Source of the DNA: an uncultured bacterium
GTDB lineage: Bacteria; Fidelibacterota; Fidelibacteria; Fidelibacterales; Fidelibacteraceae
Direction: 5' to 3'
Length of the DNA stretch: 64,000 bases
Assembly (NCBI GenBank): GCA_964395205.1
Contig: CAYNBL010000001.1
Location: 10,113-74,112 of the forward strand
Under the pieces are notes generated by a model. The model saw nothing but the letters and a program-made list of their open reading frames with translations. It searched no databases and was not told the origin of the DNA. The position numbers and the translations under genes were made by a program. This document shows positions 1 through 64,000 of the stretch, piece by piece; the first letter of the stretch is position 1, and the number at the start of each line of letters is the position of its first letter.

Positions 1-540
1 CAGCACAACTGTTGCGATCATTATGGTCTTTATTTCAGGTGAATGGCCGGCAAACATACTGAATGTTGCGGTCGTCATAAGAACAGCAAAAGGAAGCCAA
101 ACACCCTGATTCTTTTTGAAGATTATATATACCAGTATTGGCACCACTATGAAGGCGATAAGAAGTTCCCAGCGAACAAAGAAAAGAAATATTCCCATAA
201 TAACAGCTGCTCCTTTTCCACCTTGAAAATTAAAATAAAGGGGATATATGTGCCCATATAGAGCGCCAATGCCGATCAACCCTAAGGCAAAATCGGGTAG
301 AGTGAAATAGTAGTCAGCAATGATCATTGGGATAAGGGATTTGAAAGCATCCAGAAGTCCGGTTAGGGCGCCTAGTATTTTACTTACATGTAGGTAAATA
401 TTTTGCGCCCCTGGGTTTGTATTCCCCATTTTTCGAATATCGCTACCTTGTTTAATCTTTATTAAAATCTCAGCAAATAAAATGGAGCCGATTAGGTACC
501 CAAACACCAAGCAGGCCAAGTATATAAGATATACGCGCAC
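1..540 (-). CDS. plsY: Glycerol-3-phosphate acyltransferase PlsY (C-terminus cut by window edge)
   Basis: Absent from the ORF track because it has no stop in the window. Manual minus-strand translation from GTG at 540 gives VRVYLIYLACLVFGYLIGSILFAEIL..SDIRKMGNTNPGAQNIY..GHIYPLYFNFQGGKGAAV. It is multi-TM and carries the PlsY-type G-x-x-N-P-G-A-x-N and GGKG motifs. Confidence 0.75.
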   Translation of the reverse strand, partial: MRVYLIYLACLVFGYLIGSILFAEILIKIKQGSDIRKMGNTNPGAQNIYLHVSKILGALTGLLDAFKSLIPMIIADYYFTLPDFALGLIGIGALYGHIYPLYFNFQGGKGAAVIMGIFLFFVRWELLIAFIVVPILVYIIFKKNQGVWLPFAVLMTTATFSMFAGHSPEIKTIMIATVVL

Positions 541-604
541 AAGCAGCTCCTCGTGTGCCTACGTTTTGGATTATGTCTTTCCAAAACATATTAAAAGACA
601 AATG

Positions 605-772
605 CTATTCTTTTTTCTTACCCATGGATAAACCAATAGCTAAATTTCCCAATCCAACGGCAAGTAGCGCAAGGCCCAGTACGGTATTTACGGCAACCAT
701 AAACACCACTCCGACACCCATAAAAGAGATTCCCATGCCAATGAAGACTCTGTAGTTAATTATTTTTTCCAT
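605..772 (-). CDS. Small (55 aa) hydrophobic membrane protein, function unknown
   Basis: Below the ORF-track length cutoff. Manual translation from ATG 772 to TAG 605 gives MEKIINYRVFIGMGISFMGVGVVFMVAVNTVLGLALLAVGLGNLAIGLSMGKKKE, with two predicted TM helices. It is packed between plsY and the next small membrane ORF. Confidence 0.35.
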   Translation of the reverse strand: MEKIINYRVFIGMGISFMGVGVVFMVAVNTVLGLALLAVGLGNLAIGLSMGKKKE

Positions 773-784
773 ATTTTTTTTATT

Positions 785-1060
785 TTACATAATAATAACA
801 TTAATAACAAACAACAGTATCGCCGCCAACAACGCAATATTGATGGAAATAATCCACATATAAAAAAGTGGTCCAATTCTACGCGTTTGACTCTTGGTGA
901 TCTTTTTATATTTGCTCACAAATTTAAAAATGTAAAAATTAACAAACAAAAAACTGGGTGTTTTATCATTTCTGCGATGATGAAATTCATAAATAAATAT
1001 TGTGCTGATAACATACATTGAGACACCTGTTGCGCCAATTAATATCAGTAATAAGTTCAT
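785..1060 (-). CDS. Small membrane protein (91 aa), function unknown
   Basis: ORF track entry with hydrophobic N- and C-terminal helices and a basic loop. No motif recognised. Confidence 0.4.
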   Translation of the reverse strand: MNLLLILIGATGVSMYVISTIFIYEFHHRRNDKTPSFLFVNFYIFKFVSKYKKITKSQTRRIGPLFYMWIISINIALLAAILLFVINVIIM

Positions 1061-1098
1061 CGCATTTTCTCTTTATCTTATAATATCTTTTGTGTTTT

Positions 1099-1605
1099 TT
1101 ATTTACCCGGGGGCAAGGCTGGGTCCTTGTTGACCCTATATGTCTGTAGTTGAGTATAAAAATTTTCTGCTGTAATATAGCTCCCATTTTCATATACTAC
1201 ATTCAAGCTGTCTCCACCCTGAATAATGCATTCTCTTTGGTCTAGAATGATCTGCACCGGAATTACCGCAATATATCCAAGCATGGCGAACATTAGTTGG
1301 TGGCTAAATCCATCATATTTATATGTTTTGCCATACAGCACATAATTACTAGTATCTTCCCTTGAATATATTCGAACACAATAATAATCTTGATTTAGTG
1401 TTTTAATAATTCGACTGTCGGTAAGCACGCCTTCGTTAAATAGACCGCCAAGATAATCATTGTGAAAATCAGCATATACAAATATCCGCGTTTCTATTTT
1501 GTTGATATTTTCCGCAAGATCGCCCATGCTGTGCCAATTGATCTCTTCTGCCGGAAGAGGTACTATCGCCATTATAAAGACGAAGATCGCTAATAATATT
1601 TTCAT
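1099..1605 (-). CDS. Secreted protein, possibly a thioredoxin-like fold lacking the CxxC
   Basis: Signal peptide MKILLAIFVFIMAIVPLPA. The layout resembles thioredoxin-like_7 proteins (..IFVYADFHNDYLGG..VLTDSRIIKTLNQDYYCVRI..), but NDYL sits where CxxC would be. It lies next to DsbD-like and CxxC genes. Confidence 0.35.
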   Translation of the reverse strand: MKILLAIFVFIMAIVPLPAEEINWHSMGDLAENINKIETRIFVYADFHNDYLGGLFNEGVLTDSRIIKTLNQDYYCVRIYSREDTSNYVLYGKTYKYDGFSHQLMFAMLGYIAVIPVQIILDQRECIIQGGDSLNVVYENGSYITAENFYTQLQTYRVNKDPALPPGK

Positions 1606-1848
1606 TCTGGCTCCAATGTTTTATGTTGCTTGTGGAATAAATATACCCTCAAATTATCACAGGCAAGATGCTTGTGCTATAATATTATACTATTTATTTA
1701 TCTTAATTTAAATGTAAATGAGGTGATGGTGAATGTCAAGAAAATACCCTAATGCCCGGGCGAAAGCAAAAGGTACAAAATTCATAGGGCAAAGCACTTT
1801 GTTTTTTCTCGGCATGTGTGTAATTGGGAGTGAAAAATCGTAGAATAT

Positions 1849-2559
1849 TTATAAAAGTATTATAAAAAAAAATATTGCAATAAAATATATTCCCGCTCCT
1901 ATAAATATAATCGCAACAATCTTGCGAAACCATTTTTCAAATAATTTAATTTTATTGTAGACAGTTCCTATGCCGCCAACGGTAAAAGCAATGATCCATG
2001 CAAATATGATCACAGGGAGGCCGGTACCAAGAGCAAAAAGAATTGGCAAATATAGTCCGCTCGGGCTTGAAATTGTCATAGGGATCAGCATGCCAAAATA
2101 CAACACACCGCTATAAGGACAAAAAGCCAGCGCAAAGACCATGCCCAAAAGAAGAACACCCCAAAATCCAGACTGACTTCTTTCTTCCATTTTTTTACTC
2201 AATTTTCCCAATATGGGAAATTTAATCTTTATTATATCAAGCATTAATATGCCAATGATCAATAAAAGCGGTCCCAGCAGTTTTTCTCCCCATTGCTGAA
2301 CGAAACGCGATATTTGAAATTGACTAGCCGTAAAATAAAATATCAACCCCAAAACAGTATAACTTATGGCTCTGCCAAATGTATAGATCAGCCCATTAAA
2401 GAACACTCTTGGTTTATTATGAATGTCTTTACTGATAAAAGCAATTGCTGTAATATTTGTAGCAAGCGGGCATGGACTTATTGCTGTCATTAGCCCGAGA
2501 ATGAATGCTGATAATAGTGGAATATTTGAACTGTTAAACCAACTCTGAAGAAATTCCAT
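1849..2559 (-). CDS. DsbD_2/CcdA-family thiol-disulfide electron-transfer membrane protein (ArsG-like family naming in some databases)
   Basis: 236 aa with about 6 TM helices. A conserved Cys-Pro lies in TM1 (AISPCPLATN) and a second in a later TM (AFCPYSG), as is typical of CcdA/DsbD transmembrane domains. Confidence 0.7.
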   Translation of the reverse strand: MEFLQSWFNSSNIPLLSAFILGLMTAISPCPLATNITAIAFISKDIHNKPRVFFNGLIYTFGRAISYTVLGLIFYFTASQFQISRFVQQWGEKLLGPLLLIIGILMLDIIKIKFPILGKLSKKMEERSQSGFWGVLLLGMVFALAFCPYSGVLYFGMLIPMTISSPSGLYLPILFALGTGLPVIIFAWIIAFTVGGIGTVYNKIKLFEKWFRKIVAIIFIGAGIYFIAIFFFIILL

Positions 2560-2563
2560 ATTT

Positions 2564-2992
2564 CTAGAGGTTCTTATTAATTAATTCAATTAATCTATTT
2601 TCTAATTTCTCTGGGGAAGAAATTGCGTTTTGAAAAGCAAAAGCGGTTATATTTTCAATTTCAGTGCCATTATATACGTAAAGACCCGAGCCCGTTACCA
2701 TGAATTTTTTAGTCAATTCTTCAATACCCGGCGCATTTTCATCAATGTTAATCTCAATAAACTTCACTTTGGAATTCTCACCATACTTTGTGTCTACAAA
2801 TTTGGACGACACCTCTCCAACAGCCGTGCAGGTAACACATCTGCGGGCACCATGAAAATAATAGACCTTTACTGTGCCTGTTTTGGATTGTTGCGTCTCA
2901 TTTTTTGATGTCTTTATCTTCTGTGAATTATCGCATCCAATAAAACTAAACGCAATAATAAGTACAAATAACGTCCACGTGGGGGTTTTCAT
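2564..2992 (-). CDS. Thioredoxin-fold CxxC lipoprotein (partner of the DsbD-like protein)
   Basis: Lipobox FSFIGC follows MKTPTW. The CxxC sits in VKVYYFHGARRCVTCTAVG. Choosing ATG 2992 avoids overlap with the alaS stop; the longest ORF reaches 3019. There is a 4-nt gap to the DsbD-like gene. Confidence 0.6.
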   Translation of the reverse strand: MKTPTWTLFVLIIAFSFIGCDNSQKIKTSKNETQQSKTGTVKVYYFHGARRCVTCTAVGEVSSKFVDTKYGENSKVKFIEINIDENAPGIEELTKKFMVTGSGLYVYNGTEIENITAFAFQNAISSPEKLENRLIELINKNL

Positions 2993-3011
2993 CGTTTTGA
3001 ACTTTCTTTTA

Positions 3012-5630
3012 TTATACAATTAGTGATTCAATATTTTCAAGTACATGGTCTAGTCCATCAACATCTTTTCCACCCGCTGTCGCCATGTGGGGTTTTCCGC
3101 CACCACCACCACCCATGGCCTTGCCCAGTGATTTAACAATATTCCCGGCTTTAATACCTTCTTTCACAAGATCATCTGTTACAACACACAAGACCTGTGG
3201 CGTGTTATTGATTACGGACCCAAAAATAGCAATTCCGCTTTTCATTTTTTCGCGTACTTTATCGCCCAGGGCTTTTAATTGATCCATATTCTCGACGTTT
3301 ACACGATTAACAAATAGTGATTTATCTTCAAATTTTCGTTCATTCTGAAAATAAGGCTCTATATCAAGTGTTAGTAATTTGCTTTTTAGTTCGCTGTTCT
3401 CTTTTTCAAGGTTGCGAACATAAGCATTCATGCTGATCACTCTTTCAAGGATTTCATCTTCCGGATGTTTTATAGCGTCACGCAGACCGAATAGAACGGT
3501 TTGTTGCGTTTTAAAGACATCTAAAGCTGTGGTTCCGGTAATCGCCTCTATGCGTCGAACACCTGAAGCAACTGAACTTTCGCTGATTATGATGAATAAG
3601 CCAATATCGCCGCTTCGTTCCACGTGGGTTCCACCACAAAGCTCCTGAGATGCACCTTTTATTGTTACAACACGAACTTCATCGCCATATTTTTCTCCGA
3701 ACAAAGCCTGTGCGCCATTACGAATAGCTTCGGCATAGGGTTTGACCACTGTGTGAACCGTCATGTTTTGCATGATACGCGTATTGATTCGTTGCTGTAT
3801 ATCTATTTGCTGTATGACTGATACTTTTTCAAAGTGGGTAAAATCAAAACGCAAGCGGTCGGGGCCAACATAAGAACCCGCTTGATGGACATGGTCACCC
3901 AGTATAGACCGCAATTCTGCATGCAGTAAATGGGTGGCGGTGTGATTTCGAGCCGTATCGCGCCGAATACTTTGTTGTACTTCCAGAGTTGCCGTAATGG
4001 GTTTTGTGTTTCCCTCTAAGACAGAACCTTCAACAATATGCACAATATCTTCACCGATCTTTTTTGTATCTAATACGTTTATTCTTGCGTCTGTTTTTAT
4101 GCTGTGTTTATATAAAATTAGATATCCCTTATCACCAACCTGTCCTCCTGATTCGGCATAAAAAGGTGTTTTGTCAAAAACAAAATAAGTGTGTGAATCA
4201 TCCACTGCATATTTTAACAATAATGATTCTGTCGTATAGGTGTCATAACCGGCAAAACTTGAAACCTTATCTTTTTCCAGAACAATCCATGTAAGATCTA
4301 CTGAATCCTTCAGGGAAAATTTACCAGCCGCTCGGGCACGTTCGCGCTGGGCTTCCATAAGTGCGCTTACCTCTTCTTCATTAACTAACAGATCTTTTTC
4401 TTCAGCAAGAAGTTGTGTTAGATCTACAGGAAAACCAAAGGTGTCGTAAAGTTTGAAAACATCTTCACTGTTCAATATTTTCTCCGCACCTTTTTTGGCC
4501 TGTTTTGCGATTTGATCAAAAAGATCCAACCCTTTGTCCAGTGTGTTTCCAAAGGATTCTTCTTCGGCGCGGATAATACGCTGGATATGTTCTCGCTGAT
4601 TTTTTATTTCCGGGTAAACATCTCCCAGAACATGTGCAACGGCAGGGACCAAGCGATATAAAAATGGTTCTTTTAAGTTCAGTTCGCGACCAAACCTGGC
4701 GGCACGTCTCAAAATCCTTCTTAAAACATATGAGCGTCCTTCGTTTCCGGGGATAGCCCCGTCTGCAATAGCTACTGATAGCATGCGGATATGGTCTGCG
4801 ATCACACGGTGAGGTATACCTTCGTCACTCTTGGCATAAGCAAAATTTGAAATGATCTCTATTTGCTCAATGATCGGCTTAAATAAGTCAGTATCGTAAT
4901 TGCTGGTTTTTCCATTCATGACTGCAACAATTCTTTCAAAGCCCGCTCCGGTATCAATGTACTTTTGATCCAAGGCGTTCAACTCGCCGTTTTCATCGCG
5001 ATTATATTGTATAAAAACCAAATTCCATAATTCCATATACTCGGGATCATCGGCATTGATCTTTAATGGGTCTTGATTCTCAACATCTTCACCACTATAA
5101 TAGTGTATCTCGGAACAAGGACCACAAGGGCCTGTTTCGCCCATGGACCAAAAATTGTCTTTTTCTCCAGATTTCAAAAGATGTGTCGGATCCAGATTGG
5201 GAATATTCTTCCATATTTCATATGCTTCTTCGTCTTCAGTATAAACTGTTGCATATAATCTTTTGGGGTCTAATTCCCAAACCTCTGTAAAAAGCGTCCA
5301 AGCCCAGTTTATCGCTTCTTTTTTATAATAATCTCCGAAACTCCAGCTTCCAAGCATCTCAAAAAATGTATGATGATAGTGATCGCGACCGACAGCTTCA
5401 AGGTCGTTGTGTTTTCCACTTACACGGATACATTTTTGCGAATTTACAACTCGCATAAATGGCGCTTGCGCTTCCCCAAGGAAATAGGGCTTAAATTGGT
5501 TCATTCCGGCATTAGTAAATAATAGGGTCGGATCGTTTTGTGGAATAACCGGCGCCGAGGGAACTACTGTATGCCCCAGTGTCTTTTCGAAATATTCAAT
5601 AAATTGTTTTCTTATCGTTTTGGAGTCCAT
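3012..5630 (-). CDS. alaS: Alanine--tRNA ligase
   Basis: About 872-879 aa. Class II core motifs are present, with HHTFFEMLGSWSFGDY, an editing domain (HTATHLLH, CGGTHV) and a C-terminal GGGGGKPHMATAGG DHHA1 motif. The start is most likely MDSKTIRKQF (5630); the longest ORF reaches 5651. Confidence 0.97.
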   Translation of the reverse strand: MDSKTIRKQFIEYFEKTLGHTVVPSAPVIPQNDPTLLFTNAGMNQFKPYFLGEAQAPFMRVVNSQKCIRVSGKHNDLEAVGRDHYHHTFFEMLGSWSFGDYYKKEAINWAWTLFTEVWELDPKRLYATVYTEDEEAYEIWKNIPNLDPTHLLKSGEKDNFWSMGETGPCGPCSEIHYYSGEDVENQDPLKINADDPEYMELWNLVFIQYNRDENGELNALDQKYIDTGAGFERIVAVMNGKTSNYDTDLFKPIIEQIEIISNFAYAKSDEGIPHRVIADHIRMLSVAIADGAIPGNEGRSYVLRRILRRAARFGRELNLKEPFLYRLVPAVAHVLGDVYPEIKNQREHIQRIIRAEEESFGNTLDKGLDLFDQIAKQAKKGAEKILNSEDVFKLYDTFGFPVDLTQLLAEEKDLLVNEEEVSALMEAQRERARAAGKFSLKDSVDLTWIVLEKDKVSSFAGYDTYTTESLLLKYAVDDSHTYFVFDKTPFYAESGGQVGDKGYLILYKHSIKTDARINVLDTKKIGEDIVHIVEGSVLEGNTKPITATLEVQQSIRRDTARNHTATHLLHAELRSILGDHVHQAGSYVGPDRLRFDFTHFEKVSVIQQIDIQQRINTRIMQNMTVHTVVKPYAEAIRNGAQALFGEKYGDEVRVVTIKGASQELCGGTHVERSGDIGLFIIISESSVASGVRRIEAITGTTALDVFKTQQTVLFGLRDAIKHPEDEILERVISMNAYVRNLEKENSELKSKLLTLDIEPYFQNERKFEDKSLFVNRVNVENMDQLKALGDKVREKMKSGIAIFGSVINNTPQVLCVVTDDLVKEGIKAGNIVKSLGKAMGGGGGGKPHMATAGGKDVDGLDHVLENIESLIV

Positions 5631-5736
5631 TTTCATCCTTTTTACGTTCAAGCATCTAAATCAAATAAATGTAGGGAAAAAAAGGCAAAAGGCAAAATTA
5701 TAAAGGCAAAAGAGATGAGATGTATCAGGTTGCGAA

Positions 5737-8088
5737 TTATTCAACAGCAAACTTCTTGGTTGCCTTTAATCCATCAATATTTGTTATAAATATAAGGTAT
5801 ACACCCCGGGGTATATATTCGCCATTGAGCAAAATGCCATCCCAAACGATCTGTTTTTCAAAATTTTCTACTGCATCTGCTGTAAATTGATAAACAACCC
5901 GGCCGTCAAGTGTTGTAATGCGAACCTGGCTTTGTTCGGCAAGTCCGTCAATAGCAAGATACGGGGCAATTCCCGGATGAAAAGGCTGCGGAAAAATGAT
6001 TACATTGTCCAGGGATGTTCGCTCTTCTGTCCAGGCGATCTCATAGCGGCTTAATCCCGATGCGGTCAGCAAATAGGCATTACCATTTTGGTTGTCAAAA
6101 ACAATGTCATAGACTACGTCATCCAAAAGTTGAGAGTTTGCTGTAGTCAGGCCATTGCCGTCATCAAACCAGTGATTATTTGTCATATAGATCTGAACAC
6201 CCTGGCTTTGAGTTAATATCCATTTATTACCCTTAGCGTCAATTCTGATTTTTACGGGAACCATGCCGCTTAAACCGTCAATAGCTGGATTCATGCTGAA
6301 ATCGGTGTCGTTTGTAAAAGAGGTGGGGGTGCGTATCATTTGTACCCCTGAAGCAGTGGCCACCCACATATTTCCCGTGATGGGATCAAGATCAATTGAA
6401 TAGACATCGTTGGATATCAATCCGTCCGAAGTGGTGATCAGCGCCCACAGACCTGAATTTTGATCATAAACTGTTATCCCACCAACTGTTCTGGGTATAT
6501 CGGATTGTCTTGCTTCATTGGCGATCCAGAGTCGACCGTATTTATCAAAGACCATTTCTCTTGCAAGTGTCTGTAGTGTGTTCCCGGATTCGCTTTCGGA
6601 ATATTTTTGGATGTCTCCATTCGGTCGGATCTTAAGCAAGGTTTGGGCGCTAATAGTGTGTACATTTAATGCCCAAACATTATTGTAAATATCTTCTGCA
6701 AGGCCCCGCATTTTTAAATAATATGAGCTTCCACCCAGCTCTTGCGTTCCTTCAATAATACCGTCACTTGTATCGTATACGGTATACTGGGAAAGATCGT
6801 TCAAATCAATACGCTGTAATGCGCCCGGACCCTCTGCATTCTGAGATTTACCATTATAATAATTATAGATGCTTACATCTGAAATAGTACAAAACAATTC
6901 TTCTGATGAGGTTATCAATGCATCATAGACAATGGCTCCTCCGGTACGATAAGCAATATTTAATGTGTCGGCCGAATATTTGTCGACAAATTTTTCATCG
7001 TGAATAGCTTCTATATAAGGTGAAAATACAAGATTGTGCCAACTTTTCCCTTCTAAAATAGAAATTCCGCTTAATCCACAGACTGCCACTTTTTGATCAG
7101 CTGTAATGGTAAGTGAATTTGACTTCATATACAGTGAAGTGTTAGGAATAAACTGTTTTGTTCCTGCGTCGTTTACCAAAACACGTGATATACCCCTGTT
7201 TTCCTCAGCTACCCATAAGGTGTCGCCCTGAAAAGAAAAACCGCTCAAATCATTATTGGAATTATATATGCTTTCGCCTGTTAAGGCATTATATATGGTG
7301 TGCTGTGTTGCATAATAATAATTGTTGCCCTCTTGGTAAAACGCAAGACTTGTTTGGTCACCTTCAAATATTTTCTTTTCTACACCATTGAAATAGCTGT
7401 AAAGATCATTGTCTTCATTGACGACGAAAAGACTGTCGCCGAAAACACCAAGACCTTTTGGTGCTGAACTGCTGTCAAGATTGACGGTTGTCCATGCGCT
7501 TTCAGGTTTCAGATTAGCGTTATAGAGCCATGCTTTATTTAAACCCTTGTCTGTTGCAACAAAGATACTGTCCCCAACAATTAGCATATCATAAATAACT
7601 TCGGGGTTATCTGGAAATTGATTATAGGTGTCCTGAAAGACATATCGGTTATTATTCTTAACGAAATGGGCGATCTCCGGAGCAAAATCATTCATGTACA
7701 CGGCTAGCACATGGCCCTCATTCCCGGTAATTGATGATGTGTTGGAAAAACCATAATCAAAATAATCACTATTACCGTTCTCCGAACGATAACTAATTCC
7801 ATCTATTCCCGAGGCATAAGAATACCATTCACTTCCATCTTTATTAACAAAATAGCGAAGTATGTCAATGTGCTTTAACTGATCTGTATTGTTTTCTTCA
7901 CTAAATATTTCTTGTTCTGTGTCAAAAATAACGAGCCCCCCGTGGGAAGCGGCGCGAAGTGTGTTGCCAGAAATATGCAAATCTTTGAGGGTTAATTGAG
8001 ATCCATATGACACCCAGTCACCCACTACCGCATAAAGCATTCCTACACAGAGAAAGCCAAGTAAAATAAATGAGCGCAAAACTCTCAT
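5737..8088 (-). CDS. Secreted beta-propeller repeat protein with T9SS C-terminal sorting domain (PorZ-like size and architecture)
   Basis: 783 aa with a signal peptide. It has repeated Reg_prop-like segments (..W.AT..GL..) and a C-terminal beta-sandwich, ..IIFPQPFHPG...GVYLIFITNIDGLKATKKFAVE, typical of a T9SS CTD. Confidence 0.55.
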   Translation of the reverse strand: MRVLRSFILLGFLCVGMLYAVVGDWVSYGSQLTLKDLHISGNTLRAASHGGLVIFDTEQEIFSEENNTDQLKHIDILRYFVNKDGSEWYSYASGIDGISYRSENGNSDYFDYGFSNTSSITGNEGHVLAVYMNDFAPEIAHFVKNNNRYVFQDTYNQFPDNPEVIYDMLIVGDSIFVATDKGLNKAWLYNANLKPESAWTTVNLDSSSAPKGLGVFGDSLFVVNEDNDLYSYFNGVEKKIFEGDQTSLAFYQEGNNYYYATQHTIYNALTGESIYNSNNDLSGFSFQGDTLWVAEENRGISRVLVNDAGTKQFIPNTSLYMKSNSLTITADQKVAVCGLSGISILEGKSWHNLVFSPYIEAIHDEKFVDKYSADTLNIAYRTGGAIVYDALITSSEELFCTISDVSIYNYYNGKSQNAEGPGALQRIDLNDLSQYTVYDTSDGIIEGTQELGGSSYYLKMRGLAEDIYNNVWALNVHTISAQTLLKIRPNGDIQKYSESESGNTLQTLAREMVFDKYGRLWIANEARQSDIPRTVGGITVYDQNSGLWALITTSDGLISNDVYSIDLDPITGNMWVATASGVQMIRTPTSFTNDTDFSMNPAIDGLSGMVPVKIRIDAKGNKWILTQSQGVQIYMTNNHWFDDGNGLTTANSQLLDDVVYDIVFDNQNGNAYLLTASGLSRYEIAWTEERTSLDNVIIFPQPFHPGIAPYLAIDGLAEQSQVRITTLDGRVVYQFTADAVENFEKQIVWDGILLNGEYIPRGVYLIFITNIDGLKATKKFAVE

Positions 8089-8924
8089 TTGCTAGATACC
8101 TTTATAACGATTCCATCTTCTGCCGGATATTTTGATTTCAGTTTAGATAATGCACTTTTCGCTTCATTATAAGATTCATAAGCGCCAACACGGACAATAT
8201 ATAAATATCCGGATGTTATCTCTCTTTTGTTGATCTTCGTGGGATAGCCGCGTTCTTTAAAGTAATTTTGTTTTTTATTTGCATTGTCTTGAACAGAAAA
8301 TGCACCTACCTGAATTCTAAAATTAACTGTTCCCTCTGGAATGGATATGATCTCTTCCTTTTTTGTCTCGGTTACCGGTGTGGGTACCATAACAGAAGGT
8401 TTGGAAGCTGTGTCAAGTTTTACTTTTTCAATAACCGGCTCTGTTTTGATCGCTGTTGGATTGTATTCAGAAAGAATACTGGCTTTGTTTTCGTTGATCT
8501 TTCCCGATGACTCGGCAAAGTTTTTTTGAGCCCGCCCTAAGACCATACGATAATAGCTATCATTTCTGATCGGATCATATTCTTCTACGGCACGTTTAAG
8601 ATAACGTAATCCACTGCCGTAGTTATTGCTTACAAAAGCATAATCTGCCAACATCACGGAAAGATAAGCTTTCATCGCGGGAGATTTTGTGTTTGTTAAG
8701 TACTGTTCAGCTTTTTCTGCGGTTACTTCCCCATCAGGCTCAAGGATTAAGTTAAAAACTTTTGCGGCTTCTGCCTGTGCGCTCTGCGTGGAAAATGTTG
8801 CAACCGAATCCCTGCCATATCCGGCCAATATATTGAGAATGTTTTCGGCAAAAAGCATGTTGGCAGTTCCAATTAGAAAAAGTATGGCTACAAGAATGTA
8901 TGGTTTAATAAATCTTTTCATCAT
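8085..8924 (-). CDS. SPOR-domain protein with TPR-like N-terminal region
   Basis: Signal/anchor helix present. The C-terminal sequence FRIQVGAFSVQDNANKKQNYFKERGYPTKI..YIVRVGAYESYNEAKSALSKLK matches the SPOR peptidoglycan-binding repeat. A 4-nt overlap with the downstream gene suggests co-translation. Confidence 0.75.
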   Translation of the reverse strand: MMKRFIKPYILVAILFLIGTANMLFAENILNILAGYGRDSVATFSTQSAQAEAAKVFNLILEPDGEVTAEKAEQYLTNTKSPAMKAYLSVMLADYAFVSNNYGSGLRYLKRAVEEYDPIRNDSYYRMVLGRAQKNFAESSGKINENKASILSEYNPTAIKTEPVIEKVKLDTASKPSVMVPTPVTETKKEEIISIPEGTVNFRIQVGAFSVQDNANKKQNYFKERGYPTKINKREITSGYLYIVRVGAYESYNEAKSALSKLKSKYPAEDGIVIKVSSK

Positions 8925-8937
8925 AGACCAAACACCT

Positions 8938-9435
8938 TTATCCTTTATTTGTTTCGCTATTTTTTATTTCTGTCTCCAATATCCCTGTTGTGGAATACCC
9001 GGGGACTCTTGGGAAAACCATTACTTTGCCGCCGCGCGCGGTTACTTCGGATGCACCCACAATGGTTTCAAGGCTATAGTCTCCACCCTTTATCAGAACA
9101 TCTGGTTCAAAAAATTCAATGATCTTCCGTGGTGTAACTTCATTATAGATCACTACCGCATCAACATATCCTATCGTGAGAATATTTTTGGCACGCACCA
9201 TTTCAGAATTAACCGGTCGGTCCGGTCCTTTCAGTTTTCTGATGCTTGAATCACTATTTAACCCCAAAATACACATGCCGCCTTGTTCGCGGACAAAAGC
9301 AAGAAGCGCTTCATGACCGGGGTGCAAAACATCAAAACAGCCGTTGGTAAAGACCAGCTTGTCTCCTGTTAGTTTCCTCTTTCTAGCGCAGTCTTTAAGC
9401 GCAGTCCACTCATTGGTGGTATATAAATCTTTCAT
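8938..9435 (-). CDS. rfaE2: D-glycero-beta-D-manno-heptose-1-phosphate adenylyltransferase (RfaE domain II type cytidylyltransferase)
   Basis: 165 aa with the nucleotidyltransferase signature FTNGCFDVLHPGHEALL, followed by ..NSDSSIRKLKGPDRP.. and ..IKGGDY. Confidence 0.8.
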   Translation of the reverse strand: MKDLYTTNEWTALKDCARKRKLTGDKLVFTNGCFDVLHPGHEALLAFVREQGGMCILGLNSDSSIRKLKGPDRPVNSEMVRAKNILTIGYVDAVVIYNEVTPRKIIEFFEPDVLIKGGDYSLETIVGASEVTARGGKVMVFPRVPGYSTTGILETEIKNSETNKG

Positions 9436-9479
9436 ATCATAAAATGTACAACTATTTGATAAATGAAACCATGAAAAAT

Positions 9480-10724
9480 TTATTTCACTAATTTGGTTTT
9501 GATGTTATCCATAAGACATATTGGACAACTCAGTTGCATGCCCTGCGAACAATAGTGGTCGCGAATATTTAAAGCACCCTGTGAGATCAACCAGTTGTTT
9601 TGTCTTTTATCTTTTTCACAAATTCCATGCTGGTCGTGAAAGCGCTTAACCGTGCCATAAACCTGTTTAATTGTGCAATTTTCAATTTCTTTTCTTATCA
9701 GGGAATATGTCGGTTCTTTGTCTTTTTTATCTTTACGCATTGCTTCCATTAGAGGTAAAACTGTATTCATGAGTATTTCTTTCTGCAATCCGGTGCCCGG
9801 GGAATTGATTCCGGGTAAACTAAAAAGCGTAAAGTACAATGCATTAATAGTTTCTTTTTGATGAAATGTTTCATAAAGAATGTCAGAAAGTGACGCGCGA
9901 TAGTATGTGGTCATTAACTTTCCAAGCCATGCAACGCGCTTCTCTGGAAAATGAGCGGGCCGCGTGCGAGAACGGGTCCAACGGATATCCTTTTTATCTG
10001 ATTCCCCGGGAAAAAATCCCGCGAGATCATTCAACATTGGTATGATATCACGTCCGTCCATAAGCTCATCACAATATGCAGCCCACGGGAAAAGAACAAA
10101 CAATTTTATCATGTTCTCTTCATTATATCTATAGCCACATGCTTTGAACAGCCCCCAGTATAGCATCACGTCACTTGGGAAACGCAGACGATTATCATAA
10201 AAATAGCGTACTTTTTTATTTACTCTTTCCCAGCCTTGCTTTTGTAATATGCTGAAATATGTTTCTTTATCGGCAGTAAAAATGCGGCATGAGCCCGGAG
10301 GCTCAATATCTAAAACCTCTTCAAGCGATATGTAACAAGCCGGCAACAAGTTCCCCGCCTCACAACGTGCGCCGGCGGAACCGCCGGGATGATGAAAAAC
10401 AACATGAAGGATACACTGATTGTATGCAGGGTCCATGTTATGTTTGTGCGCATACCAATCAGACGCACGATGATGTAATTCAATATCTCCGTTCAACAAT
10501 TTTCCATCCAGCATCATCCTTGCGTCCAAAAAATCGGGGCCGTCGCTATGATTGTGTCGACCCGGGCTTAATATTCTTATCGTTCTTCCCCTTGAATCGT
10601 AACGCATTTGTTTCCAAAGGGAATTTTTCCATGCGTGCTGAAGCCTTAACTCGGAAATATAGATCGCGCGCGGCTCAAACAATTCCAAATATGGTGTAAA
10701 TGATGTGCGATATGTCGTCCTCAT
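9480..10724 (-). CDS. DUF2851-family protein (conserved, function unknown)
   Basis: 414 aa with His-rich motifs GDIELHHRASDWYAHKH and ILHVVFHH. The size and motifs fit my memory of the Bacteroidota-typical DUF2851 family. This was not verified by a search. Confidence 0.55.
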   Translation of the reverse strand: MRTTYRTSFTPYLELFEPRAIYISELRLQHAWKNSLWKQMRYDSRGRTIRILSPGRHNHSDGPDFLDARMMLDGKLLNGDIELHHRASDWYAHKHNMDPAYNQCILHVVFHHPGGSAGARCEAGNLLPACYISLEEVLDIEPPGSCRIFTADKETYFSILQKQGWERVNKKVRYFYDNRLRFPSDVMLYWGLFKACGYRYNEENMIKLFVLFPWAAYCDELMDGRDIIPMLNDLAGFFPGESDKKDIRWTRSRTRPAHFPEKRVAWLGKLMTTYYRASLSDILYETFHQKETINALYFTLFSLPGINSPGTGLQKEILMNTVLPLMEAMRKDKKDKEPTYSLIRKEIENCTIKQVYGTVKRFHDQHGICEKDKRQNNWLISQGALNIRDHYCSQGMQLSCPICLMDNIKTKLVK

Positions 10725-10775
10725 TAACGTAAATGTAAGCCTAATTATGCTTTCTTTAAAGTGGAATTTTTATGC

Positions 10776-10791
10776 TGTGATGTGTATCACA
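10776..10791. promoter_or_regulatory. Perfect CRP/FNR-type palindrome TGTGA-N6-TCACA
   Basis: TGTGATGTGTATCACA lies 52 bp upstream of the DUF2851 start codon and 69 bp downstream of the Crp/Fnr gene stop. Confidence 0.5.
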
Positions 10792-10859
10792 AATACGGGT
10801 AAGAAGCTGACGGATATGTTTCTTTTAAATGATTATAAAGATTTTTTGAATTTATTTCT

Positions 10860-11534
10860 TTAATGAATGAAATCTTCTAGTTTATCTCTATCCAAAACGC
10901 ATACCTTCTTCCCTTGGGCACAGATGATCTTGCTTTGATCGAGTTCTCTAAAGGCTCTTGTCAGGGCGGGTCGCGTCACGCCAAACAGATCTGCCAATTT
11001 ATCCTGAGAATAGGGAAGGTTAATGGTGTTTAGTAATCTTCCTCTGGTTCGCCTCAATAAGTAATCTGCTATTTTACCCTTTATTGGTTGAAGTGTCAGG
11101 AATTTTATCTTGTTAGACAAGAATTGGGCTTTTCCGGAAATTATATCAAGAAAATTATTTTGTGCTGCCGGACTTATTTGGAGTAATTTTGAAAACGAAA
11201 ATTTAGTGATAAAAATACACTCTGTTTCTTTGTTTGCAATGATATCAACGGGGTAATGATTGTCTACTCCAAACAAAAAGGCGGGGGCAAGCAATTGGCG
11301 ACCTTCGATATCTTCAATTTTGACGACTTTTCCGGTGTAATTGGTCATTTCTCCTCGAACACTACCTCCGAGCATGATATATTGACCTAAAACAATATCC
11401 CCATCCAAGGCTATTACGTCGTTTTTTTTGTAAGTTGATTTTTTGTAACTGATTTCTTGTAGAAGCTCACGGATAATGGGGTCTTCTACACCCTTGAACA
11501 ACCTATTGCTCGAGAGATTTTCACATATGTTCAT
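10860..11534 (-). CDS. Crp/Fnr-family transcriptional regulator (HcpR-like by divergent linkage to hcp)
   Basis: 224 aa with an N-terminal cNMP-binding-like beta-barrel and a C-terminal HTH (SQDKLADLFGVTRPALTRAFRELD). It is divergently transcribed from hcp. Confidence 0.85.
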   Translation of the reverse strand: MNICENLSSNRLFKGVEDPIIRELLQEISYKKSTYKKNDVIALDGDIVLGQYIMLGGSVRGEMTNYTGKVVKIEDIEGRQLLAPAFLFGVDNHYPVDIIANKETECIFITKFSFSKLLQISPAAQNNFLDIISGKAQFLSNKIKFLTLQPIKGKIADYLLRRTRGRLLNTINLPYSQDKLADLFGVTRPALTRAFRELDQSKIICAQGKKVCVLDRDKLEDFIH

Positions 11535-11558
11535 AATATCTCCAATAAATTGAATTTT

Positions 11559-11574
11559 GGTAATATATGTTACC
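11559..11574. promoter_or_regulatory. Candidate HcpR/FNR-type operator GGTAA-N6-TTACC in the regulator-hcp divergent region
   Basis: GGTAATATATGTTACC is an imperfect 16-bp palindrome with a GTAA-N6-TTAC core. A CATAAT -10-like hexamer at 11595-11600 would place the site centre near -41, which is class II activator geometry. Confidence 0.45.
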
Positions 11575-11663
11575 GATAAATATACGTCTTTTTACATAAT
11601 TTCTTGAGATAATTTAAATGAGTAACTAATTCTGGGCTTCCCGGGATACAAAAGGAAATTATT

Positions 11664-13310
11664 ATGAGTATGTTTTGTTTTCAGTGTCAGGAAACTGCCA
11701 AGGGTAGCGGATGTACGATAGTGGGTGTTTGCGGTAAAACATCGGATGTCTCAAATCTGCAAGATCTATTGATTTATGCAACAAAGGGTGTATCTTTTCT
11801 TGCCAATATTGGTAGAAAAGAAAATCTTATCATAGCAAAAGCAGATAAATTTGTTTTTGAATCTTTGTTCACAACCATCACTAATGCAAATTTTGACCAA
11901 ACTAAAATCCTGTCCAAAATATACGAAGGTTTTACGGTCCGTGATTTTGTTTTTGATGCACTTTCTGCTAATGGGATTTCTTTACCGGAAGATATGCCCG
12001 ATAGCACTAACTGGAAAGCTGATGATGATGAAACGCTTCTTGCCTATAGTGAACTTGTCGGCGTGCTTCGAGAAGGCAATGAAGATATTCGTTCATTAAA
12101 AGAATTGCTGACCTACGGACTTAAGGGAATGGCCGCATACGCCGAACATGCCTATACCCTTGGTTATAAAAATGATGATGTCTTCTCGTTTATGCATCGT
12201 GGTCTTGCTGCCACCGAAGATAAAACACTTAGTGTTGATGAGCTGGTTGCTCTCGTTCTTGAATGTGGAAAATATGGCGTTGACGTAATGGCGCTTCTAG
12301 ATCAGGCAAACACGGAAAGTTATGGCAATCCGGAGATTACATCTGTTAATATCGGTGTTCGGAAAAATCCCGCAATTCTTATTAGTGGACATGATCTCAA
12401 AGACATGGAAGAACTATTGAAACAAACCGAAGGGTCCGGTGTGGACGTTTATACCCATAGTGAAATGTTGCCGGCGAATTATTATCCCGCTTTTAAAAAA
12501 CATGAGCATTTTGTGGGCAACTATGGCAATGCCTGGTGGAAACAAAAGCAAGAATTCGAAAGTTTTAATGGGCCGGTTTTGTTCACGACCAACTGTATCG
12601 TTCCTCCCAAGTCATCTTATATTGACAGAATTTATACGACCGGGTCTTCTGGGTTTGAGGGCTGTGTTCACATTGCCGATCGCGAACATGGTCAGCCAAA
12701 AGATTTCTCTGTTATTATAGACCATGCAAAACGCTGTGCTTCACCGATCGAAATTGAGACGGGTGTGATCGTGGGCGGATTTGCTCATAATCAAGTGCTG
12801 GCTTTAGCCGACAAGATTGTTGCCGCCGTTAAATCTGGGGCTATTCGAAAATTCCTTGTTATGGCAGGATGTGATGGACGCATGAAAGATCGGGATTATT
12901 ATACTGAGTTTGCGGAAAAGCTACCCAAAGACACGGTTATTTTAACTGCCGGATGTGCAAAATATCGTTACAACAAATTGCCCCTTGGTGACATTGGTGG
13001 GATTCCACGCGTGCTGGATGCGGGTCAGTGTAATGACTCTTACTCACTTGCCGTTATTGCGCTAAAATTAAAAGAAATATTTGAGTTAAACGATATTAAT
13101 GAATTACCTATTGCATACAATATTGCATGGTATGAACAAAAAGCAGTCATTGTTTTATTGGCATTATTGGCACTTGGCGTCAAGAATATACATCTCGGCC
13201 CGACCTTGCCTGCCTTTCTTTCTCCCAACGTGATTAATGTTCTGGTTGAAAAATTTGGGATCAGCGGAATTGGAACCGTTGATGAAGATATCGAAATATT
13301 ATTGGCATAA
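11664..13310 (+). CDS. hcp: Hybrid cluster protein / hydroxylamine reductase
   Basis: 548 aa. The N-terminal Cys cluster [23 protein letters not shown] and conserved downstream Cys/His ligands (..AGCDGR.., ..TAGCAKYR.., ..[10 protein letters not shown]..) are present. Confidence 0.95.
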
Positions 13311-13340
13311 GGTAACACAAACCCGCCAATCCTTAATATA

Positions 13341-13378
13341 TGAAGGGGCTCAGCATGTTGAGCCCCTTCATTATTTGG
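13341..13378 (+). terminator. Rho-independent terminator after hcp
   Basis: The stem TGAAGGGGCTCA/TGAGCCCCTTCA (12 bp) is followed by a TTATTT run. Confidence 0.75.
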
Positions 13379-13556
13379 TAAAAAAGTTTTGGTAATTGTT
13401 GGGGGTCTGTGAAAAATTCTATTTTCAACCAAACTTGCTGTTTGTAAATTCACATTGTTCTTAAAATTTGGTTCTTGAATCTTTTTCTTTGTGCTTTTGC
13501 CTTTGTACTTTGCACTTTTCTTTGTAAAATACTTGCTATTTGGGAGTTTTTAAAAA

Positions 13557-14582
13557 ATGGCAAATGGTGGGAATATGAATAGACAATGGAAAGAGCTGGA
13601 ACAGCGCGTACAATTCGCTTCCTCTTTTGTGATCACAACCCATCAAAATCCTGATGCAGATGGGATTGGGTCTGAGCTTGCTCTTTATTACATTTTAAAA
13701 AAACTAGGCAAAGAAGTTTTTGTATTCAATATTTCACCCACACCTGAAAGCTTGGGATTTTTAGATCCCGATCAAATTTGCCAACGTTATGTTCCTTCTT
13801 TGCATCAATCTTTATTGTCACGAGTAGATATGGTTTTTGTGTTGGACGCGGGATCATTTTTACGCGTTGGTCAATTGGGACATGATGCGGTTGACGCAAA
13901 ACGCCCCATTATTGCGATAGACCATCATCCAAAAGAAAATAATCCTTTATATTTGCAGGAAATTGTCAACGATAAGGATTGCTCTGTTGGAAAATTAATG
14001 TATGAATTTATCCGATACTGCTATCCCCAGCACATGGATCGCAAAATTGCCACTGCTTTATATACTGCTATTGCTGGCGATACGGGTAACTTTCGCTTTG
14101 GCAATACAACAAAGTATTCTCATCAGGTTGCCTCAGAGTTGATGCAATATGATATTAACGTATATCGTACTTATATCAATCTTTTTGGTAATATTTCTCG
14201 TTCGGGTGTCCGGCTATTCTCATTAATTATGAAAAATATTCACTTTTCAGAGGGTGGGCGAATCGTTTGGTTTGTTATTACGCGACAAATGCTCGCCGAT
14301 AATGATGCCGGCGATACGGACACTGAAGGAATAACAGATTTTATGCGCATGATCGATGGGGTTGAAGTTGCCATCATGTTTAAGGAACGTTTAGATGGTT
14401 CAACGCGTATCAATTTCCGCTCTAAGGGAACTGTTGCAACCAATGCCATCGCTCGTAATTTTGGCGGGGGTGGACACAAACATGCAAGTGGGATTGTTAG
14501 CGAGCGTTTATTGAATGACATTTTCCCTGAAGTATTGGATGCCATGATAAAACAAGTCAAAGAGACCTATAATGAAGATTGA
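13557..14582 (+). CDS. nrnA: DHH/DHHA1 phosphoesterase, NrnA-type oligoribonuclease/pAp phosphatase
   Basis: Contains the motifs HQNPDADGIGS, DHH (AIDHHP) and the DHHA1 motif GGGGHKHASG. Confidence 0.85.
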   Translation: MANGGNMNRQWKELEQRVQFASSFVITTHQNPDADGIGSELALYYILKKLGKEVFVFNISPTPESLGFLDPDQICQRYVPSLHQSLLSRVDMVFVLDAGSFLRVGQLGHDAVDAKRPIIAIDHHPKENNPLYLQEIVNDKDCSVGKLMYEFIRYCYPQHMDRKIATALYTAIAGDTGNFRFGNTTKYSHQVASELMQYDINVYRTYINLFGNISRSGVRLFSLIMKNIHFSEGGRIVWFVITRQMLADNDAGDTDTEGITDFMRMIDGVEVAIMFKERLDGSTRINFRSKGTVATNAIARNFGGGGHKHASGIVSERLLNDIFPEVLDAMIKQVKETYNED

Positions 14583-15417
14583 AATAGCTCAACATTGTGG
14601 TTTTTGCAGCGGTGTAAAAAACGCCGTTCAACTTGCTCAAAATTCACTTGAAAAACAAGGGAAAGTAGCTATACTGGGTGACCTCGTTCATAATAAGGTC
14701 GTCATGGATGAATTGAAAGAAAAGGGCATGGTTTTTGTTGATTCCCTGGATAAGATTGAAGATATGCCATTGCTTTTGCGAGCTCATGGAACAGACGTTA
14801 ATATTGTTCACACGGCAAAAGAAATGGGCTTGAATATTATAGATGCTACCTGTCCTCTTGTACAAAAGATACATAAATGTGCTCTCGCGTTGGAAAATGA
14901 GGGCCGACAGGTTATTGTTATCGGTGACCGTGAACATGATGAGGTTATTGGCATAGTTTCTCGCTTGCACGATCCTTGTATTATTGAGTCACCTGAAAAT
15001 ATTGGATCATGCAATCTAAAACAGCGTACAGGCGTAGTAATTCAGAGCACCCAGCGCATCGAAAATGTTCAAAATATTTTACCGCTTTTATTGACAAGGT
15101 CACGTGATTGCCGTATCATTAATACGATATGTGAACCTACCCGCCGAAATCAAACTGAAATACTTTCACTTGCCGAAAATAACGATTGTGTTATTGTGAT
15201 CGGTGATCCCGCTTCCGCAAATTCAAAGCGCTTATATGACGTTGCTCTTTCCTTGAATGAAAACGCATACATGGTAGCAGGCAAAAATGAGATCAACCCT
15301 GCCTGGCTCAAGGACTGTGCTTCGCTGGGCATCACTGCCGGCGCCAGTACGCCCGAAAAACTAATAGATGAAATAGTTGCTTACATAAAAATTTTAACCG
15401 GAGATATAAAGAAATGA
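14572..15417 (+). CDS. ispH: 4-hydroxy-3-methylbut-2-enyl diphosphate reductase
   Basis: 281 aa with the three cluster Cys contexts [16 protein letters not shown] and TICEPT, plus HNKVV and a C-terminal ITAGASTPE. Confidence 0.93.
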
Positions 15418-16295
15418 AAAAAGGTACTTTTGAGGTAAAGGTCGGCTTGGCTGAAATGCTTAAAGGCGGCGTCATTATGGATGTAACGAATGTGGATCAG
15501 GCAAAGATCGCCGAAGATGCGGGTGCATCATCGGTTATGGCACTTGAACGTATTCCAGCCGATATTCGCGCACACGGTGGAATCTCTCGAATGAGTAATC
15601 CTGAAATGATCCTCAAGATCAAAGAAGCTGTCTCTATTCCCGTAATGGCAAAATGTCGTATTGGGCATTTCGCTGAAGCTCAGATCCTTCAGGAAATCGG
15701 CGTAGACTTTATTGATGAATCTGAAGTTTTAACACCGGCCGATGAAGAAAACCATATTTGGAAACAAGATTTCAACGTTCCTTTTGTCTGTGGATGCCGT
15801 AATCTTGGCGAAGCACTTCGTCGCATTGGTGAAGGCGCTGCAATGATCCGTACAAAGGGTGAACCCGGCACCGGCGATATTGTTGAAGCGGTTCGCCACA
15901 TGCGTGGAGTAACTGCCGAGATCCGCCGCATAAGCACTTTAAATAAAAGCGAATTGATGGCAGCTGCCAAGATACTTGGCGCCCCTTTTGCCCTGGTTGA
16001 ATGGGTTGCACAGAACGGTAAATTACCCGTTCCTAATTTTGCTGCCGGAGGCATTGCCACTCCTGCTGATGCTTCTCTTATGATGCAACTTGGCGCAGAA
16101 GCCGTTTTTGTCGGTTCTGGTATCTTTAAATCGGATGATCCGAGACCGCGCGCCGAAGCTATTGTAAAATCTGTAACACACTATCAGGATCCTGCTGTTT
16201 TGGCTGAGGTTTCAAAAGGCTTGAAAGAAGCAATGGTCGGTATTTCCGCCGTGGCTTTAGATGAAGATGAAAAAATGGCCAAACGCGGTTGGTAA
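15414..16295 (+). CDS. pdxS: Pyridoxal 5'-phosphate synthase lyase subunit
   Basis: 293 aa with GGVIMDV, AVMALERVPADIR-like [13 protein letters not shown], and FVGSGIFKS. Confidence 0.97.
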
Positions 16296-16309
16296 GCACC
16301 GGAGAGTAA

Positions 16310-16909
16310 ATGTCTGAATTGAATATTGGTGTTTTGGGAATCCAGGGTGCTTATGAAAAACACGCGTTTTCCCTTACCCTTACCGGTGCAAAAGCTGTGA
16401 TTATCAAATACCGGGAACAACTTGATCAAATCGACGGTTTGATTTTACCCGGCGGTGAGTCAACAACCATGTCAAAAATGATGGGCTTCCGTATCGGCTA
16501 CGAAGATATTATGGCTTTTGCCCGAAAAAAACCCGTTTTTGGCACCTGTGCCGGTTTGATCTTGCTGGGAAAGGGCGTTGATGACCCCCGTGTTCATCAG
16601 CTTGAATTAATGGATGTTACCGTTGCCCGTAATGCTTACGGCTCACAAAAAGATTCGTTTGTTGACGATCTTATACTTGAATTTGACCCGGACAATCCTT
16701 TTCATGCTGTGTTTATAAGGGCACCCCAAATTGAAAACATAGGAAAAGATATCCACATTCTAGCAACATGCAACAATACCCCGGTATTAATCGAATCTGA
16801 ACTTTATCTTGGAACAAGTTTTCATCCGGAATTAACACCCGATCCACGTATACATGAATATTTTATTAATAAAACCAGAGAGGTAAAAAATGGTAAAAGG
16901 CGCACATAG
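16310..16909 (+). CDS. pdxT: Pyridoxal 5'-phosphate synthase glutaminase subunit
   Basis: 199 aa class I amidotransferase with GLILPGGESTT, the nucleophile motif GTCAG, and FHPE. Confidence 0.95.
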   Translation: MSELNIGVLGIQGAYEKHAFSLTLTGAKAVIIKYREQLDQIDGLILPGGESTTMSKMMGFRIGYEDIMAFARKKPVFGTCAGLILLGKGVDDPRVHQLELMDVTVARNAYGSQKDSFVDDLILEFDPDNPFHAVFIRAPQIENIGKDIHILATCNNTPVLIESELYLGTSFHPELTPDPRIHEYFINKTREVKNGKRRT

Positions 16910-17609
16910 ACATAACATTTTTCGTATTGTCCTCGCTTTGGTATTCGTATCTTTTGGTTTAGTAGCCCTTGGAAACAATCTTGGGTGGTGGAATATTGAC
17001 GATCTCTTCCTTGAATGGTGGCCAATGATCCTTGTGTTGATTGGGTTGGTTACGGTCTTTTCTCCGGGTGGATCCTGGGGTGGTGGGATCTTTCTAATCT
17101 TCCTTGGGGGTTTATTCCTCTTGCATTCTCATGGTATTTATGATATTTCCGAGCTTATTTGGCCGGCAATGCTTGTGATGGTTGGTGTCATGGTATGGCC
17201 AAGAAAACACTCGCATTCAAAAAATGATAACTCGGAAGAACAGGGTTATGCTGGAACTTATCATGCAACAAATGCAGACCATGTTTTCAATATCAACACG
17301 CTTTTTAATTCTCGGCGTGAAGTTATACGTGACAATTCTTTGGCAGGCGGTCACGGAACGACTGTTTTTGGGAATTTGGATCTTGATCTACGTGGAGCAA
17401 ATCCAAAAGAAAATATTTATATTGAAGTAACGGCTGTTTTTGGAAATGTAAGCTTAATGGTTCCCACTGATTGGAAAATAATCAAACATGGCGGTCCCGT
17501 ATTTGGAAGAGTTGATGACAAACGAATAAATGTTCCCGAAACCGGTTTTGCAAAAACAGTTACGATCGAAATGAATGCTGTTTTCGGAAGAGTGGATTTA
17601 CTCAACTAA
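16890..17609 (+). CDS. LiaF-like membrane protein (LiaI-LiaF-like TM region plus DUF2154-type C-terminal domain)
   Basis: Four Gly/Trp-rich TM helices are followed by a beta-rich C-terminus with paired segments (TVFGNLDLDLR / AVFGNVSLMVP / AVFGRVDLL). Confidence 0.55.
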   Translation: MVKGAHRHNIFRIVLALVFVSFGLVALGNNLGWWNIDDLFLEWWPMILVLIGLVTVFSPGGSWGGGIFLIFLGGLFLLHSHGIYDISELIWPAMLVMVGVMVWPRKHSHSKNDNSEEQGYAGTYHATNADHVFNINTLFNSRREVIRDNSLAGGHGTTVFGNLDLDLRGANPKENIYIEVTAVFGNVSLMVPTDWKIIKHGGPVFGRVDDKRINVPETGFAKTVTIEMNAVFGRVDLLN

Positions 17610-17637
17610 CATATTAATTTAAGTGTAAAGTTTTATC

Positions 17638-20211
17638 GTGAAGATCTTTCGCAATATTGTGTTATTCCTTTTTACGACTGCAGGTGTTTTTGCTGCTACT
17701 TGGTGTGTCCCGGATAGTTTAAGCACAATACAGGCGGCCATTGACACGGCACAATCCGGCGATACCGTTCTTGTGTCAAATCCATATCAAAACAAGGGCG
17801 CGGTTGAGATCATTGGCAAAAAAATAGCTTTGCTTTCCCAAAGCTATATTAAAAACCCTCTTACTTATGATATAGTTACAGGCGCGGCGCTATACGACTC
17901 AACAAATTCTCTACCGCTCCTAAAAATAAGCCATGCAGACAGTTCGATGGTCAAGGGTTTTCTCTTTGACCAAAGTGATATTGGAAATGGCGGCGGTATT
18001 TTGGTTGAAAACTCAAATTACGTTATTTTTCGCGGTGTACATTTCAACTCTAATTGCATTGTCTTAAACAATTCGGAAGTTCTCGATACAAATACGGTTC
18101 ATTATGATTACTTGTCTGCCGATTCCGCAAACATCACACTAATTAATTCAATTTTAACCATTGAAAATTCTACGTGGAAAAACATTCAGTCATTGTCCTT
18201 GCTTAACATGGACCAGTCATCAGAACTGTTTGCACGAAATCTTGCCGTTTATAACAACACTTGCTCTTCCCCGGCTTATAATATTAATTCTTCATCCGCA
18301 GAGTTTAATTTCATTACATCCTACGATAACTCTTTTTCGTTTCCTGTTTGGAGTCTGAGCTCTTCATATGCACTTATTTCAAATTCTATCCTTGAGTTTG
18401 CACCGCCGGTAGATATTTCTCAATATGAAATTCGCTTTTCGGCAGTTCCGGGTAATTATCCCGGAACCGGCAATCTTTCTCTTGACCCAAAGATTAACAC
18501 TACGCTCGCTTATCCGGCACTTTTAGAAACATCTCCTTGTATTTCAGCCGGCGATCCCGATACAAGTGGAATTCCACGTACTGATATTTTAGGACAATCG
18601 CGGCCAAACCCGGTTTGGGCACCCCCCGACATGGGCGCATTTGAATCGCCACGTCACATGCTTTTAAATGATGCGCATCACTTTTGGGTCAGTACTGAAG
18701 GTAACGACATCTGGGGAAACGGCAATGCGGATTATCCATTTGCCACACTTCAAGCGGCCGTCGACTATTCAAGCAGTTCAGATACGTTGCTTTTGCGGCC
18801 CGGTAATTATCGCGGCTGTATTGAGATCAACAATAAGTCTTTGACCATCTCATCTTCTTATTTATTAAATGGTGACAGTTCCTATGTTGATTCGGTTGTT
18901 TTATTTCCTGACAGCGGAACAACCGCTCCCATTATCATAGCCAATGATGTAGATTCTTTGGAAATTTCAGGACTTTGTTTTCAAGGGGGACGTGGAAGAT
19001 TCTTTTACAATAATTATACTTTAGGCGGGGCGCTGTATTGTGAAAATTCAAACTGTGATCTTGAAAATATTATTTTCGAAAACAATCAGGCCGATTATAG
19101 CGGTGGTGCCCTTTATGCATCCGGGTCAATCATAAGTCTTAATCATGTCGATTTCAATAATAATCGTGCTTATTTAGGCGGTGCTTTATCTTTATCAAAC
19201 TCAACAGCCATGATGTCACACGTAAATATTGAAAACAATTTTGCTTCATCGGGTGGTGGAATTTATACGGAAAACAGTACAAAACTGATCGGGTTTTATA
19301 CCAATATTTCAAATAACATTGCCATTTCAGATTCTCTTGATTTCCATCTTCAAAAACCTTTATCCATTTCTCAATACGGTGGCGGCTTATATGCCGTAAA
19401 TTCTGAAATTCGTTTACATAATTCTTTATTAACTCAAAATACCGCCTTAAATAAAGGTTCCGGAATTGCTCTTAGCTCTTCTGGGATATACCTGGTACAA
19501 TCGACTCTTTCCAATAACAATTCAAGCACTGATTCTTCTGCGGTTATATATGTGAATAAAACAAGTAGTTCCTCACTCATATTAAATTCAATTCTTTGGA
19601 ATACCGGTGAATACGAGCTTGAATTAGAAAATTCTGATATGGAAATTTCTAATTCAATTTTAGGCGGTACTCTTCCCGGAATATTGGATCGCGGCAATGA
19701 AAATGACATCGAACTCTCTGGTGTAATCGATTCCAATCCCTTGTTTGAAACAAATTATTCTCTTTCTTTGAGCTCCCCTGCAATTGATCGGGGATTGACT
19801 AGCTATGGGCTTAATGGTAAATATTTAATTAACTATGCGCCTTCTGAATTTAATGGGACTGCCCCGGATCTTGGTTATTTGGGTGCTACCCCTGATGTTC
19901 ATTTTGAACTTGAGCCCATAGTAACTTCAATAATTGAATATCCGGAAACATATTCTTTGCTTCGGGCTTTTCCCAACCCATTCAACCCGATTACAACACT
20001 GGAATTTACTTTATATAAACCGGGAAATATTGAAATATGCCTTTATAATATTCGAGGGCAAATGATACAAACAATTTTTGAACGTGAACTGGCATCCGGT
20101 ACTTATAGTTTCACCTTTAATGCCTCACATCTTTCAACCGGTATGTATATTTGTCAGTTGAAACAAGATGGCCTTACACTTTCAACACAAAAATTACTTT
20201 TGGTGAAATAA
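17638..20211 (+). CDS. Secreted right-handed beta-helix (Pmp/pectate-lyase-like) repeat protein with T9SS C-terminal sorting domain
   Basis: 857 aa with a GTG start and a signal peptide. Repeated GGALY / GGGIY / GGGLYA turns are present. The C-terminal sequence is AFPNPFNPITTLEFTL...GMYICQLKQDGLTLSTQKLLLVK. Confidence 0.8.
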   Translation: MKIFRNIVLFLFTTAGVFAATWCVPDSLSTIQAAIDTAQSGDTVLVSNPYQNKGAVEIIGKKIALLSQSYIKNPLTYDIVTGAALYDSTNSLPLLKISHADSSMVKGFLFDQSDIGNGGGILVENSNYVIFRGVHFNSNCIVLNNSEVLDTNTVHYDYLSADSANITLINSILTIENSTWKNIQSLSLLNMDQSSELFARNLAVYNNTCSSPAYNINSSSAEFNFITSYDNSFSFPVWSLSSSYALISNSILEFAPPVDISQYEIRFSAVPGNYPGTGNLSLDPKINTTLAYPALLETSPCISAGDPDTSGIPRTDILGQSRPNPVWAPPDMGAFESPRHMLLNDAHHFWVSTEGNDIWGNGNADYPFATLQAAVDYSSSSDTLLLRPGNYRGCIEINNKSLTISSSYLLNGDSSYVDSVVLFPDSGTTAPIIIANDVDSLEISGLCFQGGRGRFFYNNYTLGGALYCENSNCDLENIIFENNQADYSGGALYASGSIISLNHVDFNNNRAYLGGALSLSNSTAMMSHVNIENNFASSGGGIYTENSTKLIGFYTNISNNIAISDSLDFHLQKPLSISQYGGGLYAVNSEIRLHNSLLTQNTALNKGSGIALSSSGIYLVQSTLSNNNSSTDSSAVIYVNKTSSSSLILNSILWNTGEYELELENSDMEISNSILGGTLPGILDRGNENDIELSGVIDSNPLFETNYSLSLSSPAIDRGLTSYGLNGKYLINYAPSEFNGTAPDLGYLGATPDVHFELEPIVTSIIEYPETYSLLRAFPNPFNPITTLEFTLYKPGNIEICLYNIRGQMIQTIFERELASGTYSFTFNASHLSTGMYICQLKQDGLTLSTQKLLLVK

Positions 20212-21572
20212 TGTCAGCCATTGACCATTATGATACTATCGCAGCAATCTCAACACCCCCGGGTGTTGGAGGTATTGCCGTTATACGTTTATCTGGGGGA
20301 AAAGCATACGAGATCACACTAAGGGGTATCATAATAAATAATCTTGATGTTCGTTATGCTCATTTTACCCAAGTGCGAGACCCGGAAACCAAAGAGATCA
20401 TTGATGATGTTGTGGTGACATATTTTAAATCACCGGCATCTTATACCGGAGACGATACGGTTGAGATCTCTTGTCATGGCGGCTATGCCGCCGCTCCTGC
20501 TATTCTGGATCTTTATTATCGACTCGGAGCTCGCCCCGCTTTACCCGGTGAATTTACCCGACGCGCATTCATGAACGGCAAGATGGATCTCCTGCAGGCT
20601 GAGGCGGTTGCTGATATTATTCATGCGGTTTCTGATAGCGGTAAAAAACTTGCGACAAGAACGCTGGAAGGTAAATTGTCCCATAAAGTACACAAAATGC
20701 GCAAAGAGCTTACAGATATTGCTTCTATTTTAGAATTAGAGCTTGATTTTTCAGAGCAAGAAATTACTACTTTTGACAAAAAGGAACTTTTTAATAAATT
20801 AAACGAAGCAAAAACTCATATTATATCGCTCTCAGAATCCTACTCGGGTGGAAAAATTCTTCGTGAGGGTGCGCTTGTGCCCATCGCAGGTCGCCCCAAC
20901 GCGGGTAAATCATCTATCTTAAATGCCCTGCTTGAAGAAGAACGAGCAATTATTTCTCACATCCCCGGAACAACGCGCGATACAATTGAAGAATCTTTCA
21001 TTCACGATGGTGTTGTTTTTAGGCTGGTTGATACAGCGGGATTAAGAGAGACAGAAGATCCGATAGAAAAGAGCGGTACCGAAAGGGCGAAAAAAACACT
21101 CGCTAAAGCAGACTTGATCTTATTGGTCGTTGATCTATCAAATACTTCGGATTTAATATTCGAAAAAGAGTTTTTAAACACATATTCCCATATACCCCTT
21201 ATTGTTATTTATAATAAAGTAGATCTATGTTCAAATATTCCCTCTCTTAAAGCCGAAAATTATCTGAGCATTTCCGCTCTTAAGCACGATAATTTAAATG
21301 AGCTGACAAAACTAATGGCGGATTTACTTCAAAAGAATTACCGTATTAGCGGAAATACCATTGCCATTACAAAACAGCGTCACAAACACGCCCTTCAAAG
21401 CGCTTTTGCTTCTTTGGAACTTACAATGGATGCCTTAGCCAATGGTCTTTCAAATGAATTTCTTTCGCTTGATATACGCGAGGCAATATCGGCACTAGAT
21501 GATATCACCGGGCATACCACATCAGAAGATGTGTTGAATAATATCTTTGATCATTTTTGTGTTGGAAAATAA
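20211..21572 (+). CDS. mnmE: tRNA uridine-5-carboxymethylaminomethyl modification GTPase
   Basis: The start MSAIDHYDTIAAISTPPGVGGIAVIRLSG is the conserved MnmE N-terminus. The G domain has GRPNAGKSS and DTAG, and the protein ends in the C-terminal CVGK. ATG 20211 overlaps the upstream stop (TAATG). Confidence 0.95.
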   Translation: MSAIDHYDTIAAISTPPGVGGIAVIRLSGGKAYEITLRGIIINNLDVRYAHFTQVRDPETKEIIDDVVVTYFKSPASYTGDDTVEISCHGGYAAAPAILDLYYRLGARPALPGEFTRRAFMNGKMDLLQAEAVADIIHAVSDSGKKLATRTLEGKLSHKVHKMRKELTDIASILELELDFSEQEITTFDKKELFNKLNEAKTHIISLSESYSGGKILREGALVPIAGRPNAGKSSILNALLEEERAIISHIPGTTRDTIEESFIHDGVVFRLVDTAGLRETEDPIEKSGTERAKKTLAKADLILLVVDLSNTSDLIFEKEFLNTYSHIPLIVIYNKVDLCSNIPSLKAENYLSISALKHDNLNELTKLMADLLQKNYRISGNTIAITKQRHKHALQSAFASLELTMDALANGLSNEFLSLDIREAISALDDITGHTTSEDVLNNIFDHFCVGK

Positions 21573-21686
21573 ACCTGAGTTAACATCACGTTTCATTTTT
21601 TAATCATTAGTTCATTGCCGTGTTCGACTTTTTAATCTTTTTACTTTAGTCTTTTGTCTTTTCTCTGCAAAGTGTACATTTCGTCA

Positions 21687-23519
21687 ATGAAAAAAAGCTA
21701 TGACATTATCGTCGTGGGCGGCGGACATGCGGGCGTTGAAGCAGCTCTTGCATCTGCTCGTCTGGGAAAAGCTACAGCACTGATAACAATAGAGAAATCC
21801 GCTATAGCACGCATGAGCTGTAATCCATCCATCGGAGGATTGGCAAAAGGGCACCTTGTCCGAGAACTGGATGTTCTTGGGGGAGAAATGGCCAAGGCCA
21901 TTGATAAAACGGGTATTCAATTTAAATTACTGAATCGCTCCAAGGGTCGTGCCGTTTGGTCACCGCGTGCCCAGGCCGATAAAAGAAAATATGAAAAATA
22001 CATGCAAGATATTCTTGACGAACAAGATAATCTTGATATTATTGAATCGGATGCAAAAGCTCTTCAAATACAAGAAGGCGAATTTCTGGGTGTTTATTTG
22101 CATGATAATACCTTGATCACTGCAAAAGCCTGTGTTCTTACCAATGGAACCTTTTTAAGGGGTAAGATACATATTGGTAATGTACAAATTCCAGCCGGCC
22201 GATATGGTGAATTACCGTCGATTGGGATATCCGATCAGTTGAGGGAATTGGGTTTTACAGTCGGGCGCCTTAAAACAGGCACGCCATCAAGAATAAGCAA
22301 ACGATCAATAGATTTCTCCAAGCTTGAGATCCAGGAGGGAGACAAAGAACCCAGGCAATTTTCGCATTCCACTCTTAATTTTGATCCACCTAATATTCCC
22401 TGCTGGTTAGCTTATACTCACGAAAATACACATGAGATACTTAGGTCCGCTCTTGACAGATCGCCCCTTTACACCGGCAAGATCGATGGTATCGGTCCTC
22501 GTTACTGTCCAAGTATTGAAGACAAGATCGTTCGTTTTTCTGATAAAACACAACATCAGCTTTTTCTAGAACCCGAGTGGAATGGTTCGTCTCAATGGTA
22601 TGTGAATGGATTCTCTTCATCTCTGCCGATCGATATTCAGATCAAGTCTCTGCGCTCTGTCCCCGGTTTGGAAAACGCCGAATTTATTAAGATCGGCTAT
22701 GCAATTGAATATGACTATTTCCCGTCTTTTCAAATTAAACGGACCCTTGAAACAAAAAAAGTGTCGGGATTGTATTTTGCAGGTCAAATTAATGGTACCA
22801 GCGGCTATGAAGAAGCAGCCGTCCAGGGATTTGTTGCCGCAGTCAATGCAAGCAGAAATATTGATGGAAAATCTGATTTTATTCTTGAGAGACATGAAGC
22901 TTATATTGGCGTGCTTATAGATGACCTTTGTTCTAAAGAAACGTCCGAACCATATAGAATGTTTACTAGCCTTGCGGAATATCGTTTACTTTTACGCTGG
23001 GATAATGCTCATCTTAGGCTTCTGGATGCTTCAAAAGAAATTGGTCTTCAAGATAATGAAATGATTGATCTTTTTGAACGGGTTAAAAGAGAAACGTATG
23101 TTCTGAATAAAGCTTTTTCAAAAACACGCGTTCTGCCTGACAATCTCTTAAAGATTCCAATAGAAACAACGTTTCCCATATCGCTTCTAATACGCCAACA
23201 GAAGATCACAGAAGATCATGTGATTGATCTTCAAAAACATTATTTTCCCGATTATCTTTTGGATTCAGTAGATCAGGCTTATGTTCAAACACGTTACGAA
23301 GGTTATATTGATAGGCAATTTAAGCAAGTTAAAAAAATGAATCAGCTTGAAGCGAAAAGCATTCCCCACAATTTTAACTACTCTAAGATTATATCACTTT
23401 CCAACGAAGGAAGAGAAAAATTGTTAAAATTCAAACCTGACACAATTGGACAGGCAAGCCGAATTCGGGGGATTTCGCCGGCAGATATTCAAGTATTATT
23501 GATTTTTCTTTCAAAATGA
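21687..23519 (+). CDS. mnmG: tRNA uridine-5-carboxymethylaminomethyl modification enzyme (GidA)
   Basis: MKKSYDIIVVGGGHAGVEAA is an FAD-binding N-terminus. GPRYCPSIEDK and FAGQINGTSGYEEAA are also present. Confidence 0.96.
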   Translation: MKKSYDIIVVGGGHAGVEAALASARLGKATALITIEKSAIARMSCNPSIGGLAKGHLVRELDVLGGEMAKAIDKTGIQFKLLNRSKGRAVWSPRAQADKRKYEKYMQDILDEQDNLDIIESDAKALQIQEGEFLGVYLHDNTLITAKACVLTNGTFLRGKIHIGNVQIPAGRYGELPSIGISDQLRELGFTVGRLKTGTPSRISKRSIDFSKLEIQEGDKEPRQFSHSTLNFDPPNIPCWLAYTHENTHEILRSALDRSPLYTGKIDGIGPRYCPSIEDKIVRFSDKTQHQLFLEPEWNGSSQWYVNGFSSSLPIDIQIKSLRSVPGLENAEFIKIGYAIEYDYFPSFQIKRTLETKKVSGLYFAGQINGTSGYEEAAVQGFVAAVNASRNIDGKSDFILERHEAYIGVLIDDLCSKETSEPYRMFTSLAEYRLLLRWDNAHLRLLDASKEIGLQDNEMIDLFERVKRETYVLNKAFSKTRVLPDNLLKIPIETTFPISLLIRQQKITEDHVIDLQKHYFPDYLLDSVDQAYVQTRYEGYIDRQFKQVKKMNQLEAKSIPHNFNYSKIISLSNEGREKLLKFKPDTIGQASRIRGISPADIQVLLIFLSK

Positions 23520-23824
23520 CCCCAATATCGACTTCCATAAATAACTTATGTTCAACGATTTCTTCAATCTCCATATAAAAGTATGTGATTTTTGCTTTCT
23601 ATCATTAAAAGTTCTTAAATTTTTAAATGTTTAAATACAATAAGATTTCCTTGTATTTCCACAATCAATCTATTACATTGTTCACCGTGAAGGATTTGTT
23701 GTGTAGATTTAGATTAATTCTCCCTCTATACAAGGCCTGGCCAGTATTTGGCAAAACACTATCGTTTTGTTTCGCGCGTAGGCGATTCGATAGTGCAAAT
23801 GAATGCTATGCGCAAAGATAAGGA

Positions 23825-24106
23825 ATGGATATGAATATCTATGTAGGAAATCTGCCTTACGGCACCACTGATGAAGATCTTCAAAGCGCTTTCGGCGCAT
23901 TTGGTGCAGTAACCAGTGTTAACATCATCAAAGACCGCGTAACAGGAAACTCAAAAGGTTTCGGATTTGTTGAAATGGACAATGATGATGAAGGACAAAA
24001 AGCTATTGACGAACTTAACGGCGCAGAAATGCAAGGACGTAACCTCAAAGTTAACCTTGCTCGTCCCCGGACAGAACGCCCACGTCAAGAACGTAAGTCC
24101 TGGTAA
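23825..24106 (+). CDS. RRM-type RNA-binding protein
   Basis: 93 aa with RNP2 (IYVGNL) and RNP1 (KGFGFVEM) motifs and a basic C-terminal tail. Confidence 0.9.
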   Translation: MDMNIYVGNLPYGTTDEDLQSAFGAFGAVTSVNIIKDRVTGNSKGFGFVEMDNDDEGQKAIDELNGAEMQGRNLKVNLARPRTERPRQERKSW

Positions 24107-24129
24107 CATTAAATAAAATATAATGTTCA

Positions 24130-24159
24130 AAGCTTCCGCATCCGCGGAAGCTTTTTTTT
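24130..24159 (+). terminator. Rho-independent terminator after the RRM gene
   Basis: AAGCTTCCGC-ATCC-GCGGAAGCTT forms a 10-bp perfect stem followed by T6. Confidence 0.85.
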
Positions 24160-24220
24160 ACCATATTATTTTTTAAACCATGCCAATTATCGAAATATAA
24201 ATACGCGCATAGCCATTTTT

Positions 24221-27200
24221 TTAATTAATTTTATGCTTGGTTAGATTTGCTTTTTTTCTAATATAAATAATAGCTTCTCCGGTCTTTCCGTCCATCTTTA
24301 CATTTATTGGTTTTGAACAATGGATGTGTTTAAAATATTTCCATTTCCCGGTTTTTTTCATTGCCCGTAACAACTCCCAATTTATAAAATCTAAGCCTTC
24401 GCTTTGGTAAGGAACAGAAAAATAACCGATGTTCATAGCAACAACATTATGGAAAAAGTGCGTTCCCTGTGATGGTGGAATATCAAATCCTTTAATACCC
24501 GATTCAACAATAACTTTTGATTGACTTATTTGACCAAATTGGATTGGGACGCCTAAAAATCTATCTTTACTTCCCCATCTGCCTGGACCTATCAAAATAT
24601 AATTGATCTTTTCTTCTTTCATGTTTTTGTTAATCATATCAAGTTCTTGTTGAATATTAAGGGTTTCTATCGAGTTGAACATTTCTGGTGGACACCAAAT
24701 AATATCATGCAGGTCAGTGATCTCGCCATTTCCCATCCCTTGTTCAGTATATAGAATTATATCTTCTTTTTTATAATTGCTGAGTTTTACTGTTGTGTTA
24801 CTGCTTGTTACGGCAAGTGGGCGGATTTGTAAAAGATAAAAGGTTGGCGGTTTGTTCGCTTCACTTTTGCGATCCAGATCTACGGCAAATTCTATTTCAA
24901 CCGGCATTCCAAGTGCCGCTTCTCCAATTTCCAAGAGGCGATTAATAATATTGCTTAGGGGGTAATGTCCATATTTTAAAATATTATCAAACGTTATAAT
25001 TCTTGGTCCTTTTCTGTTTAAACCGGGCCACAAACGATTGTTTTGATAATCAAAAACTGATGCTAAATGTTTTAATCGTCCATGTTCTTCAGCTTTTGAT
25101 AATGGTATTTTCACTAATGTTGAAGATTCCTGACCATATAGACCCATTTGATTACTGCGTAGATCCAGTGCATATAATTCTCTCTGGGCCGAAGATAACA
25201 TATCTTCCATGGATAACAACCAAACCTTTGGGTGTTTTGGACAGAAACGGAACACGTTGCCGCCCTCAATCACCGTTTTACCCAAACCAACCGCAAGTGA
25301 TGCCATACCATCTGTATGTAATTGATTATCTATTGGATAAAAATTATAAGATTGGGCAATTCCGCTTATGTGTGGGTAATAATAATCTTCATTTTGAGTT
25401 CCAACAACCTCCTGAATGATCACCGCCATTTTTTCTTCGTCAAGCTGGTGTCCAATATGTTCAATATATTGTTGGGTGCCCACACTATATGAAGATGCAT
25501 AAATCAGTTTAATAGCGTCCAATAATTGCTTAAGGCGCATGCCGGGATCGGGATCGTTGTTTGCTAACATATATGTTCTATAAATTCCCGCAAATGGCTG
25601 GGAGTAACTATCTTCCAATAATGACGAGGAGCGAACTGCAAGGGGATAGTCAACCCGTTCAAGAAGGCGACTTAATTTATTTGTAAGATTTTCGGAAAGA
25701 AGACCGTCTAAAAATATATTGTCAATTTCTTCGTCAACCATGTTTTCGCGGATTTTGGAATCTATGCGATTATGTTCAATAAATATTTCATATTCGCTTA
25801 TTCCTATTGCAGCCGTGTTAGGTAATCCAATATGTACGCCCTCAAATATTTTCTCCGCATCCATGCGGGGCAACAATGTGTTCAAAAACGCCAAACCACG
25901 GCCCTTGCCCCCCAAGGAGCCTTCTGACAGTAAAATTATCTCATTTTCATCTGGTTTTGAATATTTATGAAACCGGATGATCTCACCCCTGTTTCTTTCC
26001 TTTTGTACTTCAAGAACTTTTTTAACCAAATATTTCCGCATTGCTTCTGTATTTTCAAAATCTTTCATTTTCATTCGTCTAATATTCCGCGCCAGCTCAA
26101 GCTCTCCACGCGCCATCAGCCATGCTGAAAAATGATTTTTATCAGCATGATAAATAATGCTTTCTTCGGGGATATGTTGAAGTTTTTCTTCAAATTCAGC
26201 AAGATAGGAGGCCTTATCAAGGATATTTCCTTTTTTATCGCGAAAAATAAAGTCCCCAAAGCCAAGATTTTCCATAATGAAATTTCGCAAACTATGTAAT
26301 AAGTGCTTACTGTGTTTGTGTAGGAATGCAGTGTCTGCCTTTTGGGCCTTTTCTGCATTTTCTATTTCAGATGACAATATCAATGTCGCAAGATCACTTC
26401 CTCTTTTTTGTAATGTTTGCAATAAATGGATTCCGGCTTCGCCGTCGTATTTACCGTTCCTTGGAAATCTCATGTCTGAAAATATTGCAACAATATTGTT
26501 TTTATAGGTTTCATAGATGTCCATGGCTTCTTCATAATTTTTCGCCAACAGCACCTTTGGCCGTGCTCTCATACGATGTCTCTTTTCTCGTTCGTTTAAT
26601 TCCTCAACGATGAGATGCTGTGTTTGTTTTACAACTTCTTCATATAAAAGGGGTAAAAACATGGAATAAAAGTGTGGCGAGTCTTCTACCAATAAAATGA
26701 CTCTCACTAAACCCACTTTTGTATCGAAAGCTACGTTCTTTTTATCTTCAATCGTCTTAATAACTGCCAGAAACAAATTAGCGTCACCTTTCCAAACAAA
26801 TATTTCGTCAAAAATATATTTTGGGTTTTTGCGGTCTTCCACAACACTCATATCAGCCATCGAAGTCAGCAAGAGAACGACCGGAGTATCCTCTTGTGTT
26901 TCCCGAACTTCTTTCAGCACATCAAAGGGGCTTATTTTCCCACAATGAAGTGTTGTAATAATAAGGTCGTAATTGTTTGCTTTTATTTGCTTTAGGGCCT
27001 CTTCTCCCGTTGGAACCGAATCAATTTCCGGGGGTGAAGATAAATTCAATTCCATATACTCCCCAATGACCTGTTCACCCAAAAGAGCGTCACGCTCAAA
27101 AACAAAGGCATCATAAACCGTAGAAATAAGTAATATTTTTTTAACGCGAAACTTCATTAGTTTACGAAGGGCGGCGTCGCCATATTTATACTTGTTGTAA

Positions 27201-27226
27201 TACTCGATTATGTTAAAGTCACTCAT
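24221..27226 (-). CDS. Receiver-domain / PEP-synthase N-terminal (PPDK_N ATP-grasp) fusion protein, function unknown
   Basis: About 1000 aa. The first N-terminal CheY-like module is degenerate (KKILLISTVYDAF). The second looks canonical (VILLVEDS...FSDMRFP). The central region (LSEGSLGGKGRGLAFLN...AVRSSSLLEDS..FAGIY) matches the nucleotide-binding domain of pyruvate-water/phosphate dikinases. I saw no swivel-His or PEP-utilizer TIM domain. The ATG at 27226 forms an ATGA overlap with the dapF stop. Confidence 0.7.
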   Translation of the reverse strand: MSDFNIIEYYNKYKYGDAALRKLMKFRVKKILLISTVYDAFVFERDALLGEQVIGEYMELNLSSPPEIDSVPTGEEALKQIKANNYDLIITTLHCGKISPFDVLKEVRETQEDTPVVLLLTSMADMSVVEDRKNPKYIFDEIFVWKGDANLFLAVIKTIEDKKNVAFDTKVGLVRVILLVEDSPHFYSMFLPLLYEEVVKQTQHLIVEELNEREKRHRMRARPKVLLAKNYEEAMDIYETYKNNIVAIFSDMRFPRNGKYDGEAGIHLLQTLQKRGSDLATLILSSEIENAEKAQKADTAFLHKHSKHLLHSLRNFIMENLGFGDFIFRDKKGNILDKASYLAEFEEKLQHIPEESIIYHADKNHFSAWLMARGELELARNIRRMKMKDFENTEAMRKYLVKKVLEVQKERNRGEIIRFHKYSKPDENEIILLSEGSLGGKGRGLAFLNTLLPRMDAEKIFEGVHIGLPNTAAIGISEYEIFIEHNRIDSKIRENMVDEEIDNIFLDGLLSENLTNKLSRLLERVDYPLAVRSSSLLEDSYSQPFAGIYRTYMLANNDPDPGMRLKQLLDAIKLIYASSYSVGTQQYIEHIGHQLDEEKMAVIIQEVVGTQNEDYYYPHISGIAQSYNFYPIDNQLHTDGMASLAVGLGKTVIEGGNVFRFCPKHPKVWLLSMEDMLSSAQRELYALDLRSNQMGLYGQESSTLVKIPLSKAEEHGRLKHLASVFDYQNNRLWPGLNRKGPRIITFDNILKYGHYPLSNIINRLLEIGEAALGMPVEIEFAVDLDRKSEANKPPTFYLLQIRPLAVTSSNTTVKLSNYKKEDIILYTEQGMGNGEITDLHDIIWCPPEMFNSIETLNIQQELDMINKNMKEEKINYILIGPGRWGSKDRFLGVPIQFGQISQSKVIVESGIKGFDIPPSQGTHFFHNVVAMNIGYFSVPYQSEGLDFINWELLRAMKKTGKWKYFKHIHCSKPINVKMDGKTGEAIIYIRKKANLTKHKIN

Positions 27227-28008
27227 CGCGCCCACTCTCCCTTATAGACAAAAGTAGCCGGTCCGTCCAGCCAAATATCTTTGTAATTTTCACCGTCATA
27301 TTTAAAACGAACACTGAGTTCTCCACCCCTGGCTTTGATAAAATATTTGTCATAATGAAAGCCCCTGAAATGATGAACTATTGCCGCAGCTACCGATCCT
27401 GTTCCACAAGCAAGCGTTTCATCTTCAACACCACGTTCATATGTTCTGATCGAAATATTGTTTTGGTTATCCACCTGAATAAAATTAACATTACAACCGG
27501 CCGGCGAGTACATTTTATGTTCTCTTATCGCTCTCCCGCGACCATATACGTCCATTTCCACGAGTTTATCCACATATTCCACATGGTGTATTGAGCCGGT
27601 ATCTACCGTATAGCCGGCACCCATATTTTGAACATTAAAAACATTTTTCATTTTCAGCGAAACCTTGTCTTGTTTAACTATCACGGCACTGTGCTCACCA
27701 TCAATTGCGTCAAAATATATATCTTTATCCTTGGCTATGTGACCGCAGTCCCGAGCAAAGGCGACCATACATCTTCCACCATTTCCACACATGGTTCCCT
27801 CGTGTCCGTCGGCATTAAAATAAAGCATGGTAAAATCTTTATCACTGGAGTTACGTAACAGCATCAGACCGTCGGCCCCTATCCCAAATCTTCGGTCACA
27901 AAGTTCCCGGATCAAATCATGGTCTTTCTCGGGAAAATTGTTTTCTGTATCTCTGATAAGTATAAAGTCATTTCCGGCACCCTGATATTTAAAAAATGAA
28001 ATACGCAT
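27223..28008 (-). CDS. dapF: Diaminopimelate epimerase
   Basis: Contains MRISFFKYQGAGNDFILI and the catalytic Cys motifs MCGNGGRC and ACGTGSVAAA. ATG 28008 is preferred over GTG 28023. Confidence 0.93.
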   Translation of the reverse strand: MRISFFKYQGAGNDFILIRDTENNFPEKDHDLIRELCDRRFGIGADGLMLLRNSSDKDFTMLYFNADGHEGTMCGNGGRCMVAFARDCGHIAKDKDIYFDAIDGEHSAVIVKQDKVSLKMKNVFNVQNMGAGYTVDTGSIHHVEYVDKLVEMDVYGRGRAIREHKMYSPAGCNVNFIQVDNQNNISIRTYERGVEDETLACGTGSVAAAIVHHFRGFHYDKYFIKARGGELSVRFKYDGENYKDIWLDGPATFVYKGEWAR

Positions 28009-28084
28009 TAATATGATCTCCACATTGTTCTTGTGATAAAAATATAGGAATTAGACACGCAAATAACAAATACCAAAAAATGTG

Positions 28085-28100
28085 TGTTTCACGTGAAACA
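28085..28100. promoter_or_regulatory. parS (ParB/Spo0J centromere-like site), perfect palindrome
   Basis: TGTTTCACGTGAAACA matches the published parS consensus tGTTNCACGTGAAACa. It lies in the dapF-mfd intergenic region. Confidence 0.75.
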
Positions 28101-28144
28101 GATACAATAAAAGATTCTTCTTCGATTTTCATTTTTAAGATTGA

Positions 28145-31100
28145 ATGAATTTTGTAATATTGACCATGTTGTCATCGTCATCAAAAAATGTTTCACGTGA
28201 AACATCCAAGGTATCTGATATTTTAGAGCTCTTCCGTGGTGATTTGGATTTTATGCGCGGGATCTCTTTGCTGGAACATCGCGATTCACTTGTATTAAGC
28301 ACAAGCAATTCAACATTTATTTTGTTTTGGCTAAAAATGCTCAGGGATCAAGGATATTTTCCTCTTGTTGTTTTTGATAAGGAGCGAGATGCCGAGGCTT
28401 TTTTTTCAGACGCCCTTGGCTTCTTTGCGCCAAACACCCTGGCTTGGATCCCCTTGTTTTCTTCGGGATCTTCTTTACACGAAAACCCTGCTCTTGAAAA
28501 TCACATTTCTCGCTTTCTTGATGATCATTATCATAATTCACTTGATATTGTTTTGTCTTCCCCTCAGATATTTAAACAGCGCGTACCGGATAAAATTGGG
28601 TTAAGAGAAAACATTTTACATTTTTCAGTCGGGAAAGAAATAATTTATTCTTCTCTTTCCGAACAACTTATTAAAATGGGGTATCAGCGAAGCAATGCAA
28701 CAGAATTTTGCGGAGAGTTTGCATTACGTGGTGAAATTTTTGACATATATGCTTATGGAGAAACATACCCCTTTCGTATTGAATTCTTTGGGGATAAAAT
28801 CGAATCTGTAAGACGCTTTAATCCAAGTGACCAAAATACCTTTGATACTTGCGAATACGCCCATGTTCGCCCGGCTTCTTTTTCTGTGTTCTCACATTCA
28901 ACAATCTTGGATATTCTTCCCAAAAACACCGTTGTTGTAAAAATTTGGGATAAAGATATTAAAGAAGAAATTAGTTTTTATAATGCCGATCTTCCTTTTA
29001 AACAGGTTTCGTTTAAAACGGCCGAACCGGGTGCTGATGTACATTTTTCCATGGCCGATATAGAACCGCCAAGAAAAGCTGGTTCGCCAAAGTTCTATGA
29101 AAACATATTAAATGAACATCAGCGTATTTTAGTGTTTACGGAACACGATCTTGTTCGTCAATCGTTTAGAGAAAAACTTGGCGAACGCGCGTCTTATTAT
29201 CCCCTTAACGTGCGGGTCGGTTTTCATTATAAACCGCTTGGTCTTGTGCTTCTTTCCGGACGTGAAATATTTCATAAAGAACACTATGCAAACCCCAACA
29301 AAAGATTTATTCCCGAGCGTTCAACGCGCGTGGAAACATTGGATTCTTTGGAATACGGAGAGGCTGTTGTTCATGTAGATTATGGGATTGGAATATATCG
29401 CGGTATTGAGCTTCTAGAGTTCCGGGGAATAAAACAAGAATCCATGGTGGTGGAATATAAAAATAAAGATCGTGTATTTGTGCCTATTCGCTATATGAAC
29501 AAGATATTTAAATATAGCGGTGAAAAACCAGCTAAAGTTCATTTGGACCAAATAGGCAGTTCGCGTTGGGAGCAGGCAAAAGCGACAACGCGAAATTATT
29601 TGAAAAAAGCGGCCTTTGATCTATTGTCACTTTATCGGGATCGCAAAAAACTTTCAGGATTTGCCTTTCATGCCGACACCCCCGACACACTGCAATTAGA
29701 AGCAAGTTTTCCTTATGACGAAACACCTGATCAGCAACAGGCAATTCAGGATATCAGCCAAGATATGGAACAGCCAAAGATCATGGATCGACTAGTTTGT
29801 GGAGATGTGGGTTTTGGCAAAACGGAAGTAGCAATTCGCGCTGCCTTTAAGTCGGTATATTCCGGTAAACAAGTTGCCGTTTTAGTCCCGACCACCATGC
29901 TTTGTTTTCAACATTACGCAAGCTTTCATGAGCGTCTCGATGCTTTTGGTATTAACGTGAGTTATATAAATCGTTTCGTTAACCCCAAAGAACTTAAAGA
30001 ACGGTTCAATGGAGTTAAAAACGGACATATTGACATTCTAATAGGGACGCATAAAATATTGTCTAACAACTTGTTATTTAATGATTTAGGGTTGTTAATT
30101 ATTGACGAGGAACACCGCTTTGGGGTAAACCATAAAGAAAAAATCCAAAACATGAAGCGCCTTGTTGACGTGTTAACCCTTACCGCCACACCCATCCCAA
30201 GAACGCTACAACTTTCGCTTGTTGGCTTGAGGGACATTACCAAGATCGACACCCCACCCAAAGAAAGGCTTCCCATTTCTACAAAGATCATGTATTGGAA
30301 TGATGCTGATATTAAGGCGGCCGTTCAGCGAGAATTGGAAAGAAACGGGCAAATATTTATTCTCCATAATGTGATCGAAGAACAGCCTGCGTTGCGGGAA
30401 AAAATTGAAGAGATGTTTCCGTCTTTCGGTGTTAGAACCGCTCATGGGAAAATGGTCGGTAATGAACTTGAAAATACAATGCTAGATTTTTATCATCATC
30501 GTTTTGATATCTTAATTTCTACAACCATTATTGAATCCGGGATCGACGTCCCCAACGCAAACACACTGATCGTTATGAACGCTCATAATTTTGGTCTTTC
30601 ACAATTATATCAGATTCGCGGACGTGTCGGCCGCTCATACAAAAAAGCTTTCGCTTATCTTGTTGTTCCCCGGGGTAAACATATTAATCCAATCGCAATG
30701 AAACGTCTGCAAACTTTGGAATATTATACCGATCTGGGTTCCGGTTATCAAATTGCAATGCGAGATCTTGAGATCCGTGGTGCAGGTTCTCTTTTTGGTG
30801 TTGAGCAAAGCGGACATATTAATCGGCTGGGTTATGCTTACTTTAATCGCCTATTTACGGAAGAAGTGGAAACTCTTAAATCTGCAGATTCAAATGAAGA
30901 AATGAATATTGGCGGGGTTCCTGATATTCACCTTGAGCAAGCCGCTTATCTGCCGGATAACTACATTAACAATAAAGATGTTCGCATTTCCTGTTATCGC
31001 AAAATATCAGAAATTCTTTCTTCGCAAAAGAAAGACAAACACGCCCTTCAAGATCTCGAACATCTTAATTGGTCCATTAAGGACCGTTTTGGTGAGCTTC

Positions 31101-31375
31101 CATGGGAGACCGTAAATCTCTTTGAGGAAGCTCGTTTGTCCCTTTGGTTGAAAAATTTTCATATTGAATCATTGATAAAAAAAGATGGCTTTCTTATCTT
31201 GACATTTCAAAAGAACGTTCAGCTTACGCTGGTACAAACTTCTGCCGGAAAGCTTTTACATGTTTTTAATGAACACGATATCGCCATTGAGTTCATATCT
31301 AAAAAATATTTGTCCGCAAAGGTCGGCATGAACTTCCTTTCGGCCTTTTATGTGGGAACAATTAATTCACCGTAG
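28145..31375 (+). CDS. mfd: Transcription-repair coupling factor
   Basis: 1076-aa ORF with a CarD-like RID (AVVHVDYGIGIY) and SF2 motifs GDVGFGKTEVA, DEEHRFG, TATPIPRT and QLYQIRGRVGR. The start is uncertain; ATG 28253 would place both parS copies outside the gene. Confidence 0.93.
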   Translation: MNFVILTMLSSSSKNVSRETSKVSDILELFRGDLDFMRGISLLEHRDSLVLSTSNSTFILFWLKMLRDQGYFPLVVFDKERDAEAFFSDALGFFAPNTLAWIPLFSSGSSLHENPALENHISRFLDDHYHNSLDIVLSSPQIFKQRVPDKIGLRENILHFSVGKEIIYSSLSEQLIKMGYQRSNATEFCGEFALRGEIFDIYAYGETYPFRIEFFGDKIESVRRFNPSDQNTFDTCEYAHVRPASFSVFSHSTILDILPKNTVVVKIWDKDIKEEISFYNADLPFKQVSFKTAEPGADVHFSMADIEPPRKAGSPKFYENILNEHQRILVFTEHDLVRQSFREKLGERASYYPLNVRVGFHYKPLGLVLLSGREIFHKEHYANPNKRFIPERSTRVETLDSLEYGEAVVHVDYGIGIYRGIELLEFRGIKQESMVVEYKNKDRVFVPIRYMNKIFKYSGEKPAKVHLDQIGSSRWEQAKATTRNYLKKAAFDLLSLYRDRKKLSGFAFHADTPDTLQLEASFPYDETPDQQQAIQDISQDMEQPKIMDRLVCGDVGFGKTEVAIRAAFKSVYSGKQVAVLVPTTMLCFQHYASFHERLDAFGINVSYINRFVNPKELKERFNGVKNGHIDILIGTHKILSNNLLFNDLGLLIIDEEHRFGVNHKEKIQNMKRLVDVLTLTATPIPRTLQLSLVGLRDITKIDTPPKERLPISTKIMYWNDADIKAAVQRELERNGQIFILHNVIEEQPALREKIEEMFPSFGVRTAHGKMVGNELENTMLDFYHHRFDILISTTIIESGIDVPNANTLIVMNAHNFGLSQLYQIRGRVGRSYKKAFAYLVVPRGKHINPIAMKRLQTLEYYTDLGSGYQIAMRDLEIRGAGSLFGVEQSGHINRLGYAYFNRLFTEEVETLKSADSNEEMNIGGVPDIHLEQAAYLPDNYINNKDVRISCYRKISEILSSQKKDKHALQDLEHLNWSIKDRFGELPWETVNLFEEARLSLWLKNFHIESLIKKDGFLILTFQKNVQLTLVQTSAGKLLHVFNEHDIAIEFISKKYLSAKVGMNFLSAFYVGTINSP
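28189..28204. promoter_or_regulatory. parS, second identical copy
   Basis: The identical 16-mer TGTTTCACGTGAAACA sits 104 bp downstream of the first copy, inside the longest mfd ORF (codons 15-20). Confidence 0.75.
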
Positions 31376-31450
31376 AAATTGATGCCCATAAATAAACATT
31401 TTATTTTGTTCGCTTGTGTGTTAAATTTTCTTGATAAAATTGGAGTATAC

Positions 31451-33136
31451 ATGAAACGTCTTTTTCTGCTTGTGTTTTTGTTCAGCCTTTTGGTGACATC
31501 TTGTACGATAATGACCGATAAAGACATTGCCATCGTTGATGGGAAAAAAATCTCGGTTGAAGAATTGTACAAATATATCTCACCCGAAAGTTTTAACGCC
31601 CTTTCACCCGAAGAAAAAGAACTTCAGGTTGAAAATATTTGTAATGATTATCTTGCTCGTTATTATCTTGAGGATCACGGGGATCTTGATTCCGGTGATG
31701 TTATGTGGGAAATTCATGGTTGGGAGGTTCGCGAACTTGCAAATGGCGCATATCAAAATTTAATTATTGATAAATTGCTTACTGAAAAAGCTAAAAAAGA
31801 ATTATATGAAAAAATGAAATATGAGCTAAATGTTAGCCATATACTTATTGGTTTCGACAATCCCAGCAAATTAAATGATCGCACGCGCGAAGAAGCCGAC
31901 GCCCTTGTTGAAAAACTTTCTAAGACATTAACGGTTGAAAATTTCGACGATTATGTCCTTCAATACTCCGACGACCGGAGCAAAGAAGACAATAAGGGGA
32001 ATTTTGGCTGGACCAAGCTGGGTTATTTTGTGGAAAAATTTGAAGATGCCGCTTTCGCTCTTGAGCCCGGAGCAATTTCTGATCCTGTTGAAACCGCCCT
32101 TGGGTTTCATTTTATTAAACTCAACGACCGGCGGGAAATCCCGGTTGAGCCCTATGAAAATTTACAGCTTGATATCACAGAGATTATATATAACCGCTGG
32201 CAATTAAAATTTATGAACCGGGAAGCTGCTGTTTTTGACTCTCTCACAACGGCCCGACCTCTTGTTTATAAAGATTCTATCTTGGTAGATTTTATTGATC
32301 GTTACCGGCGCTTGTCTACAAACGTATTTTATTCCAAACAATTCACATCATATGATATTCTTGATGTATTTAGCAATACGCTCACCCTGGGATATATTGG
32401 GGACACCCCCTTGAATAAAGATTGGCTTATTGAATATTTAAAGTTAATAAGTCTCCAGATGCCCCCCCGTTTTACGGATTTACCCTCTTTTGAAAGTTTC
32501 ATAGGGCAGAATTACATGGGCTTCCTTCTCTGTGGAGCAGCTAAAAACATGGGGCTGGGTAAAAACAAAGATTACCTGCAAACCAGAAATGTCTATCTTG
32601 CCAAAAAAGCATCCGGTCTTTTTGACAAACTTTATGTTTTTGAACAAATTAATCCCGACAAACAAACCCTACGTGACTTCTATAATGAATTTAAAGATAA
32701 GCTATATAGCTACGAACCTCGTGTTCGCGTTCGGGAAGTATTGCTGGAAAATTCAACTTTTGCAAAAGAAATATTTAATCGCGCCAAAAACGGTGAAAAG
32801 ATAGAAAACCTAGCAACAGAATATTCCATAAGAAATATCGGCAAAAAAAATAACGGCTTAATTCCACCTGTTAAAAAGAACCAATATGGCGAAATGAGCA
32901 TTGCGGCATTTAATATACTTGACGGTGAAATTGGCGGTCCATATAAAATTGGTGAACATTATTCTGTTATTCAGCGCGTTGAATATATCCCCAAAACTTA
33001 CCGCGATCTTAAGTCGGTCGATTATCGTTTGCTTACAGATTATAGAAATCATTATATGAACGACAAGCGTCAAGAGCAAAATGCAATGTTAAAAAACACC
33101 TACTCTGTGAGGGTAAATCCATCGTTTATAAAATAA
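31451..33136 (+). CDS. Parvulin-type peptidyl-prolyl isomerase lipoprotein (SurA/PpiD-like)
   Basis: Lipoprotein signal MKRLFLLVFLFSLLVTSC. Rotamase domain with NVSHILIG...GFHFIKL. The longest ORF starts at 31379. Confidence 0.8.
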   Translation: MKRLFLLVFLFSLLVTSCTIMTDKDIAIVDGKKISVEELYKYISPESFNALSPEEKELQVENICNDYLARYYLEDHGDLDSGDVMWEIHGWEVRELANGAYQNLIIDKLLTEKAKKELYEKMKYELNVSHILIGFDNPSKLNDRTREEADALVEKLSKTLTVENFDDYVLQYSDDRSKEDNKGNFGWTKLGYFVEKFEDAAFALEPGAISDPVETALGFHFIKLNDRREIPVEPYENLQLDITEIIYNRWQLKFMNREAAVFDSLTTARPLVYKDSILVDFIDRYRRLSTNVFYSKQFTSYDILDVFSNTLTLGYIGDTPLNKDWLIEYLKLISLQMPPRFTDLPSFESFIGQNYMGFLLCGAAKNMGLGKNKDYLQTRNVYLAKKASGLFDKLYVFEQINPDKQTLRDFYNEFKDKLYSYEPRVRVREVLLENSTFAKEIFNRAKNGEKIENLATEYSIRNIGKKNNGLIPPVKKNQYGEMSIAAFNILDGEIGGPYKIGEHYSVIQRVEYIPKTYRDLKSVDYRLLTDYRNHYMNDKRQEQNAMLKNTYSVRVNPSFIK

Positions 33137-33156
33137 AATACTTTATTTGCCTTTTA

Positions 33157-33900
33157 TTGGTGTTCCTGTTGTTCTCCGGGTGTGATGTTTTATTTTTTCA
33201 CAAGGATCCGCTTGTAGCCAGAGTTCAAGGGCGGCTTCTCCGCACATCCGATATAAATAAATTATTGGGAGAATCTTCTTCAAAGCAAAGTCGGGATCAA
33301 TTCATAGAACATTGGGTTGATCGGCAATTATGGGATATTGAAGCAAAAAAACATGTTCGTATAAACTCAGATTTGCGAACGCAACTCGAGGAATATCAAT
33401 CTTCTCTTATAATTCGAGAGTATCAAGAAAGTTTTGTTTTAAACAAAATTATGGTGCATGAAAGTGATGTCCTTAAATACTACAATGAACATCAGGGCGA
33501 ATTTATTACACCGAACGCTGCAGCTTTTCTTGAAATATATACTACACCTTCCCGAGAGGTGGCAAACCAAATATTGGTAAGTCTAAAAAAAATAGAGCGC
33601 CCCACCGTGCCCGGACAAATTAAACTGGTTGATAAGGGGTGTTGCATAGAACCGATTGATAAGGCTGTTTTCTCCAAAGAGAGGAAAAGTATTATTGGCC
33701 CTATTTTTCATTCAGATCAATATTTTGTACTTTCCGTTATTGAATATTATCCCGAAAATTCTCTGTTACGCGTGGAACATGTTCGAGATGATATCATACA
33801 AAAGCTGCAAATGGCGGAGCGCTCAAGTGCCCTGCAACAAAAACAAAAAGAATTAAAGGATCATATTAATGTCAAAATTTTCAAAACTTCTGATCGCTAG
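33157..33900 (+). CDS. SurA-N/PpiC-like chaperone lipoprotein (no clear rotamase motif)
   Basis: 247 aa with a TTG start and the lipobox LLFSGC. The layout resembles chaperone domains of PPIase paralogs, and the gene is flanked by PPIase genes. Confidence 0.5.
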   Translation: MVFLLFSGCDVLFFHKDPLVARVQGRLLRTSDINKLLGESSSKQSRDQFIEHWVDRQLWDIEAKKHVRINSDLRTQLEEYQSSLIIREYQESFVLNKIMVHESDVLKYYNEHQGEFITPNAAAFLEIYTTPSREVANQILVSLKKIERPTVPGQIKLVDKGCCIEPIDKAVFSKERKSIIGPIFHSDQYFVLSVIEYYPENSLLRVEHVRDDIIQKLQMAERSSALQQKQKELKDHINVKIFKTSDR

Positions 33901-35155
33901 TGTTTTACTTATTAGCGCTCTTTTTCTTCCCGCACAACAACTGGTTGATGGAATTGCGGCCATCGTTGGGGAAAATATTATTTTATATTCAGAAATGAAC
34001 CAATATGCCTTTGAGATTGCACAACAAAGTGGCATAGACGTTTATAATGATCCACAGGCTTTTAATACCATCCAACAAGACGCACTTCGAGATTTGGTAA
34101 ATTCTAAGATTATTATTCTTCAGGCAGAGGCTGACTCGATTGAGATCAATGAGCGAAATGTTGAATCGACAACAAACCAGCAAGTCCAACAATATATAGA
34201 AATGGCCGGATCCGAAGAAATGCTAGAGATGTATTTTGATACACCCCTTAAAAAAATTCGTGAAATGCTTTACGAACGGGTTAAAAGTTCAATGATCTCT
34301 CAACAGCTTCAAAGCGAGAAGTTTTCCAAGATCAAAATATCACGACCAGAAGTAATTGATTTTTACAACACCAATAAAGACTCTCTTCCCGATCTTCCCG
34401 AGCGCATAGATATTGATCATATTCTAATCAAAGAAAAGCCCTCTCCCGAATCAAAAGAAAAAACTCTTGATATGATACAGAAGATAAGAGATGAGATCAT
34501 TACGGGTATCCTAACCTTTAAAGATGCCGCTTTTCAATATTCCCAGGACCCCGGTTCTGCCGAAGATGGGGGAGACTTGGGTTTTGTCCCCAAGGGTACT
34601 TTTGTAACTGAATTTGAAAAAGCAGCCTTTGCTTTACAGCCTGGTGAAATTTCAGAAGCGGTTGAAACACAATTCGGTTATCACATAATTCAAATGGTTG
34701 AAAAACGCGGTGAACTTATCCATGTTCGCCATATTTTATTTTCCATCCAAACAACCGAGTCAGATAATCAATATGTTATTAACCTGTTATCCACATTACG
34801 CGACAGTATCTTGGAACAGGGTGATTTTGAGTATTTTGCACGAAAATATAGTGAGGATCCGGATGTAAAAATGAATGGTGGATACCTTGGTGAATTTGCC
34901 ATTGAAACTCTACAGATACCAGAATTTGGAGAGGTGACAAAAAACATGAAAGCCGGTGAAATTTCAGAACCCTTTATTTCCCCTTATGGCTTTCATATAC
35001 TACGTTTAAACAAACATATTCCTTCTGAAAAGATCAGCTTGAAAAACCATTATCCTATCCTTGAAAATATGGCTTTAAATCAAAAACAATCGGCTTTCTG
35101 GGAAAACTGGATGGAAAGTTTATATGGAAAATACTATGTGGAAATAAAGTTTTGA
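33869..35155 (+). CDS. surA: Periplasmic chaperone/PPIase SurA-like with two parvulin domains
   Basis: 428 aa with a signal peptide and two rotamase signatures (IDHILIK...FGYHIIQM and VRHILFS...YGFHILRL). Confidence 0.8.
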   Translation: MSKFSKLLIASVLLISALFLPAQQLVDGIAAIVGENIILYSEMNQYAFEIAQQSGIDVYNDPQAFNTIQQDALRDLVNSKIIILQAEADSIEINERNVESTTNQQVQQYIEMAGSEEMLEMYFDTPLKKIREMLYERVKSSMISQQLQSEKFSKIKISRPEVIDFYNTNKDSLPDLPERIDIDHILIKEKPSPESKEKTLDMIQKIRDEIITGILTFKDAAFQYSQDPGSAEDGGDLGFVPKGTFVTEFEKAAFALQPGEISEAVETQFGYHIIQMVEKRGELIHVRHILFSIQTTESDNQYVINLLSTLRDSILEQGDFEYFARKYSEDPDVKMNGGYLGEFAIETLQIPEFGEVTKNMKAGEISEPFISPYGFHILRLNKHIPSEKISLKNHYPILENMALNQKQSAFWENWMESLYGKYYVEIKF

Positions 35156-35391
35156 TTTGGGGATAATTTTAATAATTCTCTCTTGTTTTGTGTTTTTTAG
35201 CAATTGGAGGTGAGTTTATCCACATTTCTCATTTGTTTATCCACTTTATAAGACTTTCATAATTCGCTTATAATAAAGCGTATTTAAAAACTATTCACGA
35301 AATTCACAGTATTAAGAATTTTACTATGTATTTTAAAGAAAAAGATATTAAATTAATAGACGTTAATGTTTATAAATGATTGAGGTGATAA
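35156..35391. other. Candidate oriC / DnaA-regulated dnaN leader (DnaA boxes plus AT-rich tract)
   Basis: A perfect TTATCCACA lies at 35216-35224 and TTATCCACT at 35237-35245. Weaker TTCAC-type boxes lie at 35291-35310. A very AT-rich stretch at 35310-35385 sits directly upstream of dnaN. Confidence 0.4.
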
Positions 35392-36504
35392 ATGAAATTT
35401 ACTGTTTCAAAAGAAAACTTTTTCAATGTTTTGCAAAAGGTATCTAACGTAACCCCGGTAAGATCTACTTTACCGATCCTATCTTGTATTCTTTTTACCG
35501 CAAAAGACAACACTCTTAAAATGCGTTCCACCGATCTTGAGATCACAATGGCGGCTTCATGTGATATTCAAATAGAAGAAGAAGGAGCTATTGCCATACC
35601 AAGTAAAATTATAAAAGAGATTACAAGCGAACTCCCCAACACACTTTTAAATTTTCATGTTGAAGATGAACAGATAATCATTACGACAGAATCCGGGGGC
35701 GAGTATAAGATCATGGGCCATCCTGCGATGGAATTTCCAACAGAACCCATTGTTGACGACAGTAAGATTATTACACTTCAGGCAGATAAGTTCAAACGTA
35801 TTGTAGAAAAAACAGGTTTTGCCGTAAGTCGAGACGAAATGAAAGTTGCCCTGAATGGTGTTTTGTTTCAATTTAACGAAAATGAATTAAGAGCTGTTTC
35901 TACTGATGGTCACCGGTTGGTAAAATATACACTAAAAGAATTTCAAGGCGCCGAAGATATAAAAGATATTATTGTTCCACCTAAATTTCTCAACCTGTGT
36001 GTAAGCAGTATTAAAGACGTTGAGTTCGTGACACTTCGTATTGGACACAACCATATTATGCTTGAGCTATTAAACACAACGATATATTCGCGAATTATTG
36101 AAGAACGTTTTCCTGATTATGAAAGCGTGATCCCAGCGGAAAACGACAAAAAAGTACTTGTAGATATTGATCAATTATTATCAGTTGTAAAACGTGTTGG
36201 TATATTTGCAAGTAAAAACACGCGACAAATATCACTTAGTTTTTCACACAACAGCGTATTAATAAAAGCAGAAGATATAGAAACAGCTTCAACAGCCAAA
36301 GAAGAGCTTGCGCTCGAATACAAAGGTGAAGATTTTGTTATTGGATACAACTCTGATTATTTACGAGAAATGATACGCCATATTGATGGTGAAAAAGTTG
36401 ATATCCATTTAAAAAACGCCTTGATGGCTGGCTTATTCTTCCCTGTAGAACAACAGGCAGATGAAGAGATACTTTTCCTCTTAATGCCCATCCGTCTTAT
36501 GTAA
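35392..36504 (+). CDS. dnaN: DNA polymerase III beta sliding clamp
   Basis: 370 aa. The N-terminus is MKFTVSKENFFNVLQKVSNV..RSTLPILSCILF, followed by ..AVSTDGHRL.. and the C-terminal ..LLMPIRL. Confidence 0.95.
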   Translation: MKFTVSKENFFNVLQKVSNVTPVRSTLPILSCILFTAKDNTLKMRSTDLEITMAASCDIQIEEEGAIAIPSKIIKEITSELPNTLLNFHVEDEQIIITTESGGEYKIMGHPAMEFPTEPIVDDSKIITLQADKFKRIVEKTGFAVSRDEMKVALNGVLFQFNENELRAVSTDGHRLVKYTLKEFQGAEDIKDIIVPPKFLNLCVSSIKDVEFVTLRIGHNHIMLELLNTTIYSRIIEERFPDYESVIPAENDKKVLVDIDQLLSVVKRVGIFASKNTRQISLSFSHNSVLIKAEDIETASTAKEELALEYKGEDFVIGYNSDYLREMIRHIDGEKVDIHLKNALMAGLFFPVEQQADEEILFLLMPIRLM

Positions 36505-36528
36505 GAACCAATAATAAACAGGTGGTTT

Positions 36529-37224
36529 ATGAAAAAAGCGCTACTATTAATTTTTATAGTATCCCTTTTCTTTTCCTGTACGTCATTTATCTATTATCCC
36601 AATGGTATTAACGCCCCCCTACTTCAAGAAAAAGATGAGCTACAGGTTAATTTAGCAATAAAAGGACTCGGTGGTGATATTCAAGGCGCATATGCGTTTA
36701 GTAATCATTTTTCAACACAATTAAATATTAACATGCTTGATGTTTTTGGAAATGAGTTTGGTGTAGCACACAATTCAGGGCAATATTACGGAGAGGCCGC
36801 AATCGGATATTACGCGTCGATAACCCCCGGGTTTGTTTTTGAGGCATATCTTGGAACAGGCCACGGAACCACATTCTTTAGAAACACAAACACCGATGTT
36901 CTTCGTACGACCGATTATCACAAAATATATGCCCAACTTGATGCGGGCTTTAGAACAAAGAATTTTAAAATTGGTTTGGCATTTAGAGAAGCTTTTGTAA
37001 ATGCATACAAAGAAAAAATCGACGGTGTTGTTACCGGAGATCAATATATGGATACTTTTTTTGAGCCGGTAATATTTATGGCACTTGGTGGAAAAAAATA
37101 TAAGATTAATGCGCAGCTTGGTTTTTCTGAAGCACAATTTGACGCTATAATAGATTATGCACCCCTTATAGTTTCACTGGGGCTTGAAGCAAACTTTTCT
37201 CTCGCAAAAACCAAACCAGAATAA
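36529..37224 (+). CDS. Putative outer-membrane beta-barrel lipoprotein, function unknown
   Basis: Lipobox LFFSCT, an alternating hydrophobic beta-strand pattern, and aromatic-rich strands. Confidence 0.45.
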   Translation: MKKALLLIFIVSLFFSCTSFIYYPNGINAPLLQEKDELQVNLAIKGLGGDIQGAYAFSNHFSTQLNINMLDVFGNEFGVAHNSGQYYGEAAIGYYASITPGFVFEAYLGTGHGTTFFRNTNTDVLRTTDYHKIYAQLDAGFRTKNFKIGLAFREAFVNAYKEKIDGVVTGDQYMDTFFEPVIFMALGGKKYKINAQLGFSEAQFDAIIDYAPLIVSLGLEANFSLAKTKPE

Positions 37225-37289
37225 AACCCGAAAAAATAAATTATTAACCCCATACTTTTAATAAAGATATTTTTATATTACATAGAAAT

Positions 37290-38387
37290 ATGATAAAACA
37301 ACTTACAGTCAAAAACTTTAGGATCTTTGATGAAAAAACGGTGGATTTTCAACCGGGAGTTAATGTAATTCTTGGTAAAAATGGTGTGGGAAAAACCTCA
37401 CTGCTTGAGGCGATCTACTTTACATCTTTTACAAAATCCTTTAAAGCCCCACAAGATATTGATATGGTAAAACAAGATGCTGATTTTTTTCAAATCGCAA
37501 GCACCTGGGTAGAAAGTAAATATACCAATACCCAAGCAAACTATCTTAAAAATAAAGGGAAACGCTTTATTTTTGACGAAGAAACCATCACCCGCATGAT
37601 CGATATCATCGGAAGCTTCCCTTTGGTCTTTCAGTCACCGGAGGATTTTCGTGTTACGGCCGGGCCAAGCTCTGAGCGGCGCAGTTATTTTGACAGATTT
37701 ATTTCTCAAATATCCTCGGCCTATCTTCAAGACCTGATCACATATAGAAGATTGCTTAAAAACCGAAACGCACATTTGAAACAGCTCAGCGAAAGAAAAG
37801 ACTATATCTATACGGCTCAACTACAAGTATACGATCAGCAATTGTCCCCCATTATGTACGGGATAATGAACACACGGCGCTCGTATAGTGAATTGTTTAA
37901 TAAACATCTTGATGAACTTTATAGCTCAACTTTTGAAGACGGGAGCATGGGAAATATCGTTTATAAACCTTCTTTACTTGCCGAAACAGAAGCTGATTTT
38001 CAGATCGTTCACCAAGAGCAAACACAAAACAATATTGAAAAAGAGATCATTTTACGAAGAACATTATGGGGACCAAACTATGACAAATATCTTTTTCTGC
38101 GTAACGGAGAACCACTGATCCACTACGCTTCACAGGGAGAGCACAAGATATGGATGACAATGTTAAAACTTGCTGAAGGCGCCATCATTACAGGGCTTCA
38201 GGGCATAGAACCCATATATTTACTTGATGATCTTTTTGCGGAGTTGGATATTAACAATAGCAAACGAATAACGGAAAAGATCATGAAAGCAAAACAAGTT
38301 CTTATCAGCACGACCGACATGAGTGATCTTCGTCGTCATGGCATAGATGCCGAAAAAGACAATATTAATATTATTGAAATTTCTTGA
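37290..38387 (+). CDS. recF: DNA replication and repair protein RecF
   Basis: Walker A GKNGVGKTSLLEAIY, signature SQGEHK, and Walker B LLDDLFAELD. Confidence 0.93.
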   Translation: MIKQLTVKNFRIFDEKTVDFQPGVNVILGKNGVGKTSLLEAIYFTSFTKSFKAPQDIDMVKQDADFFQIASTWVESKYTNTQANYLKNKGKRFIFDEETITRMIDIIGSFPLVFQSPEDFRVTAGPSSERRSYFDRFISQISSAYLQDLITYRRLLKNRNAHLKQLSERKDYIYTAQLQVYDQQLSPIMYGIMNTRRSYSELFNKHLDELYSSTFEDGSMGNIVYKPSLLAETEADFQIVHQEQTQNNIEKEIILRRTLWGPNYDKYLFLRNGEPLIHYASQGEHKIWMTMLKLAEGAIITGLQGIEPIYLLDDLFAELDINNSKRITEKIMKAKQVLISTTDMSDLRRHGIDAEKDNINIIEIS

Positions 38388-38455
38388 GATAAAATTCCCC
38401 ACAAAAACATTTATATACACAGGAGCATTCAGTATATTTAAGACTGGAAACAAAT

Positions 38456-39286
38456 ATGAATAGATCACATAAACAAAGATTAATAATTGGCTTTACTCTG
38501 GCACCCGTTTTTCTTGGGGCGGCTTGGTTTGGCAGCGGCTGGTTTCTTGCCATAGTTGCCCTTATTGCTGTGTTTTCACAGTATGAACTCCTTAAAATGG
38601 TTCAATATCCCCCACGCGTTCTGATGGTGCTAACACTGATTGTAACACCGCTTTGTTTATTGGCCATGTATTTTGAGAGATTTGACCTTGTTTATTTAAT
38701 TCTGCTTTTTGCGGCTATTTTTACAAATTTTAGTTTGCTCTTTTACAAAGACTCTGAATTTTTAAAGATGTCTTTTGTTGGGCTTGGCTCTGTTACATAC
38801 CCCGGGTTAAGCCTGGGTACTTTGATCCTTTTAAGGAATATCGAAATAAGCGGCCTAAGCGTATCGGTTGATATTGGTCGCAATATTGTTATTGGGGTGA
38901 TCGTAGCCGTATACGCTACAGATATTGCCGCTTTTTATGTGGGTAAACTAATTGGCCGGCACCCCCTTTTCCTTTCAGTAAGCCCAAAGAAGACCATTGA
39001 GGGCGCTGTCGGCGGATTCGTTTTTTCCTGTTTGGCCATGTTAATTCTGTGGATGGTTGATTTTATACCCATTTTTCATCTTTTTGATTATATGGCCCTT
39101 GCTGTTTGCGCAGGTTTGTTTGGACAGATGGGAGATCTTGTTGAGTCAAAAATCAAAAGAGAGATTGGAGTTAAAGACTCATCCAATATATTGTTGACCC
39201 ACGGTGGATTCTTAGATCGATTTGATTCACTTGCAGTTGTGGCACCTCTTTGCTGGATATATGTGTACACAAAATTTTTCGTTTAA
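38456..39286 (+). CDS. cdsA: Phosphatidate cytidylyltransferase
   Basis: Multi-TM protein with the CDS signature SKIKREIGVKDSSNILLTHGGFLDRFDS. Confidence 0.9.
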   Translation: MNRSHKQRLIIGFTLAPVFLGAAWFGSGWFLAIVALIAVFSQYELLKMVQYPPRVLMVLTLIVTPLCLLAMYFERFDLVYLILLFAAIFTNFSLLFYKDSEFLKMSFVGLGSVTYPGLSLGTLILLRNIEISGLSVSVDIGRNIVIGVIVAVYATDIAAFYVGKLIGRHPLFLSVSPKKTIEGAVGGFVFSCLAMLILWMVDFIPIFHLFDYMALAVCAGLFGQMGDLVESKIKREIGVKDSSNILLTHGGFLDRFDSLAVVAPLCWIYVYTKFFV

Positions 39287-39394
39287 GGTGGTTTTTTTGA
39301 TAAAAAATCATAGATTACAAACTTGGTTTGGAATAATAGCAAAAACATAGATTAAAAATATTTATCGCAGGATAAAAGTAAAAATGAGGACTTT

Positions 39395-41212
39395 ATGAAA
39401 CCGGAAGCAATCAGATCCATTCTTGCAACGGATTGCGGTAGCACCACAACAAAAGCAATTCTCATCGAAAAACAAGGTGACGAATATAGACTTGTTGTTC
39501 GTGGTGAAGCACCCACAACCGTTGAAGCTCCTTTTGAAGATGTTACAAAAGGCGTTTTGAATGCGGCGAAAGAAGTTGAAGAACTTTGCGGTCGCCAAAT
39601 CTTAGATAATGACAAGATTATCACACCACAAAAGGGTAACAAGGGTGTTGATATTTATATTTCAACAAGCTCTGCCGGAGGCGGTCTTCAAATGGTAGTA
39701 TCCGGTATTGTAAAAGCCATGAGTGCCGAGTCTGCTGAACGTGCCGCCCTAGGTGCTGGTGCGATTGTAATGGATGTTTTGGCATCTAATGATGGCCGAC
39801 TTCCTCACGAAAAGATTCAGCGTATTCGACATCTTCGTCCCGACATGATTCTTCTATCAGGCGGTACAGATTCGGGAAACATTAAGGGCGTTGTAGAAAT
39901 GTCAGAGCTTTTAAAAGCCGCGAACCCCAAACCACGCCTTGGTATTAATTATAAGCTTCCTGTTATTTACGCGGGTAATCAAAAAGCGAACGACGAAATA
40001 AAAAAGAATTTATCTAAAGAAACAGACTTAAGCATTGTTGAGAATCTTCGCCCGGTACTTGAAAGAGAAAACCTAGGCCCCGCCCGTGACAAGATCCACG
40101 ATCTTTTTATGGAACACGTGATGGCACAAGCTCCCGGTTATAAAAAATTGATGTCCATGACTGATGCGCCAATTATGCCAACCCCGGGTGCCGTGGGTGA
40201 GATCATGCAGGTTATCGCAAAAAAAGAAGGCATTACAGTTCTTGGAGTTGACATTGGCGGCGCAACCACAGATGTCTTTTCAGTCTTTAAAGACCTTGAA
40301 AAAGGCGATCCTATTTTTAACCGCACCGTGAGTGCTAACCTTGGAATGTCCTATTCGATATCAAATGTGCTTGCATCTGCCACGTTGCCAAACATTCTCC
40401 GATGGGTACCATTTGAAATTGATGAAATTGATCTTCGGAACAGGATCGGAAACAAAATGATCCGCCCGACAACCATTCCACAATCTCTTGAAGAATTAAA
40501 AATAGAACAAGCTATTGCCCGTGAGGCTTTACGCTTGTCTTTTATACAGCATAAAGCATTTGCCGTTGGATTGAAAGGCGTTCAAAAAGAACGTACCATT
40601 TCTGATGCATTTGATCAATCTTCTTCAGGTGAAACCCTTGTCAACATGATGGACTTGGATATTATTGTCGGCTCAGGCGGCGTGCTTTCGCATGCTCCCC
40701 GCCGTCATCAATCAGCCCGAATGATGATAGATTCTTTCCTGCCTGAAGGGATCACCCAGATCGCAGTGGATTCCATTTTCATGATGCCACAACTGGGTGT
40801 GTTGGCTATCGTTCACGAAAAAGCTGCTACGGAAGTTTTCAATAAAGACTGCCTTCTTCGTCTTGGTACCTGTGTGGCGCCCGTCGGACCGATCAAAGCA
40901 GGCAAGGAATACATGCGTATTCGTTTCACACTTCCCGATGGAAAGATGATAGATAAAGCCTATACCATTGGCGAAATGGAATTGTTTGAAGCCCCATATG
41001 AAGCGATGGAAGCAGAGATTATTCCTGCACGTGGCGTAGATGTTGGCTCTGGCCCCGGACAAATTGTGAAGACAAAAATATACGGAGGTCTAGTTGGTAT
41101 TATTATTGATGCCCGTGGACGACGCCCTTTTGTTCTTCCGGTAAACCCAGTCGAGCGCGTATCCAAACTTCAGGAATGGAGTAAAACAGTCAATGAATTC
41201 GAGGATAAATAG
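39395..41212 (+). CDS. GlmL/MutL-like ASKHA-fold (actin/Hsp70-type) ATPase, 605 aa, function unknown
   Basis: Phosphate-1 motif ILATDCGSTTTKAILIE, phosphate-2 motif VDIGGATTDVFS, and IVGSGGVLSHAP. It resembles the glutamate-mutase accessory protein family, but no mutase genes are nearby. Confidence 0.6.
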   Translation: MKPEAIRSILATDCGSTTTKAILIEKQGDEYRLVVRGEAPTTVEAPFEDVTKGVLNAAKEVEELCGRQILDNDKIITPQKGNKGVDIYISTSSAGGGLQMVVSGIVKAMSAESAERAALGAGAIVMDVLASNDGRLPHEKIQRIRHLRPDMILLSGGTDSGNIKGVVEMSELLKAANPKPRLGINYKLPVIYAGNQKANDEIKKNLSKETDLSIVENLRPVLERENLGPARDKIHDLFMEHVMAQAPGYKKLMSMTDAPIMPTPGAVGEIMQVIAKKEGITVLGVDIGGATTDVFSVFKDLEKGDPIFNRTVSANLGMSYSISNVLASATLPNILRWVPFEIDEIDLRNRIGNKMIRPTTIPQSLEELKIEQAIAREALRLSFIQHKAFAVGLKGVQKERTISDAFDQSSSGETLVNMMDLDIIVGSGGVLSHAPRRHQSARMMIDSFLPEGITQIAVDSIFMMPQLGVLAIVHEKAATEVFNKDCLLRLGTCVAPVGPIKAGKEYMRIRFTLPDGKMIDKAYTIGEMELFEAPYEAMEAEIIPARGVDVGSGPGQIVKTKIYGGLVGIIIDARGRRPFVLPVNPVERVSKLQEWSKTVNEFEDK

Positions 41213-41252
41213 TTGAAGCCTCCGCTTCAATATTTATTATAAAGGAGAAAAT

Positions 41253-42380
41253 ATGGCACATGCATATACACCGGGATTAAAGGTTATTCCCAAAACCGTA
41301 GTTCACAAAACAAGACGCCTTCCCCTAAAAGGAAACGTCGTCGTTGAGGTGGGTGCAAAAGTCAAGGCCGAAGATGTTGTTGCAACAACCAATCTTCCCG
41401 GGAATGTTGTCCCGGTCAATCTGGCCAATATGTTGAATATAGAAGCATCTGAGATCCCGGAGCTATTGCTTATAAAGCTTGGCGAGGCGGTTAAAAAGGG
41501 AGATATTATTGCTGAAACACCTGGCATTTTTGGTTTATTTAAATCAAAAGCAATTGCTCCCGCAACAGGAACACTGGAAGCGGTTTCAAGTATTACGGGA
41601 CAAGCAATTATTCGCGAAGCCCCCATCCCCGTTTCGGTTCAAGCGTATATTACAGGAAAAGTCACCGGCATTATTGAAGATGAGGGTGTTGAAATCAGCA
41701 CAGCGGCATCTTTCATTCAAGGTATTTTTGGTATTGGCGGTGAGCGACGGGGAGAGATCAAGATACTTACCAAAAATACGACCACACAGATCACTGAAGA
41801 TATGCTTTCGGACGATTGCAAAGGTAAGGTCCTTGTTGGCGGTTCGTTTTTAAGCTACAAAGCGTTTATAAAAGCTCAGCATATTGGAGCTATCGGTATT
41901 GTTGTCGGCGGATTCAACTACAGCGATATTAAGAAGATCATCGGCTATGATATTGGTGTTGCCATTACGGGACAGGAAGATATTGATACAACCTTGATCA
42001 TTACCGAAGGTTTTGGCGAGGTTCATATGGCTGATCAAACTTTTAATCTATTAAAAACTCACGAAGGAAAGATGGCCTCTGTGAACGGCGCCACACAGAT
42101 CCGCGCCGGCGTTATTCGCCCAGAGATCATAATTCCCCTTGACGGAGATATCAAGCTCGAAAAAGAAGAAGCTGAACTTTTTGGCATGGATGCCGGAACA
42201 GAAGTTAGAGTTATTCGGGCTCCGTATTTTGGCATGCTTGGAGAGGTTACAGACCTACCCCATGAACTTCAGCGACTGGAGTCAGGCTCACTTGCCCGTG
42301 TCGCGAAAGTCAAACTTTACGAAACGAAAAAAGAAGTCCTTCTGCCACGCGCAAATCTTGAAATGATCGAGAAAAAATAG
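41253..42380 (+). CDS. Uncharacterised cytoplasmic protein (375 aa) with barrel-sandwich-hybrid-like N-terminus and KOW-like C-terminus
   Basis: No signal peptide. The segments VEVGAKVKAEDVVA and GEAVKKGDIIAE resemble lipoyl/hybrid-motif hairpins. The C-terminal VRVIRAPYFGMLGEVTDL...VKLYETKKEVLLPRANLEMI is KOW-like. No family was recognised. Confidence 0.4.
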   Translation: MAHAYTPGLKVIPKTVVHKTRRLPLKGNVVVEVGAKVKAEDVVATTNLPGNVVPVNLANMLNIEASEIPELLLIKLGEAVKKGDIIAETPGIFGLFKSKAIAPATGTLEAVSSITGQAIIREAPIPVSVQAYITGKVTGIIEDEGVEISTAASFIQGIFGIGGERRGEIKILTKNTTTQITEDMLSDDCKGKVLVGGSFLSYKAFIKAQHIGAIGIVVGGFNYSDIKKIIGYDIGVAITGQEDIDTTLIITEGFGEVHMADQTFNLLKTHEGKMASVNGATQIRAGVIRPEIIIPLDGDIKLEKEEAELFGMDAGTEVRVIRAPYFGMLGEVTDLPHELQRLESGSLARVAKVKLYETKKEVLLPRANLEMIEKK

Positions 42381-42389
42381 GAGTTGGCT

Positions 42390-43811
42390 ATGAAACGCGC
42401 AGGGATCTTACTTATTGTATTTTTACTGCTCGCTGTTTTGGGCGGGTGCAGTTCCATCGATGAAAAAATTGAGAAGGGACAGTATAATATGGCAAGAACA
42501 CAGATCAACAAAACAATAGCCACCGATAAGATAGAAGATCTTGATCGCATTGCACTTGAAGATAAAAAAGATATCATTCACCGAATTGAAATAGATTTCA
42601 ATAAATCACGAAATAATGTTCTTGAATATATTCGCCAATACTATCCGGATGTTACCGATGAACAGATGCGCGCATGGGAAGAAAGCAAAGCGCTTGAAAA
42701 AATGACAATCAACGGTGAGGACCGCTATTTTACAAGAGCAGCACAAAACCTATTTCGTATTGACAAAGAAGCCAAAGCAAAAAAAATAAAAGTGGACGGT
42801 AAAAAAAATGACGACCTTGTAGATTTTTTAGAACAAAATCTTCCGACTGTCATTGAAGAGGTGAAAAAAAGCAGGGGAACAACCGGAAAACCACTTGACC
42901 TGAAGTTTACTTACACGCTTACCGTTGACGCAGATGCGGTCCCGGCGGGCGAAATGATCCGATGCTGGCTTCCCTTCCCACGCGAGGGGAATGTTCGCCA
43001 ACAGAATGTAAAGCTTCTATCAACCAGTATAGACGAATACATACTCGCGACCAACAGCCAAATGCAACGTACTTTATATATGCAGAAACCGGCTATTGCC
43101 GGAGAACCAACGGTCTTTGAAATGGCGTTTATCACCACCACACGAGCGCAATGGTTCGATCTTGAAAACAAAGAGATTAAACCTTATAACCAAAACAGCG
43201 AAATATATAAGACATACACTAAAGAACGAAACCCACACCTCTTGTTTACGCCTGCAGTCAAAACTATGTCTGGAAAGATAGTCGGCGAAGAAAGGGACCC
43301 CTATCAGATCGTTAAAAAAATATTTAATCATATTACAGATAATTATCCATGGGCCAGTGCTCGGGAATATTCTACAATTGAAAACATCCCCGAGTATGTT
43401 ATAGCCAACCACCATGGTGATTGCGGCCAGATGACATTACTGTTTATGGTTCTTGCCCGTTACAACGGGATTCCGGCGCGCTGGCAAAGCGGTTGGATGC
43501 TTCACCCGGGGAACAAGAATTTACACGACTGGTGTGAGATATATTTTGAAGGTTTGGGTTGGGTGCCGGTTGACCAATCTTTTGGACGCCAGCAGGTTAA
43601 AAACCCCGAGGTTCAAGGCTTCTTCCTGGGTGGTTTAGATGCATACAGATTGATCGTAAACGACGATTATGGAATGTCTCTTTTTCCCGCAAAACAATTT
43701 CTGCGTAGTGAAACAAATGATTTCCAGCGCGGTGAAGTTGAATGGAAAGGCGGGAACTTGTATTTTAACCAATGGGACTATCACTTAGAACTAGAATATT
43801 TAAATAAATAG
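42390..43811 (+). CDS. Transglutaminase-like cysteine protease-fold lipoprotein
   Basis: Lipobox LAVLGGCSS. A transglutaminase-core Cys-His-Asp arrangement is present: HHGDCGQMTLLFMVLARYNGIPAR...HDWCEIY...GWVPVD. Confidence 0.8.
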   Translation: MKRAGILLIVFLLLAVLGGCSSIDEKIEKGQYNMARTQINKTIATDKIEDLDRIALEDKKDIIHRIEIDFNKSRNNVLEYIRQYYPDVTDEQMRAWEESKALEKMTINGEDRYFTRAAQNLFRIDKEAKAKKIKVDGKKNDDLVDFLEQNLPTVIEEVKKSRGTTGKPLDLKFTYTLTVDADAVPAGEMIRCWLPFPREGNVRQQNVKLLSTSIDEYILATNSQMQRTLYMQKPAIAGEPTVFEMAFITTTRAQWFDLENKEIKPYNQNSEIYKTYTKERNPHLLFTPAVKTMSGKIVGEERDPYQIVKKIFNHITDNYPWASAREYSTIENIPEYVIANHHGDCGQMTLLFMVLARYNGIPARWQSGWMLHPGNKNLHDWCEIYFEGLGWVPVDQSFGRQQVKNPEVQGFFLGGLDAYRLIVNDDYGMSLFPAKQFLRSETNDFQRGEVEWKGGNLYFNQWDYHLELEYLNK

Positions 43812-43824
43812 AAAGGAAATAAGA

Positions 43825-44847
43825 ATGAAAAGGACCCTATTAATTATGGCGTTAGCAACAATGATGTTCGTCGGGTGTTCGGATAAAGCCGATCTTACCC
43901 CTGCCCAGGTTGAGTTTTTTAAAGCAATGGGCGAAAAGATCTCTTACATGAAGCCTGACACCTCGGTTGTATTGGCTACCACCACAGCGTTTGAGATTAA
44001 AAATCACGATATAATGGAAAGTGTTTATCAGGGCATGCACGGAGATATCTCAATTATCGAAAGTGTTGATCCCGCTCGTATTGAATCGTTTATTATGCAA
44101 ATAGTTACACTGAAAGCACAACAAGATATCTTGTTAGCAGAAGCAAAAAAAGACGGTATAACAGTTACAAAAGATTCAATTGATGCTTTTATGAAAAAAA
44201 AACTTTTTATCCCCAACGGTGGCAAAGATGCATTTCTTGAACAACTCAAATTACAGCAGGTCGACCTTGATTTTGTTCGCGAAGATACTCGCAAAAACAT
44301 GCTTATCATGAAATATATTGACGAAGTTGCCCTTAAGGATATTGATGTGAATGTTTCAGATGAAGAAGTAGTTGATTATTACAACAACAATAAAGAACAA
44401 TACTCACAAGAAACGGCAACGGTTCGCCATATTCTTTTCCTGACGCAAGGTAAACCAGAAGAAGAGGTAGACAGTATTAAAACATTGGCGGCTGATGTTG
44501 CCAAAAGAGCGCAAGCAGGCGAAGATTTTGTTTCACTTGTTTCTGCCTATAGTGAAGACCCCGGTTCAAACACGAGTGGTGGACTTTATGCGGATTTCCC
44601 ACGTGGTCGAATGGTCCAATCTTTTGAAGACGCCAGTTTCACGCTTCCCATTGGAACGATCTCTGATTTGGTGGAAACACCCTACGGTTATCATATTATT
44701 AAGATCGAAGATCGCAAAGCAGGCAAAACACTTGAAGATGTTCGCGACGAAGTTGTTTTAGTTTTAAAAGAACAGAAAAAAGAAGCCGCTTTTCCACCGG
44801 TGCTTGACAGCCTGGTTGCAAAGTATGAATTTACTTTTCCTCTCTAG
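43825..44847 (+). CDS. Parvulin-type PPIase lipoprotein (PrsA-like)
   Basis: Lipobox MFVGCS and a rotamase domain (VRHILFL...YGYHIIKIEDR). Confidence 0.8.
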   Translation: MKRTLLIMALATMMFVGCSDKADLTPAQVEFFKAMGEKISYMKPDTSVVLATTTAFEIKNHDIMESVYQGMHGDISIIESVDPARIESFIMQIVTLKAQQDILLAEAKKDGITVTKDSIDAFMKKKLFIPNGGKDAFLEQLKLQQVDLDFVREDTRKNMLIMKYIDEVALKDIDVNVSDEEVVDYYNNNKEQYSQETATVRHILFLTQGKPEEEVDSIKTLAADVAKRAQAGEDFVSLVSAYSEDPGSNTSGGLYADFPRGRMVQSFEDASFTLPIGTISDLVETPYGYHIIKIEDRKAGKTLEDVRDEVVLVLKEQKKEAAFPPVLDSLVAKYEFTFPL

Positions 44848-44867
44848 ATATTGAGATAAATCATTTT

Positions 44868-44896
44868 AAAACACCCCGAATATTCGGGGTGTTTTT
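44868..44896 (+). terminator. Rho-independent terminator closing the 39.4-44.8 kb gene string
   Basis: AAAACACCCCGAATATTCGGGGTGTTTT is a perfect 12-bp stem followed by a T-run. Confidence 0.85.
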
Positions 44897-44990
44897 ATAG
44901 TATCATTTATTAAATTGAAGTAAAGTTGAAACAAATGATAGGAGAAAGGCGATAAAATTAATATAATTGCTGGAAAACGGCTGAGAAACC

Positions 44991-46613
44991 ATGGAGAAAG
45001 AAAAAATTATGGCCTTTATTAAACGAAACAAAAGAACTATTGTGCTTTCAATGGTGGCATTGGTGCTGTTATTTAGTATATCTCATATTTCACGACTTCG
45101 CGCAGATGCACGCGACATCTATGAAAAGCTACAAGTTTTGACCGATATTATTGGGATCGTAAATGAAAATTATGTTGAAGATGTCAACTGGGACAGCACA
45201 ATGGAAGGTGCATATAGGGGATTACTTGAACAACTGGATCCCCATTCCACCTATATTCCCGCAAAGCGTCTTAAAACGGAACAAGAAAGATTCGAGGGCG
45301 AATTCCAGGGAATTGGTATTGAATATGATATTATTGACGGTTATATAACCGTTATTTCACCCATTGTCGGAACCCCCGCAGACAAAGTCGGCTTGCAATC
45401 CGGTGATAAATTTCTGAAGATCGATAATGAGTCTGCCTATAAGATAACCCGCGACCAAACCAAAAAAAGGCTTCGTGGCAAAAAGGGCACAAAAGTAATC
45501 GTTAATGTATTGCGCCCCGGAGTGGAAAAACCCTTTGATGTAACGATCACGCGGGATGACATCCCCCTTTACTCAATATCGGGATATTTTATGATAGACG
45601 ATGAAACGGGTTATATTCTTCTGAACCGCTTCGCCGAAAAAACGTATAAAGAATTTACAGATGCTATGAAATCTTTGAAAAAAGAAGGAATGAAGTCTCT
45701 TATTCTTGATCTTCGTTACAACCCTGGCGGATATATGAATCAGGCCATTGATATCCTAGATGAATTTGTTGGAGCCGGCGACACCCTTGTTTATACACAG
45801 GGACGGATACGCAGTTCCAATAGCTATCATATCGCCACCAAAAGGGGAAATTATGAAGAACTCCCCATTACGATTTTGATCAATCGCGGATCTGCTTCAG
45901 CATCGGAAATTGTTGCGGGAGCACTTCAGGATCTTGATCGCGGTTTGATCGTTGGCGAAACATCTTTCGGAAAAGGTCTGGTACAAAGACAATGGCCGCT
46001 GCGAGACGGATCTGCAATCCGTGTGACAACCGCACATTATTTTACCCCATCAGGTCGATTGATCCAGCGCCCCTATGAAGACGGTGTTGATAAATATTAC
46101 GAAGATCTTTATACGCTTCCCGATAGCGTATTCAACGATTCTCTTGATAAGCATTTGAATGTTCGCCCAAAACATACAACCAAAAACGACAGGATCGTTT
46201 ATGGCGGCGGCGGCATTACGCCTGACATTATTGTGAAACGAAACTATGATCTGAGCAAAAGTACAATGAACATTTTTAGTCAGGACGTTCGCGTATTTTT
46301 TAAGTTTGCCCAAAAATATGGTCGCAAACATCCGGAATATAAAAATGACATCGATAATTTTCTTTATAACGTGGAATTTGACGAAAACTTTATTCCCGAA
46401 TTGTATGAATTTGCCGTTAAGGATGTAAAAGAACTAAAAGAAGAAGAACTTGCCGAAGATAGAGATTATTTAGAAATGCAGATCAAATCAGAGCTAGCTA
46501 AGATATGGTGGAACAATAACGCCTATTATGAAGCGCGCCTTTTGAGTGACAATCAATTCAAAAAGGCCTTCCAGTCCATGAAAGAAGCGCAAAAGTTTAT
46601 GGCAATTCATTAA
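44991..46613 (+). CDS. ctp: Carboxyl-terminal processing protease (S41)
   Basis: 540 aa with an N-terminal anchor, a PDZ domain (GIGIEYD..GTPADKVGLQSGDKFLKID), and the S41 catalytic region INRGSASASEIVAGALQD...TSFGKGLVQ. Confidence 0.9.
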   Translation: MEKEKIMAFIKRNKRTIVLSMVALVLLFSISHISRLRADARDIYEKLQVLTDIIGIVNENYVEDVNWDSTMEGAYRGLLEQLDPHSTYIPAKRLKTEQERFEGEFQGIGIEYDIIDGYITVISPIVGTPADKVGLQSGDKFLKIDNESAYKITRDQTKKRLRGKKGTKVIVNVLRPGVEKPFDVTITRDDIPLYSISGYFMIDDETGYILLNRFAEKTYKEFTDAMKSLKKEGMKSLILDLRYNPGGYMNQAIDILDEFVGAGDTLVYTQGRIRSSNSYHIATKRGNYEELPITILINRGSASASEIVAGALQDLDRGLIVGETSFGKGLVQRQWPLRDGSAIRVTTAHYFTPSGRLIQRPYEDGVDKYYEDLYTLPDSVFNDSLDKHLNVRPKHTTKNDRIVYGGGGITPDIIVKRNYDLSKSTMNIFSQDVRVFFKFAQKYGRKHPEYKNDIDNFLYNVEFDENFIPELYEFAVKDVKELKEEELAEDRDYLEMQIKSELAKIWWNNNAYYEARLLSDNQFKKAFQSMKEAQKFMAIH

Positions 46614-46620
46614 TAATTCA

Positions 46621-46649
46621 TTGACTTTATAAGCGTATTTGCTTAAAAT
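46621..46649 (+). promoter_or_regulatory. Sigma70-like promoter upstream of exbB
   Basis: TTGACT-N17-TAAAAT lies 48 bp upstream of the exbB ATG. Confidence 0.45.
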
Positions 46650-46696
46650 GATACGTTGTACATGTAAATTAAAACGATAATTTGGAGGTCGATTTT

Positions 46697-47311
46697 ATGG
46701 TAAAGCTCTTTTTAGATGGTGGCGCATTCATGTGGCCAATCTTGGGTGTTTTTATTGTTGGTCTTGTCATTGTATTTGAGCGTTTATATGCGCTTATTAC
46801 AATTTCAACCAAAACAAAAGCTTTCACCAAAATAATTAAAGGTACTTTGGAAGAAGATGGAATTGAAGCAGCTCTTGCAGTTTGTGAAGAATCCACTAGT
46901 CCTATTGCCATTATGTATGCAGAAGCCCTGCGTCACACAGACAAAGGCTTGGAAAGAGTTGAAAAAACTTTGGATACTATCGGTTCGCTGGAAATGACTT
47001 TTCTCGAAAAGAACCAGATATGGTTGTCCACCGTGATCGTTATTGCACCAATGCTTGGTTTTACAGGAACGGTTTCCGGTATGGTCACCGCTTTCCAGGA
47101 TATTGCTGCTTCTAACGATATGTCTCCGGCCATTGTTGCCGTTGGTATTTCTCAAGCACTTTTGACCACATTGTTTGGTCTTGTTGTGGCCATGATCATT
47201 CAGGTATTCCAGAATTTCTTCCTTTTCCAAATCGACAATCTTGTCATTGATATGGAAAGAAGCTCTTTAGACCTTCTTGATACGCTTGAAACAAAAACGA
47301 TCAAAAAATAA
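46697..47311 (+). CDS. exbB: MotA/TolQ/ExbB proton-channel protein
   Basis: Three TM helices and a conserved C-terminal ..ALLTTLFGLVVA.. segment. GGAGG lies 8 nt upstream of ATG 46697. Confidence 0.88.
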   Translation: MVKLFLDGGAFMWPILGVFIVGLVIVFERLYALITISTKTKAFTKIIKGTLEEDGIEAALAVCEESTSPIAIMYAEALRHTDKGLERVEKTLDTIGSLEMTFLEKNQIWLSTVIVIAPMLGFTGTVSGMVTAFQDIAASNDMSPAIVAVGISQALLTTLFGLVVAMIIQVFQNFFLFQIDNLVIDMERSSLDLLDTLETKTIKK

Positions 47312-47334
47312 AACAGAAATGATAGGAAGATCAA

Positions 47335-47733
47335 ATGTTAGGTAAGAAAAAACGTCCGCCTGCAGAGATCCCGAGTTCGTCAATGTCTGACATTGCGTTT
47401 CTGTTATTGGTCTTTTTCCTTTTGGTATCAAATGTTGATACCGATAAAGGCCTGGGAGTTCTTTTGCCCCCACCCGGTGACTCAGAGATCAAGTTGAACC
47501 CCAAGAACATTACTATGGTATTGGTTAATTCCACTGGAGATGTCCTATTCAACGATGAGGTTATACCGGTTGAGGAAATCACTGCGCGTGCGCGCCAGCT
47601 TGAAGCAAGCAATCCCAATATGGTTTTTTCGGTTCAAACGGACCGAAGAACCAAATATCAAGACTATATTGATGTGGTTGATCAGCTAACTGCTGCAAAC
47701 GTCAAGAAATTGGCACTTATTGGTACGCAGTAG
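47335..47733 (+). CDS. exbD: Biopolymer transport protein ExbD/TolR
   Basis: 132 aa with the motif MSDIAFLLLVFFLL and a periplasmic alpha/beta domain. Confidence 0.88.
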   Translation: MLGKKKRPPAEIPSSSMSDIAFLLLVFFLLVSNVDTDKGLGVLLPPPGDSEIKLNPKNITMVLVNSTGDVLFNDEVIPVEEITARARQLEASNPNMVFSVQTDRRTKYQDYIDVVDQLTAANVKKLALIGTQ

Positions 47734-47741
47734 GAGGTACT

Positions 47742-48149
47742 ATGGCGATAAAGAAAAAAACTAAATCAAAAAGTGGAATTCCAACCGCCTCAATGTCTGA
47801 TATTATTTTTATGTTGCTGATCTTTTTTATGGCTGCAACATCATTGAAGACAGTGGAAGGACTTAAGGTCAAACTTCCCCGTGCACGATCAATAGCAAAA
47901 TTGGATACACCGAAACAATCGGTACTTTTTGTTTTCATTGACCGTACAGGAAACATCAGCATTCAGGATAAATTGCTCAACGTCGAAGATGTATCAGAAG
48001 TGATCTATCCCTTGCGCAGAAACGACAATATGTTAACGATTTCGTTACGTTCGGATCAGGAAACACAAATGGGAGTTGTCTCAGATGTTCAAAATGAACT
48101 TCGAGATGCCAGTGCGCTGAAAGTAAACTATTCAGCAAAACCAAAATAG
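47742..48149 (+). CDS. exbD: Biopolymer transport protein ExbD/TolR (second paralog)
   Basis: 135 aa with the motif MSDIIFMLLIFFM. Confidence 0.88.
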   Translation: MAIKKKTKSKSGIPTASMSDIIFMLLIFFMAATSLKTVEGLKVKLPRARSIAKLDTPKQSVLFVFIDRTGNISIQDKLLNVEDVSEVIYPLRRNDNMLTISLRSDQETQMGVVSDVQNELRDASALKVNYSAKPK

Positions 48150-48168
48150 ACAGAACAGGAGTCATATA

Positions 48169-48825
48169 ATGCCAGCAAAACAATTTGAACGCTTTAAAGC
48201 CCGCTCCGGTTTTATGACCGAGGTAGCAATGGTGGCTGTTTTAGCATTGGTTGTGTTATTTGTCTATCTGTTTCCAAAATTTGATCGTGAATCGCAATTA
48301 CAAAAAGGAACGGTTATTGAATTTATTCAGTCTGAAGAAATCCCGCAGATCGAACTTCAGCAGATGCAAGTACCGCAACAGCGCCCCTCTATTCCGGTAT
48401 TGAGTGAAGACGAAGAAATATCTGAAGACTTTACTATCGATGATATGGACTTTGATGATTACGAAGCCATTGACGCACCACCACCTCCGCCAGGAGATGG
48501 CAACAGTATGACTAGCGTTCCTTTTATTCCTTTTGACGAAGCGCCCACGGCCATCGGCGGACAAGCCGCAATTGCCCGAAACACGGTTTATCCGGAAATT
48601 GCCAAAGAAGCCGGTATCGAAGGACAGGTTGTAGTGCATGCGTTTATTAATGACAAAGGTATTGTTGAAAATTGCATGATCCTTAAGGGCCTGGCGGGTA
48701 CAGGATTGGATGAAGCTGCTATCAAGGCGATCAAGAAAACTAAATTCAAACCAGCAAAACAGCGAGACAGAAATGTGGGTGTCTGGATCTCAATTCCGGT
48801 TACATTCAGGCTGAACACAAAATAA
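48169..48825 (+). CDS. tonB: Energy transducer TonB
   Basis: N-terminal anchor, an acidic/Pro-rich linker (DAPPPPPGDG), and the C-terminal TonB domain YPEIAKEAGIEGQVVVHAFIN..G.V....ILKG...LDEAAIKAIKKTKFKPA. Confidence 0.85.
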   Translation: MPAKQFERFKARSGFMTEVAMVAVLALVVLFVYLFPKFDRESQLQKGTVIEFIQSEEIPQIELQQMQVPQQRPSIPVLSEDEEISEDFTIDDMDFDDYEAIDAPPPPPGDGNSMTSVPFIPFDEAPTAIGGQAAIARNTVYPEIAKEAGIEGQVVVHAFINDKGIVENCMILKGLAGTGLDEAAIKAIKKTKFKPAKQRDRNVGVWISIPVTFRLNTK

Positions 48826-48920
48826 ATTGTATATTAAACCTGTGGTATTATGTGTAAACGTAGTAACGCAGGTTTTTTATATCCATCAAGTATTAAAACC
48901 CATAACAAGAAAGGGCGGCC

Positions 48921-50408
48921 ATGAACAAGAAACGCAACATTCTATTTGTAACGTCAGAAAGCGTTCCCTATGCAAAATCCGGTGGATTGGCGGATGTAGC
49001 CGGCGCACTTTCTAAAACTTTAGCAGAAAACGGACATAAAGTTATGGTTGTGATGCCTTATTATGCAAGCATTTCTCAAGATTTGACCCGATCTGAAGAA
49101 GCGCCTTTTTCCATGAATGTCTGGATGGGTAATACTGAAGAGTGGTGCCTGGTTCACCCCAAAAAAATCAGTGAAAATCTTGAATATTATTTTATTGATT
49201 TCCAAAATTATTTTTTCCGTGATGGCATGTATCACAATCTTGCTATGCAAGATTATCTTGACAATCCCAAGCGCTTTGCATTTTTATCACAAGCCGCGCT
49301 GTATCTGTGCAAAACTAAGCAAGTCAATATTGATATTGTTCATGCACATGATTGGCAGGGGTCCCCGGCGCTTGCATATTTAAAAACACACCATTGGGGT
49401 GATAAATATCTAGGACATGCAGCCGCTGTGTTAACCATACACAACATTGGTTATCAGGGGAAATATCCTAAAAACGATTATTCATATCTTGGCTTTCGCG
49501 AGGAAGATTTCAACCAATATGTTTTTGAGGATTTTGGAGGAATTAACCTGCTTAAAGGCGGCATTCATTTTGCCGATATTGTTAATACGGTCAGCCCCAC
49601 TTATGCGAACGAAACCCTAACACCGCAATATTCTCACGGGCTTGATAACATTCTTCGCATGAAAGGCGAACAATATATTGGCATTCTTAATGGTGTGGAT
49701 TATTCTGACTGGGACCCCGAAAATGACACCCTAATTCCAAAGAAATACAATGTAAAAGACATCACAGGAAAAACCGCTTGCAAAAAAGCCCTACGTGAAC
49801 ACTATGGATTAGCTCAGAATGAGGCTCCCATTATCGGGATCGTTAGCCGCATGGCTGAACAAAAAGGGCTACACATGCTAGCCAATAGCATTGAAGCGAT
49901 TGTAAAGAACATGAATGTTCAGTTTGCCATCCTTGGGTCGGGCGATAAGGATCTTGAAGCATATTTTGATTCATTACCCGCTAAATATCCCGGACAAATC
50001 GGTGTTCAAGTGGGATATGATAATACCCTAGCACATTTGATCGAAGCCGGTTCAGATTTCTTTATCATGCCATCCCTATATGAGCCATGTGGATTAAACC
50101 AGATCTATTCGCTCAGATATGGAACATTGCCAATTGTCCGTGCCACCGGCGGTTTGGAAGATACCGTTGAACAATACGATGAAGCCACTGGCGAGGGAAC
50201 GGGATTTAAATTCTTTGATGCAACGGAAAGAGCCATCTATAATACGGTCGGATGGGCGGTTTCCACATATTATGATCGTCCACAGCATTATAAGATCATG
50301 CAAAAGCGAGCCATGCAGAGATCATTTTCATGGGAAGAAAGCGCAAAACGCTATGAGACAGCGTATGAGCACGCAATTGCAATCAAGAAAGAAAGGGATA
50401 AAGGATAA
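48921..50408 (+). CDS. glgA: Glycogen synthase (ADP-glucose type, GT5)
   Basis: N-terminal ILFVTSESVPYAKSGGLADV; also HAHDWQ and the C-terminal ..SLYEPCGLNQIYSLRYGTLPIVRATGGLEDTV. Confidence 0.93.
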   Translation: MNKKRNILFVTSESVPYAKSGGLADVAGALSKTLAENGHKVMVVMPYYASISQDLTRSEEAPFSMNVWMGNTEEWCLVHPKKISENLEYYFIDFQNYFFRDGMYHNLAMQDYLDNPKRFAFLSQAALYLCKTKQVNIDIVHAHDWQGSPALAYLKTHHWGDKYLGHAAAVLTIHNIGYQGKYPKNDYSYLGFREEDFNQYVFEDFGGINLLKGGIHFADIVNTVSPTYANETLTPQYSHGLDNILRMKGEQYIGILNGVDYSDWDPENDTLIPKKYNVKDITGKTACKKALREHYGLAQNEAPIIGIVSRMAEQKGLHMLANSIEAIVKNMNVQFAILGSGDKDLEAYFDSLPAKYPGQIGVQVGYDNTLAHLIEAGSDFFIMPSLYEPCGLNQIYSLRYGTLPIVRATGGLEDTVEQYDEATGEGTGFKFFDATERAIYNTVGWAVSTYYDRPQHYKIMQKRAMQRSFSWEESAKRYETAYEHAIAIKKERDKG

Positions 50409-50430
50409 CGATCAATTTAAAATAAAACAC

Positions 50431-50457
50431 AAGGGCTCGATATTTCGAGCCTTTTTT
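50431..50457 (+). terminator. Rho-independent terminator after glgA
   Basis: AAGGGCTCGA-TATT-TCGAGCCTT forms a stem with one G-U pair, followed by T5. Confidence 0.7.
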
Positions 50458-50545
50458 ATATGTGATAATTTTACAAAAATATGAGAGGAAAGTGCAGGAA
50501 GATTTAAAAATATTAATTGCGGATTAAATTGAATATTTGAATTTT

Positions 50546-50569
50546 CGTCTCACGTCTCACGTCTCACGT
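50546..50569. repeat. Heptanucleotide tandem repeat (CGTCTCA) x3.4 spanning the MFS stop codon
   Basis: CGTCTCACGTCTCACGTCTCACGT. On the minus strand it encodes ..VRRET followed by TGA. Confidence 0.8.
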
Positions 50570-51809
50570 TTTTATTATAATCTTTAATAAGTAACAAGTA
50601 TGTAACAGTTCCCAAGCTATATAAGATTGCCGTAATGATAAATATCTTGTAATACGGTAATTCGAGTCCACGCAATAATTGGAAGATCTTTGCGCTGACA
50701 AACCAGGATGCATTCCACAAGCCGGTTTCTATGGCAGAAATGAGCTCTCGGTTTTTTTCTCCCACATATTTCATTACCAGCTCCGAGGTGATCGGAGATG
50801 CCATATTCATCAGGGGTTGACGAATAATGAAAGCTCCTGCCGCAAACCAAACGGCAAAGCCCATGTTTGAATATAGCTCTGTTGAGGCAAGAAAAACCAG
50901 AAATAATATTGCAGAAAATTGCGTAACCGCAATGGAAAGTCCATAGCCAAGTTTTCTTCGAAGTATAGGGGTTAACATTCCACCAAAAAACACAATACCG
51001 GCCGCAATGGATCCCATTAAAGCGTAAATATCGGAGTTCATTTTAAACACAGAATTAAAATAAAGGTTCATAAACGGGATGGTTAATCCGGCACCGACAG
51101 ATATTAGAAACATAGGCAGAAGACCCCGGAAGATTTTTTTCCAATTATAGCTTTTTAAATGTTGAAAAACATTATTGTGGTTAGATGGAACGGGATCTTT
51201 CTCTTTAATAACGGAAAAAGGAATAAGACTTAAAACGCTAAAAAGCGTAATGCCTATTAATATCTCAAATTCCCCCAGTCCCGGCAATCCGATTTTAGGG
51301 GCTATAGAAAAAGCGCCCTTGATAAGAAAACCCGAAACAATAGTAGCAAGACTCCATACGGCAAAGTTCAGGGCAATACTTTCACTGAGGGTTTCTTCGT
51401 TCCCGTTGCGTAGAATAAATGGTAAGGCGGTTACATGTTCTAACATAAACCCCATACTTGCAAAAAAGAACAGAACTTTAATTAACCAGTCAATATGTGC
51501 ATTAGCCGCAAACAACAAAGCCATACTAGCTATGGGGGCCAATATAGCCCCAGTTATAAAAAAGGGCTTTAGGCGCTTTCCTTTTATGATCAATCCAAAA
51601 GGAATGCTAAATAAAAGAATACTGATAAAACGAAAGGAAATAAAATTAGCAATATCAGAATCAAGATAACCGAGCTTACGAAGATAAATATTTATGATAA
51701 GATTAGCGGAAGCATTTAGAAGCTGCAACAAAAAAGCCCCCGTGATCAGGAGTTTAATTGAGCGGGGAACCGATAAATAGCGCCCGAATAATTGTCGAAT
51801 TTCACCCAT
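50550..51809 (-). CDS. MFS transporter
   Basis: 419 aa with about 12 TM helices and a central loop. Confidence 0.8.
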   Translation of the reverse strand: MGEIRQLFGRYLSVPRSIKLLITGAFLLQLLNASANLIINIYLRKLGYLDSDIANFISFRFISILLFSIPFGLIIKGKRLKPFFITGAILAPIASMALLFAANAHIDWLIKVLFFFASMGFMLEHVTALPFILRNGNEETLSESIALNFAVWSLATIVSGFLIKGAFSIAPKIGLPGLGEFEILIGITLFSVLSLIPFSVIKEKDPVPSNHNNVFQHLKSYNWKKIFRGLLPMFLISVGAGLTIPFMNLYFNSVFKMNSDIYALMGSIAAGIVFFGGMLTPILRRKLGYGLSIAVTQFSAILFLVFLASTELYSNMGFAVWFAAGAFIIRQPLMNMASPITSELVMKYVGEKNRELISAIETGLWNASWFVSAKIFQLLRGLELPYYKIFIITAILYSLGTVTYLLLIKDYNKNVRRET

Positions 51810-51958
51810 GCAATTAAAATAAGAATGATTTTTTAAAGACGCAAGAGAATGCGTTTATATAAAACAAAAAGAGATATATTATTCCAAATTTTTCAAGATT
51901 CTCTCATTTTTTTAATGAAATATATCACTTATATTACAAGGTCAAAAAGGAGAAAAGT

Positions 51959-52954
51959 ATGAAAAGTAATTTAAAAGGACGTTCGTTTTTGGGTCTGTTG
52001 GATTTCAGTCCTGACGAGATCAATGACCTGATCGACCTATCGGCTCAAGTAAAACAAGAAAAGAAGAACGGGATCTTTCCCCGACGACTGGAAAATAAAA
52101 ATATAGCTTTATTGTTCGAAAAGAACTCAACCCGTACTCGTTGCGCTTTCACTGTTGCGGCTATTGACGAAGGGGCACACCCCGAATTTTTAGGTAAAAA
52201 TGACATTCAGTTCGGGAAAAAAGAAAGTGTAGCAGATACGGCTCGCATTTTAGGGCGAATGTTTGATGGTATTCAATATCGCGGCTTTAAACATGAAACC
52301 GTAGAAGGTCTTGCAAAATATGCCGGTGTTCCCGTTTGGAATGGTTTGACCGACGCTTTTCATCCCACTCAAATACTGGCTGACTTTTTAACTATTAAAG
52401 AGCAAAAAGGTTACCTAAAAGGCATTGTTCTTTCATTTGTTGGCGACGGGCGCAACAATATGGCAAATTCGCTGATTGTAGGTGCGGCAAAAATGGGCAT
52501 GGATTTTCGTATCGTTACCCCCAAGAGTCTTTTTCCCAAAGCAGAACTTGTTGAAACCGCCAAAACGATCGCAAAAGAAACCGGTGGCCGCATTATGATT
52601 ACAAACGATATTACCGAAGGCGTTAAAAATGCCGATGTGATTTATACCGATGTTTGGGTTTCAATGGGTGAAGAAGATCAATTTGAAAAACGCATAAAAC
52701 TTCTTTTACCGTATCAGGTAAATGCTGATATGATGGCCAAAACAGGCAAATTGGACACTCTCTTTTTGCATTGTTTGCCGGCATTTCACGATCTCAATAC
52801 GACGGTTGGTACTGAGATTTATGAAAAATTTGGAATTGATGCAATGGAAGTCAGTGATGAAGTATTTGAATCCGAGAACAGCAAGGTATGGGACGAAGCC
52901 GAAAACCGTATGCATACGATCAAAGCGGTGATGATCGCTACGCTTCAAGACTAA
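51959..52954 (+). CDS. argF: Ornithine carbamoyltransferase
   Basis: Carbamoyl-phosphate site [12 protein letters not shown], plus [16 protein letters not shown] and the ornithine site HCLPAFH. Confidence 0.9.
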
Positions 52955-52982
52955 AGATTAAAGTATAAAGAATAAAGTAAAA

Positions 52983-52998
52983 CCGCAGCATGCTGCGG
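52983..52998. terminator. Bidirectional terminator palindrome between convergent argF and lipid kinase genes
   Basis: CCGCAGCATGCTGCGG is a perfect 16-nt palindrome with T-rich sequence on both transcribed sides. Confidence 0.6.
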
Positions 52999-53029
52999 CT
53001 CTTTCATTTTATTACAATTAAAAATTCAA

Positions 53030-53923
53030 TTAAAGCGTTAGTATCTTGATTTCTTTATTCAATACTTTCAATTCAAGTGGCGTGACGCCAAAGATCTCTC
53101 CCTCGGGGTTGCATATTTTAACGGGGTCAGACCAAACCTTAAAATGCTTTCCGGGATAGACCTTGAATTGAGGTACCGAAAGATGTTTACCCTCAAAAAC
53201 CTTAGGAAATACCTTTAGCAGATCTTTTTTGGGCATATCCTCAAGAACCAAGCATTCTATTATGCCATCATCCATAATGGAATTGGGGGATATTTTCATA
53301 TTCCCGCCTAAAATAACAGTATTTGAAAAATTAGTTAAAACACTGTCGTATTCATATACGATACCATCAACCTCGAGTTTTGTCCTTTGAGGTTTGAATT
53401 TAAGAATCTCGACAACAGCACCAACGGTATAGGCTGTTTTACCGATAAACTTTTTCATTTTATTTCCGAGATATGATACATCTGCAACAAGCCCAAAACC
53501 AATTGCGTTAATGGAGTAATATTTATCGCCTTCTGTTGTAAACTCCATAATATCCACTTCGCGAATTTTTCCATTAGTTACGGCTTTAATTCCATCACCC
53601 CAATTTTTTAGATTCAAATCGAACGAAAAAGAATTTCCCGTACCAACGGGGATCACACCCATTAGGGGGTGTTCTTTTGATGATGTGTTTTGCATAATAC
53701 CGTTCAGGACCTCATAGACGGTCCCGTCACCACCGGCGGCAAGAATGAGATCGCAGGCGTTAGCATCAATATGCTTTGCAATTTCGCTGGCGTGGAAGCG
53801 ATACAGTGTGCGATAGGGTGTAACGGTATGCCCTCCGCCACGAAGTGCCTTTAGAATGAGCGGATAGAGCTTGTCGCCCCTACCACCTCCCGAGTTGGGA
53901 TTGTATATCAGTTGAATGTTCAT
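53030..53923 (-). CDS. Diacylglycerol/lipid kinase family protein (YegS/BmrU type)
   Basis: 297 aa with NPNSGGG near the N-terminus and the DAGK catalytic motif LAAGGDGTVYEVLNG. Confidence 0.85.
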   Translation of the reverse strand: MNIQLIYNPNSGGGRGDKLYPLILKALRGGGHTVTPYRTLYRFHASEIAKHIDANACDLILAAGGDGTVYEVLNGIMQNTSSKEHPLMGVIPVGTGNSFSFDLNLKNWGDGIKAVTNGKIREVDIMEFTTEGDKYYSINAIGFGLVADVSYLGNKMKKFIGKTAYTVGAVVEILKFKPQRTKLEVDGIVYEYDSVLTNFSNTVILGGNMKISPNSIMDDGIIECLVLEDMPKKDLLKVFPKVFEGKHLSVPQFKVYPGKHFKVWSDPVKICNPEGEIFGVTPLELKVLNKEIKILTL

Positions 53924-54103
53924 GTTCTCTCCTGTTGTGTGCCGGATAAGTTAATAATTCAAGAGACAAGAAACAAGAAGCAAGAAACAAGATTAAAGCA
54001 AAAAGATAAAAGTATAGAAAAAGAAGCCATACTGTTGTTTGGGCAAGGGAAAAAAATAAATCTCATACAATGCAAAAATGATTAAAATTACCGGATAGAA
54101 AAT

Positions 54104-54127
54104 GAGAAGTCCCATATGGGACTTCTC
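54104..54127. terminator. Perfect 24-nt palindrome, probable minus-strand terminator of the decayed GIY-YIG unit
   Basis: GAGAAGTCCCATATGGGACTTCTC. ATTTTCTAT follows it on the minus strand. Confidence 0.4.
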
Positions 54128-54145
54128 AAGAGGGGGACGAAAACT

Positions 54146-54372
54146 TTATATTGAACCCTGCCGTATATTTGGCAAGGACAAGAATCTTAATTGCAGGAAA
54201 ATATTAAACGAAATTAAAGCCAATGTCAAACAAAAAAGATACTTATGTCGGATGAATAATTTAAGCAGAAGGAAAAAAGAGGGATAAGCAACACGGGCTT
54301 TTAAATCCTTTGTATGAACAAAATAATTAAAGTTATGATCAATACTTTTGAGAAAGAATACGTAGTACATAA
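54146..54372 (-). pseudogene. Decayed GIY-YIG (URI-domain) small nuclease gene
   Basis: The minus-strand translation MYYVFFLKSIDHNFNYFVHTKDLKARV matches the first roughly 27 residues of small GIY-YIG proteins (YYVYIL..S.....Y.G.T.DL..R). The remainder loses similarity, with no ..EHN.. or C-terminal helix motifs. Confidence 0.45.
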
Positions 54373-54661
54373 ATTCGCCCCCCCGACGATATGTTACGTA
54401 AAGCAAACCCTTAAATTGTGAGCTTGCTCTACGAAGCCCCGATACTTCGGGATCGGGATGAAGGATCTATTCATGATATGGCGTTCTGTAACATAAATAG
54501 ATCTTTCGACTACGCCCCGATTTTGATCGGAACTTCGCTCAAGATGACAGGCTTTCTTGCATTGAATTTTACTCTCGGATATTCTATTATCCATTGTTTT
54601 GAACACCCTTTTTCCCTAAATTCAACGATATATTAGAACCCTTCGACCAACGGGAGACAGA

Positions 54662-57316
54662 ATGAAGGAACTTTCAAAGACTTATGATCCAAAACATGTA
54701 GAAGATGCCTGGTTTACTCACTGGGAAAAACAGGGGTATTTTCACTCTGAGCCGAATTCAAAGAAGGCTCCTTTTTGTGTAATGATCCCGCCGCCCAATG
54801 TGACGGGCATGCTGACAATGGGTCATGTATTAAATAACACACTTCAAGATATTTTAGTCCGGAAAGCTCGCATGGAAGGTTTTGAAACCATGTGGCTGCC
54901 CGGAACGGATCATGCCGGTATTGCCACACAAGCTCGCGTAGAAAAACATATTCGCGAAAGCGAAGATAAGACGCGTCATGATTTTGGTCGCGAAGCATTT
55001 GTCAATCGCATTTGGGACTGGAAAGATCAATACGGCGGTATGATCATTCGTCAATTGCGAAAATTGGGTGTTTCTTGCGACTGGGAACGCGAACGCTTTA
55101 CACTTGATGATGGTTTATCTAAAGCCGTCCGCGAAGTCTTTGTCAGTCTTTATGAAAAAGATCTTATCTATAAAGGGAAACGCATTATTAACTGGTGTCC
55201 GGTTTCCCATACTGCACTTTCGGATGAGGAAGTAATTCACCAGGAAAAGAACGGTAATCTTTGGTACTTCAAATATCCTGTAAAAGGTGAAAAAGATCGC
55301 TATCTTGTTATTGCAACTACCCGCCCCGAAACCATGCTGGGCGATACCGCAGTGGCCGTTAATCCCAAAGATGAACGATACGCTGATCTTGTTGGGAAAA
55401 CGATCTTTCTTCCTCTTGCGGATCGTGAGATCCCAATTGTTGAAGATTCTTATGTTGATATGGAATTTGGAACAGGTGCTGTCAAAATCACCCCTGCTCA
55501 CGACCCGAACGATTATGAAATTGGTTTACGTCACAAGTTGGAATTTTTAAATATCATGAATGAAGATGCCAGCATGAACGATAGCGTCCCTGAAAAATAC
55601 AAGGGTATGGATCGTTATGTTTGTCGCAAGGCTATCGTCAAAGATCTTGATGAGCTAGGCTTGCTTGATAAGATCGAAGAGCATGTTCATAAAGTCGGTT
55701 ACAGTGAACGCGCGCACGTTCCAATCGAACCAAGATTATCCGAGCAATGGTTTGTTAAAATGGAGCCACTTGCAAAACCGGCACTGGAAGCCGTAAACAG
55801 CGGAAGGATAAAATTTAATCCCGATCGTTGGGTTAAGACATATAATCACTGGCTGGAAAATATTCGGGACTGGTGTATTTCCCGTCAACTTTGGTGGGGT
55901 CACCGCATCCCGGTTTTTACTTGTACTGATTGCGGTTGGGAATCTGCAGAACGTAAAGATCCCACAGTTTGTCCGGTTTGCGGAAGCAAGAATATTACAC
56001 AAGATAACGATGTTCTTGATACATGGTTCTCTTCGTGGTTATGGCCTTTTTCAACCCTAGGTTGGCCTGAGAAAAATGAAGATCTTAAATATTACTATCC
56101 AACCAATGATCTTGTTACAGCCCCCGATATTATTTTCTTCTGGGTGGCGCGCATGATCATGGCCGGAATTGAATTTATGGATGATATCCCCTTTAAGAAT
56201 GTTTATTTTACGGGACTGATCCGCGATATGCAGGGTCGCAAAATGAGTAAATCATTGGGCAATTCTCCCGACCCGCTTGAAGTTATTGAACAGTACGGTG
56301 CCGATGCATTGCGTTACGGCATGATGCTGATCGCCCCCAAAGGTCATGATATTTTATTTGACACATCTCAGATCGAATTGGGCCGTAATTTCATGAATAA
56401 GCTTTGGAATGCATCGCGTTTTGTTCTCATGAATGTCGATGAGAGTACGCCAATGGTCATGCTTCCAGAAGAAAAAGACCTTGAAACACCCGATAGATGG
56501 ATACTTTCACAACTAAAGGGAACCATCGAATCTGTTAACAAGCATATGGCGGAATATCGTTTTAACGATGCCGCAAAAGACATCTATGATTTTACATGGA
56601 ATAATTTTTGCGATTGGTATATTGAACTTATCAAGTCGCGTCTATATGGCAATGACGAAAACAAAAAAGCTACCGCATTAAAAACCGCAACTTATGTCTT
56701 GCGAGATATCGTTAAACTGCTTCATCCTTTTGCGCCTTTTATTACAGAAGAAATATGGCAGTCTGTCAAGACAGATAAAGAACCTGATATCATGATCGCA
56801 GATTGGCCTAAAACAGATGCTTTGCCGGCTTCAAAAAAAGCAGTAAAAGAAATGAGCTTGGTAATGGATGTGATCACTGCGATCAGAACCATTCGTTCAG
56901 AGATGACTGTACCACCCTCAAAGAAAGCCGATGTTTTAATTGGCGGTGGAACACCCAAATCTTGCGATATTCTAAAAGCCCAACATGCGTACATCGAAAC
57001 ATTGGGAAAAGTCAGTCAATTGACCTTGGAAGAAAAAGTAGAACAGCCGGATCTTTCTTCATCGGCCGTTGTGGGCGATCTTGAGATCTATGTGTCACTC
57101 GCAGGACTTATTGATGTGGACAAAGAAAAAGAACGACTGGAAAAAGATATTGCAAGTTTTGAGGGTCGCATTAAAGCCGTGAACGGAAAACTGAACAATC
57201 CGAATTTCGTTTCCCGTGCGCCGGAACAGGTCGTTGAACATGAACGCAAAAAAATTGCGGGTTATGAAGAAACACTGGTTCTTTTAAAAGAAAATTATAA
57301 AAAACTGATTGGATAA
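54662..57316 (+). CDS. valS: Valine--tRNA ligase
   Basis: 884 aa. The HIGH region is PPPNVTGMLTMGHV and the KMSKS motif is present. It also has an editing domain and a C-terminal coiled coil. Confidence 0.97.
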   Translation: MKELSKTYDPKHVEDAWFTHWEKQGYFHSEPNSKKAPFCVMIPPPNVTGMLTMGHVLNNTLQDILVRKARMEGFETMWLPGTDHAGIATQARVEKHIRESEDKTRHDFGREAFVNRIWDWKDQYGGMIIRQLRKLGVSCDWERERFTLDDGLSKAVREVFVSLYEKDLIYKGKRIINWCPVSHTALSDEEVIHQEKNGNLWYFKYPVKGEKDRYLVIATTRPETMLGDTAVAVNPKDERYADLVGKTIFLPLADREIPIVEDSYVDMEFGTGAVKITPAHDPNDYEIGLRHKLEFLNIMNEDASMNDSVPEKYKGMDRYVCRKAIVKDLDELGLLDKIEEHVHKVGYSERAHVPIEPRLSEQWFVKMEPLAKPALEAVNSGRIKFNPDRWVKTYNHWLENIRDWCISRQLWWGHRIPVFTCTDCGWESAERKDPTVCPVCGSKNITQDNDVLDTWFSSWLWPFSTLGWPEKNEDLKYYYPTNDLVTAPDIIFFWVARMIMAGIEFMDDIPFKNVYFTGLIRDMQGRKMSKSLGNSPDPLEVIEQYGADALRYGMMLIAPKGHDILFDTSQIELGRNFMNKLWNASRFVLMNVDESTPMVMLPEEKDLETPDRWILSQLKGTIESVNKHMAEYRFNDAAKDIYDFTWNNFCDWYIELIKSRLYGNDENKKATALKTATYVLRDIVKLLHPFAPFITEEIWQSVKTDKEPDIMIADWPKTDALPASKKAVKEMSLVMDVITAIRTIRSEMTVPPSKKADVLIGGGTPKSCDILKAQHAYIETLGKVSQLTLEEKVEQPDLSSSAVVGDLEIYVSLAGLIDVDKEKERLEKDIASFEGRIKAVNGKLNNPNFVSRAPEQVVEHERKKIAGYEETLVLLKENYKKLIG

Positions 57317-57330
57317 GATCGGGAGGATAA

Positions 57331-58284
57331 ATGACGAATACCAAACGAGAGATCATCATGAAAGGCTTTGACCCTATCGCCTTGCTTGGCGTGCGGGACG
57401 AGAATCTCAAACTGCTGCGGCAGCATTTTAATGCGACGATTGCCGCACGGGGAGAACGCCTTATCATTGACGGTCAGTTTGAAGTCGTTGAACAGATCCA
57501 TCATGTTTTAAATGAACTCATCCACCTTATTCCCAAGCGCAAGCAATTGGATGCCACTGATATCAATACTGTGATCAATATGGAAACCGATAATCATGAA
57601 AAGGTTTATTCGGGACCGGATGAATCAATCATACTTTTTACTCATAAAGGTATAATCAAACCACGGACACCCGGACAAGAGACGTACTTTCGTGCCAGCA
57701 TGGAAAACGATATTACCTTCGCCATCGGCCCGGCCGGCACGGGTAAAACCTATCAGGCTGTTGCCGTTGCGGTTGCCGCTTTAAAAAATCATGAAATATC
57801 ACGGATTGTTTTAACGCGTCCGGCTGTTGAGGCCGGCGAGCGCCTTGGCTTTCTCCCGGGTGATATGAAAGAGAAAATCGATCCTTATTTAGCACCACTT
57901 TATGATGCCATGAGATCAATGATCGCTCCGGAAAAATTTAAATCATATATTGAACAGCATATCATTGAGATCGTACCCCTTGCCTTTATGCGCGGACGAA
58001 CTCTGGATAACGCCTATCTTATTCTTGATGAAGCGCAAAACACCACCGACCTGCAAATGAAAATGTTCCTAACCCGTATTGGTGTAAACTCAAAAGCTTT
58101 TATTAACGGTGATATAACACAAATCGACCTACCCCAACACCAACGCTCCGGTCTTTGCACCGCGATTGAAATTTTGAAGGATATCGAAGGCATCGCTATT
58201 TGTAAATTGACAACCATTGATGTGGTGAGACATCCTCTGGTGAAGAAAATCATTGAGGCGTATGACGGGGGAAACGAAAAATAA
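57331..58284 (+). CDS. phoH: PhoH-family ATPase (YbeZ-like)
   Basis: Walker A GPAGTGKTY and Walker B LILDEAQN. The C-terminal sequence is ..DVVRHPLV. Confidence 0.9.
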   Translation: MTNTKREIIMKGFDPIALLGVRDENLKLLRQHFNATIAARGERLIIDGQFEVVEQIHHVLNELIHLIPKRKQLDATDINTVINMETDNHEKVYSGPDESIILFTHKGIIKPRTPGQETYFRASMENDITFAIGPAGTGKTYQAVAVAVAALKNHEISRIVLTRPAVEAGERLGFLPGDMKEKIDPYLAPLYDAMRSMIAPEKFKSYIEQHIIEIVPLAFMRGRTLDNAYLILDEAQNTTDLQMKMFLTRIGVNSKAFINGDITQIDLPQHQRSGLCTAIEILKDIEGIAICKLTTIDVVRHPLVKKIIEAYDGGNEK

Positions 58285-58402
58285 CGGTGATGTAAAGACG
58301 CGATTAATCGCGTCTTTACATATCGTATTTCCTTTGATTATATATAAAAAATATATATAATTCAGTCTTGAAAAAATGTAAACCAAATCAAAAGGAAACA
58401 TC

Positions 58403-58633
58403 ATGTTAGATAGAGCAAAAGTTCAAGAAATTTTAGATAAAGTACGTCCTTCATTGCAGATGGATGGCGGTGACTGTGAATTGGTCAATGTCCGTGAAGA
58501 TAATGTCGTTGAAGTTAGATTGACAGGCGCTTGCAATGGTTGCCCAATGTCAACCATGACATTAAAAGCCGGCATTGAACGCGTACTCAAAAACGAAATT
58601 CCCGAAATTGTGGAAGTCGTTTCTGTTCAATAA
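58403..58633 (+). CDS. NifU C-terminal-domain (Nfu-type) Fe-S cluster protein
   Basis: 76 aa with the motifs DGGDCELV and GACNGCPMS. Confidence 0.85.
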   Translation: MLDRAKVQEILDKVRPSLQMDGGDCELVNVREDNVVEVRLTGACNGCPMSTMTLKAGIERVLKNEIPEIVEVVSVQ

Positions 58634-59862
58634 TGTCTGATTTTTATAATCGTTTCGATACCGAAACTCTCGGGGCACGGCACGATGATCATTATCGTAC
58701 CGTGTTCCAAGTAGATCGCGACCGTGTACTCTATAGCGGCGCCTTTCGTCGTTTGCAGAACAAAACCCAGGTCTTTAAATCCGGAGCACACGATTTCTAC
58801 CGCACACGATTGACCCACTCATTAGAGGTCGCTCAGATCGGCCGCTCCATTGTTAACTTTCTTAATAAAACAGTTTTCAATAAAGCCGCGATCGATGTGG
58901 ATCTGGTTGAGGGCATTTGTTTGGCACACGATCTTGGGAATCCGCCTTACGGGCACCTGGGAGAGGCAATGCTAAATGATCTTATGAAGAAGGCGGGTGG
59001 TTTTGAGGGTAATGCTCAAACCTTACAGATCATCACCGAACAATTGCATGAAGATCCCGAAGGCGACGAGGGCATGAAGCCAAGTCGAGCATTTATTGAT
59101 GGTATTCTTAAATACAAAGTCCTGTGGTCCGATAGAAAAAAAGAAAGCAAATTCCTCTACGATAACCAATCCAAATATTTGGATTTTGTCAGCGATGGAA
59201 GCAATCATTATTCCGAACGAAGTCTGGAATGCCAGATCATGAATTGGGCCGACGATGTGGCTTATTCTTTGCATGATCTTTCGGACGGTTATCTTGCCGG
59301 GTTTGTGACACGCAAAGAGATAGAAAAATGGGCAGATGGTCACGAACTAAGTAAAGAAGAAGCGCACTACTTGGAAACAGTCATCAAAAAACTGGATCAT
59401 CGTGAAGATTTCGACCGATATCTGGCCTCACGTACCGGACGATTTATTGAAGGCGCAAAGATCGTTGAGCGCCAGCATTCTCTGGCTGCTAAAAGCAATC
59501 GTTATAAATATGCTATTGAGACAGAATCCGAGGTTGAAATAGAGAACAATCTATATAAGCGCCTGGCTGTTGATATTATTTTTCGATCACCTCAGTTGGA
59601 GCAATTGGAATTCAAGGGGCGTTATATTTTAAAGCGTCTTTTTGAAACTTTTCTCCAGGGTGGTCCTGGAAACTTTGATCTGAACGAAAAGATCCTTCCG
59701 AATGTTTTGAGAGAAAAGCTAAAACATATTGATAAGAATGATTATGTGGCTGTTGCCCGTATGGTGTGTGATCACTTTTCCGAGCAAACGGATATATCGC
59801 TACCCAAAATCTATAAGCGTCTGTTCGACCCCGATTATGGCAGTTTTTATGATATAGTATAG
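58633..59862 (+). CDS. dgt: dGTPase-family HD-domain triphosphohydrolase
   Basis: Contains the motifs FQVDRDRVLYSGAFRRLQNKTQVF, RTRLTHSLEVAQIGRS and AHDLGNPPYGH. The start overlaps the NifU-like stop (TAATG). Confidence 0.88.
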   Translation: MSDFYNRFDTETLGARHDDHYRTVFQVDRDRVLYSGAFRRLQNKTQVFKSGAHDFYRTRLTHSLEVAQIGRSIVNFLNKTVFNKAAIDVDLVEGICLAHDLGNPPYGHLGEAMLNDLMKKAGGFEGNAQTLQIITEQLHEDPEGDEGMKPSRAFIDGILKYKVLWSDRKKESKFLYDNQSKYLDFVSDGSNHYSERSLECQIMNWADDVAYSLHDLSDGYLAGFVTRKEIEKWADGHELSKEEAHYLETVIKKLDHREDFDRYLASRTGRFIEGAKIVERQHSLAAKSNRYKYAIETESEVEIENNLYKRLAVDIIFRSPQLEQLEFKGRYILKRLFETFLQGGPGNFDLNEKILPNVLREKLKHIDKNDYVAVARMVCDHFSEQTDISLPKIYKRLFDPDYGSFYDIV

Positions 59863-60559
59863 GACCTCACACAGAGGCACAAAATATCATAAGACAAAAA
59901 GAATATAATACCTCTCACAAAGGCACGAAATATCACAAAGCCACCAAGAAGAAATTCTAAGGTTTGGCACTAAGGGTAGTAAGACACAAAGAATACAATA
60001 TTAACCCTGAGCGAAGACGAAGGGTTGATTAATAATAGCCCGGGATGAAATCCCGGGTTAATAGTATTCAATATAAAAACAACCCCGAATGGAGTTAAGG
60101 GGGTGAACGGAAATTTAATTGTTTTGACCCCAGCGGGGTCAAAATATTAATAGCCCACGACGACGTCGTGGGTATAGGAATTATCAAATGAATACAACCA
60201 CAGCGTGGTTGAACATAACAATTATATTGAACTACGCTGTAGTTCATTTTTCCAAGAATGTATTTCTACGATATTGGACCCCTAACGGAGTCAAGATGTT
60301 CAACCCTTCCATCAGACTTCGCTCTCTGAGCTTCGCCCGACAAGTCCGTCAGGGTTGTAGTTGTTAGGGGATTTATGTCCCCGGGGTTTCACCCCGGGTT
60401 ATTGTTGTTTTACCCCTCCATACGTCGGGGTAAGGTAATAATATTTCAACGGTTCCTTAATTACTATTTTTTCTCTCCCCGGTGTATTATATCTCCCTGT
60501 GTAACAATATTCTTATCTTCATTGTGGCTCTGTGGCACTTGGCGCCTCCGTGTGAGGTC
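59863..60559. repeat. Non-coding island bounded by inverted repeats and carrying an array of about 11 GC-rich stem-loops (foldback/MITE-like element or large structured RNA)
   Basis: Terminal inverted repeat GACCTCACACAGAGGC (59863-59878) / GCCTCCGTGTGAGGTC (60544-60559), 15 of 16 complementary. A second inverted pair lies at 59934-59952 / 60516-60534. The left arm holds two direct copies of a roughly 46-nt unit. Hairpins lie at 60003-60433. The only ORF is a 64-aa artefact. Confidence 0.6.
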
Positions 60560-60614
60560 TTTTCCCTGAATTAATTTCTTGACATTGCCCCTATATTAAG
60601 GGAAATTTCATACT

Positions 60615-61436
60615 ATGAAAAATATTAAATGGTACTACCCGGTATCTCTCGCTGAGGCGGCGTCCCTGCTAGAGAAAAAAAGTAATGTCCCCCATGGTGG
60701 CGGAACCAATCTAAGCGGTCGCGATCTTTCCGGCGTTGAGGGAATTATTTGCCTCAAGAAGCTTGGTTTGGATTATGTGAAAAAAGACAAAGACATTATT
60801 GAAATTGGTGCGATGACAAGTTATGCAGAGCTTGTTAAGAAGCTAGGATCAATTTCTCCCGACAATATTCTTGTCAAATCTTTAAAAAATGCCGCCAATA
60901 CACCCTGTAGGAACAGGATCACTATTGGTGGATCTATTGCCTTTGTACCCACATGGTCCGATCTGATCGGTGCCCTGTTGGTGCTTGATGCCACCCTTGT
61001 GCTTATCGGTAAAAAAAGCGGAGAATTTAAAGTCGCAGATTACCTGGAGCAAAAAGAATTGCAAGATCAAACACTTATTTGTGCTATGCGTGTTAAAAAT
61101 ACAGTCCATAGATCAGTTCATTATCGTGATGTAAAAACCGTCAATGATATGCCCTTATTTACAGTAACGACCTTATTAGAGCTTGATGGCGCATGCATCA
61201 AAGCAGCAAAAGTTTATATTGTCGGAACTACTGAGCGCATCACAAAATTATCTGAAGTAGAAGCATATATTCAGGGAAAAAGCAAAGAAAAGATAGATGA
61301 AATAGCGGTGCAGGATCTTGTAAATGTTGCTTTTGTCGGCAGTAGAATTACAGACCCTGAATATATGAGCTATAAAGCAAAAATCGAAACAGGACGTGCG
61401 ATCTTTAAAGCGCTGGAGAATGACCAATGGAAGTAA
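60615..61436 (+). CDS. Xanthine-dehydrogenase-family FAD-binding subunit (CoxM/XdhB-like)
   Basis: 273 aa. The N-terminal YYPVSLAEAASLL....PHGGGTNL is typical of the FAD_binding_5 domain. Confidence 0.8.
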   Translation: MKNIKWYYPVSLAEAASLLEKKSNVPHGGGTNLSGRDLSGVEGIICLKKLGLDYVKKDKDIIEIGAMTSYAELVKKLGSISPDNILVKSLKNAANTPCRNRITIGGSIAFVPTWSDLIGALLVLDATLVLIGKKSGEFKVADYLEQKELQDQTLICAMRVKNTVHRSVHYRDVKTVNDMPLFTVTTLLELDGACIKAAKVYIVGTTERITKLSEVEAYIQGKSKEKIDEIAVQDLVNVAFVGSRITDPEYMSYKAKIETGRAIFKALENDQWK

Positions 61437-61894
61437 TATTAAATGTAAACGGGAAACCGATCAAAGTTGAGTTTACTCCCGAAGAGCATCTTCTCTATAC
61501 GCTCCGGCAAAACGGTTTTACGGAAGTAAAAAGCGGATGCAAAGAAGGCGAATGTGGCGCTTGTCTGGTCTTGCTGAACGGGAAACCGGTCAATTCATGT
61601 TTGATGTTCACCGCATCGGTAACAGAAGAAGATAAGCTCCTAACAGTAAAAGGTATTGGCGATCTTCATGAACCCCATGTTATTCAAGAGGCGTTTGTGG
61701 ATTCGGGCGCAGTTCAGTGTGGCTTTTGCACACCTGGTATTGTTCTTGCATCTTATGCCCTTTTGCAAGAAAATTCCACACCCACCGAAGAAGAAGTTAA
61801 AAAAGCCATGGATGGAAATCTTTGCCGCTGTACCGGTTACGTTAAAATAATCGAGGCGGTTCAACTGGCGGCCAAACGACTCCAAAAAAAGTAG
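61427..61894 (+). CDS. Xanthine-dehydrogenase-family [2Fe-2S] subunit
   Basis: 155 aa with two cluster motifs: GCKEGECGACLVLLNGKPVNSC and QCGFCTPG...NLCRCTGY. Confidence 0.92.
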   Translation: MEVILNVNGKPIKVEFTPEEHLLYTLRQNGFTEVKSGCKEGECGACLVLLNGKPVNSCLMFTASVTEEDKLLTVKGIGDLHEPHVIQEAFVDSGAVQCGFCTPGIVLASYALLQENSTPTEEEVKKAMDGNLCRCTGYVKIIEAVQLAAKRLQKK

Positions 61895-61900
61895 ACTATT

Positions 61901-64000
61901 ATGAATAAATATACAACAGTCGGTAAATCGGAAAAAAAGGTTGATGCTCTTTCACTTGCAACCGGAAGCTCTATGTTCGTTGATGATTTTGCATTGAAAG
62001 ATGGTCTATACTGCAAACTGGTTTATTCCCCACATGCCTATGCGGAAATTTTGGATATTGATGATTCAAAAGTTTTGGCCGTAGATGGCGTGGTTGATGT
62101 GCTACACTACAAGAATGTGAAGCAGATATTACATACATCGGCCGGACAAGGATTTCCGGAGCCTTCTCCCTATGATTGTTTGATCTTTGATCATATCATG
62201 CGTTTTGTCGGCGATCGTGTTGCCATGGTCGTTGCTGAAAATCGCAAGATCGCTCACAAGGCCGCAAAATTATTGGATGTAAAATATAATATTTTGGAAC
62301 CCCTTTTTGACCCTGAAAAAGCTATGGATCTGGAATCTCCAAAATTGCACGATAGTTCACACGCCTATCCTATCGGTGCAAAATATGTACCTGAAAAGAA
62401 CTTGGCTGCTGAGGTTGAGATTGGTTTTGGTGATATGAAAAAAGGTGAAAAAGAAGCCGATTTTGTTATCGATGAAACTTATAATGCTCACTATGGACAG
62501 CATTGTGCGATTGAACCTCATTCTGTAAAAACGATGTATGATGAAATGGGTCGACTGGTTATTATTTCTTCGACTCAGGTGCCTTTTCATGTACGCCGCA
62601 TTGTTGCACAGGCTTGCGATTATCCGCTGGCCAAAATTCGCGTGATCAAACCTCGTATTGGTGGCGGCTTTGGTTCAAAGCAGGAAGTTTTTCTTGAACC
62701 ACTGGCAGCTTTAGTGACTATTAGACATAAACGACCGGCTCGTTTGGTTATTTCTCGTGCCGAAGTTTTTCAATGCAGTCGTACGCGTCACCCCATTCGC
62801 GTTCGCCTAAGAACCGGCGTAAAAAATAACGGTGAGATCACATTTCTTGAAATGGATTCACTCTTGAATTCCGGTGCTTACGGTTCGCATGCTTTGACGG
62901 TTTTGTCCAATTGCGGATCGAAGGTTTTGCCGTTGTTTAACAAGATAGAGAACATGCATTTCTTGGGTCGCTCTGTTTATACCAACCTCCCCGTTGGGGG
63001 CGCATACCGAGGTTATGGCGCAACTCAGGGTTACTTTGGCTTAAACCAACATTTGGATATTCTCACCCGGAAACTAAATCTCGACCTGCCTGCATATATT
63101 AAAAAATATCACATTCAAGTGGGCGAAACCTCGGGCGTTTTTGAAGCCCTTGGCGAGGGAAAAGATGGTGTACCGCAAATTATCAATTCATGTAAGCTTG
63201 ATGAATGTATCGATATTTGCATCAGAGAAATTGACTGGCATAGCAAACGCGATAAAAAGATTACCAAAGGCGATAAAGTTCGAGGCGTTGGTTTAGCTGT
63301 TTCCATGCAGGGTTCGGCCATACCACTTATTGATATGGCAGCCGCTTATATGAAAATGAATGAAGACGGTTCTTTTAATCTGAATATCGGTGCTACTGAT
63401 ATTGGAACCGGTTCGGATACGGTTTTATCTCAAATTGCTGCAGAAGCATTAAGTGTACCCCTGGCAAAGATTATTCCATTTTCATCTGATACCGATCGCA
63501 CACCTTTTGATGTAGGTGCTTATGCTTCATCAACCACTTATCTATCCGGACGCGCAGTCAAAAAATGTGCGTTAAAAATAAAAGACCAAATATTAAAAGT
63601 CGCGGCTGAAATGATGGGCTCGGATCTTGAGGATCTTTATGTAGAAGCCTCAGAGGTCTTCGACAAGAAACAAAAAAAATCAACAAGCTATGGCGATATT
63701 TGTTGCTATGCTTTATATACTCACAAGCAATTCCAAATTCAGGCTGAAGCTTCGGAAATTGTTGAGCAATCACCACCGCCCTTTATGGCTCAGGCCGCTG
63801 AGGTCGAAGTGGATACAAAAACCGGTGCTGTGAAAGTGTTGGAATTTATATCTGCCGTTGATTGCGGGCAGGCAATAAATCCTCAATTGGCGGAAGGGCA
63901 GGTTGAGGGAGCAACAGTTAACGGGATTTCCTATGCTATGACAGAAGAGTATGTATTTTCCGATAAAGGAAATTTATTAAACAAAGGTTTTAGGTCATAT
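61901..64000 (+). CDS. Xanthine-dehydrogenase-family molybdopterin-binding subunit (3' end beyond the window)
   Basis: Absent from the ORF track because it has no stop in the window. Manual translation from ATG 61901 gives MNKYTTVGKSEKKVDALSLATGSSMFVDDF.. and includes ..GQHCAIEPHS.., ..STQVPFHVRR.., ..RIGGGFGSKQE.. and ..YRGYGATQG... The frame is open for all 700 codons to position 64000. Confidence 0.88.
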   Translation, partial: MNKYTTVGKSEKKVDALSLATGSSMFVDDFALKDGLYCKLVYSPHAYAEILDIDDSKVLAVDGVVDVLHYKNVKQILHTSAGQGFPEPSPYDCLIFDHIMRFVGDRVAMVVAENRKIAHKAAKLLDVKYNILEPLFDPEKAMDLESPKLHDSSHAYPIGAKYVPEKNLAAEVEIGFGDMKKGEKEADFVIDETYNAHYGQHCAIEPHSVKTMYDEMGRLVIISSTQVPFHVRRIVAQACDYPLAKIRVIKPRIGGGFGSKQEVFLEPLAALVTIRHKRPARLVISRAEVFQCSRTRHPIRVRLRTGVKNNGEITFLEMDSLLNSGAYGSHALTVLSNCGSKVLPLFNKIENMHFLGRSVYTNLPVGGAYRGYGATQGYFGLNQHLDILTRKLNLDLPAYIKKYHIQVGETSGVFEALGEGKDGVPQIINSCKLDECIDICIREIDWHSKRDKKITKGDKVRGVGLAVSMQGSAIPLIDMAAAYMKMNEDGSFNLNIGATDIGTGSDTVLSQIAAEALSVPLAKIIPFSSDTDRTPFDVGAYASSTTYLSGRAVKKCALKIKDQILKVAAEMMGSDLEDLYVEASEVFDKKQKKSTSYGDICCYALYTHKQFQIQAEASEIVEQSPPPFMAQAAEVEVDTKTGAVKVLEFISAVDCGQAINPQLAEGQVEGATVNGISYAMTEEYVFSDKGNLLNKGFRSY

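Follow-up and report, generated by a model that had tools for sequence, protein, structure and literature searches.

Short palindromic repeats in the intergenic DNA of bacteria have been described from several lineages. The REP, REPIN and BIME sequences of Enterobacteria and Pseudomonas are imperfect extragenic palindromes that form doublets and mosaic clusters, often just after stop codons; a single REP palindrome is 20−40 nt long, and these repeats have a conserved GTAG or CGTC tag beside the palindrome and are linked to RAYT enzymes of the Y1 HUH type. BOX elements of Streptococcus pneumoniae and Correia/NEMIS elements of Neisseria are modular, non-coding foldback sequences that are intergenic and can affect transcripts. 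The ends of Tn7- and Mu-type transposons feature arrays of transposase-binding repeats, and these elements, which have or have had transposition genes of their own, leave a 5-bp target duplication. Integron attC sites are 57−141 nt long with R''/L''-L'/R' boxes and extrahelical bases, and are associated with gene cassettes and the IntI integrase. REP-type repeats have been surveyed (PMC3733652). The GxxExxY protein family (TIGR04256, Pfam PDDEXK_3), which becomes relevant below, has its function listed as unknown (PMC3424549). Literature searches returned nothing relevant on palindromic sequences in Marinimicrobia or on GxxExxY, and the sequence words of the repeats turned up only in primer lists.

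The window analysed here is a 64-kb stretch of DNA (64,000 nt) from an uncultured bacterium; the locus of interest is an island of 697 bp (59863−60559) within the 752-bp gap between a dgt-like gene and an xdh gene cluster. In the source contigs the gene order is valS-phoH-nifU-dgt-gap-xdh, and relatives of the dgt protein are found in Candidatus Neomarinimicrobiota, Marinimicrobia and Fidelibacterota MAGs; the host is a Marinimicrobia/Fidelibacterota bacterium. The island recurs in identical form over 724 nt in contigs of three other samples and is real non-coding DNA, which begins directly after dgt as originally predicted: the TAG stop codon (59860−59862) abuts the island, GACCTCACACAGAGGC starts at 59863, and no conserved ORF is present. 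Two short ORFs on the plus strand (59 and 64 aa) have no Pfam match and neither is intact in L006, a related locus whose dgt protein is 97% identical; a 50-aa ORF on the minus strand is likewise not kept intact in L006. The window contains no tRNA or tmRNA genes. It is best read as a novel local type of the interspersed palindromic repeats known from bacteria, as opposed to a conserved RNA gene or a classical transposon; more specifically, it is rather likely to be a compound, lineage-specific interspersed palindromic repeat cluster of a BIME-, REPIN- or MITE-like kind. Its parts and neighbours are as follows, with R1 denoting a covariance model of a three-hairpin module of ~113 nt (hairpins A, B and A').

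58633−59862, plus strand: dgt-like HD-domain phosphohydrolase, the left flank (Pfam HD and HD_assoc).
59863−59995, no strand assigned: left outer arm (direct repeats, terminus statistics, unit tail present twice).
59996−60110, minus strand: module copy 1 (R1 87 bits, E 5e-21; nhmmer 72.8 bits).
60119−60216, minus strand: module copy 2, diverged (R1 53.7 bits, E 5e-12).
60222−60295, no strand assigned: central segment (inverted repeat; whole-island palindrome alignment).
60296−60439, plus strand: module copy 3 (R1 76.4 bits; covariation counts).
60440−60559, no strand assigned: right outer arm (inverted repeats against the left arm, terminus match).
60560−60614, plus strand: conserved xdh-proximal block, outside the island, found in every xdh-bearing relative whatever lies upstream.
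60615−61436, plus strand: FAD-binding subunit of a xanthine-dehydrogenase-type molybdoenzyme, the right flank (Pfam FAD_binding_5); the Fer2/Fer2_2 and Mo subunits come next.

The left outer arm is A- and C-rich and is composed of words of the CACAAAG, CACGAAG, CACCAAG and CACAGAG type, a cluster that is unique to the island within the 64-kb window. Starting from the terminus GACCTCACACAGAGGC, it comprises a short unit (59863−59910) and a long unit (59909−60001), which a repeat search recovers as two direct repeats; TAAGACAMAAAGAATAYAATA is found exactly twice in these units compared to 0.02 expected. The reverse complement of the terminus lies at 60544−60559 with one mismatch, and a third copy with three mismatches begins the second left-arm unit (59909−59924); these three matches compare with 0.19 expected, and three were reached in 0 of 100 shuffles. 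In the repeat search the outer inverted pair extends to 21 nt with 86% complementarity, and the second one grows into arms of 46 nt with 74% complementarity (59907−59952 and 60516−60561). The terminal inverted repeat, the second inverted pair and the duplicated left-arm units of the original prediction are therefore present and non-random. An insertion of ~45 nt, which had been proposed to split the second left-arm unit, is probably absent; L006 carries the long unit in triplicate, as a 440-nt tandem triplication, so the first copy in the window is probably a short, deleted form. The right outer arm is T- and G-rich and mirrors the left arm as its diverged reverse complement; its last bases are GCCTCCGTGTGAGGTC, with TTTT immediately after, and a terminator-like call covers 60544−60558 plus the T run. 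The flanks read GTATAG before the initial GACC and TTTTCC after the final GGTC; no target-site duplication is visible here, in agreement with the earlier reading, or at the copies found at other loci.

Between the arms are three copies of the R1 module, two inverted and one direct (order −,−,+). Hairpin A of the module has the form CAACCCY...RGGGTTG, hairpin B is CCCGGGGT-TTC-ACCCCGGG followed by TTATTG, and hairpin A' has the form ACCCCTC...GGGGT. Module copy 1 contains hairpin A', a variant of hairpin B (CCCGGGAT-TTC-ATCCCGGG) and hairpin A; the diverged copy 2 contains GACCCC-AGC-GGGGTC, CCCACGACG..CGTCGTGGG and AACCAC-AGC-GTGGTT, with compensatory differences compared to the related loci L109 and L116. 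Copy 3 features a GC-rich insert of ~32 nt (about 60312−60347) in the loop of its hairpin A (CAACCCT...AGGGTTG), then the invariant hairpin B, CCCGGGGT-TTC-ACCCCGGG, at 60380−60398 with TTATTG, and then a hairpin A' of the form TTACCCC...GGGGTAA. The central segment holds two solitary hairpins, TGAACTAC-GCT-GTAGTTCA (60228−60246) and GACCCC-TAAC-GGAGTC (60277−60292), which occur in matching order in L006, L109, L116 and the second locus of L005. A GTAG tetranucleotide is present in the stem at 60239−60242 and again after hairpin A. In total the island contains at least 12 GC-stem hairpins, each 17−25 nt long with a stem of 5−8 bp; many of them close with ..AAC/GTT... Over its full length, the left half (59863−60220) can be aligned to the reverse-complemented right half, scoring 80 compared to 9.6 ± 5.1 in shuffles; the whole island is one degenerate palindrome centred near 60220. 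Due to its nested inverted repeats, inverted arms and modules, the island thus reads as an imperfect palindrome of 697 bp.

Orthologous gaps between dgt and xdh measure 105, 190, 283, 353, 487, 670, 752 (the window) and 1041 bp. The xdh-proximal block of ~55 bp is kept across all of them and sets the right limit of the variable region; it features AATTAATTTC-TTGACA (60579−60584), a small hairpin and GGGAAATTTCATACT ahead of the ATG at 60615, and is 85% identical to its counterpart in L006. Arm termini are retained in most gaps, with the right arm found upstream of this block in L017, L021, L109, L111, L113, L116 and L119, and the interiors differ by whole modules. L006 lacks a segment of 106 nt (about 60103−60208) that largely corresponds to module copy 2. 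The islands thus grow, shrink and invert module by module, where the original prediction had envisaged a discrete 697-bp unit inserted as a whole; no clean empty site is present among the orthologous junctions, and the shortest gap, the 105 bp of L018, was rejected as such a site since it retains arm-like remnants. With no clean empty site and no target duplication seen, transposition is at most a candidate mechanism, and homologous or illegitimate recombination among the repeats could be the source of the dynamics. In relatives the junction also carries accessory genes, namely AbiEii, Fic, TacAT, GNAT/KilA-N and SLFN-type genes; L008 has a duplicated dgt 3' end beside an inserted Fic gene, as well as an IS with a DDE transposase close to the junction. 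Direct reading of the sequence just upstream of this transposase gene, on that side only, found no GACCTCWCACA-like terminus.

Arms and modules also recur away from this junction. The R1 module is present at at least four other kinds of site in relatives: it is found at the phoH-nifU junction (three copies in L005; two each in L007, L010 and L012), at an unrelated locus in L071, and flanking a TacA/GNAT-toxin (TacAT) cassette on either side in L117 and L118, the cassette of L118 lying between two direct module copies. L116 carries the module twice. Inverted module doublets 45−55 nt apart are seen in L010 and L012, and the orientation is −,+ in L010, L012 and L006. Across nifU-dgt, L005 and the window share 98.7% identity; at the phoH-nifU junction L005 carries a hairpin island of 830 nt, compared to a 118-nt gap with one small hairpin in the window. 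This is a filled-versus-unfilled polymorphism that resembles replacement more than precise insertion. A metagenome scan with the arm unit returned 64 loci, of which only L073 and L094 are dgt-adjacent; arms of the form GACCTCWCACAAAG... lie beside unrelated genes in L048, L058, L071, L080 and L092 (twice), and L048, L071 and L092 (twice) have the terminus GACCTCWCACA with the unit that follows it at intergenic sites of an unrelated kind. A REP-like hairpin of CACAAAG-type words is also present in more than 30 rhizosphere contigs, in another organism. Arms and modules are therefore dispersed families in the intergenic DNA of Marinimicrobia, and the island is not the single copy that would have argued for a local accident. 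The whole island never recurs in 831 kb of related loci, where only modules do. Within the 64-kb window there is no other R1 module, and 11-mers of the island occur elsewhere 38 times compared to ~21 expected, all of them AT-rich and at chance level; as no second copy lies within 64 kb, the copy number in the source genome may be low, unlike that of classical REPs. The island had no BLAST match among plasmids and phages; in viral contigs, the 16-mer terminus gave 21 matches, mostly chance or coding, and hairpin B gave none.

The sequence of the modules varies far less than synonymous sites do and does not evolve neutrally. In the comparison of the window with L006, four-fold sites in the dgt, phoH and xdh genes are 0.61−0.67 identical, whereas the shared core blocks of the island are 0.92−0.95 identical (only 0.73 in the outermost stretch of the right arm), so that divergence is roughly 5−10-fold lower in the blocks. 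Module or core identity is 74−75% in L109 at a four-fold identity of ~0.53, ~67% in L116 at 0.41−0.45, and 78% in L117 at 0.375. Hairpin B is letter-for-letter identical in the window, L006, L109, L116 (twice), L117, L118 (twice) and L005, an invariance that reaches relatives with a four-fold identity of 0.375−0.43. A recent recombination between the window and L006 was considered as a cause of the island identity and is unlikely, as the gene ends beside the island are not unusually similar. The conservation could stem from a host function, e.g., RNA or protein binding. Covariation was counted over 29 distinct module copies in an alignment fitted to the R1 structure, which leans towards that structure: standard pairs fill 91.8% of pair cells compared to 79.3% in shuffles, both partners have changed in 18 of 22 pairs, and 73 double-change cells are found compared to 23 expected. 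None of these values was reached in the shuffles (0/500), and the signal collapses in slid registers; with pairing kept and changes on both sides of the stems, the hairpins are maintained.

Whether these hairpins act as RNA is the main alternative to weigh. The island, or its core (60222−60440), could be a large multi-hairpin non-coding RNA, or a leader or 3' UTR acting in cis to regulate xdh or to stabilize the dgt transcript, in which case the conservation would reflect selection on RNA. In favour of this are the very stable fold of both strands (z-scores against shuffles of −8.2 for the plus and −11.3 for the minus strand), the covariation of the local stems, a core far more conserved than synonymous sites, the terminator-like right end, and the presence of the direct module copy and right arm upstream of xdh even where the preceding gene is one other than dgt (L116, L117). 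If the function lay in an RNA made from a single strand, G·U mismatches should be tolerated and A·C mismatches should not; the 29 copies show G·T 23 times and A·C 22 times, and an earlier impression by eye of U·G mismatches on the minus strand was dropped after this count. The better-folding strand changes from relative to relative, with minimum free energies confounded by the composition of the arms. Rfam gave no match at the gathering score across the window, and at E ≤ 1 over 59000−61500 gave chance-level matches only, the best being anti-hemB (29 bits; cut-off 49.5). Furthermore, the core is wholly absent from xdh-bearing L009, L010, L017, L018, L021, L111, L112, L115 and L119, the architecture is not conserved among orthologues, length varies tenfold, and the module occurs at unrelated loci and in both orientations. 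The equal mismatch counts, the changing strand preference, the lack of an Rfam family and the two orientations within an island indicate that what is constrained is the hairpin in DNA, or the two strands equally; the island is unlikely to be a strand-specific RNA gene, the single RNA domain of ~700 nt offered in the original prediction finds no support, and an RNA function in the broader sense is doubtful.

Other alternatives concern the origin of the island. A classical non-autonomous transposon, either a MITE or decayed Tn7/Mu-type ends with subterminal units bound by a DDE transposase, would account for the terminal inverted repeats of 16−21 nt, the asymmetric repeated subterminal units and the recurrence of the terminus at other loci, and the IS near the L008 junction would be in keeping with it. 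It is nevertheless improbable: no target-site duplication and no transposase in the island are present, no two islands share a full-length structure, the termini stay fixed in place across orthologues while the interior turns over, and the L008 transposase gene has no such terminus on its upstream side. The analogy drawn earlier with Tn7 or Mu fails on the same points, as the island lacks a transposase, a conserved ORF and a duplication, its interior is filled with hairpin modules, and only modules recur. The modules have also been considered as an array of attC-like or dif-like recombination sites at a gene-capture hotspot, with the islands as empty sites. The accessory genes at the junction, the TacAT cassette of L118, the duplicated dgt 3' end of L008 and the many hairpins closing with ..AAC/GTT.. 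suggest such an array; against these stand hairpins much shorter than attC, most islands being devoid of a cassette, modules at sites lacking accessory genes (e.g., phoH-nifU), and no integrase near any island among the loci inspected, which render it very unlikely. A one-off local duplication and inversion followed by neutral drift, with neither a family nor a function, draws on the single copy in the 64-kb window; it is scarcely credible given arm and module copies at other loci and in other species, shared core blocks that are 92−95% identical while four-fold sites are ~65% identical, and the strong compensatory change.

Compared to these alternatives, the interspersed palindromic repeats provide the closest likeness. 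As in REP, REPIN and BIME sequences, the units are short extragenic imperfect palindromes, they form inverted doublets and mosaics of alternating orientation, and they are conserved beyond neutral expectation while units are gained and lost rapidly. The island differs in that its unit combines three different hairpins within 113 nt and is accompanied by long arms of A-rich words, in its apparently low density, with none elsewhere in 64 kb, and in that no RAYT gene is linked to it. BOX and Correia/NEMIS elements similarly have complementary terminal modules and a variable number of internal modules of ~45 nt, however they have no sequence similarity to the island; Correia elements also exhibit a TA target duplication and near-identical copies, whereas the islands are differing mosaics that lack a duplication. 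With MITEs the island shares its non-coding nature, terminal inverted repeats (16 nt with one mismatch; 21 nt at 86%) and termini at several loci, and it differs in having no target-site duplication, no uniform full-length copies in the 831 kb of related loci or the 64-kb window, and no cognate transposase. Since the island is non-coding, has inverted termini and has copies elsewhere, the proposal of a non-autonomous MITE-like or foldback element was close to the mark; the family and the inverted termini stand, and the parts that fall away are the target duplication and uniform copies that such an element would bring.

A further connection is provided by the arms. In L100, an ORF of 137 aa that encodes a PDDEXK_3/GxxExxY protein lies between such arms, and in four more independent contexts (L120−123, L124, L125/126 and L068) the gene again lies between inverted arms built from this family of words. 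These arms, CTCACARAGGCAC... on one side and ...GTGCCTYTGTGAG on the other, therefore bracket small nuclease genes in five independent contexts, all from other phyla; the left arm abuts the ATG in L120−123, L124 and L125/126, and in L068 this arm is reduced to a degenerate remnant. An exact 14-mer, TCTCACAAAGGCAC (59913−59926 in the window), occurs unchanged in the arm that precedes the gene in L125 and in L100. The protein family is very large, with >7,800 matches at E ≤ 1e-20, the majority from contigs of very short length; the nuclease is not a known transposase. A tblastn search with six family members found nothing in the window and none in the Marinimicrobia loci examined, no relatives were found in viral contigs, and a pattern search of the rhizosphere contigs found no GxxExxY gene between arm pairs. 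The island shares the word-family arms and the 14-mer with these cassettes, but where they carry an ORF it has no conserved ORF, of the GxxExxY/PDDEXK_3 type or any other, between its arms, and its interior is filled with hairpin modules; it is plausible, as a lead, that the island arms are an ORF-less derivative of GxxExxY cassettes. A more speculative extension, towards which the odds are low, is that CACAAAG-word arms are the ends of a widespread, undescribed class of small selfish cassettes. In this class, autonomous members would carry the gene for the GxxExxY PD-(D/E)XK nuclease, and ORF-less derivatives, the island among them, would persist through protein-recognized DNA hairpins and seed recombination hotspots for toxin-antitoxin (TA) and defence genes; if true, this would provide the first function for the family.

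On the reading of the island as a compound palindromic repeat cluster, the outer arms are inverted copies of a CACAAAG-word repeat with the terminus GACCTCWCACA, and the interior consists of a REPIN-like doublet with one extra module copy, solitary hairpins and the GC-rich insert. The stems are kept by compensatory change on both strands equally, and the selected unit would be a hairpin in DNA, which could arise as a cruciform or within single strands during replication. A protein would recognize this hairpin and copy, move or recombine the module; the likely recognition sites are the invariant hairpin B with its TTATTG and the termini of the arms. No mobilizing enzyme was found in the window or in the Marinimicrobia loci examined, and the enzyme would be encoded elsewhere, so the island is probably non-autonomous. 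The candidates are a RAYT-type HUH enzyme and a GxxExxY PD-(D/E)XK nuclease, the latter because GxxExxY genes carry such arms in other bacteria. RNA that reads through from dgt would fold into the same hairpins and end in GAGGTC followed by UUUU; the island would thereby also act as an operon boundary and a protector of the 3' end, upstream of the xdh-proximal block.

The points of greatest interest are the constraint on hairpin B, the position of the repeats at junctions with TA and defence genes, and the arms common to GxxExxY genes; as these arms bracket GxxExxY genes in other phyla, they are a testable lead on the role of that family. The intergenic DNA of Marinimicrobia, an abundant and uncultured group, harbours families of structured repeats whose sequence is strongly constrained and which yet rearrange by whole modules. 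The islands are not to be annotated as RNA genes or transposons. Metagenome assemblies often break at them, which can explain contig ends in MAGs of the group, and they mark sites where accessory genes of the toxin-antitoxin, Fic and Abi kinds come and go.

The gap between phoH and nifU differs in content between closely related strains: the dgt protein of the L005 strain (L-numbers denote related loci or contigs compared with the window) is identical to that of the window, yet the two phoH-nifU gaps do not hold the same DNA.

Window 58285-58402: phoH-nifU gap, small terminator-like hairpin (TGTAAAGACGCGATTAATCGCGTCTTTACA) only
L005 355-1184: phoH-nifU gap, hairpin island of 830 nt that contains three copies of the module

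Three-hairpin modules, the ~113-nt A + B + A' repeats that also occur in the dgt-xdh island, are present in the phoH-nifU gap of L007, L010 and L012 as well. Hairpin islands also coincide with contig ends: L004, L005, L110, L113, L114, L117 and L118, from several independent assemblies, stop within an island or at its margin, which fits assembly broken by repeats or strain heterogeneity.

What looks like an additional repeat family is a GC-rich module (CTTCGCT..GAGCTTCGCCCGACAAG type, roughly 32-45 nt), which either lies within the loops of hairpins A and A' or occurs by itself, in one orientation or the other.

Window 60312-60347: GC-rich module
L071 3575-3615 and 3688-3725: GC-rich modules
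L006 5520-5560: GC-rich module
L021 5231-5262: GC-rich module

Locus L071 also carries a tandem array at 3760-3930, in which a unit of 7-8 nt (CTTACTG/C) is repeated about 25 times; the array immediately follows two three-hairpin modules, and a gene starts downstream of it.

The words that make up the arms, the outer inverted repeats of the island, are found in other settings. Inverted arms of CACAAAG/CACAGAG/CGCAGAG words surround nuclease genes of the GxxExxY family (TIGR04256 / PF13366) in other bacteria; the family has thousands of members, most of them on very short contigs.

L100 1132-1545: GxxExxY gene, between inverted arms
L120 1501-1878: GxxExxY gene, inverted arms, left arm reaching the start codon
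L124 1501-1884: GxxExxY gene, inverted arms, left arm reaching the start codon
L125 1501-1884: GxxExxY gene, inverted arms, left arm reaching the start codon
L068 6945-7325: GxxExxY gene, inverted arms, left arm a remnant only

Words identical to those of the island arms also compose a palindrome of ~100 nt, in which a loop separates GTTTCACACAAAGGCACAAAGTACCACAAAG from its reverse complement, on more than 30 contigs of GC ~0.41 (among L045-L108; samples Ga0163162, Ga0068860, Ga0105239 and Ga0268264); this is a dispersed REP-like family of a different organism from that of the window.

Directly 5' of xdh lies a conserved block.

Window 60560-60614: AATTAATTTC-TTGACA, small hairpin, GGGAAATTTCATACT-ATG

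Both sides of its hairpin change together among relatives (CCCC..GGG, CCCCCC..GGGG, CCTTCA..GAAGG), and the block may serve the xdh operon as promoter, operator or short leader structure.

At the junction orthologous to window 59863-60614, relatives (L007, L008, L111, L112, L115, L117 and L118) carry accessory genes, the set comprising AbiEii, Fic, TacA with a GNAT toxin, KilA-N and SLFN_AlbA_2/SEC-C proteins; in L118 two three-hairpin modules in direct orientation lie one on either side of the TacAT cassette. L008 has a partial second copy of the dgt 3' end (6850-6982) downstream of its inserted Fic gene, with the usual left arm following this copy; such a duplicate is the pattern expected from an element that integrates at a gene 3' end and supplies a replacement end. 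Judged from these relatives, the dgt-xdh junction acts as a hotspot of cassettes for toxin-antitoxin systems and defence.

Follow-up and report, generated by a model that had tools for sequence, protein, structure and literature searches.

A mirror-symmetric array of three-hairpin modules, resembling REP/BIME-type repeats, in an intergenic spacer of a Fidelibacterota genome

The spacer and its hairpins

The DNA analysed here, which we will refer to as the window, is a 64-kb stretch of a metagenome-assembled genome from the Marinimicrobia/Fidelibacterota, an abundant, uncultured, marine phylum to which all relatives of the flanking genes also belong. Between a dGTPase-like gene and a xanthine-dehydrogenase-like operon lies an intergenic spacer with an array of short hairpins, framed by two arms with CACA-box repeats. 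The spacer, its parts and its neighbours are as follows:

58633-59862, plus strand: dGTPase-like HD-domain gene, the upstream neighbour and the final gene of a valS-phoH-nifU-dgt run
59863-60614: intergenic spacer holding the hairpin array, 752 bp
59863-60561: composite palindromic element of ~700 bp, between the dGTPase-like gene and the xanthine-dehydrogenase-like operon
59863-59995, plus strand: left CACA-box arm, beginning directly after the dGTPase stop codon, with direct repeats D1 and D3 and inverted repeats I1 and I5
60217-60221: approximate symmetry centre, placed by the mirror alignment and by the midpoints of inverted repeats I2, I4 and I5 (at 60211-60220)
60451-60561, minus strand: right arm, a T-rich inverted CACA-box copy ending in GTGTGAGGTC
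60562-60614, plus strand: element boundary and promoter-adjacent stretch of the xanthine-dehydrogenase-like operon, AATTAATTTCTTGACATTGCC..GGGAAATTTCATACTATG
60615 onwards, plus strand: xanthine-dehydrogenase-like operon, the downstream neighbour, with the FAD-binding subunit gene first

The promoter-adjacent stretch lies outside the palindrome and is kept in all relatives examined. At the strain level, the spacer is identical in all four assemblies of the species that span it. Contigs L003, L006, L013 and L016 terminate at this spacer; as metagenome contigs break here, the repeat is one probable cause of fragmentation in metagenome-assembled genomes. The same spacer is a hotspot at which other mobile DNA has integrated.

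An earlier note on this DNA had described eleven hairpins (hp1-hp11) with perfectly paired, unrelated stems. All eleven are present where it placed them, and perfect pairing holds for the seven hairpins with stems of at least 7 bp and for hp1, whose stem has 6 bp. It does not hold for hp3 (CAACCCC/GGGGGTG, one A.G mismatch) and hp8 (GACCCC-TAAC-GGAGTC, one C.A mismatch), both of which are perfect in the related contigs L007 and L025. Most loops have the minimal size of 3 nt. Hairpin length is 17-26 nt except in hp9, which reaches 57 nt owing to an interior insertion within its closing stem CAACCCT/AGGGTTG. The shared CAGCG apex to which the note had drawn attention is present on hp4 and hp6, with hp7 carrying the complement.

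We then searched for hairpins that combine a perfect stem of 7 bp or more with a loop of 3-12 nt. Seven distinct hairpins of this kind (hp2, hp4, hp5, hp6, hp7, hp10 and hp11) fall within 60039-60433, out of 59 in the entire window, and the array also holds 6 of the window's 14 perfect triloop hairpins. In 1000 dinucleotide-preserving shuffles of 60003-60433, a control that the earlier note had called for, the mean number of perfect hairpins was 0.34 (sd 0.59, maximum 4), meaning that the cluster is non-random. Folding of both strands, another check proposed there, gave an intergenic region far more stable than its shuffles (z = -9.0 on the plus strand and -13.3 on the minus strand); for individual hairpins, the energies favour the plus strand in the left half and the minus strand for hp8 and hp9. 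The rest of the window and a further ~17 kb flanking it on the same contig (~81 kb in total) yielded no comparable module. Given that this is the sole such cluster in ~81 kb, the array hairpins are not ordinary terminators placed after most genes, which the note had named as an observation that would count against it.

Several kinds of known element were looked for and set aside. There were no tRNA or tmRNA genes, the window had no match in Rfam 15 at gathering level, and the array together with the arrays of L006 and L013 gave sub-threshold, chance-level matches only. A CRISPR array, made of near-identical direct repeats and unique spacers of similar length, was ruled out, in agreement with the note's argument against CRISPR-type copying: Tandem Repeats Finder detected no tandem or direct repeats in the array, and the repeats that are present are inverted and irregularly spaced (30-60 bp). 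We also rejected a coding function (the short open reading frames at 60188-60367, 60375-60569 and 60095-60247 are disrupted by indels in L007), a replication origin (the array has no DnaA boxes), a Rho-loading (rut) site in the CACA arm (which is A-rich, with C roughly equal to G) and, less firmly, an invertible promoter between GACCTCACAC and GTGTGAGGTC (one orientation in all assemblies, with the conserved TTGACA region outside the repeats). Integron attC sites span 57-141 bp, carry R''/L''-L'/R' boxes and separate gene cassettes; an attC/CALIN array was rejected on hairpin length (17-26 nt for ten of eleven) and the lack of cassette ORFs, the sole resemblance to attC being the GTTGAAC (GTTRRRY-like) that follows C hairpins. 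A BLAST search of the array against plasmid and phage sequences returned no match, scans of viral contigs for the C, A2 and B hairpins returned none, or chance or coding matches only, and literature searches by sequence and by spurious-peptide strings returned primers only, or nothing.

A three-hairpin module, its mirror image and its relatives

The core of the array consists of copies of one ~110-nt module of three hairpins in the fixed order A-B-C. Its consensus, derived from an alignment of eight copies, reads:

Hairpin A: (A/T)ACCCY-GA..GA-RGGGT(T/A)
Linker A-B: ~11 nt, ending in CAATA(A/G)
Hairpin B: CCCGGnnn-GAA-nnnCCGGG
Linker B-C: ~22 nt, A-rich
Hairpin C: CAACCCY-GA..GA-RGGGTTGAAC

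Across 29 catalogued hairpin copies, the flanks CAATA(A/G) ahead of B and GAAC behind C are conserved. A covariance model trained without modules M2 and M1', and run over the window with filters off, detected three copies in 64 kb (M1, M2 and M1') and nothing else significant, and an nhmmer profile agreed. The modules and their hairpins are the following:

59997-60110, plus strand: module M1 (A-B-C); nhmmer E = 4e-24, covariance model 110 bits
60003-60026: hp1 (A of M1), AACCCT-GAGCGAAGACGA-AGGGTT
60039-60057: hp2 (B of M1), CCCGGGAT-GAA-ATCCCGGG
60080-60105: hp3 (C of M1), CAACCCC-..-GGGGGTG, then AAC
60120-60216, plus strand: module M2, a diverged tandem A-B-C copy; covariance model 55.9 bits, E = 2.6e-10, with a match covering the full length (1-113); nhmmer E = 1.3e-4
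60122-60144: hp4 (M2), TTTTGACCCC-AGC-GGGGTCAAAA
60154-60172: hp5 (M2), CCCACGAC-GAC-GTCGTGGG
60195-60211: hp6 (M2), CAACCAC-AGC-GTGGTTG, then AAC
60222-60295, minus strand: M2' remnant, the mirror copy of M2, from inverted repeat I4 and the mirror alignment; its B-type hairpin is lost
60228-60246: hp7, in the M2' remnant, mirroring hp6
60277-60292: hp8, in the M2' remnant, mirroring hp4
60296-60437, minus strand: module M1', an inverted A-B-C copy; nhmmer E = 8.5e-21, covariance model 66.3 bits, E = 1.3e-12 (60296-60432)
60301-60357: hp9 (C of M1'), with a 43-nt interior
60380-60398: hp10 (B of M1'), on the minus strand CCCGGGGT-GAA-ACCCCGGG
60410-60433: hp11 (A of M1'), on the minus strand TTACCCC-GACGTATGGA-GGGGTAA

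This organisation overturns the premise of the earlier note, namely that the stems are unrelated and that a conserved structure is carried by unconserved sequence. The hairpins sort into three families recurring in a fixed order, as paralogous copies of the module laid out in mirror image, and within a family sequence is conserved in the loops and the outer part of the stems, covariation being confined to some inner pairs. The CAGCG apex reflects common descent and not convergence: hp4, hp6 and hp7 all lie in the diverged M2 or its mirror copy.

At a larger scale, 59863-60561 is one degenerate palindrome of ~700 bp centred near 60219, in which the tandem pair M1 and M2 faces its own mirror image (the M2' remnant and M1'). 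This follows from the alignment of the left half with the reverse complement of the right half, which scored 120 as opposed to 30±8 in shuffles (maximum 65.5). The mirror pairs are hp1/hp11, hp2/hp10, hp3/hp9, hp4/hp8 and hp6/hp7, with hp5 partnerless. The left CACA-box arm is 47% A and consists of ~45-bp sub-repeats of the form CTCACA(C/A)AGAGGCAC...; it is found in all relatives at the dGTPase-FAD locus and evolves in a roughly neutral fashion (59-82% identity between lineages). The right arm is recognised by inverted repeats I1 (46 nt, 74% complementary) and I5 (21 nt, 86%), and stands upstream of the FAD-subunit gene in every relative, even where the upstream gene is a different one.

We used the model to scan ~204 kb of related loci, all centred on the same gene cluster, and found module copies in two spacers only, 1.6 kb apart in that cluster and both flanked by co-directional genes. 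The spacer between the dGTPase and FAD-subunit genes carries them in the window lineage and in two sister lineages, L007/L026 and L025, with M1 orthologues found in L007 and L025. The phoH-nifU spacer carries them in five other Marinimicrobia contigs: L006 has an array of three copies (~870 bp), L013 an inverted pair of 262 bp with perfect terminal inverted repeats (21/21), L011 an inverted pair that is mismatched and decaying, L008 two tandem plus-strand copies, also mismatched and decaying, and L027 a module fragment. Positions 598-685 of L006 are 87.5% identical to the M2' remnant. The window's own phoH-nifU spacer is 118 bp long and has no module; L006 and the window are 98.7% identical over nifU-dgt, yet the array is present at this spacer in L006 and absent from it in the window, showing that module presence or absence varies among close relatives. 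Within the dGTPase-FAD spacer, L025 keeps hp1-hp9, from which it follows that hp4-hp6 are ancestral, and L007 has lost M2 (hp4-hp6) in a 107-bp deletion bounded by two copies of the GTTGAAC repeat. The sequence inside hp3 and hp9 has been replaced freely. The copies are thus a repeat family at two intergenic sites, mostly as head-to-head inverted pairs, some intact and some decaying, and decay of the kind seen in L008 and L011 is consistent with turnover within such a family.

To assess whether pairing has been maintained, as the earlier note had suggested checking by covariation, we examined compensated changes within the hairpin families. RNAalifold on the module alignment recovered hairpins A, B and C independently, with compensated changes in 6 of 19 pairs. 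In the B family (8 copies), 98.4% of cells are paired and there are 7 double-change cells against 2.0±1.0 in shuffled data (0 of 500 shuffles reach 7); its three inner pairs covary (GAT/ATC, GGT/ACC, CAT/ATG, TAC/GTA). In the A/C super-family (21 copies), 95.2% of cells are paired, with 21 double-change cells against 6.8±3.0 (0 of 500 reach 21). Pairing is thus maintained in both families, with the compensated changes lying among paralogues and more distant lineages; among close orthologues, stems and spacers differ at similar rates and no compensated pair occurs among the differences. The loops conserved by family are GAA, GAGCnnnnTCGA, GACGTATGGA and GACCWTKTGGA, and conserved loops that start and finish in GA would permit tandem G.A pairs followed by another covarying pair. 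In the “sense” orientation, the non-canonical cells are G.T or T.G six times and A.C zero times (some decaying copies do have A.C), a bias that is a weak pointer to single-strand recognition.

The array as a whole is 95.8% identical to that of L007 and 89.9% to that of L025, whereas four-fold degenerate sites in the flanking genes diverge by 32-39% and the neighbouring CACA arm retains only 59-82% identity. The other comparable spacer (58285-58402) is likewise 95.8% identical, meaning that high conservation is not unique to the array.

Finally, the core of hairpin A in the form found in L013 (the 19-mer CCCYGAGCTTGTCGARGGG) matches more than 120 unrelated IMG/VR viral contigs among the matches listed. 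Within that set, GC content ranges from 34 to 72%, the closing pair is T-A in 127 cases, C-G in 8 and mismatched in 1, about a fifth of the occurrences have an inverted partner within 70 nt, and the full A-B-C module is absent. No Rfam family covers this core, and in the literature searched neither its sequence nor spurious-peptide strings led to a paper. Hairpin A therefore seems to belong to a very widespread, apparently uncatalogued family of short hairpins.

Candidate explanations

The reading towards which we lean, with a confidence only a little above even, is a joint one, in which a repeat of the REP/BIME/REPIN kind has been copied in inverted and tandem fashion, its stems have been maintained and it has a role at an operon boundary. 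Specifically, the array would be a non-coding palindromic repeat whose modules multiplied through inverted and tandem duplication, and which a protein acting in trans may have mobilised in the form of single-stranded hairpins. Selection, template-switch (quasi-palindrome) correction or the two together would keep the stems perfect; that template switching made and mended them agrees with the partnerless hp5 and with the combination of perfect stems and 3-nt loops. As a structure in the transcript or in the DNA, the array would mark the operon boundary as a terminator or insulator, and would block 3' exonucleases on the upstream mRNA. Such a boundary role (terminator or insulator, 3'-end stabiliser) would be the most likely one, judging by the position of the array, the precedent of REPs and a surplus of terminator-like hairpins that point inward from either side (6 consensus matches as opposed to 1.2 expected, with moderately T-rich tails). 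Some observations pull the other way. Copy number appears low (one array in ~81 kb; two spacers in one gene cluster), and neither a GTAG/CGTC tag, nor a Y1/RAYT transposase among the 16 window ORFs, nor a target-site duplication was found; the strong conservation, spacers included, would equally fit a locus-specific functional RNA or DNA element.

The main rival to the repeat reading is therefore a locus-specific, cis-acting structured RNA, located in a long nifU-dGTPase 3'-UTR or in the 5' leader of the xanthine-dehydrogenase-like operon and working through protein-bound hairpins or a regulatory fold. Covarying stems and conserved loops, folding z-scores of -9 and -13, the six G.T/T.G cells without any A.C on the “sense” strand, and 90-96% identity across stems, loops and spacers set against about 63-65% at four-fold sites all speak for it, and both sites, being between co-directional genes, are probably transcribed. 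We nonetheless consider it unlikely, given that modules occur in both orientations within an array, so that half of them would be antisense in any transcript, with differing loops, and that the strand preference of individual hairpins switches between the array halves (plus in the left; minus for hp8 and hp9). It is further weakened by the lack of an Rfam family match, by the free replacement of the hp3 and hp9 interiors, and by the variable presence of modules in close relatives at both sites, some copies having decayed. A chance pile-up of ordinary intrinsic terminators between two operons would account for the six inward-facing terminator-like hairpins where 1.2 are expected, but is extremely unlikely: the genome's real terminator-like hairpins have stems of 11-14 bp and T-runs and are single (13340, 24129, 44868, 54103, 58290), whereas the array hairpins lack proper U-tracts and form three sequence families in a fixed order that recurs at another locus. 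Module homology thus effectively refutes this explanation.

Repeated template-switch or fold-back events in an AT-rich spacer might have left functionless nested palindromes as a neutral by-product of replication errors, and much of the anatomy has this look: the region is a giant nested palindrome, most hairpins have minimal 3-nt loops, the 5' arm of the partnerless hp5 resembles a local reverse-complement copy of its 3' arm, and indels are bounded by short repeats (the 107-bp deletion of L007 between GTTGAAC copies). Template switching is also known to make and perfect inverted repeats (PMC5941160, PMC8794818). This origin is quite improbable, however, for an array whose rate of change is six- to sevenfold lower than that of four-fold sites and lower, too, than that of the CACA arms. 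Its ordered A-B-C module with conserved loops moreover recurs at a second locus and in lineages only 72-75% identical in DNA, and the core of its hairpin A is conserved across unrelated genomes. The array might also be a foldback MITE of a DDE transposon, mobilised in trans, with A, B and C as the transposase-binding sites of each end (cf. Mu, Tn7). We think this very unlikely, although the layout A-B-C ... C'-B'-A' with A at the outer termini, variable presence at two sites and a spacer that is an integration hotspot for other mobile DNA would suit it, as would terminal inverted repeats, which are found both in L013 (21/21 perfect) and in the window (hp1/hp11 and the mirrored CACA arms). Against it, no target-site duplication was visible at any copy (window, L013, L011, L006), with no clean empty site definable; related loci totalling ~280 kb showed no transposase gene; copies are few; and the sites, being hairpins in their own right whose stems covary, suggest single-stranded recognition and not duplex binding.

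Alongside these accounts, we entertain at rather low confidence that the A-B-C hairpins are recognition sites of an undescribed hairpin-targeting system, e.g., one based on a single-strand-specific HUH-type or other protein. The minimal target would then be the 19-nt hairpin CCCY-GAGCTTGTCGA-RGGG, with a 4-bp stem, tandem G.A pairs and a short apical helix, and the Marinimicrobia arrays would be one lineage-specific elaboration of a very widespread, hitherto uncatalogued palindromic element. The 19-nt hairpin is common to very different bacterial and viral genomes (34-72% GC, among the matches listed), and its nearly unchanged recurrence in more than 120 unrelated viral contigs suggests a much larger uncatalogued family whose recognition machinery could be sought directly.

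Comparison with known systems

The modular layout recalls the pneumococcal BOX elements (also built as A-B-C), ERIC and Correia repeats, which share ordered modular sub-units with variable internal copy number, complementary ends that can form a long stem-loop and an intergenic location, probably transcribed in the present case; ERIC copies are also kept at orthologous loci. The sequences are unrelated, however, and in the present array each sub-unit forms a hairpin of its own, the stems of which covary, target-site duplications were not seen, and dispersal is very limited in the sampled sequence. Inverted repeats made by template switching, a process that in replication can both create and repair perfect inverted repeats (PMC5941160, PMC8794818), are similar in their perfect stems, minimal loops and multi-base compensated changes between copies, with hp5 as a candidate local reverse-complement copy. 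Template switching is a mutational mechanism and not an element class, and leaves the ordered A-B-C module at a second locus unexplained.

The closest known class appears to be that of REP/BIME/REPIN-like mosaic palindromic repeats, a placement by resemblance that stops short of membership. The earlier note had listed REP/BIME-like arrays among its options, and by anatomy this is the closest of them, although a GTAG/CGTC tag and a RAYT were not found and copy number is apparently low. Its further statement that no described class has this organisation was too strong: BIMEs and REPIN doublets are inverted mosaics of REP units with specific linkers, in a similar layout. REP and BIME units are short palindromes (20-40 bp) dispersed in extragenic space, and REPs and REPINs usually number tens to hundreds of copies per genome. 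The array units are also short GC-rich palindromes (~17-26 nt) and, as in the BIMEs of E. coli and other Proteobacteria, the different unit types follow a set mosaic order and are joined by characteristic linkers. Adjacent units point in opposite directions (A-B-C head-to-head in the window, L013, L011 and L006), unit number varies between strains, and either local folding or one large stem-loop is possible. The location is extragenic, downstream of coding regions and between co-directional genes, where REPs are typically found (PMC3733652). In REPs, one end of the palindrome also bears a GTAG or CGTC tag that stays unpaired (PMC3733652), whereas no such tag consistently flanks any of the 29 catalogued hairpin copies. 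Further differences are the three hairpin types per module, as opposed to one or two REP types, the presence of a single array in ~81 kb, and a host from an uncultured phylum of the FCB group.

In the REPIN-RAYT system, an inverted pair of REPs with a variable spacer, ~100 bp in total, is associated with a single-copy RAYT, i.e., a Y1 HUH transposase (PMC3116915; bioRxiv 10.1101/2021.07.10.451892). The array differs from it in that each arm is a ~110-nt three-hairpin module and the pair spans 260-440 bp (262 bp in L013, about 440 bp for the window core), in that a Pfam scan of 16 window ORFs detected no Y1/RAYT transposase, and in the few copies seen in the sequence sampled, where REPINs may number hundreds. 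What the two appear to have in common is an inverted pair of palindromic units able to form a larger hairpin across a variable spacer, copies that persist at orthologous sites and are conserved beyond the neutral expectation, vertical inheritance with diversification within lineages, and singleton remnants that decay. To our knowledge, elements of this kind have not been described before in Fidelibacterota (Marinimicrobia). If the classification holds, REP/BIME/REPIN-type repeats would extend to this phylum, and would do so with an unusual architecture, namely a module of three hairpins in set order, with loops that are conserved and stems that covary, mirrored about a centre.

Insertions and contig ends behind the dGTPase gene

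The spacer between the dGTPase-like gene and the FAD-subunit gene that opens the xanthine-dehydrogenase-like operon (window 59863-60614) is an integration hotspot on the 3' side of the dGTPase gene. Inserted or duplicated DNA follows this gene in four related loci:

L008, 2397-4283
L027, 2150-2260
L009, 5230-8712
L025, 470-2400

The dGTPase 3' end is duplicated in L008 and L027, and in L008 the duplicated end flanks the inserted genes on both sides; these genes, from translations read by eye, encode a putative AbiEii/AbiEi-like toxin-antitoxin pair. The inserts of L009 look like genes for a putative Fic-domain protein and a putative IS transposase, and that of L025 comprises three unrelated ORFs. 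Four further metagenome contigs (L003, L006, L013 and L016) end exactly at or inside the spacer or at the end of the dGTPase gene, which fits assembly breakage by repeats.

Arms of the spacer and the sequence before the FAD-subunit gene

The spacer carries a pair of arms that we call CACA-box arms, with the sequence CCTCACACAAAGGCACGAAG... and, in the inverted copy, ...CTTTGTG..GTGTGAGGTC:

Window 59863-59995: CACA-box arm
Window 60451-60561: CACA-box arm, inverted copy of the first
L007, 5231-5800: CACA-box arms
L022, L018, L011, L010, L027, L029, L033, L034: CACA-box arms

Where dGTPase-FAD synteny is kept (L022, L018, L011, L010 and L027), the arms flank both sides of the spacer, and where the upstream gene differs, the right arm still adjoins the FAD-subunit promoter region. 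Their copy number varies among relatives, with about four left copies in L007, and their evolution is close to neutral. An unrelated viral contig of high GC content (L042, 10996-11090) carries a comparable CA-rich/TG-rich inverted repeat.

Immediately 5' of the FAD-subunit start codon lies a strongly conserved stretch (window 60562-60614), composed of AATTAATTTCTTGACATTGCC, a short variable dyad and GGGAAATTTCATACTATG. Only about 30 nt separate its TTGACA from the ATG. The stretch is a candidate promoter or operator; alternatively, the mRNA may be leaderless or have a short leader.

Other spacers of the window

Intergenic DNA of this clade seems unusually conserved compared with synonymous sites: in the phoH-nifU spacer, the module's second site in relatives, the window (which lacks the module there) and L007 are 95.8% identical, whereas four-fold sites differ by about 35%.

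Window 58285-58402: phoH-nifU spacer
Window 58290-58321: terminator-like hairpin within it, 14-bp stem

Three DnaA-box-like 9-mers (TTATCCACA, 0-1 mismatch) cluster at 35158-35245, in a 236-bp gap upstream of a 370-aa ORF (35392-36504), and may mark a DnaA-regulated promoter or origin-proximal region. The long spacer between divergent genes at 53924-54661 is full of other simple repeat motifs, namely CAAGAAACAAGA-type repeats and GC-rich hairpins (e.g., CCCGAT-ACTTCGGG-ATCGGG and ...CTTCGCTCAAGATGACAGG), all unrelated to the three-hairpin A-B-C module.

The core of hairpin A in viral contigs

The core of the module's first hairpin, the 19-mer CCCYGAGCTTGTCGARGGG, occurs at 3108-3128 and 3339-3359 in L013, whose phoH-nifU spacer holds an inverted module pair. 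No Rfam family matched this hairpin and a literature search found no match. More than 120 IMG/VR contigs, all unrelated, carry the 19-mer; among the matches listed, the full module was absent, contig GC ranged from 34 to 72%, CCGTTCG was a frequent 5' flank, and about 20% of occurrences had an inverted partner at most 70 nt away. The listed matches show covariation at the Y/R closing pair, which is T-A in 127 cases, C-G in 8 and C.A in 1.
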